A DNA stretch of 64,000 bases from Podarcis gaigeae (Eukaryota): the NCBI GenBank assembly GCA_964106915.2, contig OZ066919.1; one strand, given 5' to 3'. The notes beneath the pieces were generated by a model. It ran no database searches. It had not been told where the DNA came from and saw only the letters and a list, made by a program, of their open reading frames with translations. A program made the translations under genes and the position numbers. Shown here in pieces: positions 1 to 64,000 of this stretch (position 1 is the stretch's first letter; every line of letters begins with the position of its first letter).

Positions 1-442
1 ATTATCTCCTTCATATGAAGAGTCTTACTGGGTCACACGAGCAATCAATCATACTCAATAGTTTACCTTTTGACAGTGGCCAGTTCGGAATGTTTTAGAA
101 AATTCCAGCTTTCAACAGCATATTGTCTTGGGATAGCTACTTTTAGCAAAAAGATATATTTTGGGGTGATCTTAAGTTCTGCCTTTTCAGAAATTCTAAA
201 TTACCCTCTGATAGTGTAGCATATGTTGATACCCCGTGAGAGATGAAGGAGATACAGAAAATATGTACGAAGGACAACAGTGGTCATATCTGAATGAGGA
301 GCCAGTAAATGAATAGTAAAGAAAATGCCATTGTCAATAAAGACTATGCAATTGTTTGGTTCCTTAATCCCAGTTTCTACTTAATCAGCAGTCATACATA
401 TATTTTTGTCATGTTCATTTAAACGTGCTACTTACTATGAGA

Positions 443-563
443 GTAGCCAATGTGTTGCGCTCTGGATGTCGTTTGACTATAACTCCCATCATCCCTGACC
501 AATGGACCATGCTATGGTCACTGTCCAACAACATTTGGATGGCTTCCATTTGGATACCCCTGG
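443..563. mobile_element. Degenerate palindromic hAT-like MITE remnant
   Basis: Contains the gactataactcccatcatccctgacca core, which recurs in either orientation at ~4795-4920, ~28165-28250 and ~39300-39360. Confidence 0.5.
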
Positions 564-1285
564 CTTACCAAGTCAATATCTTCCAGTAACAGAAATGTTT
601 CCTTTAAGTTTCCCATCCTTTTTTGTTTTTAAATGTCCACCACATCTCCTTTCAGACATCTCCTTTCTAAGTCTAAGTATCCTGTGTTCAAACTCCTCAC
701 ATAGAAAATGTTCCACACTTCTGATCTTTTTTTTTTTTTAGCATTTTTCCATAATTTTCTAGTTCTACAACAAAATTTTTGACATAAGGTGACCAGCACA
801 TATCACAAAGCAAAACAGTAAATGGGCCAAATATTTAAATGACAGTGCAGATTTGATATGGCCCTGTCAAAATAATATTAATTCTAAAAAAATAAAAAAG
901 AGTTCCATAAGGTACTTCCTGATTTATTGTTTGTAACCAATGATTATTATAATACAACTTATAAAAAGCACACGCCAAGAGTATGTTAAACATATACATT
1001 TTCAGAAATGCAAGTTGTCTAATGCTACAATGGTAAAGCCTCCCTAAATTAATTAGATTAAATAAAACAACTCCTTGGAAGTCTACACTGTTTGGGGTAA
1101 AAATGATAACTCGTAACTTTCTCAGTGCTAGTGCAAATAAAATTACTCCATAGCTAACAAACTTCTCCACTCTGGCTACTTCCTGATTACATGCATATAT
1201 TGTTATTATTATTATTGAGTTTATGTTCTTATATTTATATCCTACTTTTCTTTCATCATGTAACTCTAGCGAGTGTAGATGTAGT

Positions 1286-1372
1286 TCCAGGTGGTCACCC
1301 ATCCAGGCACTAACTAGCCCAAATCCTGCTTAACCTCGGTAAGGTGTGCGCGTCATGTGCTTTCAGACACAT
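1286..1372 (-). mobile_element. 5S-rRNA-derived SINE head (SINE3/AmnSINE-like) remnant
   Basis: ggtcacccatccaggcactaactagcccaaatcctgcttaacctc resembles the reverse complement of the 5S internal control region (GGTCTCCCATCCAAGTACTAACCAGGCCCGACCCTGCTTAGCTTC). Confidence 0.55.
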
Positions 1373-4300
1373 GGGTATTATGTAATATTAGAGTATTACA
1401 TAATGCTTCTAGGGTATATAAAACTATTATAGCTTTCATAGATTTTCTCCCATTGGCCAATTATATATAAAAAAGTGAAGTATGCATCTCCCACAAGATA
1501 AGATGTCCTTGGTTAATGCAGGAGAAACATTACATTTTGATATATTATATTGCATTCACAAGCTAGGGAAAAAATAAATAATTCCACTATGGTTAGATTA
1601 CTGTTGTCAACACAGTGGGAAGTAACAACGACCAGGCTTTCTCTCTCTCTCTTTTTTTTTGCATGTGATTAATTAAAAGGAAAAAAGAGTTAATCAAGAT
1701 AAACTTCTGCACCTGGCGAACACAGGACTGAAAGTTTATCATGTCTAAATATGTTTCTCATACATTTACTGCAAATTAGTTTTTGAAAGTGAATTTCAAG
1801 GTCTAGCGACTCCGAGGTTCACTAACTCAGTTTTCATTAAGTTTTCACAAATGATCTACTGTAGCATTATTCTTTTATAGTGCTGCAGATTTAGGACCCA
1901 CTATGAAAAGCAATTATGCTGTCAGAAAAGTGTATTTTGACTTATTAAAAAATTGAAAGGTTTCAGAAAACTATTTATTTTGGATCTCATTGGATGTGCA
2001 TGTTGACAGTATAGTGGAAGAAAGCATTTTTCTGTGGGGGTGGTTTTTGTGGCTGATTTGAATCATATGTCTTTGCTAGGAACTTAGAAAACCTTTTGGC
2101 AAATATTTACCAAAAAACAGCAAACAAAACTGAGTTGAACGCAGAACACACTACTGATAATGTGCAACACACTTATCAAGCCATAGGTGGCCTTACAGTT
2201 ATTAACTTGGTACAATATCCAGATGGATGATATTGTCTCCAGGGAATGCTGGGTAAGAACATAAGAAAAGCCCTTTTGGGTCAGACCAAAGACCCATTAA
2301 GTCCAATATCCTGCTCTCACAGTTGTAAACCAGAAATGTGCAAGCAGTAGTTTTAAAAGAATGGCTAAGGGAAAAATCCCATGTTATGGACATAAACCTT
2401 TGGTAATATCCTATCTACATACCAATCAGTGTGGAAGGGAATCCACAAGCAATGAGGAAAATCTTAACTCCTCTTAGCAGTCTTCTGGCTTCTTCACTTT
2501 TCTCTAGTCTTCTCATTGGTTTACTACAGGCAGAAGAGGGTATGTTCACAGAGGATTTTTTGAGAAGTGGGTATGCTGATTCAGTGCATCCATTCACTGA
2601 AAGCCAAGCAAAAGCCAGTAGTGTCCAACTCTTATCCCCGGTAGTCTGCACTGGGGTCATTGTGAATGGTGCGGTACACACATGGCAATGCAAAATTCCA
2701 GGAAGGTGGTACCAAAGTGGTATACTTCAACCCAGCCACTGTGTGTTGACTCCTTATTTCACCCTCCAGATGAAATAAGGGTTTATGGCATTCTAGAAAT
2801 TAAGCTCTTTCAGTATACATCTCTGAGGAATGTTGATATAGCAGATAAAGCATTGAGCCTGGGGATGTGGGCTCAAATACCCAGCAGCGGTGCATGAGGA
2901 GCAGAGGGATCCTGCTGTGCTTGCTGGGCAGCAGAAAGGTCAGGAGGGGTATGGGTTGGCAGCATTGGCAGCCCAGCAGGTGCACACCAACCTGGAAATC
3001 CATTTACCTTGCCACCAACTCACCCCATCCTGTCCCTGTCTTGGCATATGGATGCACCTCTGCTAGGAGAGCACCTCTGCAGATACCAAGTTGGCTATGA
3101 AGTTCATTCTGTCACATTAGACCATCCATTATCTCTCAGCCAGATCACTTGCATGGTTGTTTGGAGAATAAAATAGAATGATTCATGTATACTATTCTGA
3201 ACTCCTTGAAAGAAGGTGATTTAAATGTAAATTATAAAGAGAAAAAGTGATTTCATATTCAGTGTGTGGCTTCTTATGTAGCCAAAGCAGTACCACCCAT
3301 GAGAAGAGGCAGATAGCTACAGGCTCAGAGGAACCCCAAGATATGCAGATGCAAGAAATCTTTAGGGAATAGTATTATAAGAGGGGATACAAAATAGCCC
3401 AATGAGGACCTAGGACTTAGAATGATGACTGGTTGTTAGGAAAAGAAAAAAGAAAAAAACCTGGGGCAGGAGGAGAGAAATGGATCACATTATCGAGGAA
3501 AAGAGTATTGCTGGCTAGAATCCTGATGAGGAAGATTTGCAGATCCCACTTTTAACAACAGTAAGCTTTCAGAAATAGATAAATCATTTGGAACATGATG
3601 ACTCCACTGAACTTCTCAGAAACTGTGTACATGCACTTAACTGCTCCAGTACAGTGACATCAAACAATGGAGGGGGTTCTGTTGCACAACTTGAAGTTAT
3701 TCCAATTGCACCATAATTTGGTTGGATTCAACCCATTGGCTTCATTTCTCCTGATTAATGAATCATTACATTCAACATTTTGAAACATTCATGCCAAGCT
3801 TGCTTGCTTCTGATTGGTTTGGAATCAGCTGATGAGCCATTGTGTGATGAGCAAAATAAAGAGCTGGCCCTATGCACTCTAGAGGACAACTGCTCTAAAC
3901 TGCCACATATATGATCGCATGATGCCAAGGATAATTTCTGTTTTACAATTCAGCATTTAGCATCAACTGTGTGGAAAGTGCAGCACAGAACAGTACTGGG
4001 TTTTAGCTTGCAACACAAAGCATTGCATGCTATTTACTCAAAATATGTGATTTAGAGCACTTAAAATACTACAATGCATTTCATATATAGAGAAAATTTT
4101 TGTAGATTAATTTATTTTAAAGAAACAGCTTTCTTCTAATTGCCTTGAAAGAGTTAAACTCTTTTCAAGGTTAGTGAGCAATTTTTTGGCATTGAATTGA
4201 CACAAAGTGAGGGATGCTGAACTTCAACAGCTGACACGGGCTTCTGCAGGTGCAAAATCACAGATGGTTACATGTCATTACTGTTACTGAACTCACAAAA

Positions 4301-7300
4301 ATTTGCCAGGTTATGCAGAATACCATACACACAATATGCTATAGAGTTTGAAGAGCTTTGGATTCACCTCAGTAAAATTAAACACATGACCAGCAAAGGG
4401 CTTGCTCAGAGGGAAGAATTGGCTTCCAAATATTCCACTTTGTTCACAGTACAAAGAAACTAGAAAAAAAATTGCCATGATTTTCCAGTTTCAAGAGTGG
4501 CAATAGACCAGATCAGTTTTCAATGAAGCAAGGACTGTGGGAGGTCCAAATTTAGATGCAAAAACGAAGCCTGTGGCTTTTTCACCACGTTATATAGCTA
4601 ATCGGCATAACATCTAAGCAGGGCAGCTACGTATATCAGGGAATGTTGTGGCTTAGAGTCATTCTCACACTTGACAGCCACTGCCTACCAAAAATGAGCA
4701 GCTAATTCACTGATCTGAGTAAAAAGTTCTAAATGTTTTTGATCACTTCAAATTTCTATGTATTGTAGGTGAGAGAAAGGTATTTGCCAGGGACCGGGAA
4801 ACCTGTGGCCCTCAAGTGTTGTTGGACTACCAATTCCGATCATTCATTACTATTGGCCATGCTGCCTTGGATTGATGAGAACTCGAGTATGATAGCACCT
4901 GGAGTCACAAGTTTCTCCACCAAATTTGCTCCAGAGGGAGAAAACGGGCGTAACTGAAATTGCCTCTATACCTGTTCTGCTGGCAGATTTCCTTCGACCA
5001 GGGGATGGTCACCCATGGATACCACCCAAATAGATCTATCTCTATTGAGTGAAGAATCAATGCTGGGATGGACTGGCAATTTAGATGTCAAGAATGTCTA
5101 GAGATTCAAAATATGCACATCATAAAAACAAGAATAATCAAAGTACTAAAACAGGGGCACTGGAGAGAACAGGTGAAATGGGGGGGGGGTTAATCCTATC
5201 AAGCTTGACTAGTTTCACACCTTTCACCCTTGGCTCAAGTTCCATCTTTTCATTTCTCTCCTTTCGCAAGCCAGACTGTACAAGCTTCCCCATTGACTGA
5301 ATTTCTTTCCTTTACAGTACACTTTCCAATTTTGAATATTAAAATTACAGTCAGCACAAACTGGCAATTTAAAACTTTTCCCCAACTCTAGCCAAATGGA
5401 TTACAATCAGAAATGTCTTAAAACCACAATCTATTAATGCTACTGGGGTTGACAAATTGCCTGCTGTGCAAGAAAACCAAACAAAGTTATAATAACTTGG
5501 ACGTCAGAGAATAAAAGTATCAGCAGTGGCTGATTTTTGTAATTCATTTCACTTCCACCCAGTGATTTACTGGAATTAAAACAGAGCACAGACTAAGGAC
5601 AAAGAAATATTGTGGAAATTACTATTAGTTAGGGGCTTTATAGAATAGCCATTAAATATCTAACCATCTAGAGGCTAAACGCTGGCCTTTTGTCCTGATA
5701 CAGATTTTTTTTGGGGGGGGGAGAATAGAGAAATAAATGTGTATACAAATCATGACAAGTGATTTTTCTCAAGAGGTCTCACAGAAATGATAGGGAAGTG
5801 AATCACCCTTATTTATGAATATGTCTGAAATACAGCTATTATGGCTCCCAATCAAACAGAAGCAAGTGCCAACTAGAATCCCTGTAGGTTAATCAGACTA
5901 TTGTAAAACTAGCCATCAATTCTCTTTCTAGAAGTGATGCAAGACCCCAGGGATTCTCTAGGATTAGAATTTTAGAGGAGCAACACATATATTTGAATGG
6001 TTATTAGATTTGTTCCCTTCTGGGCGCCAGTTTTATATCCCTCCTCTTTCCCCAAATCTATTAAGATTGGCCTATTTTGCTTGCATGTGGAATGGGGGCC
6101 AGTTCAAAGGCTGGTCCAAATTTCCCCCTCCTTGGGTTTCCTGAAAATATTCTCCCCTTCAAAAACAGAGGCTGATTTGATGCAGCTTTGCTGAGGAAGG
6201 AGGTATTTCTCCAAAAGCTCCGGGAGCATTTTGCCAATTGCTTTACAGGGTCTCACCAGGAAATGCCGTCAGCAGGAAACTGGAGAGAGCCTTGCACCAT
6301 TTTCCCCTGACAACCCTTCCCCCAAAGCCCTCAGATTTGCATGGAGCACTGTGACACTGTGACTTCCATTGAAACAAAGTGATCTAATAATGTATGAAGT
6401 GTGAACCCCTTATTGGTCAGACCTAAAATTCACCAATATCAGCCCTTTATCAATTACAGCGCCTTGAGTCAAATGCTACAGAAAAGACCATGCACCAGTG
6501 ATTTGTCCCGGTGTGTATACAAGCTGGAATCTCCCACTGTAGGTGATGACAAAGAAAAGCACCTGTACATTTGTGGAACTCCATCTGCTGTAACACATGT
6601 GGGATCCCCATGGGTGCATGGGGCTGTGCATCAGAATCAATATGCATAATGGAAAACAAGAACAATGGTTTCCTCTATTCCTTACTAATCACTCCAAGTT
6701 ACCGGTAATCTAATTAAAATCTCAAGCATGAGGATACATTCTCTGAGCATCTCAGCAAATTGCACTTGATATTCTTGTCCTTAATGAATATCTGAAGGAA
6801 TATAATTTCATTCTTTGCTGATGGTTAGAATGTACAGTGTCAACCAGCCAGAGAAAAGAGTAATTATCAATTCACATGCGATGTTCTTGAAAGAACTGCA
6901 AAATTATATTTCTTAAGGCCCTGATCCTGTTCTGATGGAAAGAAATGGCACAATTATTACTCCTTCCAATAGAGACCTCCAAGATATGTTAATGGAATCC
7001 TCAGTGAGGCATGAGGAGCCACAACATTAACCCTGCTATGTATCCCTGCTATGTATGCCTTCAACACCTGATATGAAATGTTGTCACAGAAAGGCAAATA
7101 AATTCTTCTATACAATGCTGTTTTAGAAATGTTTCTATAAATATTCTATGCAGGGGGTGGGGAGAACCAGCATCTCAGAGGACAGTCGCAACTGTGGATA
7201 AACATTCATAGCCCCAAGGTGGCAAACTTTCATCTGTGGTCAGGTAAGAAATAACCAGAGGTCCGGATGTGGGGGCAGTCAAATGCCAAAGCCAAGAGTC

Positions 7301-8689
7301 AGGACCTCCTTTTCTCACCCAGCAACATCCCAGCCCATCGCCAGAAGCCATCAGAATCAGGAGGTTGCCTCCTGGGATGGGGTCTGGCCTACACATACAC
7401 TCAGTAATCTGCTGACCACACCTGGAGGAGGATCCATCTTGCTCTCCACCCTGCTGTCATCATGGGGTAAGCAGATATCCAGGGTCTAAACTGTGGTACC
7501 AAGTGGAATACGCAATCTTGCATGTGCCAGTAGCTGCCCAAATCCAGCAGTCCATGTCTATGAACTGCAAGCGCCTAATAAAACTCCAGTGGTCATGTGA
7601 ATTGATATTTCGCTTAATAGTATAAGAACCATATAATTATTTTGCAAGGACATTGCCGTAGGATCAATTTCTCCACCTTTAAAATAAAATGCTATTTCTT
7701 GCTTTGCTTCCACATTTACATTTCATAAATGTCACAGCTCCCTCCCCCCCACCAACATTTATGCAGCAGCAGGGGGCCATTATCCTATGACAATGAATGT
7801 TTAATACCACTGGCATACCATTGGCATAGTGCTTAATTAAAATTGATCTTTTTTGCCATTGATCGGCTATGCATGCCAAGCGTGCCCTGAAGCAAAACAT
7901 TTGGGTGAGGATTGAGGAGAGCAGTTGGATATAAATCCTCCATCATTTAATTGATGACCAATCAGAAATCTGAATTTGGATCCTTAAGGCAAAAACAAAC
8001 ACTAAGACAAAATCCCCAATGGATTTTGCAAATATAGTCTTTTCATAAATTGTTGAATTGAGGAGAATATTATACTCCATTTGCAAACAGTTGGTTTGCT
8101 CTTCCATAACCCCCTTGCTGTGCAGCAGTCACAGAAAGAGCCTGCCTAGGTATTGACTAATAAGGCAGCAGATTTGCAGTGGCTAATATAAGGGAGCTGT
8201 TTCCTGGCTCAGTCCTGGAGCACTTCATATTAACAGTAAATGAAATAGTGAACTTATATCACCCATATGGAACCACAGCCAGCCTCTACACATCTGGAAT
8301 TAGCCCTCAGGGCTCATAGGTGTGTTTGAACCCTGGCATCTCTTTTTGAAGAAACAAAATTTAAATAAAGTTCCAGCTGATCCCTGATCTCTATTTTGAT
8401 ACTGGACTGTTTTGTTGTCCCTTTTTTAGAGGGGATACGGTAGGATTTGTCCTTTCATTCTTGTTGATGGAGGAACGCTTATTATTCTTATGTTTTATTC
8501 TGTGTTTTGGATTTTAAATATTTGATACACTGTTCTGTATTTTAATATTTTCTAAGGTGCTTTATGATGTTTTATTTAAAATTATAACAATAATAATATA
8601 TCTCTTATCACTAACATTGTAAAACATCCCATATGTTGTAAGTAAATAGAGTGTAGAACTATGAGTGACATTAGCTAATGTCAAATCTC

Positions 8690-8840
8690 TGTGTAGCTAT
8701 GAAACTCACAAGGTCACGTTTGGCCAGTCACTATTTCTCACTTGAACCTCCCACACAGAGTTGCTGTGCGAATAAAATGTGGACAGGAAACCTATGTATG
8801 CCACTCTGAGCTCCTTTGAGCAAGAATGTGCTAAAAAGAT
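8690..8840 (+). mobile_element. Old CORE-SINE (MIR/Squam3-like) remnant; a similar remnant lies at ~3090-3230
   Basis: ttggccagtcactatttctcacttgaacctcccacacagagttgctgtgcgaataaaatg ... tatgccactctgagctccttt resembles the CORE plus L2-like tail of squamate SINEs. Confidence 0.5.
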
Positions 8841-11800
8841 CATTGAAATGTGTCCTTATCTCTGTTTCAATCTATACTTTTACACACACATTTATGAATC
8901 CCTATTTCCCTGTATGTCACATTTTAAATGCATCTTCCAGTTGTGAGGGATATAAATGTGGGTGTGTTTAAAAAACTTAAAATTGTGATTCTTTAGGAAC
9001 CAGATATATTATCTAGCCAAAAAGTTAACAGTTGTAATATGCCATCACAGCTATACAGTAAACTTAGGTCCTTGAATAAGAAATGACAATTTCTGCTGAA
9101 TATTTCACTATGATGGATTAATTGTGTTATGGTCAATTTATTAAATATTTTAAAAGGAACTCAGGGTTATGCTTTTTTAAAGTTGCGACACACTGTCTGA
9201 TTGTGTGAATGTGTCTCATAAAGAAGAGCAAGCTAGTGTAGTCTTTGAAGCAAAGTCAAAATGATGTCTCGCCCCCATTTCCTATTTTTAGTGACAATCA
9301 GAGATGAGGCTGAAGGGAGGAAAATAGCTCCTGTGTGTTGTGTCTGCTCAAAGTGACAGTTTCACATTGCTTCGTTGTAAGGCTGCCCCTATGGGTTACT
9401 GTGTGGAGCATAATTTTCAAGTCAGATTTTTAAAAAAGTTGCTGAGAACAAGACCATAATAGCATCAAAGTAAACGAATGCAGATGACACCTCTTCCATT
9501 ACTGTCGTGACACTTTGGGATGATCATATTTGTGCTTTTACATGTGCCACTGCAGACCGAGATTATCATTGGAATGTATTTTACCAACTGAAGCTTACCT
9601 AAAAGGATGAAGGAAGAATACAAGATGCTCAGGGCTAACATGGCATAAGCTTAGGTTTACTTTTCTGAAGCCCGCTGAACATGTGCACTGCAAGAATGCC
9701 TCACCTAATGAGGTGGAGCCACAGCAATACCCAACCCGGCAGTGGAGGTTATTACCAGGAGGTGTGAGGCAGTGGCAAGGTCAGGCCTATGTGGGTGCAC
9801 CTGCAGGAGTACCAGATTAGTTTTGCTGGTGCTCCTACACAACCCCAAACTCATTGTCGTCTTGCCCTTTCCAGTGAGCAGCAGCGACAGCACTACTGGG
9901 TGAGTGTACGAGAAAGGCAAGTGCACACTTTTTTTGAGTGCATATTACTGGGTAAGTTATTATTTAATATTGGACCCTATTTACATTATACACTGAAACA
10001 AAAATGAATTAAAATCCTCTTAATTTTATCACAACACTGCAAATGTAAATAATATAAATCAGTAACTACCTGTGCCTGTGAAGAGCTAACAGTCTAATTA
10101 GACCTCTTCTATAAATGTCAAATGAAGTTAAATTTAAAATGTGTCTTGAAGCCATGCAGAAAAAATTGCTTCATTCAGAAAAAAAGTGGGGGATGTGATC
10201 CAAATATGAAGAAGTCATCATTTACAGCAGAAAGGTATAAGAGAGGAAATTACTATTAATGATCTGTCGCTGTGATTCAAGCACCCCTTTGACCTGGAGT
10301 TACATTGCGGTTTAAAAACCGTCAGTCTCTAGGCCTCTGTGTCCTCCTGGCATAGTCTACCAAACATGAAGCATTTTTTTAAATAGAAAACTATGTGAAA
10401 CTATTTCATAGAAAGCTTGTGTGCTTTCATTTCACTGGTGGTTAAATGTAGTTATTTATTATGGAACAGTTATGCATAGGTAATATTCGTAGTATGTGCT
10501 CCAAGAGAATATTTTCACTTACTTGAGAAAACTGTTGAGAACCTTCATGTGTCAATTGGAAAAGAGTAGAGACCTGGGTCCTTTTGCCAGCACACCCGTA
10601 TGTCTCAAACTGTTAGGTGCCTGAAAATTTGTGTAAGGCGCTGATAGCAGACTAGCCAAAAGAAGCATCCTAACAGCATTAACATGGAGATCCCAAAGTG
10701 TGCTGCTAGACTGTTTCCTAAAAGTGTAGCCACCCTGGGTTTCTTCCACATTTTGACTGCATCTTTGTGCTGGAAGATCAGAATGGCCAGCAGCTTTCAC
10801 AGTCAGTGCATTAATGGGCCTGCAGAAATCTGTATGAACAGCTTCAAAGAGTTTACTGAATTGGATCAGTCACCATCCAAAAACCCATATAAGGAGAGCT
10901 CCATGCAGATATGCTCCTGCAGAGAGAGAAGAGCAAGAACTCTGATAAGGGTTCTGAGGGAATGCTTTTCATGCAGGAGAAAGTCTCCGAGAAAAATATT
11001 GCCAGAAATGGCCTACCATATACCACCCTGCCTGAAGGGTTGAAAGGAATTTGAATAGAAGAAATAGAGAAACAAATAAGGTTATGCTTATGGAATGGCC
11101 TGAGAAATGAAAATGTTTGAAATTGCCTTAATAAAAAGGCAAGAAGACAATGCAATTCAAGCATGGGATCAGAGATTATTTTCTAAAAGGCTTCTGCTGA
11201 TTATAAGCCATGCGGGCCCAGCCTGCTGCCGCTCAGAAACAAAGGCGAACCACCAGAAGACAGCCCAGCCTGATAGCATCCCTGGCTACTGGGAGGCTGT
11301 TCTTACTGCTGCCAGCTTGGGCTCTGACTGTGCATCATCTAATGTATGTAGAATTGCAACTCCACCTCCGCTACTCTGTTGAAAGGCCAGAACTGAGCTT
11401 TGGCAGGGAGCTGTGAAGGAAAGATGTCTTGGCAAGCAGGAGCAAAAACAAGTTTCCTGGAGAGATATCATTAGCCCACTGCATTAGTTTGTAGTCTAGA
11501 AAATCTTCTAACAGCTTTCCCTCCTACACTCTCCAACCCCCATGCACATGCTTAAGGACTGGAGAATATTCTTCCCCTATATTTTAATTGGCAGTCTGCT
11601 AGGTCTTCTTTTCCCACAACATGAGCAATATATGTATGATTATATTCTCCCAGTTTTCTCCTGACGGGGGTTCAGGATACATTCTTGACAAGATACTGCC
11701 AATTGCATGCAGATGTTACACCAAAATAACTACATGGGAGCACAAATTAGAAAGCTATTATTTATGTTTCCAGTATTATGATTTTCACAGAGAATAGGAG

Positions 11801-12247
11801 AGTTCACTTCTTTTCACTAATGCAAATTTTTAAAGAAACTACTGTAAGCCCCCAGTTGTTATACGATGATATAGCAGAGTGAGTGGCAGAGAAGGCAGTA
11901 GCAGTGCCTCATTTCTTGCCCAACACCTGACCTTTACTGTGCAATGTGGATCTTTTCTTAGAAGTTCTGTCCTAAGGAAGCCTTGAAGTTATCTCCTGTT
12001 ACTATGGCATTACAGCAAGAAGCACAGGAGCTGCCTAGATAAAAGTAACAAATCACAACTGCCATATGTCTATTTATTTTAAAAGGTCTTTTAAAAATTG
12101 CTCTGTTTAGACCTGTTCAGCCCTCATGCAACAAGGGAAGACTGGGGATGCACAGACTGGGCCTCTCCCCTCCATAGCATCCACACTGGAGGGCAGTGGT
12201 ATGCAGCAGGCAGTCTGTTCTATGCATGCATGCTCCCCATGTAACTT

Positions 12248-13439
12248 AGAATTCCTTGAACGGAATACCCAAAAACTGAAGGCGCAGGCGATGGCCACAC
12301 CTAGCCCTTCGACACCACAACACATTATTCCAATGCGTAACCGCCACCCGAGCCCAAAAGGGGCTCACCACCAATACCCTCACAGCTGTAACCAATCCCC
12401 GATGCTGATGTTGATGCTAGTTAACCAAAAGTCATTCCCTTGGTCTGAAAGATGAACCCCATCATTCCGGTACAAGGCTTGGTCGCCAATCCGGATACGG
12501 CCATGAGAGATGACTCGGCCATACATAAAGCGCACCCAACGGGCTATTGCACGATTTAAGAGTTTCCTGGATTTTTCAATGGCCATACAGTTCTGCGCAC
12601 CGTGCCACACAATACTCTTCAGGAAGGAGGACCAGAACACCGTTGTTCTGGGACACAAGGCAGCAATCTCATCCAAATCTCTTTTTATGTGCCACGACAA
12701 GTCCACAGGATTTTCAAATAAAATAAGCTCCGAGGGGCAGAAGCAGCCTGTCTATACGAAATCCCCTACGTTTTCCTCTGATCTGTGCAGTGACTTCCAA
12801 CCTTATATCACGTGTCCTTGTGTATTCATTCCACTTGGGGGGGGGGGAGATCAGGTCCTCGAACCATCTCCTCCTGAAGAGAGGGGAGTGGTTGTGGGCG
12901 GGAGCCTGAGCCCCGCCTCTAGCAGGGGGCGTTAGCCCCCTGCCTCCCACTCACCTGGCTGGCGCCCACGCCCATCGGCAGGCACCCAACCAGGTGCCTC
13001 CGAGGGGGCGTGTACAGCAGCCTTAATACTGTGGCGCCAGCCCCTCCTCGGCCTCACTCTTCGTCGTCCCGTCGTGATTCACCCACCCTCCACTCCCTTT
13101 GAGCTCAGGGTCTTAGTTTTCCTTGGCCTTGCTATGGACCTTAGGTTGGTCGCCCTGGTTGTCCAGGGAGCCTGGTAGGAATTTTTCCATTTGGCATTAG
13201 GCTTTTTGGTTTTTTCGCCTACCGCGTAGCAACCGACGGGACGACGAAAAGTGAGGGCTGGAGGCTGGCGCCGCAGCAATTTAGGCTGCTGTACACGCCC
13301 CCCCTTGAAGGCACCTGGTTGGGCGCCAGCCAGGTGAGTGGGAGGCAGGGGGCAAACGCCCCCTGCTTGAGGCAGAGTCCGGCTCCCGGCCACAACCACT
13401 CCCCTCTCTTGTAGGGAGGAGAGTCTTTGTGCAGGGTTC
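12248..13439. mobile_element. Relic of a tyrosine-recombinase (Ngaro/DIRS-like) retrotransposon 3' region: SGNH ORF fragment plus long GC-rich inverted repeat
   Basis: Abrupt GC- and CpG-rich island in an AT-rich intron. Contains the SGNH-type ORF and ~200-bp inverted arms, and is flanked by TAACTT on both sides (12242-12247, 13440-13445). Confidence 0.65.
12380..12706 (-). pseudogene. C-terminal half of a transposon-borne SGNH/GDSL hydrolase-like ORF
   Basis: The 108-aa ORF ends ...ALYRNDGVHLSDQGNDFWL..., where DGVHLS is the DxxH block V motif of SGNH hydrolases. The N-terminal catalytic Ser block is not seen. SGNH ORFs are a known accessory of Ngaro elements. Confidence 0.7.
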
Positions 13440-14006
13440 TAACTTGTGCAGGGAGACTGCATGCCTAGAAAAGACTCCCTCCAATGCACGGAGGGTGGTA
13501 GGGCCAGGCAATGGGGAGGCAATGCACGGACCAGGGAGATGTCCCCATTTTACCCTCATCACATGAGGGGGCTAGAATATAAACAAGATTTTGTCTTGTT
13601 CATTTGTACACTATGCACTTTACATATGTGACTTGAAAGGGCTAAAGCACTTCAAAAGGGTGCTTTTAGGCAACCTGACAGTAATGATTTGCCACATTTT
13701 ATCTCAACCTTTTAGCAGCTTGCAGATTCTTTTTGATTCATATGCTGAGTACTATGGGCTCCATCTTCCATGGAAGTACAAATCAGTGCAAAGATTGCCA
13801 TAAACAAGTATTAAAAACACAAATACACAAGAAACGCCATGTTTAGATGTTTTTTGAAAAACTTCAAGATTTCGGATGTGCCAGGAATAATGTGACGACA
13901 TGACATTGAATGTGAAGCTAAACAGGTTTTCTAATTAATCAGCCATTTAAATCAGGCCTTTTACAAAGAATTTTACCTTCTATATGTCAGCTGGATGGGT
14001 CCAGTA

Positions 14007-14035
14007 TAACAACAACAACAACAACAACAACAACA
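14007..14035. repeat. (AAC)n microsatellite
   Basis: Direct reading. Confidence 0.95.
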
Positions 14036-15861
14036 ATATAGCAGGTGTTTCCTTTTTTAAAAAAATGAAGAAAACATACTGGACATTAAAATGAGTAATC
14101 TGTATTTAAGTGAGGGTTCTCAACCTCATTCTATTCTGGGTAGCACTTGGGGGGAAACAAAACTAGTGCCAGTTATTGATATAAAAAATTCAGGCTTGCA
14201 ATACATAGAAAAACAATAAGGAGGAAGATTCAATTTTGCAAGGAGGCTGTAATAGGAGTGCTTCCTTGTGGGATAAAAGAGAGCATGTGAGAGGTTGAAT
14301 GAGCATCAATCCACTTTCTTTTTTGGGGGGGGGGTGTCCTTGGAAGTTTGTCTATAATTTACTCTCCCAAGGGAAATTTCACTCAAGTGCAGCAATTTTT
14401 CATTTCATTTGGCTGATGGACTAAGAGACTCTTAGGGAAAAGGAGACCTTTTAGACATTATCTATATACCACAGCATGTATTATTTTACTGACAGAGGAT
14501 AATATTTTTATAGTAGTACCAACAGCATATGTGTGCGTATGCACACAGACACAAACACACCTTTTGTCTTACTAATGCAGTGTAATCAATAGTCAATAAA
14601 TTTATTGCAGAAGCAGTCTTGTAGCTGCATGAAGTGAAACAAAGTAAAATCTAAAATAATAAAACATGACAACAGACACATTCATGTCACTCTCTAAATA
14701 ATGTTTCTTGCAAGAAACAAAGGGAGACGCTTGCCAGAAAATCTGCCTTTCTTTCTCACAATCTAGAATAGTGCTGTGTTGAAAATCTTTTTTGCCTTTT
14801 TGACCATTCTCCATTATTTAATATGAAAAATACTGCATTCAAAATGCACTGCATCCCTTTGGTGAAGGGGAAAGAAACACCTATAATAAAAGTGAAAATG
14901 TCAAGGAAAACAATAACTGAATACTTTTAAAATAATAACTGCACCAACATTTATTTGGTGTATTAGGTTTTTTGTTTATTTTGTTAAATTTTATCTTTCC
15001 TCCTAAAGGAGTCCATGGCATTTTCATGTCATACCACTTTTTGATCCATAACAAAGGTAATAAAATATATAACACCTAATTCACTGAGGCAACACGGCAG
15101 TGGTCCCAAGCAGATACAGTGACCGTAATTCCTTGATTCTTGCATTCCTGTCTTTCTGCTGGAATACAAACCAGATCTAGAATCCAGCACTAAGTTATTA
15201 CAAATTCAAAACATAGAAAAAAATTCATGGCATTATGCAAACTACAAATAATATCAGATTTTTAATTATCATCTGTGTTTTCTTTATGTGTACCCCCTTA
15301 GCTCTCCTTCCTAATAAGTGAAACATCTTTATTTGCCAGATTTTAATAAAATACTGGTTTCATTAGAGATCATGGAAATACCATTGCAAACTCCCATCAA
15401 TGTCACTGACTAATATTTCATGCTTCTTTTAAAGATCTTTGAGATGTCAATAGATTTGTTAGGCATTTCAGTCAAATTCCCCCAAAATTCCACAAAAAGA
15501 ATCACAAAATTCAAGTTAATCAGCATTCACCTAGGAGCATTGAATAACTCTACATTTCAATGCTTTAATTAATGGTTGTATAAAACCTTTTATTTTAGAA
15601 GACCAGAAGAAAGGTAATGCAAGAACCTGGGGATGGGGAGATGATCCTACTAGCCCTCTAATGTAAGCCATTCATGGAGTAGGGTGAAGGGCTTGAAATC
15701 AAAGGGGAACATTGGCCAATGCTTCAGGGTCTGGAGGTCAACTACCCCATTTCTTCTCACAGACATTTGTCCCTGTCCCATGTCTGCTTTTTCTTCATTG
15801 CACTCCCAACTTAAATTTGGTGATCTTATCCAACATGCAAACTTAAGCACATCAAGTTCAT

Positions 15862-15982
15862 TTTTAATCAGAGGTTGGATGGCCATTTGTCCTGTATGCT
15901 CTAGTAGAGATTCCTGCATTGCAGGGGGTTGGACAAGATGACCCTCAGTGTCCCTCCCAACTTTACAATTCTGTGAATCTAT
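15862..15982 (+). mobile_element. CR1 LINE 3' tail
   Basis: cagaggttggatggccat...gattcctgcattgcagggggttggacaagatgaccc...cccaactttacaattctgtgaatctat; CR1 terminal ATTCTRTG-like motif. Confidence 0.8.
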
Positions 15983-17255
15983 CATTTATTCTAAGCAAAG
16001 AATGCAGAATAACTTGGTACAGAATCCAGCCAGACCTGAGTGCTCTCTAATAGTTGTACGTTTTCTTCCAAGAAGCATGAATTGTGTGAGTTCAATGTAC
16101 AGCATACATTTAGCATCTGTTTACCTCAATAAAAAAGTGGCAGAACTTCTCATGAAGACATTGACTTTACAGTGCCAACTGTACATTTGTCAATTGTGGT
16201 TAATAGCAGCTGAAGAATTAATGAAGGTTGTGAGAAACTGGATCTTGTACGAGAAACAGGACCTCATTTTAATAGCTGTTTTGGCTATGACAGCATGGAG
16301 TAATGAAAAGTGACAGTAACATTTTACAACTTCCATTACAGAACTACTGAATACATATTACCTGTTTCCAAGGATAACTATAATGATCTAAAAATAAAGA
16401 GAAGGTTTCAAGAGAAAAATGGAAGGTAAAAATGAAATATTTTACCTAGTTAGATCAACAGTTTCTTCACATCTTAGTGGAGAATCAAAACAGCAAGAGA
16501 AGGGCTTAAAATTAGCTGGGAGGATGCTGGCTTCAGCAACTGTACAATAAACATTTTGGGCAGGTGGTCTGACTGGGTGTTCATGGCAATGATTTAGTTG
16601 GATGGATTCTGGATGCTGCTGCTGAACTTCAGGGCCCTTGCAAGTATGGTAGATCACAAAGTGTTTCTATAAATAAAGGATCCCTGCTAGAAATGTGAAG
16701 CTTCGGGAATTGCCATTATTCAGCTATTGATTAAAACATCTATGCAAAAAATAGGCTAAGATAGGGAACATTTTCTAGAGGCAGAGTTTAGCTCTTATAC
16801 AGTTGAATGGATTCCATAATCAATAATGACTATTTCACACATAATCTAGGCAAATTTATTGTATACACGCATTTTAAGAGACTGGAGGAAAGACGCATCA
16901 GAGATTTCATGACAGAATTTAAGGGACTGTAAGATGCAGACGCTGCATTCAAGAGCTTTTACAATGTCGAGACTGATGGTGGTCCGAGCAATCTGTGGTA
17001 CCTCAAACTTCACCAAGAAGTCGCATGCTTAGATTGAGGAGCACATGCCAGAAACAGTGTTTTATAGAGCCAAACGGGAGCCTATTGGCTTCTCAAACAG
17101 CTGCCTGACCAGGAGAGAAAAGTATCTTCTGCCCTCTGACCATCTGCAGAAGTGACACTGCAAAGAATGGAGGCCAGCAGTTCCCTCTGTCTGCCAGCTG
17201 ACCAAGTGATTACAGGGAGCAAAATCCCCTGACCCTTAAGATGTCACACACATTA

Positions 17256-18110
17256 TGATGTTGCTGTTGTTGTTTAGTCGTGTCCGACTCTTCGTGACCC
17301 CATGGACCAGAGCACGCCAGGCACTCCTGTCTTCCACTGCCTCCTGCAGTTTGGTCATACTCATGCTGGTAGCTTCAAGAACACTATCCAACCATCTCGT
17401 CCTCTGTCATCCCCTTCTCCTTGTGCCCTCAATCTTTCCTAAAATCAGGGTCTTTTCCAGGGAGTCTTCTCTTCTTATGAGGTGGCCAAAGTATTGGAGC
17501 CTCAGCTTCATGATCTGTCCTTCCAGTGAGCACTCAGGGCTGATTTCCTTAAGAATGGAGAGATTTGATCTTCTTGCAGTCCATGGGACTCTCAAGAGTC
17601 TCCTGCAGCACCATAATTCAAAAGCATCAATTCTTCGGCAATCAGCCTTCTTTATGGTCCAGCTCTCACTTCCATACATCACTACTGGGAAAACCATGGC
17701 TTTAACTATACGGACCTTTGTTGGCAAGGTGATGTCTCTACTTCTCAAGATGCTGTCTAGGCTTGTCATTGCCCTTCTCCCAAGAAGCAGGCGTCTTTTA
17801 ATTTCGTGGCTGCTGTCACCATCTGCAGTGATCATTGAGCCCAAGAAAGTAAAATCTCTCACTGCCTCCATTTCCTCCCCTTCTATTTGCCAGGAGGTGA
17901 TGGGACCAGTGGCCATGATCTTCGTTTTTTTGATGTTGAGCTTCAGACCATATTTTGCGCTCTCCTCTTTCACCCTCATTAAATGGTTCTTTAATTTCTC
18001 CTCACTTTCTGCCATCAAGGTTGTGTCATCTGCATATCTGAGGTTGTTGATATTTCTTCCGGCAATCTTAATTCCGGTTTGGGATTCATCCAACCCAGCC
18101 TTTCGCATGA
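17256..18110 (-). mobile_element. BovB (RTE clade) LINE, 5'-truncated, RT C-terminus still open
   Basis: ORF 17407-18138 contains GIKIAGRNINNLRYADDTTLMAES ... VVMYGSESWTIKKA ... LILGKIEGTRRRG, typical of BovB RT. (CAA)n-type tail appears as gttgctgttgttg at the + left end. Confidence 0.95.
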
Positions 18111-20524
18111 GGTGAAATGTTTTTACCAAAAAAACCACCCTGTTATTTTTTTAATTAAAAAAATCAAAAGAAATCCAACGATCATAATACCACCCATGCC
18201 TTAAAAGTTGCTTTTGGGGAGAATAGCTAATATATTTGTTTCAAACTTCTCAGCATACCCATGCTATCTGTAGCACAGTCAATCCTTGTTTTGCACAGGG
18301 GTTCTGTTCCAGAACCCTGTGCTTGCCAGTGGAGCATCTGTAAGCCCATTCCACCCCTTTTCATGACATACTAATGACTTTTTAGGGCTACTACCAGGTT
18401 CGGCACCATGCATGTGTGTGTGATCACACATCATTTGGCCATGCCTAAATTGGTCATTGTCTATATGCCTCCGGTTCTATATTTAAAAAAATGTACCCAT
18501 CCACCTCACTGCAGAAGTCTGGACACAAGTAAAAAAAACTATTAAGGGAGGACAAGCTGCAGGCAGGGATGGGTGCTGGCAGTTAGCTTGGCAACAACCA
18601 GAAAAGCACTTGATTTTCTGGGTGGGCCACCAAGATGGTACAGGAAGGCCTGGAGGGCACCTTGCCCAAGGCGCTCTCAAACTGAGTGCACAGTAAGAAC
18701 TACTGTGGATTCTTTATATGTGTTACTTAAAGTGGGAGAGGCATACACATCACTTCCAAGTAAGATCCCGCTGATAGCCTCACTGTGTGTAATCAAGTTT
18801 ATACCTAAGAAAGCATGCACAGGATTGTGGCCAGGATTCACATAACATTTTTCATTGATATTTTTATCTGGTCTGCATCCAATTTCTATTACACAATCGT
18901 AAATCAAGCTGAACTTGTCTTTGAAACCTGTATTCAGCAGGAAAATTGATGCAGCAAAAAAGACAAGGGGTTAAAGTGTCTTATTGTGTATAATATTAGT
19001 CTGTATAAATGTTTCCCTGTGATATCACAAAACACTGGTACAGGGTCCCCCCCCCCCCCCTTGCTAATTAGATAAGAATCTTTCTAGCTTGTTCTCTCCA
19101 AGGACACAGTTCTGGGCTGAAAGTTTCATTTTTAACTTGAGGGAGATGTTTCTGTTGGAATTCTGCCTGGGTCAGAGGAATGTGCCACAGCGTAGGCACC
19201 GGCAGATATTCCTTGGCGACCTCCCCGCTGCTACTCCCGGCAGATAAGCAGGCGAGGTCTCGGCGATTCTTTCCAGAAGTGTGAGAAGAACACACCGTTC
19301 CTTCTCTCTCCCCTTTGGTGTCCCCAGGGAGGGGAAAGAAGCAGACAGAAAACTATTTACATCCTTTATTTCTGTCTCTTACATCAGTACAGAGAAACAT
19401 GTCTGCACTCAACAGCAGTAAGAATAAACTCCACCCATGTACTTCCAGTACGGGTCATATGACACACACTGAGCTAACATCCGGTGCTCAGTACAGAATG
19501 GACTGCCCCTTTCTTCCCATGGCAACAGTCACAAACATCCTGTCTGGCTTTCCAGCCACAAGCAGCTGACTGAGCTGCTACAGCCTTTGCTTGCTGCTGC
19601 ATTGGTGCTTTATGATAACAGTTTCTCACCTTTTTCCCTCATCGGGAGGGCAGGTGATTTAACTAGCTAAATAATCCTAAAGGCATTTTAAAGTAACAAG
19701 ATAGAAAATTACTTAGAAATTCAGTCCCTGAAATTCCACTGAGATTCTTGCTTTCTGTGAATGTTAAAGTGCTGGGAATCTAACTTCCCAATTTCTTCAG
19801 ATTGAAACCAGTGCAGCATGTATGATTCTGAGCTGATGTCGCATACATGTTAGATGGATCTTTCCACATTAGTTTTGGATTTACTTCAGCTCCTCAGTAG
19901 AAGATATAAGTAATTTTTCAGGAGGCATAATCTTGCAACGTGATTTTCACACACAAAATCACCCTCTGAGAGCTAGTCTTCCTGCCTCTACACCCACCTT
20001 ATCACCAATTCAGGTTAATCCTCAAATACAGGACAGCAACAGTACCTGAATACAGAGAAAAATATATTTAGCCTGCAGTGTTATATAACCTGTCAGTTAA
20101 CAAATTCATGACACAAAGTAAAGCCATGTAACCCAATTGAAACAGTTTGTATGGGAGGCTGATTTCCCTTGGGAACAGCAACATCAAGTAAGAAACTGAA
20201 CCCGTTAAGTATAACCTTTTCAAAGGGCAGAAAAATTCAAAGGTAATCAAGGATTTTCCCCTAGAAGGGCATTTATAATTATATTCCACTTTTATTTATA
20301 AAAAGCCTTTTAATGTTGGTACTACAAAAGGACTCCACACAAAGAAGTCTTGCTTTATATAACTAGATTCCATCCCCAAGCCCTTTTATATGCAAACGGC
20401 TCTTGACACAAGCTAAGCACTGACAGAAGAGAATTCCCTTTCAGAACTGGGAGATACATTTCCAAAGTAGCGCATGAGAGTTTAGTCATATTTCTCTCAC
20501 TAATATCATGGAAGAGATCACATA

Positions 20525-20528
20525 CACA

Positions 20529-20578
<50 letters not shown>
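20525..20578. repeat. Compound (CA)n(GA)n microsatellite
   Basis: Direct reading. Confidence 0.95.
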
Positions 20579-20580
<2 letters not shown>

Positions 20581-21039
20581 CTTATATGTACACATTCAAA
20601 CTAAGTCATTTTCATTTTCGTTCCAGAGTGGTGATTGTTGATTTATAAATGACATCAGACTGAGCTATTATTATATGCTGGTAATAGGCAGATTCCAGTG
20701 GGCTCCTAATTTAACAGAGACCCACGCTACTGCACAGGAAGTCACATTTGAGGGATGAGTTCCATTTTCCTCTGTGGTATATATATGGCCAGCAGAGTCT
20801 GAGAGCCTGAGGACAACCTTGGAGCAGAAGGAACAATTTCTTAGCAGCCACTAAAATGCTTTTCTTTTTTTCCCCCTTTAGAGTGATTAGTCTGCATTTT
20901 TAACTCAAGTCAGATTCCACCCTTCCCAACCCATTTCCTGCAGATTGAGAGGAGATGCTTTGTCTATATGTAGACACATGATAAGGAAATTGAGGGGGTT
21001 AATTTTTCGAATTCTGGTACAAACTGACCGATTTTATGA

Positions 21040-21690
21040 TCCATGGACTCATGTGTGGCAGCTGTGAAAAAGGTGAATTTCATGGTAGGAATTTCATGCT
21101 AGGAATGTTTTGTTTTGTTTTCTAAACCCTACTAATATTATAATGCTTAGCTACAGATTTTATTTTATTTTTATACCACCCTTCATCCAAAGATCACAGG
21201 GCAGTTCACAACATAAAAATACAAAATGAGACGACAAAATACACAACCAAACAAACAAGCCACTGCCACCCCATAAAAGGTCATATAGCTTATTTAATCA
21301 GACGAAGATCTGGCTAGAAACATTATTTGTTTTATGAAAATAAAATGCATGCATTGCAGAGGTGTATAAAATTACACGGTGTGGAAAAATGGAAAAGAGC
21401 AACATTTTTGCCCCCTTTCATAACAAGAGAAGCTGAATGGTGGGGGTTTCAGGACAAAGAAAAGAAGCACATAGTTAAAACTATGAAACTTACCGCCACA
21501 ATATGTAGCAATGGCCACCAACTTAGATGGCTTTAAAAGGGTATTAGACTAAATCATAGTGGAAAAAAACTGTTAGTAGGCACTTGTCATGGTACATATA
21601 CGCCACCTCAAGGCAGCCTGCCTCTGAATACCAGTCAATGGGGATCAACAGTGGCAGAAGGCTACTGCCCTCATTTCCTGTTTGTGGGCT
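21040..21690 (+). mobile_element. Old fragmented CR1 LINE, interrupted by an L2-like 3' tail (~21158-21320, minus strand)
   Basis: tgtgtggcagctgtgaaaaagg, gaggtgtataaaattacacggtgtggaaaa and ggccaccaacttagatggctttaaaagggtattagac resemble the CR1 RT end and 3'UTR, and the copy at 41.0-41.6 kb. Confidence 0.6.
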
Positions 21691-22832
21691 TCTTTGTAGG
21701 GAAAAGGATGTGGAACCAGAATACGTTGGAGAGGATAACAGAAGCAATGCAGGGGAATTTCCCACTGCCCACCCGTGGTGGTTGACCAATTGAGACAGTC
21801 TGGTCAAAAGGCTATAGGTTTTAATCATAGATCTTTGCTTTCTGACAGAATGCTTTTATAAAATAGATCCATTTTAGGTGACTAGAATGAAATACAAACT
21901 AGTTTTTGAAGAGCTTTTAAGATGCTTTTGAGAAGGTTCAGATAAAAGACCCAGTTAACGTAACTCCACACATTAATTATTTAGTCCTTATCCAGTCAAT
22001 CATTCCAGGATCTTGAAATTGCAAAAGGGGAAAAGAGGACATTGAATGTGTTTCACTGTGGGATATTATATTGAATGAAGACCTACACAAGTTTGTTGAT
22101 ACAAATGGATGTCTTCTAATTGCTGCATCTGTGTAACTCATATTGAGGGAATTCTTTCTGCACTTTCATGAATGTGAGAATAAATTCCTTCAAGTGTCAA
22201 TTCAATGGGAATGAGTCAGTGTGGTGTAGTGTGCTTAATCCTTGGACAAGTTATGAAGTTGCAGCCTAACTGGGCAGTGGCAAGGCAAAAATGTAGTAAT
22301 TTGTCTACCTATTTGAGATTAACATGGACCCATTCAAGACAGGGGTTGGTCTGAAATTGAGAATTGGGGGGGGAGATGCCTCCCCCTTTCAATTAGTGAG
22401 AGCCTCAGCAGTAAACAGAAGGGTACCTTTGGATCCAACCTATCCATGGCTATAATCCTAAACACACTATTTAGTAAGTCCTGTGAAGCTTACTTCTGAC
22501 TAAACATGCATAGAAGTCCTATAAGTCATGATCAGACACATGTTGAAGCACTTGTCATACATGCCAAAACTCAAATCCATGCTGATTGCACAGTGAGAAA
22601 TATTGTTCTTGAATCAGACCGAAAGGTTTGTCTCCTTCGTCTGGCAGCAACCTTTGAAATCTGGCGTGTTTCTGTGTGACCTAATTGCATCACTGTCTGT
22701 TTCTCTCTGCCCACAATGGAATTTTTGAGTTCACCCACATATCATTATCTACTATAAATATTAATTTAAAATAAACTTTCAACTTCTCTACTTTTCTGGC
22801 ATTGCATTTTTTAAAAAAGCTAGTAGAATCAA

Positions 22833-22890
22833 CAATTTTCTATAATGTCAATCTTCTATAATGTCAATTTTCTATAATGTCAATCCTATA
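22833..22890. repeat. 16-bp tandem repeat CAAT(T/C)TTCTATAATGT, 3 copies plus a partial
   Basis: Direct reading. Confidence 0.9.
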
Positions 22891-23020
22891 TAGCTTATAA
22901 ACAATCAGCACACTGAAAGATTTGTAGCTACTCTTCTCCCACTACTGCTCAGGTATTCTGTCTCAACTAAGCTCCTGTGATCAGGTTGAAGCAGTCACCC
23001 TTACTGGATGAGCAGACATA

Positions 23021-23378
23021 AAGGTAATGGTACCCCTGACTGTTAGGTTCAGTCATGGACAACTCTGGGGTTGAGGCACTCATCTCACTCTATAGGCAGA
23101 GGGAGCCAGTGTTTGTCCACAGACAGCTTCCGGGTCATGTGGCCAGCATGACTAATCTGCTTCTGGCGAACCAGAGCAGTGCATGGAAACGCTGTTTTTC
23201 TTCCCGCCGGAGCTGTACCTTTTATCTACTTGCACTTTGATGTGCTTTCGAACTGCTAGGTGGGCAGGAGCTGGGACCGAACAATGGGAGCTCACCCCAT
23301 CGCGGGGTTTCGAACCGCCGACCTTCTGATTGGCAAGCCCTAGGCTCTATGGTTTAGACCACAGCGCCACCCGTGTCC
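23021..23378 (-). mobile_element. Sauria SINE, near full length
   Basis: aaggtaatggtacccctg tail, cagacagcttccgggtcatgtggccagcatgact body and tRNA-like head with B-box (ggtttcgaaccgcc ... ggtttagaccacagcgccacccg). Confidence 0.92.
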
Positions 23379-26300
23379 TGGTGGTCAGGTTGAAGCAGTC
23401 ATCCTTACTGGATGAGCATACATAGGAAGGCTATAACAGATCACAGAAAGCAAGACAAGGCACAGGAGCCTGGACAGGTCAGTGTGGCAGACAATTGCTG
23501 GAACTCACCCAAGGACAGCTAGACCTGCTATTAACTCAGGAGCTGTGTGTTTCTTAAAGGACTATCACACAATATCACACCATGCAATGGGTAGAAGAAT
23601 TTAACTCTTGTCCCCAGCTGTGGTTCTGATAAAATCCTCTAGCAGAGCTACTATTTGCATTAAGAGTGATACCCCCATTAGTGCTAATGGGCCTGATTTT
23701 CATTGGGGCCATAGCAGGTAAGGAAATGGTTAATCCTCTCTCCCATCTCCATGGTTCCAATACTGCTAGCCCCAATCCCCCACAGTTGCTATTTACATTC
23801 AACACAAGCCTGAAACTTGTTTAGCTCTGAGGTTATGAATGTTTATCAGATACTTTCTGGGCACCAAATAGAAGATTCTATCATTTTTAAAATTATAAAA
23901 AATAATAGTTTGTATACTGTAAAACTATACAGCTTGTACTGTTATAAACAAAGCTGATTAATATTTAAATGTCATCCTCAGCTATGTGGAACTGTAGCTG
24001 AAACAGATTTCCTTTTAAAACTGCACGATGTATATTAAGGCAGTAGTATAATCTACTTACATACAGGAAATCGAGGTCAAGTAGAAATTTATAAGCTATA
24101 AAACAACCTTTAGAATATTATAAAGCAAATAACATTTTATTAAGCACTTTGTAAAATGTGAACCTGAGAAATGTATAAGAAATAAAAAACATACTTTCTT
24201 AAAGTAAGAAAAAATGCTCTAATAAAATTCCATTTGTACTATCTTTCTCTTGTAAAATGTAACTCGCGCCTTGCTTTGGGGGGCTATTTTATCTCAATCA
24301 TCAGCTAACAAAAGCCTGAGAATCATGTTTTTCTTACAAATAAAAAAGATTTCTAGTTTTCAGGATGAGAGTGACTGCTGCAAGGGTAACATTGGTATAA
24401 TGGAAACATGGAGTCAGTGATTTGTTTTAAATATTTAGGGTTGGCAAGACTGCTGCTTAAAATGGTAGCATAATCATTAAAGCACATGTGGAAGGCAGTG
24501 GAGTTCCATTCAATTTAACAGATCATATGCTGTTCTGATATTTCAAGGCTGCACCTAACCTGAAACCAGACTGTGCTACACTCAGAGATAATCCTCTCAC
24601 TTCTAAACCACCAGGTCTTTAGCTCTTATTAACTTGCCTTCTACACAGAAATTATTCAGGTCACATAGAACTTTTAACACCAAATGTAACCAGGTAGTCT
24701 TTCAGTCACTACCCAAAAGAATCATCTCCCTAATAGTTTGCAGAGTGAAAGATTGAATTAAGATCACAGATATCACTGGAGGTGGCCTTCTTTACTAATA
24801 AAAATAGTACCAAGCTGAACAAACAAACATCTCCTTCATGTTTTTGGTAACATCTACCCTGCAATCCTTTAGAAGAAAGCACGAATGGCATACAAATATA
24901 TGCACTGGGACATGGATTACTGCTCACTGGTGGGCAAACTTTTCCTGACTCACTTCAGTGGATTAGCTTTTTCTGAAGAACTGAAACCCCACACAAAGGC
25001 TTGCAAAAGCATGTGGATGCGCCTTGTACTAACCCTCCACGATCATCCCACCCCATGAACACTGAGACCCTACAAATTCCCCTTTCATTTTTATGAACTC
25101 ACTTGGCAAAGGGAGAGTGGCAAGAACACCAGCAACTTTCTCTTCTCTTTTTATCTCATTCTGCTAGGATACTTAACAGAAAGATGCAAGAACAGCTTCC
25201 TAGACTGAGAAACATAGTTCTCTATGGCTCCTGAATCCAGTTGTGCTTTGGTAGATGGAGAAAGATTGACCGGGGGGGGGGAGAGTTTGCTGTTGCCACC
25301 GCCCTTGCTAGGGAGTGTTTTCCAAGTAAGTTTGGGGAAAGGAAACCAGAAAGGGATAGCTGACTTGCAGGCAGTGATGGTTGGGGAATGTGAACCATGA
25401 AAAAAATCAAGCCCAAACCAAAATTCTGGAGGGCCTGAACTTACTCATAGTGGAGTAAGACTTTTCATACTTCAAGTTCCCACGTCAAACCTTCTCCACC
25501 CGCATCATTAGTCCAAATTCTATAATCCATTCCCAAATGCACCTCACAAATAGAGGACATCTGGCAAATCAAAGGTGAACTTGTTTGCTCAGTCCTAGCA
25601 TGTCAGGAGTCCTGTACTGATAGTTTATATAATGGTTCCTAGTTCCAGAATATCACAATCCCACAGACAATAACAGTTCAATATTTCCAAGGAGGAAAAA
25701 TAGATCAAAGTAATCTGAATTAGCAAAATTTTGCAATGCCCATTACATCTGAAATTTTGATTTAACCTTTCTTTCCGATCTGATAGTCAACAAATTATTT
25801 CTCAATATTCAAGAGAAAAACATGGATATCAAATTCCTGAAAGGTGCAGTTTAGATGGTTTCAAGGCATTCTAGGACACTGCATCTGTTGCTCATTGTTT
25901 TCTTTATCAACCGTGCATCTTTTGTCTGTCCTTGAGTACAGTCAAGCAATAGTAAGCGAAAGAAAGATGTAGTTAACTATCTTATACTAATGTAGAAACA
26001 GCATCACAGCCGGTTCTTTTAATAGGCTTATACAAAATAGGCTTGTATAGATTGACAGTAAACAGCATAACACACAGTCCATTGATCATTATTCCCTCCA
26101 GCAGGTTTTCCTGCCATAAAATGGGTTATAACAATCTGCAGTTGATTCTGCTTTCTCATCCCAGCAGAGCCATTAAGTTCAAACTTCCCTGAAACTTCAC
26201 CCAGTTCCATGCTTTTTTCCAATGAGTTCAGAACAGGGAAAGTACAAATTTGAGGGAAGGGGCAGGGATGACCTGCAAACTTTACTGATAATTTTATTTT

Positions 26301-26560
26301 ATTTTATTAAATAAAACAATAACCTGTGTTTCTAAACGAACCATAAATTGTGACTGAATGACTTTTTGTTTTTTTATACTATAGCCAATCAAACACAGAA
26401 CAATCCCTAGAGGAGTGATTTTCATATATAAAATAACCCAAGGTTTTGCGAATGACAGACTGTGGCCATATTATTTCTTTATAGCCACTTTGATGATGTT
26501 TACAGAGCACCAGGAGTTAGTGGTAACAAACCTGGAAGTGCTTTGGGGGTATTAGCAATA

Positions 26561-27305
26561 CAGTGCTACCTCCAGTTACAAATTTACCATATTATTCGCT
26601 CTATAAGTTGCACTTTTCCCCTCCTAAAAAGTAAGGGGACGTGTGTGCGTCTTATGGAGCAAATGCAGGCTGTGCAGCTAAGCCAGAAGCCAGAACAGTG
26701 AGAGGGAGCACTGCGCAGCCTCTTCAGGGCAGCGGGGAGCCTTCATCCCACTGCCCTGAAGAGGCTGCGCAGCTATCCCAGAAGCCACAACAGTGAGAGA
26801 GATCGCTGTGGTCCCTCTCACTGTTCTAGCTTCTGGCTTAGCCGCGCTCTGTCCCTTCCCCCATCTCCCGGAAAAGGGACGGGTTGCCCTTCTCCCTCCT
26901 CGGGGAAAAGCCTGCAAGCGTCGCACACACGCTCCATGCGGCTTGTGAAAGGGAGCGCTGAGCAGAGCCTGGGATGCATACAGGCTCTGCTCAGTGCTCC
27001 CTTTAAAGAATTTTTTTTTCTTGCATTCCCCCTCTAAAAACTAGGTGTGTCTTAAGGTCAGATGCATCTTATGTAGCGAAAAATACGGTAATTCGTTCCG
27101 GAGGTCCATTCTTAAGCCGAAACCGCTTGTAACATGAGGTGCGCTTTCGCTAATGGCACCTCCCGCTGCTGCTGCGCTGCCGGCACTCAACTTCCGCTCA
27201 CATCCAGGGCAAAGTTCGCAACCAGGAGCATCTACTTCCGGGTTAGCGGACCTCGTAACCTGCAGCGTTTGTAAGGAGGACAGTACATAACACAAGGTTC
27301 CACTG
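26561..27305. mobile_element. Tc1/mariner (Tigger-like) MITE interrupted by a second MITE
   Basis: TA|CAGTGCTACCTC ... AAGGTTCCACTG|TA termini; same family style as 38938-39178. Confidence 0.8.
26587..27088. mobile_element. Nested Tc1/mariner-pogo-type MITE
   Basis: TA|CCATATTATTCGCTCTATAAG ... CTTATGTAGCGAAAAATACGG|TA imperfect TIRs with TA target duplication. The outer element resumes at 27091. Confidence 0.8.
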
Positions 27306-27897
27306 TATACAATTTCTTCACTCTGATCTCTGTACAACAAAGCCTACTGGGGGGAAAGGAGAAGTCACAAAACAGACTTCATTCTGTGATCATTTGGCAT
27401 AAGACTATCACTTGAAGAAACATGACACAGTTCTTGTAATTTTGTTACACCTTTGATCACCCAATTTTTATTTATTTATTTATTTATTGGGATAATGAAA
27501 GAATGGTAGGCTCTACTCGAACATTTAGTAATTCTCCCATTTTTATGACTACAGAAAAACATAGGTAGAAATCACCAGATAGGTCAATATCCCCAATATA
27601 TGCTTAGATAGTTCTTTACCCTGCATAGGGTAAAATCAAAATTTAAACAACCTTCCATTCCCCTAATTCCTATAAAACATAATTTCATTTTTTTAAAAAA
27701 GTTAGGATAAGGGGATATTTTATTTTTTTATGATTTTAAGCTGTTTTAAACTGTTTTTAATATTATGCTTTAATGTTGTAAGTTGCCCTGCCTGGAACCT
27801 TATGGTGAAGAGTTTGTGAAGAAGGAGGAGGAAGTCTGCACCAAGCCAGAGCTCCAATGATGTTGTAGTGCATACAGATGTATGTGTTTCTATAGTT

Positions 27898-28031
27898 CAT
27901 AGAACTATAAAGTTGGAAGGGACCATGAGGGTCATCTAGTCCAACCCCCTGCAATGCAGGAATCTTTTGCCCAATGTGGGGTTTGAACCATGAACCTGAC
28001 ATTAAGAGTCTCACGCTCTACCGACTGAGCT
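27898..28031 (-). mobile_element. tRNA-Lys-derived SINE with CR1 3' tail (Squam2-like)
   Basis: Minus strand agctcagtcggtagagcgtgagactcttaat...ccccacattgggc resembles tRNA-Lys(CTT), followed directly by the CR1 tail gattcctgcattgcagggggttggactagatgaccc. Confidence 0.85.
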
Positions 28032-30641
28032 GCTTCAATGGATAGAGCAATCTTATGTTCATGCACAGTACAAGAATTAATTAACAGTATGCACTTATGT
28101 ATTTAGCAATCACAAAACCAAATGGTGGAAGGATTTAAAGGAAGGATGGGGAAAATGTGACCATCCAGATATTGGACTACAACTCCCTTTAGTCACCGCC
28201 AGCAAAGCCAATCCTCTGGGATGATGGGAGTTGTTACCCAACAATATCTGGAAGTCCATAGGTTTTTAACAACCAAGCTCTATATAAATATTGTTAAAAA
28301 AACTAAATCATTTGGCTATAATAACTGATTTGCCACTAATTACCTGGCTGATTTTTTATCTTTTTTAAAAAAACCAACCACTCTAAGGCAGAACAATCAT
28401 GTCAGTAGAAATGGTACCAAATGGGTATCTGCCATGGTACTAAGCTTGTAGGACTGCATATTCTTGATATCATTTCACAGAATTTTAATGTTCAAAAGCT
28501 CTCAGACATAAAAAGTAGAATCAGATCTGCTTCATGCAAAAAGAGCATGTGCCATTTGGCTCTACAACCACTGTGAACTTTGGTAATCTAATGGAAATTG
28601 CATGTCCTGTACTGCTGTTCCATTTTTAATTTTCAAAGAATTTCAGGAAGCATTTATGGATTTAATTGTGGAAGTTTTCAGAGGAGAAAAAGTATAAATG
28701 TGATTAGTGTCAAAATATTAATGCAGCATGATGAGTGACTCACCAATCTCTGGGTATAATAACCTTATTCTGTCTCCTTTATATGCTGCGACTTTAATCT
28801 ATTACCCAACAGAAAGCATCTGCTTTCAGTGAACTCTCTCAAACACTGATAATTTAAGTTGTTCAAGATAACCAAGGGAGTGGGTGGGGAGCTCACCTTT
28901 TCTCAACCTCTTAAAACTGAGCATGAGCAACAAACACTGTAAAATCTTTAACTCACATTTTCAAGCTTTCTAGGAAAATGTCACATGAAGAAAAGCTAGG
29001 ATTATTTAAAAAGTACTACATTATTTGCCAAGCTTTGACAGAGAGCAAGGTTCAACAGTTGTGCAGTAGTAGATGTTGGTTTTTTGTGTGATAAAAAATG
29101 GAGTAGCTCTGTTGCAAATCCTCCATCACTCAATATGCCTGTTACAGAAAAACCAAGCTATAATGACCATAACCCAAAGAACCGTGAAATTAGCTCTATA
29201 AGTCCACAATTAAAAATCTACCATATAACTCCCCACTCCACAATGCCATATGGCCAACTGCTAAGAAAAAGCAAGCTTAAAAAGATGTTTGCGATATGAT
29301 GGGGGGGGGGGGGAAACCTGCTTGAAGAACAAAAGTTTTTTTTTAAAAAAAAAATCCACTAGCCTAGCAGAAGCCCACTGCATAAGCTTAAACATATCTG
29401 ACTCGAAGTCAATATTTAGAATGATAACTTAGTAAATTCTTATACCATATTTTGAACACAAAGTACAGTATTTTTGCATTGTAGCTATATCACAAATAAT
29501 TGGGTACGACCAAATGTACTCTAAAGCCATTATTTCAACATATGTAGCTATGTAGAAAGAGAAAAAATAAAATATTTGTGCCTCCATTATAAGGAGTTTC
29601 ATGATTGTTTTGAACATTATGCCAATGTTTGTGCTCAATCAAGAAAGAAAAAAAAGAAAAGACAAGACAAAGACTACAGATCTATGCATCCTCCAAGATG
29701 GACATTTAAACATTGTCAGTATCACAATAGCAACTTCATTTTCCTTTTATGTAATTTGCCCTCTCCTTCCCTCCCCCTTTTAAATTTTGATTCTCATGTA
29801 GGGAAGCATAGAACAGAGATAAACTTGAAACTATATTCTACTTTTTGCACTTTTTTATTAATCAAGGAAGCAGCTGATAAACTTGTAGTATAAACTCTAG
29901 AATTTATAAAAGGACCCTTTATAGCATTTACACCTTTTGGACAAAGATGATCTTCAACTTGACCAATCCTACCTAATACAAGTCCTGCATTACTTTATAG
30001 TAAGAGAAGTACCATTTTGACGTGGAAAAGGAACAGACTGGACAGGATTCATGACGGGTAATGTTCACATCCATATGTATGCCTGGGGTTTTCCTTATTC
30101 AGACCCAACTTCGGGTTTCATGGGAACCTGAGTGGAATATCATCAATGGGCTCCCTCCCTTTGACTTGACAGTTCAATTGTAATACCATACTTCCAGAGT
30201 CCTCTGCACCTCATTGGTTGGCCCTAACCAGTCTTGGTACAGATCAGTGCCTGATCTTGGTGGCCACCAGTAGTAATGCAGGCCATACTTTTTGATACTA
30301 GAATTATGTAGCTAGCTCTGGCAAAACTAAGCAGAGGCCACCCTAAATAGTTTTGTTGTTAATAACAGCGGTAGTTGCAACAGGAAGTATAAATGCTGGA
30401 CACAACATGGGCATGTTTTACATATGCCCACACAAAGTGACATCCCATTTTGGAGAAGCACATTACTTTGGGAACAGAATCATGGTGAATGTGGAGGGAG
30501 AGGATGGGAGAGTAAAGGTGTTAGCAATAAAATCCATGTCAGAATGTTTTTCTTCTTGTTTAAATTTTTATTTTAATATCTTTGGAGGCAAATTCAAACT
30601 ATGTGGCAATTTCTCCATGTCACAATCATAATGCTTTATAT

Positions 30642-30944
30642 CACGGGTGTCAAACACAAGGCCCGCGGGCCAAATCCGGCCCGCCAGACCTCGTCATGTG
30701 GCCCATGTAGCCGCCGGCCGCCAGCCTTCACCTTTTATTCTCGCTTTTTTTTTTGACACAAGAAAGCCGCCTCTTCAGCGCATGCGCGGCAGCCTACAAG
30801 CCAGAGAACGTCTGCCCTCTAGCGATGGTGACAATAATTTATGATAATAAAGAGTGGACACATAGTCCTATAGATACAACTGGCCCTTTGAGGGTGACCA
30901 AACTGCTGATGCGGCCCCCGATGAATTTGAGTTTGACACCCCTG
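30642..30944. mobile_element. hAT (Charlie-like) MITE
   Basis: TIRs CACGGGTGTCAAAC / GTTTGACACCCCTG and perfect 8-bp TSD CTTTATAT (30634-30641, 30945-30952); CpGs retained. Confidence 0.92.
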
Positions 30945-31128
30945 CTTTATATGAACCTGTATTTGCCTATATTTCACAGTGCAGCTAAGCTCTGTTGTGT
31001 CCTTGATAGCAACAAAACAAAAATATGTGTTGGTACATCAGCTTAGATGATGAATGCTACTGTATTGCCATTATGGTCCAGAGTTTGATAAGGCAATATT
31101 ACAAGTGGCAAATGCATTTATTACTTAC

Positions 31129-31345
31129 CACACTAAGTCCCAGAAGTTCTCTGCAGTAGTAGTCCATGCTCCTCTTCTGTAAATTATCAAGATAATGCTG
31201 AAGCCGTGTGTAAGTGTAGGGGTAGCAGTAAGCGAACTGGTATATGTCGTCTTCTCGATCAAAGCAGAAAGCAAATGACATAACGTAGTTCTTCCTGTGA
31301 TCAGGGCAGCGATAATAATACACATTTTTGGGTGGCAGCCTTTGC
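31129..31345 (-). CDS. AGBL4: Internal coding exon of AGBL4 / cytosolic carboxypeptidase 6 (tubulin deglutamylase, M14 family); probably orthologous to human exon 5
   Basis: Translation (W)QRLPPKNVYYYRCPDHRKNYVMSFAFCFDREDDIYQFAYCYPYTYTRLQHYLDNLQKRSMDYYCRELLGLSV includes the AYCYPYTY motif of CCP/AGBL proteins and matches remembered AGBL4. Minus-strand acceptor tcttatcttttAG (+ CT at 31346-31347) and donor GTAAGT (+ ACTTAC at 31123-31128). Length 217 nt = 1 + 72 codons. Confidence 0.96.
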
Positions 31346-32694
31346 CTAAAAGATAAGACAAATGCCACAATCAAAATCCATTGGCTAAATTAAATGCAAC
31401 AGTGAAGTTGTACATATATGGAGAATGGGGAGTCTCTCTTCCCTGACATAATGGCTCTATGGCTCTGACTGCAGAGGAACAAATCTGAATCAGGTATGTA
31501 GATAATCCACCTCCATTTTCCACGTAATCACCCACCACCTTCCAAGCTTAATGCAGAGGAGGTTAAAACTCTGACAACTGAGATCTGGATCATTCTAGTT
31601 CTTTGAAAAACTTCACCTCTGCTTTACCATACGTCACAATTCTAGGTATGTCTACTCAGAAGACAGACCCATTAAGTTCAGTGGGGTCTTCAGTGGGGTA
31701 TTAAGTCAAGTGGCTATCGGACTGCAGCCTTTCCTTCTATATCACTGCTGTTCCTTCTTGGTTTTTTTTTGCATTTATTGTCAATATTATATGATAAATC
31801 TTAATAGTCAGAATAAATAGAATAAAACCACATCATAAGGCAATGCAGGTGTTGGCTCTGGAAGTAAGGGGGGGAACACAGTAGATTTTTTATTTAATTT
31901 GAATGAGAGAACCTTGTACTGTGCAGCATCTATGCAGTAGCACAATACTTCAATATGATTATGTAGCAATCTTGGAAGGGTGAGTAAAAGACCCATTCCC
32001 TAGGCAGGCAGGATGTGGGTACTGGCTGTACACCTTTATCTGCCTGGACAGACTCCACAAGGGTCTTGCAATTAAATACAACAAATTTTCCAATCCTATT
32101 TGGCAAAAGCATACTATCATCCCGCAGACAGTAGCTTATTCAATTAAGGAATATCATAAACAGGTCCCATCTAATGCTTGTAGCAGAAGTCAGCTACCGT
32201 CAGGCAATGATGGCGAAGAAAACGTAATATGATTTACAGACATAGCAGTAGTAATGGGTCCTACGGTAATAGTTCTGAGAAATGAGACAACTGGAGAGGA
32301 TCAGTTTTGGCCTTTCATTGTTAATATGAAACGGAGGACAGAAAGTTCTCATGATAGAAGAGTCTTTCCAATTAGCGGCTGTTAAGGAGTATGCAAAGAA
32401 AAACGGACATCTTCCTGGCAAAATACAATGAAGTCTCAGTGATGCAGTTAATTAGAGATGACATAAAAATTATTTGTCCTTCGTATTGCTTTGGCTTTTA
32501 AACTCCAGTGAATAAAGGGGACCACTCTTGATTGTTGCTCTTTGTTTTATTTACATTGTGCTGACTAAAGATCCTGATGTTAACCAGCCACAAACTATTA
32601 TTATTATTATTTACAGACTACGGTAAAAGACAAAATGGCAGAGGGTTATAGTTTTCAATCTGATATAAATAGCAGTGAAGGTGGGGGAATAGGC

Positions 32695-33027
32695 AAAGGT
32701 AAAGGTAAATGACCCCTGGACGGTTAAGTCCAGTCAAAGGCAACTATGGGGTTGTGGTGCTCATCTCGCTTCAGCCGAGAGAGCCGGCGTTTGTCTACAG
32801 ACAGATTTCTGGGTCGTGTGACTAAACCACTTCTGGCACAACAGGACACCGTGACGAGTGCCAGAGCGCACGGTAACGCCGTTTACCTTCCTGCCACAAC
32901 AGTACCTATTTATCTACTTGCACTGGTGTGCTTTTGAATTGCTAGGTTGGCAGAAGCTGGGACAGAGCAACAGGAGTTCACCCTGTTGCACGAATTTGAA
33001 CAAGCCCAAGAGGCTCAGTGGTTTAGA
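32695..33027 (-). mobile_element. Sauria SINE (different subfamily, head partly deleted)
   Basis: aaaggtaaaggtaaatgacccctggacgg tail and tatttatctacttgcact...gctaggttggcagaagctgggac body shared with 23021-23378. Confidence 0.88.
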
Positions 33028-35340
33028 ATACAACCAGCTAAGCAAATAGCTTCCTGAAATATCTTAACATATTTCTATCATCCAACATTACTCTGGTATG
33101 CTATCAGGTATCTCTCACTGTATATAAGATCAAACAGATTATACAGTTGTGAGTAAATAAACTGAAGCCCCCAGACCTCAAAATACAATGCAAGTTCAAA
33201 CAGTGCATTGGCAAGTGCAGAACCTTTGTTTCTACGCTGGCAACAAGAGAAGCTGCATTCATTATAATGAAACAATTCATAATGCTAGGAAAAGCTACTT
33301 GAGATTTGTTTGATACTAGTTTGCTACTAGTTCAGATGGCACACAGCACAGGTTGCTTCTATTTTATTTTATTTTTAATCTCTTAATCTAACATGCTTGT
33401 GTGTTTCTGCAATCATGCTTTGGTGTTATTGCTGTCTTCCATTCTGGTCCGAAGAAGTCAAACATCTGCGTGTCAACAGTTTTAACGAAAATTATTTATC
33501 TATATGCTTGGATATTATAGTGAAATTTATAATTTAGGATAAGTCATAAGTCAATTTCACAACCCAGTGCCTTTCACTGGAGGAAAACCTACCCTTACTT
33601 GAGCGATAAAAATCCAAAGTCTCAGAAAAGGTTCAAACTCTTAATACAAAGCATGTCCCCCCTAAATATAATTGTAATGGGACTCATGGGGCTGTTAATC
33701 TATTCTTATCACTTTTAACACTTTGTCAGTGCTAATCTGTTCCCATGTCAAAGGGAAAAGGAGACTGGGTGTTTCAATACCAACAAAACATCTTTACATA
33801 CAGGAGCCTAATCAGATTAGATTTTATCTGGGAATTAAAAAGGGAGGAAGGGAGAGAGACAGAGGAGCACAAGAGACAAGGTGCTAGATATGGCCAATCG
33901 GGGGTTTTGATAAGAAAAAGACATTGCTCAGTTCTTGCATTAACCTCTGTGTCCTAGACATACCATTGTTTAGTCTTTCCCTCTTTTTGTTCTACGCCTG
34001 CTGGAAAAGGACACCCACACACTGTAGCAGCAGCTGCTTCTATTAATTTAAAGCTATTACAAAAATTAAAATTAAACCCAATTACTTTGGCTGGTTTATA
34101 GCCGGAGAATGGCTGAGTCTGATTGTTCCCTCTGGTTATGGACAAAACAATATTACTACCTATAGGCAGCTGCCAGTAGAATACTAATGTGACCTAGGCC
34201 TGGCAGGAACAGATTCAGAATGTGAAATTTAGCTGCATTTCTAAATAGAGAGGGGGAAATATATATCTTATCACAGATCTGCAGAAATGCTCCACCCTTT
34301 CATGCTATAGGCCATGCAGTACGTGACAGCTAAAGCGAGGAAGCCATACTGGAGCATATTTCCAGTTACATATATCCTCCAAGAGCCTTAGTTAGGACTA
34401 CAAATGTACATTGCTAATTAATACTTATGTGCACTGTCAAACTAACTAAAGTTCTGAATGGCGATTTGATGAAAATATGTCCAAAGTCCATTCATAACAA
34501 CAGCCATCATCTCCCACTCCATTGGCTTCAGCATGATACTGAAACAACACTAGTTAGGTATTCCTAACTAGTGTTGGCTGTTTGGATTTCAAAACACACA
34601 TGCACAAACCAGTCGCACAAACTGATGGGAAAGCTTGTACACAATTTCTTGATGGAGGACATTGAGGGGCAAGGTGTAAAATGTTTGGAAGCAGCAATTT
34701 CCTGTCTAGACAAGCAACACTCCTGTCCCCTGAATAGATTTTAACCATATGATGTACAGACACCTTTACATGCATTCCACTCATGCATGACCACATTTAC
34801 ATGAATCGTCACAAAATAAATAAATAAATTGGCCTTCCCTCACTCAGGACTGCTGCCTTGAAGTCACTCGAGAGATGGCAGCTTTCAATCAACATTGCTG
34901 TTGTTTCCTTCTAGAAATGGAAACATGACGCTGACCAACACTTTACCTAACACTGCCCAAAGAATTTAGAGTTAAGAAGGGGTTGCCTGTTTGACATGGA
35001 ACTGAACAGCCCTTACCAGGCGGAAGGGTAACCACAAAAACATTTTGAAACCATTTTCCAAAGCAGTTTCAGATACTGCGATATAATTGCTTTTATTCTA
35101 GATGCAATTAATTAGAAACACTTCTGCATATATCTCTCCTCTTTAACCACCTGATTGCAGTCCCCATAGCTTTTATAGCTTTTAGAACATCTGGCTGTTT
35201 CTCTCTGCACAGAAGAAAAATAAAGTGAAATATCATAACCTTCAGTGTTTTAGTTAAAAGTTAAGAAATCGGCACTCTAAACATATTTATTATTGAATAC
35301 GAATATTGATCACCTTTCATGAATATGTTGACTGTGATAT

Positions 35341-35518
35341 GAACATAAGAAGCTGCCTTACACTGAGGCAGACCATTGGTCCATCAAGCTCACTATTGTT
35401 CTATACTGACTGGCAGCAGTTCTCCAGAGTGCCAGGCAAGACTCTTTCCCTACCCTGCCCTGAGATGCCAGGGACTGAACCTGGGACCTTATGCACCCAA
35501 AGCATATGCTGTACACAG
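35341..35518 (-). mobile_element. Old tRNA-headed SINE with CR1-like tail
   Basis: gaacataagaagctgccttacactgaggcagaccattggtccatc tail and gccagggactgaacctgggacctt (reverse B-box-like). Confidence 0.6.
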
Positions 35519-35658
35519 ATTTCTTGGTAACTGGAATAATGCAATGTACATTTACATTGTGTGCTAATTAGGAAAAGGGGGAACACACACTGCAAAGACA
35601 GTGCTTCTTTGCCTGCCAATCTGACTTATAAACAACCTCTCAAAACACAATTCAGTCT

Positions 35659-36160
35659 CATAGAATCGTAGAATGATAGAGTTGGAAGGGATCCCAAGGG
35701 ACATATAGTTGAACCCCTTGGAATGCAGGAATCTCAACTGCAAGATGATACAGGACAGAGGGACATCCAGCCTCTACTTATATGTCTAACACCTCTCACA
35801 GGAGTCTGTTCCACTGTCAATCAGCTATTAGTGCCATAAAGTTTTTCCTGATGTTTAGTTGGAATCTCCGTTCTTGTAACTTGAAGCCGTTGGTTCGGGT
35901 CTCAACCTCCAGAGCAGGAGAAAACAATCTTGCTCCATCCTCCATGCGACAGCCGTTTAGATATCTGAAGATGCCTATCATATCTCCTCTTAGTCTCCTC
36001 TTTACTAAGCCCAATCCCTTCAACTGTTCTTCATAAGGCTTGGTTTCCAGACCCTTTATCACCTTCGTCTCCCACCTCTGCACATGCTCCAGCTTGTCAA
36101 TATCTTTCTTAAATTGTGGTGCCCAGAACTGGACACAGTATTCCAGGTGTGGTCTAACCA
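35659..36160 (-). mobile_element. CR1 LINE, 5'-truncated (RT C-terminus plus 3'UTR)
   Basis: ORF 35817-36161 VRPHLEYCVQFWAPQFKKDIDKLEHVQR...RRLRGDMI...NGFKLQERRFQLNIRKNF is classic CR1 ORF2 end; catagaatcgtagaat tail. Confidence 0.95.
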
Positions 36161-38038
36161 CATTACCCCATACATGGCTGCTTGACCAGTTTCGTCTGCA
36201 GAACTAGCACAAGTGCCATACAACATCCATTCCACACTTGTAATGGATCAATCCTTCAGCGTGGCAGTATCTACACTTTGAAACTTACTGTTTTCACTGT
36301 ACTGTTTCTGGTACCTGCTAAAAGATCTCTTTTTTTTGTATAGGAATAATATGAGTGTTATATGTACAGTGCAGGATTGGGCAAAACAAGCCACTTTTAG
36401 GCTTCTGGAAACAAATCCACCCCCTGCCCTCAGGCTCTACCTCTTCCTCGAGGAATAAAAGGCTTAAAGAGTAAAATCTCTGGCTTGGAGCCTAACATTC
36501 CTCCAGTCTGGGAAATTCATTTGAGCATGTTGCCAGGTTGAGATGGAGACATGAGTCCCTACAGTGGATGAATCCAGTTCTGTGAGGATTGCATGCTCCA
36601 TGAGTAAGAACTTAAAAAGTCCCAATTTGGATGAAGAGCCCATGGTCCACTTGGGCTTGGGCTGTGGCTCAGGCCTAGCCATGATGTCGCCTGGGTTGTT
36701 CTCTGGTGCTGCTATGCTGAAGGTCTGGGCCAGCCCCTCCAAACCAAAACCTTGGCTGCTTCTGAAATTGGAGGCCTGGATAACTGTCTCTGCATCTGTG
36801 TGCTGCTGAATGTGACTGGACCCTCCTCATCAGAGCCCAGGTTGTTGCACCAGGCAGGAATCCTGATACCACCCATAGCTAGAAAAGCAGGTTGTAGGGT
36901 GGGTTTTGAGCAACAACATGGCTGGAAGTGAAAAAGCTAAGCACTCCTCCTACCCTGCCATTCTTCCTCTTCAACTCATAGCTTCACAAGGCTGCTTTTA
37001 GTTAAAAAGAAGGGTAAGAGAAGATTCCTTGTCCTTTCCTCCTTTAGTCTTTTCACTTTATGTTATTCTTCAGTTTTCAGTCTAATTGACTAGAACTTAT
37101 CATTATGGTATAGAATGTTTTGACTTTATTTTTTGCAGTCCATAGCAGCCTGGGAACAAGAAACCAGCCTAAATCTCACACCCCAGTCTCTATGGTACAT
37201 TGTCAGTAGACCACACGGTCAGCTTTAATAGCCTCTTAGCTTCAATTAGCCAATTAGACTTTTCCTCTATTTCCCATCTCCCTTTCCCATCTGTTCATCT
37301 ATTCCCATTCCCCTCCTTTCTGCAGAAATAATTTTTAAAATCCATGTGAACTTCATTTAGGGTACTCTTGGGTGGCATATCTTGCACACAAGACTAACTA
37401 TAAAAACCTCCCAAGAATACAAAAAACTACAGCAGTAATTTGGTGATGTCTGAATTTCAGATGCTGTTTTCACACACATCTGCATCCAAACTACAAACAT
37501 AATGGGTTTTTGTTGTTTTGTTGTTTGGTCACAACGTAAGTTATTAATATGAAATTAAAGTAGCTGCAATACAAATTTGATGTAGACAGAATATCAAACA
37601 GAATTTGTTGAGTCATCTTTGGGTTTATAATAGTATTGCATATATTCGTTGATTTTTATTTTTACTGTGGAATGTGTGATTCAAGTGGGCAAACATTTTC
37701 AGATGCACTTTCAGAATAAACTAAACTGCATAATCTCAATAGAAAACATTTACAATATGTTTCTCTGTGTTTAAGAGCTTTGAATTCTCACCACTTTCTT
37801 TTCCCAAGAAAAGATTTTCTGACAGCACATGCATTTTTTAAAAAAAGATTCTCGATAAGACATTGGACTCTGTAAACCCCCTACCATCTTGTAGCCCTTG
37901 CTGAACTGTATCCCTGCCACTCCCGTGACTTCCATTGACCCCAGATGTTCTGCAGATGAGCACGCTGACCCCATCACCCAATACCTCTTTCTGGTGGTGC
38001 ACAATTGGATGTATTCTATGATTATTTAATGCCATATA

Positions 38039-38250
38039 CAAAACAAAAAAAATTCCTTCCAGTAGCACCTTAAAGACCAACTAAGTTAGTTCTTGGTATG
38101 AGCTTTCGTGTGCATGCACACTTCTTCAGATACACTGCATGCACACGAAAGCTCATACCAAGAACTAACTTAGTTGGTCTTTAAGGTGCTACTGGAAGGA
38201 ATTTTTTTTGTTTTGACTATGGCAGACCAACACGGCTACCTATCTGTAAC
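38039..38250. mobile_element. Penelope-like element (PLE) terminal-repeat insertion in inverted configuration
   Basis: Perfect 80-bp inverted arms (38039-38118 / 38136-38215) containing tagttggtctttaaggtgctactgga, which resembles reptile Penelope pLTR ends. 12-bp TSD TAATGCCATATA at 38027-38038 and 38251-38262. Confidence 0.8.
38096..38133 (-). ncRNA. Minimal type-I hammerhead ribozyme motif (PLE-type)
   Basis: Minus-strand RNA GUAU-CUGAAGA-A-GUGUGCAUGCACAC-GAA-AGCU-C-AUAC: stem I GUAU/AUAC, core CUGAnGA, stem II, GAAA, palindromic AGCU stem III and a UC cleavage site. Confidence 0.75.
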
Positions 38251-38937
38251 TAATGCCATATATTCATTCATTGCTCATTTTATACTCATTCAAAGTCATC
38301 CCCTCATCAAGAATAGGTCAGATGAATCTATTATACAGGGACTGGGGAGAAAGCATATTTGGGGAAAGGAAGATTAACAATGTAATTTGGAACACATTTT
38401 AACAAGTGTCCAACATTCTGATATACCTTATTTCCATATGGAAACCTTGAATCACAGTTGTGAGTGGGGGAGAACTTGGGAAAGTATAAACAAGAGGTGA
38501 GGAGGTTGGCTTTGATTTCTGTGAACTCTTTCTTCTTGGAGAGTGAGCGTTTACAGGTTTCTCTCGTCTGCTTTTTGTCTTTGTGAAAGAAGAGTTCACA
38601 CTCAAATGCTTCTTGCATTTATTCAAGCAATTTCAAACCATTCCACTTTGTGCTAGCCTAACTTTCACATTCCCTTTAGTTAATTACTTGTAGTTCGTAC
38701 TTGAGAGAGCAATATTAGTTACTCTGATCAACTCTGATTTATTAGTTACACTGATCTGAACACTGCTTTAAAATGGACCCCTTTTCCCTATTGATTTGAA
38801 ATTTGGCAAGTATGATTCCTAGGAGGAACAAGAATGCCTGAAAAATTCATGCTGATTTGAAAAATTCATGCAGAAGTATAGACAGCAGAAATGCAGCAGG
38901 GTCTCCCATTGAAAGCAATGCAAAATGAAAGGGTATA

Positions 38938-39178
38938 CAGTGGTACCTCGGGTTACATACGCTTCAGGTTACAAACGCTTCAGGTTACAGACTCCGCTAA
39001 CCCAGAAATAGTACCTCGGGTTAAGAACTTTGCTTCAGGATGAGAACAGAAATTGTGCTCCAGCGGCGTGGCGGCAGCAGGAGGCCCATTATCTAAAGTG
39101 GTGCTTCAGGTTAAGAACAGTTTCAGGTTAGGAACGGACCCCCGGAACAAATTAAGTACTTAACCCGAGGTACCACTG
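38938..39178. mobile_element. Tc1/mariner (Tigger-like) MITE, intact
   Basis: Perfect TIRs CAGTGGTACCTCGGGTTA / TAACCCGAGGTACCACTG with TA on both sides. Confidence 0.93.
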
Positions 39179-41005
39179 TACTGAAATGGGACGAAATGAC
39201 AAAACTATAAGTGATGGAGGGTGTCTTTCAGACTGCTCTGATTCTTGTTGTCCCCCCTCCAGTTCCCTTCAACTAGACGAGCTTTCATAGACTTGGATCA
39301 GGGATGATGGGAGTTGTAGTCCAAAAAAACAGCTGGAGACCCAAATCTGGGAAACACTGATCTAGAGTAGAATATGGTTCACAAATAACCTGACACTATC
39401 CTCTAGCAAAGGTAAAAAGTACCCCAGAGCAAACAAATGACCACAGTTTGTGTGTGCTTAGGATTCCAGTCTAAATTGTCCATAATGATAAGTTTGCATT
39501 GCTCTTCAAACTGGTAGATGTGGTATTAACCGGATATGATGTTTATGACATTTGTATGCTGCCCTATAACCTTGTACCAAAAAGACTAAAAAGATTTTAA
39601 ACAAAATAGAGCAGAACAATCGTAACTGGATGAGGGAATATCAGAGGAGCAGAATCACCACTGTATTCAAAACCCTGCTAGCTCGTTCCAGTCAGGATGG
39701 AAGGTGAGGTGGTGTTTTTTTGTTGCTTCTTCCTGCACCAGCAATAGGACTGACACAGCCAAGGGATCTGAGAACTGGGTCTCTTGGAGGATCAACAGAG
39801 CTCTGGATTCGTTGGTACAACTTAGGCCCATGCAGAGTTTGTCTGAGGCCCAGGGTAGATGTCTTGTTAGAATATAGTATTAAATGAAAAAACAAAACAA
39901 AAACAAACAAACAAACAAAAAACAGCCTGTCTCTGGTGGGGCCAGTTTAGCCCTCTGAGGCCTGGAGCAAGTGTATCCACCTGCCCTCACCTGCCGCACA
40001 GTACCACACCACTTCAGGGCTACTGCTGACAAAAGGATCACCAGTGATAGCTACCCACCTGATTGGGTGCAACTTGGACCTCCATCACAGCACAGAACAA
40101 CCTCTACCACCAACATATTCTCTGTCAGTGGAGGGTGACAAAGAGGTACTTACACTGCATAATAACCCCCCCATCCAAGCCCATTAACATCAAGAGGTTG
40201 GTAATTTGTAAAACAAGAGCACAACAGTTTAGAAGGGAGATTTTCTTCTGTATTAACAGCTTCACAAAAGCAAAGATGTTGCATGAATATTTACTGATGC
40301 ATCCTGTTTTACAGATTCACATTTCCCTCTAGCATGTAAAACAATCTCTCGCTCCATCAGATTCCCTTTCATACAGTGATAAAACATTGCAGAGGGAGAC
40401 GGGGATGCAATTACCTGCCATTCTCTTAACTTATTCTCACTTTTCAATTTGGATGTTCCCATGGGCTTTTTAGTTAAACAAGAATTGCCCTGCATTGTAC
40501 TTAACATACATTTTTTATTTGTCTCCCAGAGTTATGGCCAAATCTTACTCCCACCACAATTAACAGTTCTCTGTTACTAGCAAAGGACCTTGATTAGAAA
40601 GAGCATTTACATGAGAAACTTGTTATTTGTTAATGTTTAAACACTGCTCTATATATTCAGGCCTCAAATGGCAAATACTTAGAAGGTAGCATGCTCACTC
40701 AGTGTCTTCATATATTTACTTTGCTATAGGGCTTGTGGCTGGTTCTGCCTGCAGCTGGAGAGGCCCACTGCACCCATCATCTTAGAACTGGATAGCTAAG
40801 GAGCAGGGCTACCAAGATGAAAATTGCTCCTCTGCAGCCTGTGCCTAGAGTTTTAATATGGGCAAAGCTCCATGCAGGAGTAAGCAGGAGCAGTATTATT
40901 TACATAGTTCTTAGAACTCTTTAAGTAGCCTCAATGAACTGTGAGTACTAACTAGGGCAGAATACTATAGGCACTGGTTGCCAGCCATGCCAGAGCTACT
41001 GTAGA

Positions 41006-41593
41006 ACTGGAAGCAGTTCATAAAAGAGCAAGCAAAATTATAAAGCAAGGTGGAGCAACACCCTTATAAGGAAACATTGCAACAATGGCGGGGGGCGTTA
41101 GTTTGGGGGGGGGGAGTGTCTAAGAGAAGGCATAAGAGATGTATAAAATTATTCATGTTGCTGAGAAAGTTAACAGAGGAAAGTTTCACCCTCTCTTGTA
41201 ACACTAGAACTCAGGAATATCCAATAAAGTTGAATGCTGGAAGATTCAGAACTGACAAAAAAAAGTACTTCTTTCACACAGTGTACTATTAAACTATGGA
41301 GTTTGCTCCACAAGAAGTAGTGAAGACCACCAACTTGGATGCCTTTAAAAGAGGATTAGGCAAATTCATGGGGGATACGGCTATCATGGACTACTAGCCA
41401 TGATGACTATGTTCTGCCTCCACTGCCATAGGCGGTGAATAACACTTGCTAAGAATCACAAGTGGCAGCATGCTCTTGTACTCAGGTCTTACTCAGGCTT
41501 TCCTATACGGATCTGGTTGGCCACTGTGAAAACAGGATGCTGGACTAAATAGACCACTGGCGTAATCCTGCAGGCTCTTCTTAAATTCTTAAC
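41006..41593 (+). mobile_element. Degraded CR1 LINE 3' region
   Basis: Frameshifted CR1 ORF2 end (..TRTQEYPIKLNAGRFRTDKKKYFF..), ggatgcctttaaaagaggattaggcaaattcatgg, and tail ctcttcttaaattcttaa. Confidence 0.8.
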
Positions 41594-41881
41594 TGAGAGC
41601 CTCATTCCAGATCTCAGATGATCTCTCCCAATGACTTTATATAAAGTTTAAAAGTATGAGGAATACAATGGAACCTTGCAATACCCCACAGCATAAATGC
41701 CCAGGGTTACCCAGCAGGAAGAGTCAGTTTAGTGCCCCCTACAAGCAGTTCGATTGTCAACTACAATGCAGTATTCCTACATGCTTTATGCCAAATTCCA
41801 TGGAACCTGGAAACAATAAGATTGTGACCTCTTTCAGCTCAGCACTGCATTTGTCGCCCTTATCTTTCCTTGGCAACCTGA

Positions 41882-42439
41882 TGGTTGGACGTGGATGACT
41901 GTGGGAGGTGCCAACTGGGGAACCACCAAGGGAAGAAGGCTCAGAGCCCAGGCAGTGGTGGTGGGGAAATGATGAGTGGTCAAAGGGAGAGAGGGAAGAG
42001 GAGGTGTCAGAAGCTGAAGAGGTAACAGGGTTTAGCAAGCTGAGACGGTCTATGGCAGACAGAAGTCCAGAATAAGAGGCAGAACCTGAAGTAGGTGATT
42101 GGGGGAGGAAGGCCAAGAGGCAGAGATGGTGAAGAGTCATGGGTGTCTCCCCCTCCTGCTGCAACAAGCTCCCCTTCCCCTCCCATGTCCCAGAAACAAG
42201 CAGAGCAGCAATAGGCTGCATGCAGGCAAAGTCTCCAACTGCTTAGGGGAAGCCCTGGAGAGGAGGGGACTTAGACCCCTGCGGGGAGGTGGAGACTTTC
42301 AATCTCGGCAACTGATTTCATGGAGCAGGACCTGCTGTGCTCATTAGGCCTGGCAGTCAAGACTGTGGAGACTGTGTTTTTGCACATAGTTAACTCCAAC
42401 TCTGAACTGTGTGATTGCTGACCAGCATGCTCTGTGACA
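41882..42439 (+). mobile_element. Solo LTR (Gypsy/ERV-like)
   Basis: TG...CA termini with a perfect 5-bp TSD CCTGA (41877-41881, 42440-42444); purine-rich body; no internal coding sequence. Strand is inferred. Confidence 0.75.
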
Positions 42440-43239
42440 CCTGATGGGAGCTTTTCCCATTCCACTGCTTGCCCAGGGGTTGGGGGCAGGAAAGGGGACG
42501 GCTTCTTCTGCAAGTCAAAAGGCATGCAGAGGTTCTTCCACAATGTCTCAGTATATTAATTTGTGCTAAGTCTATGCTGTACAAAGTATTCTGCTAGCTC
42601 TCAACAGAATTTCTTCTGCTGGCCTATCTTTGGATCCTCAGAAAATGGAATGAAATCAGTCTCACTCAGAAGCTGACATTCTATGGGTTGAAAACAAGCA
42701 TTTCAGAGACCATATGCATCCTGCTGGCCCGTTTCCGAACTGTACTGATACAGCAATTCTATGAGTAGTAAAGAGAGCATTTCAATATTGTTCTGTAGGA
42801 TTGTGGGAAAGATCCATAGCTGTTTTTGTTTAACCAAATAAAGAGGCAGATGTAATCAAGGAAAAGCAACATATGGGAGAAAACTTATAAGCAAATTGTC
42901 TTAAAATGTTGCAACACTACCATGCATCTCATCAAGAACTAAAGGACATTTGTCAATACACTTACATAAAATGTTTGAGAAAGTACCTGATGTATAATTC
43001 ATGCAGCTATCAAGTTAAATATACAAATGTCTAAAATGTGGGCTGTAATATATGTATGTGAAAGCTTCCAACACCATACAAAGTTCCATATTTGTTGCTG
43101 TTGTGGGCTACACTGTGTATATCAAATGTTCTCTCAGTCTTGTATTGTGACAAGATTTTGTTGAAATATTTTCTGTGCTAACTACCAAGATGGAATTTCA
43201 ATGATGGCTACACAGGTTTAAAATGCAGTACTCTAGTTG

Positions 43240-43660
43240 CTTTCTTTGCTATCCCATGTTGGCATCCGCCTCTTCGGAGAGACAAGGGAAGAGTGTGCCA
43301 TCAGGGCTAAAGTCAAACTGTTGGAGAGTTACAGCACCTGCTGTGGCTGTGGAGACCAATATGGGAGAGACATGTTTTGTTGCAACTGTGGCAGATCAAG
43401 GCATCCTGCTTTGATGCTATAGGTGCATCATGGTGTTTCTTCTCTCTGCGCTCCTCCCAGCAGTCAATTCTCCTCTGGTCACTGCTGTGGATACACAACC
43501 TGACTGTCTCCAGGTGAGGATTCCCACGCAGAAGGGTTAACGTTTCCAGCCTTCATGTTATGTTTGCAGACATTTTTAGAAAGCAGAGTTGGTCTGCCAA
43601 TAGGCCCAGTACCTAAATCCAGCTCCCTGTAAAGCACATCATTGGTAATCCTGAATTCGA
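43240..43660 (-). mobile_element. Non-BovB RTE-clade LINE 3' end
   Basis: Minus frames give RITNDVLYRELDLGTGPIGRPTLLSKNVCKHNMKAGNVNPSAWES and the terminal zinc-finger-like ICHSCNKTCLSHIGLHSHSRCC, typical of RTE ORF ends. Confidence 0.8.
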
Positions 43661-43776
43661 TGGAATTGGCAGGATGGAAGCCCCTTCTGTGGGTTTCAGG
43701 TAAAACCATCAACAAAAGATTTTATCTGAAAAGAAAAAGGCCTTCATCTGACACTGAAAAGACAAGTGTTTACCAC

Positions 43777-44280
43777 CAGTGGTGTAGGAATAGAGGTGCG
43801 GTGGGTGCGGATCGCCCCGGGTGTCATCACTGAGGGGGTGACAAAATGGCAAAAATATGTGTTTTAAAGGTTTAAAAAAAGTGCTCATGACACTTTAAAA
43901 AAACAACAACTCCCGCACCCACTGTACCCCCCCTTCCTACATCACTGGTAGCTAGGTGAGGCAGCAGGCACCACACCTGCAGCGTGCCTGAGCCACGCGT
44001 CTCTCCTGAGGGGAGGTAGCAGGCGGACTGCCTGCAAGCTCTGCGCTGAAATATACTCGGAGTCAGCTGCTTTTTCAAGCAGCGTGGGGTTTGCGTCTGC
44101 CCACCGCCTCAGCCACCCTATAGCTGAGGGGGAGGCTGCGGAGGGGCTCCACACAGCGCACCCTGTGTTGGCTCGCCCCGCCCCCATGAGCAGCTTGCCC
44201 CACCCCCATGGGTAGCTTGCCCTACCCCTGGCTGCAGGATGCGCACACACTGGGCACCCGAGTGGCTAGCTACAACGCTG
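43777..44280. mobile_element. GC-rich non-autonomous hAT-like DNA transposon
   Basis: CAGTGGTGTAG ... CTACAACGCTG imperfect TIRs; flanks TTTACCAC / GTTACTAC (6/8 match, degraded 8-bp TSD). Confidence 0.65.
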
Positions 44281-45859
44281 GTTACTACACAAGTCATCTA
44301 TAGTGATACTACTCAAAACCAGGGTGCCACCACAGAAAGGGCACTCATATGGGCAGTGTGGATTTAGAAAGGAAGCCCTGTGATGTGTCAATTTCCCTCA
44401 TGAATCTTAAGAATTATTTTAGACATGTAAAGCAAAATGAAAAGTTGAGGAATTTATTTTGATTTTGGAGCAATATGCTACCCAACATTTTCTGCTGCAC
44501 TATATGACCTTTCTGCCTAGCTACTGTTTTGCTATTGATTTTAATTACTCGGTTTAATTTACTGCATGCCAACACAAAGCTGTTTACTCCTACTTGCCAA
44601 AATGTTGCCTTAGTCTCCCAGAGGAAGGTAAAATGAGTAAAACGTATATGTTTCACTGTTACATGCTATTCATTATAAAGAATTTAATAGATTCGCTTCC
44701 CATAAATGTCACCACTCTAGAATGTAACAGCCAAATACACTAAACACACACAGAAAGAGAGAGAGAACACACACATTATACCAGCAAGGAATTTAAAACA
44801 AAAAACCTTATATTATGAAAGGCTATGACTTGAAACAGCTTACATTTTCAGTTTTAATATTCATCTCCTAATGCATAGGGGAGACAGGCCATATGTTCCC
44901 CTTCTCCATAAAACGTATGGACAGAAAGAGTGTGAAAGTTAGCTGTCTCTTAGATATTAAGCTACTATGCTAAATAAATAAATAAATAAATTGTTTTCTC
45001 TGGTAAAGACCACAATTTAACAGTGTTAGGTGTGGTTTTAACACACATTTGCTGTCCTGAAATAAATGTTACACCTGTTATCACCCTCAGTTCCAGACCA
45101 TGAGTGCTATAGCAGAAACAGTATGGAGGGACAATGAAGTTCAAAAGGTTGATTTAATTGCCAAATACACAGAAGGTCCTGACCTTCAAAATCTACCTTT
45201 ATTCACAACGGTTGGGGATTTATGCTTCCTTGAGCTTCAAACATGACACTCAGCGTAGGCAGCTTGGCCTTTATTGCAATCATACCTTATTTCAAAAATA
45301 GAACACAGTTATTCATTTCTGAGTCAGGTACAGAAATTTGTGATTTAATATCTTTGCACAACATACATTTATCCCACCCCCCACCGTTCTATCTCATCAG
45401 CTGACTTGATTTCCAAATGTTGTATTTTCCTAGTGCTTTTATTATGTTCCAAATAACTCAGCAGTTGCTCTTTACTTTTCACTTCAGCCGAAGTCAACAA
45501 CCACTCACTAAAATAATTAATATCATCTAAAATATGCAACCTGAATTTAATGAGACCTCTTGCCCCAACCAGGTCTTATCATATATGAAGCAACTTAATA
45601 AACGTAAAAGCAAATTAGGATTAAACTCCAAGTGGAATACTAGGAGTGCTCTTGTTCAAGATTCTACTCCGCCAGGAAAATAAATGTTATCGTGCTATTT
45701 GGATCAGGGGGGTGGGGCAGGAAGGGGGGCAAAAGAAGGAAGGGCAGTTTTCAGTTGACATTCCAGTGTGTCAATAAGTTATGGAGGATTGCTATGAGAG
45801 ATATTTAAAAGAGGAGGAGGAGCTTGTGTTTGTGTGCATTACAGTAGCACCAGTGTGAG

Positions 45860-46000
45860 TGGAGGGGGGAGGAGGAAGAGGGGAAAGAAGGAACCTGCAA
45901 AGAGGGAGGTGTAAAAAGGGGGTGGCAGAGAGAAAAAGGGAGGGGGAAAGTGGGTGGCAGAGAAGGAAAGTTGCAGAAAGAAAGGGTGGCAAAAAAGAAG
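45860..46000 (+). repeat. Polypurine low-complexity tract with recurring GGGTGGCA units
   Basis: Direct reading. Confidence 0.7.
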
Positions 46001-46236
46001 AACAAAAACCCCAGACTTTATCCCTTTGTCTGCATCACAGTAGATAAATTTCAGAGTTTCCCCTCCCCCAAATAAGGACCTGCCCCCACTGGCATCATGC
46101 CGATCCAAGTTTTCCCTCCCTGAGCTCCTGCCTGGAGGACAGTAAAGATGCTGCTTGGCCTTGGAAGGGTTCAGAGAGAAGGGGAAGGAGGGAGATATCT
46201 GATCTGCCTTCCTGTCCTGCCCTCTATCCTCTATCT

Positions 46237-46542
46237 CATGGGTAGGCAAACTAAGGCCCGTGGGCCAGATCCGGCCCAATCGCCTTCTAAATCTGGCCTG
46301 TGGACGGTCTAGGACTCAGCATGTTTTTACATGAGTAGAATGTGTCCTTTTATTTAAAATGCATCTCTGGGTTATTTATGGGGCCTGCCTGGTGTGTGCT
46401 TTTATTTAAAATGCATCTCTGGGCTATTTGTGGGGAATATGAATTCGTTCATTTTTTTTTCTCTTCAAAATATAATCTGGCCCCCCACAAGGTCTGAGGG
46501 ACAGTAGACCGGCCCCCTGCTGAAAAAGTTTCCTGACCCCTG
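46237..46542. mobile_element. hAT (Charlie-like) MITE
   Basis: CATGGGTAGGCAAACT ... AGTTTCCTGACCCCTG termini; perfect 8-bp TSD CTCTATCT (46229-46236, 46543-46550). Confidence 0.9.
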
Positions 46543-48870
46543 CTCTATCTCAAGGGGGAGGGAGGAGATGAGGGAAAGGAGGGGGAGAAATGCCCAGCTA
46601 GGAAATGGCAGGGAAGGAGACAGGGGTCCTGAGCCAGGAGCAAGCCAGAGTAACACGGTCCCCTTCCCCAATGCAACCCAAAGTTAGGCTCCCACCCCTA
46701 CCCTGATCCACACAAGAGGGTTGCCCAACTGTTGTTTTTACTCTTAATGTGCTGTTGTTGCTTTTCGTTCTTTACATGGTTTGTGGTTGGCATTGGGGGG
46801 GGGGGGGTTGAGCAACCCAGCAACCCTGGGGCAGGCAGAAATTAAGTGGGGTAAGCCTTTTCAAGAATAAAAGTACAATTAAGGGGAAAGCTGCACCTGT
46901 TGACTAGCATTGGACACAACCCTGGGTAGTCATTGTATCCCATGTCACATCTTCAGGGAGGGCTGGGAAAGACAGCCCTGCCTAAGACCCTGGATAACAT
47001 CAGTCAATCAGTGCAGGCACTACTCAGCTACGCAGACCAGTGGTCTGACTCAGCATTCAGAACAGTTTTCTGTTCCTTTAAAGCTTATTTTTCCTTTCAG
47101 GTGGTTCACTGATAGATGCAAAATAGATATTTTACCATTCTGTGTCTATTGTTGCATTCACATACACTGTTTTCCTTTTACACACAATAAATAACAAGTA
47201 AATAGCACTTTCTTGCCTTGTTTCATATCATCTTAATTTATATGCTCAGAGTGACTGTTAAGATTTGTTTTACAAAGTGAGTCCCAAGACTATTTGTCTT
47301 TGATGTACTGACTGAGATCTGCTTCAGTCAAACTTTTTTCAAAAACAAATATCTTTTTAAGGACATAACTATAGGCATACTTAAATAACGTTTTCTTCTA
47401 CTGTTTTATTTATAGTTGCCACTTGTATCTTTAAATATGTAATAACTACAGCACTGCTTCAAAATAACCTTGGAGAATATCATTGCCAGAGAAAGGTAGA
47501 AAGAAATGAGAAAGGTCAAAAAGAAAAACAGGGGGGAAACCCAGTCACCCTAAGTTACTTTTCTCTGCGGCATTATCATATGTTTGCTAATGGCAGCCTG
47601 CTATCCGGTTTCAAAAGGGGGGGGGAAAAGAAAACACTGTTTAATTAGAGCGCAGTTGCTGCTTTATTGTAGCATTACAGTGAAGTGTGCTGAGATGCCT
47701 TCCCATAGGCAGGTGCAGGTGGCTGTACAGCTCATTTAGCCTGGGTGAGTAATGTCAGTTCAGGAAAAGAGAGAGGCTTCTGTCTTCAAACTTTCAATCT
47801 GCCTCCATTATCTGTGATCAAGGTGGAACCACAGGGGAGTGGAATTACTGGCAGGTCTAGGACAAGTGAAGAGGCAGTGAATCTATAAGACATATTAATC
47901 ATCTTTCCCTTCTCTTCTCTGGCGCCAGCCTGTGCCTCCGACTCCCCGGCGCCAGGCAAATGGATTTGCTGTCCCCACAGGTACAAGCTAGTGCCTTTCA
48001 GGGGCAAGTCATCAGAATAATAATTACTGACACTGCTGAGATCAGCCCTAACCAATCCAGAAGGGAACAGAAAAAATATTATGGGACGGATGGATTTCCT
48101 GAACTCCTGTGTTAGTATATATAGAAGCAGGCTTTTAATGTATTACAATAACATTAAGAAGTTCTTTTAAAATCGCATCGCCCTAAATATGTGCCATGGA
48201 ACAATTTTCATAGTATGATTTGCATTGCATTAATATTTAAGATCTTGATGGTTTTTCATATATATTACTGCATCGTTTTACATTACCTTAACTGCCACAA
48301 TCTAGTTGATATTAATGGCATGATTTCGGAACTCATGGTTGTAGGCTGCAGATCTATACAAACTTACCTGGAAGTTAAGAGCCACTGAACACAATGCAGC
48401 TTATTTCTGAGTAGAAATATGGTATATTGGCTTGTACCTTAACAAGAACTTTGGGTAATAACTCCACAGAGTGAATGCAGTCCAATCCTACACATGTTCA
48501 CTTGGAAGCAAGTCCACAAATTATAACCAAACTTACTTTCAAGTAAATGTGCGTTGAATTTAATCTGTGAGAGACTTTCCTTTAAATTAAATTCTGAGGT
48601 AGTATTATTTATGCATGTACAGTGTGTAGATTTTGCCCCATCCTATACTCAAAAGCTAAAGGCCAAGAGCAATGCTGTATTTTTAGAAGTCCTTTATCAC
48701 GTAAATAATACATATATATAAAATTTGTGGTGATGATACACTGAATGACATACTTCTAATTCCTGAACACACATTTTCACAATGACTTGCATACAGCATA
48801 CAGGTATTTAAAGGGAATGAAAAATAAACAACAAATTAGAGATACTATTGAATATGTATTCTATAGGATA

Positions 48871-49170
48871 GAAGAAGAAGAAGAAGAAGAAGAAGAAGAA
48901 GAAGAAGAAGAAGAAGAGAAGGAGGAGGAGGAGGAGGAGTTTGGATTTGATATCCCGCTTCATCACTACTTGAAGGAGTCTCAAAGCGGCTAACATTCTC
49001 CTTTCCCTTTCTCCCCCATAACAAACTCTCTGTGAGGTGAGTGGGGCTGAGAGACTTCAAAGAAGTGTGACTGGCCCAAGGTCACCCAGCAGCTGCATGT
49101 GGAGGAGCGGAGACACAAACCCAGTTCACCAGATTACGAGTCTACCACTCTTAACCACTACACCACACTG
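48871..49170 (-). mobile_element. Squam3-like tRNA/CORE SINE with (CTT)n/(CCT)n tail
   Basis: Minus-strand head ccagtgtggtgtagtggttaagagtggtagactcgtaatctggtgaactgggtttg, CORE gggtgaccttgggccagtcac, and tail seen as (GAA)n(GAG)n at 48871-48939. Confidence 0.88.
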
Positions 49171-49287
49171 GATATTAAACTTAAGGGTAGAATTCAGTGT
49201 AGCACTCTTCCATCCATCCTGTTTACACAAAAATTACAGCTTGTCAGATGGAATGATACCCCTTCTCATTCCTCTATGCACTGCTAT

Positions 49288-49776
49288 TGTCAGGGACTGG
49301 GCAGAGGGGTAATGGTGGAGACCCTGCCTCCCCAGCCTGACCCTTCCATAGAAGAAGAAGACAGTTCAGAATTACAACAGGGGTATGAGGGAGGTCACAG
49401 CTCAGGGGCAGATGAGGGGAAAAGCTGGAAAATAATGAGAGAGGTGGAAGAAAAAGCACCAGAGGGGCACAGTGTCCTTAGAAAGCATTCCAGACCCCCC
49501 CTCCCAGAACCCGGCAAGCATTGAAAGTAGGAGAGCAGATAGCTCAGATGCAGAAGGCACTGCTCAGTGATGACACATGAAGAGGAGAGAGGGAGGGGGT
49601 GTAGACTTACTCAGAGCAACACCATTATTCAGAGGGGCCACATTCCCAAGCCTCTTTCTGTGAATATTGAATAAAAGCCTATGGTAAGGACTTTTCCCTT
49701 GTCTTGTCTATTCCTGGCAACCTGAGGTGGGGGTTGCTTCCTCTGCTGCCTGGCAGCTCTTAAGGTTCTCCTGACA
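49288..49776 (+). mobile_element. Solo LTR (Gypsy-like)
   Basis: TGTCAGG ... CCTGACA inverted termini and AATAAA at 49670-49675. TSD only partial (GCTAT/GCTCC). Confidence 0.7.
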
Positions 49777-51053
49777 GCTCCACCCCCAGCCAGTTGGCGG
49801 GGTAGGACATGCAAGGGAAGAAGAGGGGTAAAAGGTCTGCTGCATTAGAGTCACTACCCATCTACTCCAGCATCCTGCACTCATAGTGGCCAACTAGAGG
49901 CCTACAGAAGCCTGAGCACAACAGCACCTGCAGTTTCCAGCAACTGGTTTTCAGAAACACCCTGCCTCTGACGTTGGAGGTAGAACGCAGATCTGTAGCC
50001 TTAACTTCCATAATTTGGCTAATCCTCTTTTAAAGCTATCTAAGTAAAGCCCTGTTGCACAAATCGAAGACCTTTCTCAGGTCTTTCACTGTTTCACCTG
50101 AAATCTTTTACTATTCAAAATACAGGTTAAAATATACATAGCTAATAATTATTTGTAACATAAGAGGAAAAGCAGCTCCTAATACATTTCCCCCTTCAAA
50201 CAAAATCATTTGCATTTGCAGCATATAAATCAATGTTAAATATTTCAAGTGTCAATGATTATTCTCAATTTCTAAACTATCAAATGTATTCATGATTAAT
50301 ATTTCATTAATATAATGAAAGCCATCAAAATTGCAAGAATAAATGAGTGGATTAAGATGCATTAATTGATAATCAGTTGATCTCAACATTAATCTTAATG
50401 GCAAGATTTTGTATCATAAAAGCATCTCACACACGGACTCCACCTTTGAATTCCAAGATAAGCACTTTTAATTTATGTATATACCCTTTGTGGTAAAATT
50501 CCAAAGGAAACAAATTATGTAGATTTGTGCAGTACCATATGTACTCATCATTTTAAAACAGCACTTTTAAGTCTTACCTGCTCATATTATAGACAATGTC
50601 AAATCTAAGAGATGCCTCTTTATAACAATGGGGCAGGAGGAGCTACCATTCTAATCGTTTTTCTCTGCAACCTGCTGCAGCAACTGCCAGTCATTTCAGC
50701 CAATCAAAAACTTCTATTGATTTATTCCCCCCCACACACACACACACTGAACAGTTTATCAATAACTTAAAAAAAGAAAATATTAAATAAAAAAAATGCG
50801 CACTTGATTAAAAATCAGCAACGAAGGCAGTAGATTTGCAAAAGATGAAACCATCAGACACCCATGATTCGTGTAGAACTGACCAGTATACAAGGATGCT
50901 TTATCGGTTTTCTTCAAAGCAATGATATATTCTGTCTCAAGCATGCCATTTTATTTAGAAACTAGTTATGTTTGGCTATGCAGAAGCAGTGTTAGCATTA
51001 ACCAATGCAAAGGGACAAGAACCCTGGACCATATCAGGAGAAGATCCGAGTCA

Positions 51054-51537
51054 TGTAACTCGTGGTAATGTATTAAATGTATTTTGTATTGCCTCCCAAG
51101 AGCAATGGAGCAGTTCTGTGTCCCTAGCACTGCTATAACACCACCCCAGTAAAATACTGTAATAAGGGACTAGAGAGGCAGCAAGGGCTATGAAATGGCA
51201 AACGAGGCAAAATTGCATGGATGCCTCACATGAGAGTGACTGCTTGCTTTTGAATATCAAGTCTGTGCTTGCACTGAAGCTGTAACATGACAGCCGGGGA
51301 CTGGATAACCTGTTTCAATTTGACACCATGTATAAATAATGCAGACACTTTAGGGGTGCTGATGTTGTGAACCCCTCCATTGTAGGCTTGGGTTGTATAT
51401 GTGTGTAAATAAACCATAGATCCTAAAGACACCACAGCCTCCACTGTGCCTCATTTCCAAAAGGAAACACAAACGCAAGGTAAGCACCAGAACCCCTGGA
51501 ATCTTGCAATGCTTGGAGATTAGGGTAATGTGCAACA
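51054..51537 (+). mobile_element. Possible solo LTR (5' boundary uncertain)
   Basis: TATAAA at 51331, AATAAA at 51408 and terminal ...TGCAACA; no convincing TSD. Confidence 0.4.
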
Positions 51538-52279
51538 ATATTTCAGGTCAAAAAGGGGCATTTCTTACTAGCTTTTCCAAATGCCAGATGTTGTCAATTA
51601 ACTTTAAGTCATGTCCAAGAAATCCTTCTTGTTATATTCTGTAGTATTATGTGGAAAGTGTCACCTCTGGAACAGAGGAACAAGCTGTTTTTCATTATCA
51701 TTCAATTGTCCCAATCAATCTGAGAATTAAAAGCAAAAGCCCCTTGCCGCATCATACAAGCTACTTGCTCTTACTTCGAACAGCTGCAAAAAAAGAAAAG
51801 CAACTCTTTTTTTTTACTTAAAGACAATGCCAAGAAACAAATCACATACTTTAGAGATAAATTAAACATACACTTATGGTAGGTATGGGAAGACATCTGA
51901 ACTAACAAGTAGTTTAATGAAATTAGCTTCTGCTCTATGTTGATGTGCTATTTGCAAAAGTGGTATTCACAGAGGCTTTTTTTTTTTTTAACTGCTATTA
52001 GTATCTTACTCATTTAAATACGGGGAATGTAGTTCATTAAAAACTGGCTTGGCAAATGCCCACATTAAAGAACTGCATGTGTAAGCAGTACAAGAGCTTG
52101 CAGAGGACAGATTATGGCACGGGCGTAAATAAATACAGATGGCCAGAATAATTCATTCTGTTCATAAGATTCAGGCTGCAGAAAGTTAGTACAGGCAGCC
52201 TAAACGAACCAGTGATAGGCCAACAGGGAGAATTGTTGAATTAATTAACCATTCATAAACTGCTAACTGTAGGGATACT

Positions 52280-52398
52280 GGGTGGCATTCAACTAAGCTT
52301 TACTCAGAGTAGATCTGTTGAAATGAATGAACATGACTAAGTTAGGTCCATTAATTTCAATGGGTCTGCTCTGATTAAAACTTAGTTGAATACTATCC
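52280..52398. mobile_element. Short palindromic MITE
   Basis: ggtggcattcaactaagctttactcagagtaga ... tctgctctgattaaaacttagttgaatactatcc folds back imperfectly. Confidence 0.6.
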
Positions 52399-52791
52399 AC
52401 TATCTGCAATTTAATTAGGAGGCTATTTTCTCATAGTAGTTTCCATCACAGGGCCTATAAAGAGTGTATGCAAAATCAGATGATTCTCAGACAGAGGGAG
52501 AGATATTAAAAAACCAGAGGTTGATTTAGGGGTGCATGACTGGTTTGGCTGCACTGGGAGCGGAGCCTTGGGGGTGCCACAAGTATGGTGTAGAATGGAA
52601 GACAAGAGACAGGGGGCACTGAATTTTGGCATCGCACAGGGTGCCACTGAAATTTGAGGCTCCAAGGTACACCATTGATAAAAATAAAGATTGACAAATG
52701 AGACTTGCAACAAAATATGGCAGTGTTCTGGTGAGTTCCGGCTGAAAAAAAAGTCCTCTCTAGAGCTCTTAACAACAACAACAACAACAAC

Positions 52792-64000: not shown

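Follow-up and report, generated by a model that had tools for sequence, protein, structure and literature searches.

Introduction

Hammerhead ribozymes in amniote introns include HH9 and HH10, which are conserved, functional, single-copy and active as monomers. The closest described relatives of the motif considered here are the minimal hammerheads of metazoan Penelope-like elements (PLEs), of which Cervera and de la Pena (2014) reported reptilian examples from turtle and snakes (PMC4209133). According to the same paper, a minimal PLE hammerhead does not cleave as a monomer and cleaves at a low level as a dimer. Two other sources state that the hammerhead of PAc, a PLE of Anolis, cleaves only with its protein (PMC11167929) and that one of nine Xenopus retrozyme dimers cleaved (bioRxiv 10.64898/2026.07.22.740005).

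Here we describe a PLE hammerhead lying in an intron of AGBL4 in the lizard Podarcis gaigeae, within a 64,000-nucleotide stretch of contig OZ066919.1 that was analysed as a whole and is called the window below. Our reading, to which we give a probability of about 0.88, is that a Neptune-type PLE left a young stub of 212 bp here, its two parts joined head to head, and that an 80-bp hairpin is predicted to trap the hammerhead, which is likely inert in the AGBL4 transcript.

Structure of the insertion and its host gene

The insertion is 212 bp in size (38039-38250) and is flanked by a perfect 12-bp target duplication. Its parts, together with the host exon, are as follows.

38027..38038, plus strand: left target-site duplication, 12 bp, identical to the right one
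38039..38137, minus strand: 5'-truncated pseudo-LTR (pLTR) copy, tail-less, 99 nt, with the whole hammerhead inside, beginning 4 nt before stem I
38096..38133, minus strand: minimal type-I hammerhead of the pLTR, predicted cut between 38100 and 38099; a descriptor match with features as in PMC4209133
38039..38215, minus strand: perfect 80-bp hairpin predicted for AGBL4 pre-mRNA, closed by a loop of 17 nt (38119-38135), z -26
38136..38250, plus strand: another 5'-truncated pLTR copy, 115 nt, running the opposite way, beginning within stem II and without CUGAnGA
38216..38250, plus strand: 35-nt "tail" on one arm only, with the ATG of the ORF (38219) and its first 10 codons; tblastn match
38251..38262, plus strand: right target-site duplication, 12 bp, identical to the left one
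31129..31345, minus strand: coding exon of AGBL4 (CCP6), the host context, 6.7 kb downstream of the insertion in the direction of transcription

The motif is surrounded by an inverted repeat, with arms at 38030-38118 and 38136-38224, which does not appear in the preliminary description of this DNA. The two arms, the tail on one of them and the target duplication were all observed directly. The plus-strand copy overlaps the minus-strand copy by 2 nt and matches another family locus (L028) at 97.4%, and its reverse complement forms the masking arm in AGBL4 pre-mRNA. The N-terminus encoded by the 35-nt extension equals that of the full ORFs of the parent element (loci L051, L056, and L060), and, going by this coding content, the extension is the PLE tail, since it encodes the first ORF residues. 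The arms are identical across 80 bp, and this identity, along with the perfect target duplication, points to a recent insertion. The reverse transcriptase (RT) of the element would have made two copies of the initial ~100-130 nt of the element's RNA at one cut site, the two copies probably being primed from the usual start points, i.e., the tail end and the no-tail end.

The coding exon at 31345-31129 (minus strand) is flanked by canonical AG and GT and encodes 72 aa. The best match in a homologue search was a 100% identical lacertid lizard protein with CCP Pfam domains, and related proteins are either named CCP6/AGBL4 or bear the name of the overlapping locus BEND5; Pfam and PDB searches with the 72-aa exon did not identify it and returned a weak CCP5 match only (E 0.3). 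The remaining AGBL4 exons lie on the same contig and on the minus strand, on both sides of the motif, over about 727 kb, which places the motif in an AGBL4 intron some 87 kb long, with 6.7 kb between it and the downstream acceptor. The minus strand, which carries the hammerhead, is thus the AGBL4 sense strand. Homologue search and exon mapping therefore bear out the earlier placement of the motif in sense orientation in an AGBL4 intron upstream of the exon.

Other repeats were seen in the window as well. Two LINE fragments with RT-like frames on the minus strand (17256-18150 and 57924-58322) are 95% identical to each other, and a GC-rich element at 12877-13410 has nested inverted arms of 54, 37 and 33 nt, about 300-470 nt apart.

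The hammerhead motif

Read on the minus strand, 38133-38096 agrees letter for letter with the motif first described and consists of GUAU and CUGAAGA followed by a single additional A, a palindromic stem II of 14 nt, GAA, AGCU, C38100 and AUAC, with the cut predicted after C38100. The hammerhead core, i.e., CUGAnGA, GAAA and a UH cleavage triplet, is intact throughout. Signs of a minimal type-I hammerhead of the PLE kind are also present: A38122 is the extra base between positions 9 and 10.1, G38121-C38108 is the G10.1-C11.1 pair, AGCU is the palindromic 15.2-16.2 segment, and GUAU/AUAC form a helix I of 4 bp. Stem III has no loop and requires a second copy of the motif to form.

When both strands of the 64-kb window were scanned with a minimal-hammerhead descriptor, this motif was the sole match, with 0 matches in 20 shuffles. 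In contrast, an Rfam covariance-model scan with E values up to 10 matched no hammerhead family at the insertion, likely because the motif has no loop III; both scans had been proposed in the preliminary description as checks. Folded in isolation, the 38-mer is predicted to form stem II with a probability of about 0.98 and stem I with a probability of about 0.7, and its folding energy is no better than that of shuffled sequences (z -0.44).

The young family copies are nearly identical and yield no covariation signal. A looser motif search returned 156 matches against 28 control matches with a pattern that itself fixed the core and the G-C pair, and a comparison set of seven older motifs was picked by eye from the 12 non-family matches among 30 loci. 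Between the window motif and these seven, both partners differ in 5 of 9 pairs, and every slid control falls below the true register in paired cells and in covariation score. The comparison thus leans towards covariation, but scores as high were reached by 35-70 of 500 shuffles. A decayed older family sharing the core and AGCU, with different stems, is seen at L196, L197, L201, L202, L205, L206, and L209.

Parent element and copy number

A genome-wide count of the motif, which had also been suggested beforehand, gave 11,151 exact copies of its 34-mer (5,575 forward and 5,576 reverse, with 0 for the control). The parent ORF was found by walking upstream from sister copies into the ORF end, and the flanks proved to be PLE sequence continuous with an RT/GIY-YIG ORF. 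Of 20 loci fetched by the ORF end, 14 carry the exact motif on the sense strand; in 13 of these ORF-end loci, including L031, the distance from stop to motif is about 185 nt, and in L038 it is greater. One copy (L041) has an RVT_1 domain (E 1e-9, above the cut-off) and a GIY-YIG domain at its C-terminus (E 0.009, below the cut-off). Two others (L051 and L060) have uninterrupted frames of about 930 codons whose N-terminus equals that of the tail in the window, and in L060 the pLTR continues into the ORF start.

Taken with the insertion itself, the traits of an endonuclease-bearing (EN+) PLE are all present, namely a single ORF with an RT plus GIY-YIG at its C-terminus, an inverted 5'-truncated copy, a tail and a target duplication. 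The motif is thus a genuine, intact PLE minimal hammerhead. In this respect the preliminary description holds: it saw a minimal type-I PLE hammerhead, gave it a palindromic stem III and placed it on the AGBL4 sense strand, and the RT/GIY-YIG continuity and the strand of the exon back this. We call the parent element Neptune-type on the strength of a CX2-5CxxC linker between RT and EN (residue 793 of the L051 frame), an assignment by a Cys linker common to Nematis rather than by an RT tree; PMC8557442 gives this motif for both Neptune and Nematis. Unbroken Neptune-type frames of at least 930 codons are seen in L051, L056, and L060, in copies 98-99% identical. From its sequences, the family looks recently active.

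To describe the copies, a sample of 104 was drawn by a 3' anchor from the first 4.3 Mb of contig C1. An inverted partner accompanies 51 of the 104, and the 3' ends are concentrated at +53..59 and +92..95, counted from the cut site. Inverted partners and two clusters of 3' ends correspond to the published layout of an inverted copy, a tail and two RT start points, as given in PMC8557442, PMC3846280, and PMC11167929. Among the copies L071-L151, some inverted junctions fall on the palindromes of the motif (stem II, five copies at -22; AGCU, two copies at -5), and short stretches of the motif, copied a second time, are present at many 5' junctions. Junctions on palindromes and re-copied pieces suggest fold-back priming and template jumps. 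Elsewhere on the same contig (C1:9791961-9792238), a tandem array of at least four units of 75 nt contains a whole hammerhead in each unit. Such a retrozyme-like arrangement is one in which dimers could form.

5' ends of family copies

If cleavage made the 5' terminus of the template for reverse transcription, copies should begin at the cut site, and those of this family do not. Across the family, a base other than C precedes the cut site in 144 copies, against 11,766 copies with C; this 1.2% is an upper limit for starts at the cut, and among the 100 listed of these 144, 45 were judged by eye to be point changes or small indels in copies that continue. None of the 104 sampled copies starts at the cut site. 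Instead, a non-element base stands directly before the first G of stem I in 2,321 of 8,471 copies (27%), and 33 of the 104 sampled copies begin within -38 to -30.

The base at this position is frequently an extra G, found in 1,521 of the 2,321 copies (65.5%), compared with 32% expected from composition. At a control position 10 nt upstream there were only 30 such copies, 7 of them with G by eye. Among informative junctions in the 104-copy sample, 11 of 26 within the peak have a preceding G, compared with 3 of 52 elsewhere. Some of the extra Gs come from an inverted partner ending in CAG, which by eye applies to about 10 of 100 copies listed. Among 30 loci in which the extra G was compared with the target duplication, an adjacent duplication was present in only two, one with the G inside and one with two extra bases. 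The pLTR has promoter-like motifs, one TATA-like at -67 to -61 and one initiator-like (TCAGT) at -39 to -35. The peak of copy 5' ends at the first hammerhead base, with its excess of extra G, stands about 30 nt after the TATA-like motif (e.g., L161-L190, position 1526).

The 5'-end peak and the extra G are most simply read as run-off of the RT from the end of a capped RNA whose first base is that of the hammerhead. In LINE-1 insertions, an extra G results when the cap is copied. Extended to the whole life cycle, this reading would have a capped mRNA start at the first hammerhead base about 30 nt after the TATA motif, and the RT, from the tail or no-tail point, run off the cap and leave the extra G. 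Only uncut RNA would be copied, the hammerhead would serve as a decapping switch 64 nt upstream of the ATG and not as an end-forming enzyme, and the stubs of ~100-130 nt would be complete cDNAs of the mRNA 5' end. For this extended account, we see an even chance that it is right. The family counts bear on the question of what PLE hammerheads do, and suggest that cleavage does not define copy ends and that the ribozyme sits at the start of a capped mRNA. Parts of this picture have been reported, in so far as PMC11167929 names uncut RNA as the main template and PMC3846280 describes TATA and Inr motifs in a pLTR. A literature search, largely limited to open-access papers, found no published account of the 5'-end peak or the extra G.

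A spliced-leader origin of the peak was also considered, as a TTTCAG just before the motif resembles a splice acceptor, and PMC4209133 describes a D. virilis intron that ends at helix I. This origin is disfavoured, given that the listed junctions have no common upstream exon and that most of the peak is displaced by one base beyond the junction that splicing would give.

Folding in the AGBL4 transcript

In the sense of the AGBL4 pre-mRNA, the insertion region is predicted to fold as one long hairpin of -161.9 kcal/mol (z -26). The predicted penalty for a hammerhead-compatible fold is 1.3 kcal/mol for the bare motif and 7.6 kcal/mol for its own arm alone, and rises to 36.4 kcal/mol in the whole insertion or in a 500-nt context. 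Of the 38 motif bases, 23 (38118-38096) are predicted to pair with the other arm at a probability of 0.97 or more, and these take in the greater part of stem II, then GAAA, AGCU and the base at the cut, and finally AUAC, which is the 3' strand of stem I. In minimum-free-energy (MFE) folds of growing transcripts, the capture starts as stem II emerges, and the hammerhead is never formed. During AGBL4 transcription, the antisense arm would thus emerge first and capture each hammerhead base from stem II onward, the CUGAAGA strand alone staying free in the hairpin loop. As a neutral passenger, the hairpin would later leave with the intron at splicing. All folding described here is prediction, and the hairpin could be opened by helicases, by ADAR editing or by cleavage in the nucleus.

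One alternative is that the insertion acts through the hairpin itself, with the 80-bp duplex being edited by ADAR, cropped to small RNAs against the Neptune family or altering the splicing of a nearby exon. Its perfect 80-bp stem and z of -26 are in keeping with such a role, and with 51 of 104 sampled copies being inverted pairs, the family is a large potential source of duplex. The hairpin also matches miRNA-precursor models, the best being mir-559 at 61.6 bits; however, all of these Rfam scores are under the gathering thresholds (95 bits for mir-559) and match the stem shape only, and the locus was rejected as a miRNA precursor of this or the other models. Any effect on splicing would have to reach an acceptor 6.7 kb off in an intron of 87 kb. 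Edited or diced intronic hairpins are common and usually inconsequential for the host gene, and we regard a role of this kind as improbable here.

Still less probable is a hammerhead fold in nascent AGBL4 RNA that forms a dimer with another copy, either in cis or in trans and perhaps aided by the element protein, and cleaves the intron, so that AGBL4 transcripts would be reduced or truncated. That an active version could cut the nascent transcript had been proposed at the outset. The core is intact and in sense orientation, thousands of identical copies are possible partners in trans, and the Anolis PLE hammerhead cleaves once its protein is added (PMC11167929). A ribozyme functional for the host would, however, be foldable in the pre-mRNA context, and here the predicted penalty is 36.4 kcal/mol, with the masking arm made first. 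A scan of 724 kb of AGBL4 (C15:54368001-55092000) found two sense and two antisense intact cores in three insertions, all four masked by inverted partners with predicted penalties of 36-61 kcal/mol. The only other intact sense core lies 237 kb upstream and is itself masked at 59 kcal/mol, so that a free copy with which to dimerise is absent from the 724 kb scanned. AGBL4 pre-mRNA is unlikely to be cut, because the hairpin masks the motif and the one further intact sense copy in the gene is both distant and masked, and the proposal is left unsupported.

Even between two bare motifs, the modelled hammerhead dimer (-11.1 kcal/mol) is far weaker than the cofold MFE through the stem II palindrome (-30.6 kcal/mol). 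Family copies almost never start at the cut site, which also speaks against cleavage, and a cut intron can still be spliced: PMC2995048, citing its refs 13 and 38, states that slow hammerhead cleavage inside an intron did not prevent splicing. Elsewhere in the genome, 23 of 40 sampled exact 38-mers have penalties below 10 kcal/mol and are not masked. The contrast between 4 of 4 masked in AGBL4 and 23 of 40 free elsewhere involves numbers too small to show a purging of free sense copies. Judged by these models, the copy in the window is among the family's worst candidates for cleavage.

A chance match or a non-Penelope fold-back element (MITE) has a negligible likelihood: although no Rfam hammerhead model matches and the insertion, being palindromic and flanked by a target duplication, looks like a MITE, this identity is refuted by 0 descriptor matches in 20 shuffles, by direct continuity with RT/GIY-YIG copies (the L041 domains and the full frames in L051 and L060) and by arm junctions that differ between copies, unlike those of a fixed MITE.

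Discussion

With the masked, passenger stub as the preferred reading, the locus itself is of little import, being a neutral repeat stub within a very large intron. Were cleavage of AGBL4 RNA nevertheless to occur, thousands of sense sister copies would represent a possible genome-wide burden on lizard genes, and such a burden is better sought among the unmasked copies, i.e., the 23 of 40 sampled with penalties below 10 kcal/mol, than at the AGBL4 locus.

The locus resembles HH9 and HH10 in that its hammerhead lies sense-oriented within an intron of the host gene, and differs from them in being a young high-copy repeat stub with no loop III. It is closer to the metazoan PLE minimal hammerheads, with which, following PMC4209133, it shares the type-I topology, the 4-bp helix I, the extra base at 9/10.1, the G10.1-C11.1 pair, the palindromic 15.2-16.2 segment and the pLTR location, as well as the occurrence of thousands of scattered single copies from truncated elements and of pairs on opposite strands. 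Set against that account, the present family is from a lacertid lizard, its copies are near-identical, and the copy in the window is masked by its own antisense arm. Stem II here is a perfect 14-nt palindrome folding as 5 bp, whereas that of Schistosoma has 7-8 bp in the same source.

As an insertion, the locus matches the EN+ PLE units described in PMC8557442 and PMC3846280, with head-to-head inverted copies, a short target duplication, an overlap at the inverted junction, a tail of 30-40 bp at one end encoding the first ORF residues, and TATA/Inr-like pLTR motifs. Unlike those units, it has no ORF body between its ends and measures 212 bp in all. Within lizards, the nearest counterpart is PAc, a Poseidon element of Anolis carolinensis (Frangieh et al. 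2024, PMC11167929), in which, as described there, a hammerhead likewise lies close to where the ORF begins, the tail is defined by two start points of the RT, and the RNA that serves as main template is uncut. PAc belongs to the Poseidon clade and its ORF starts in stem II, whereas the element described here is Neptune-type, with its ATG 64 nt downstream of the cut site.
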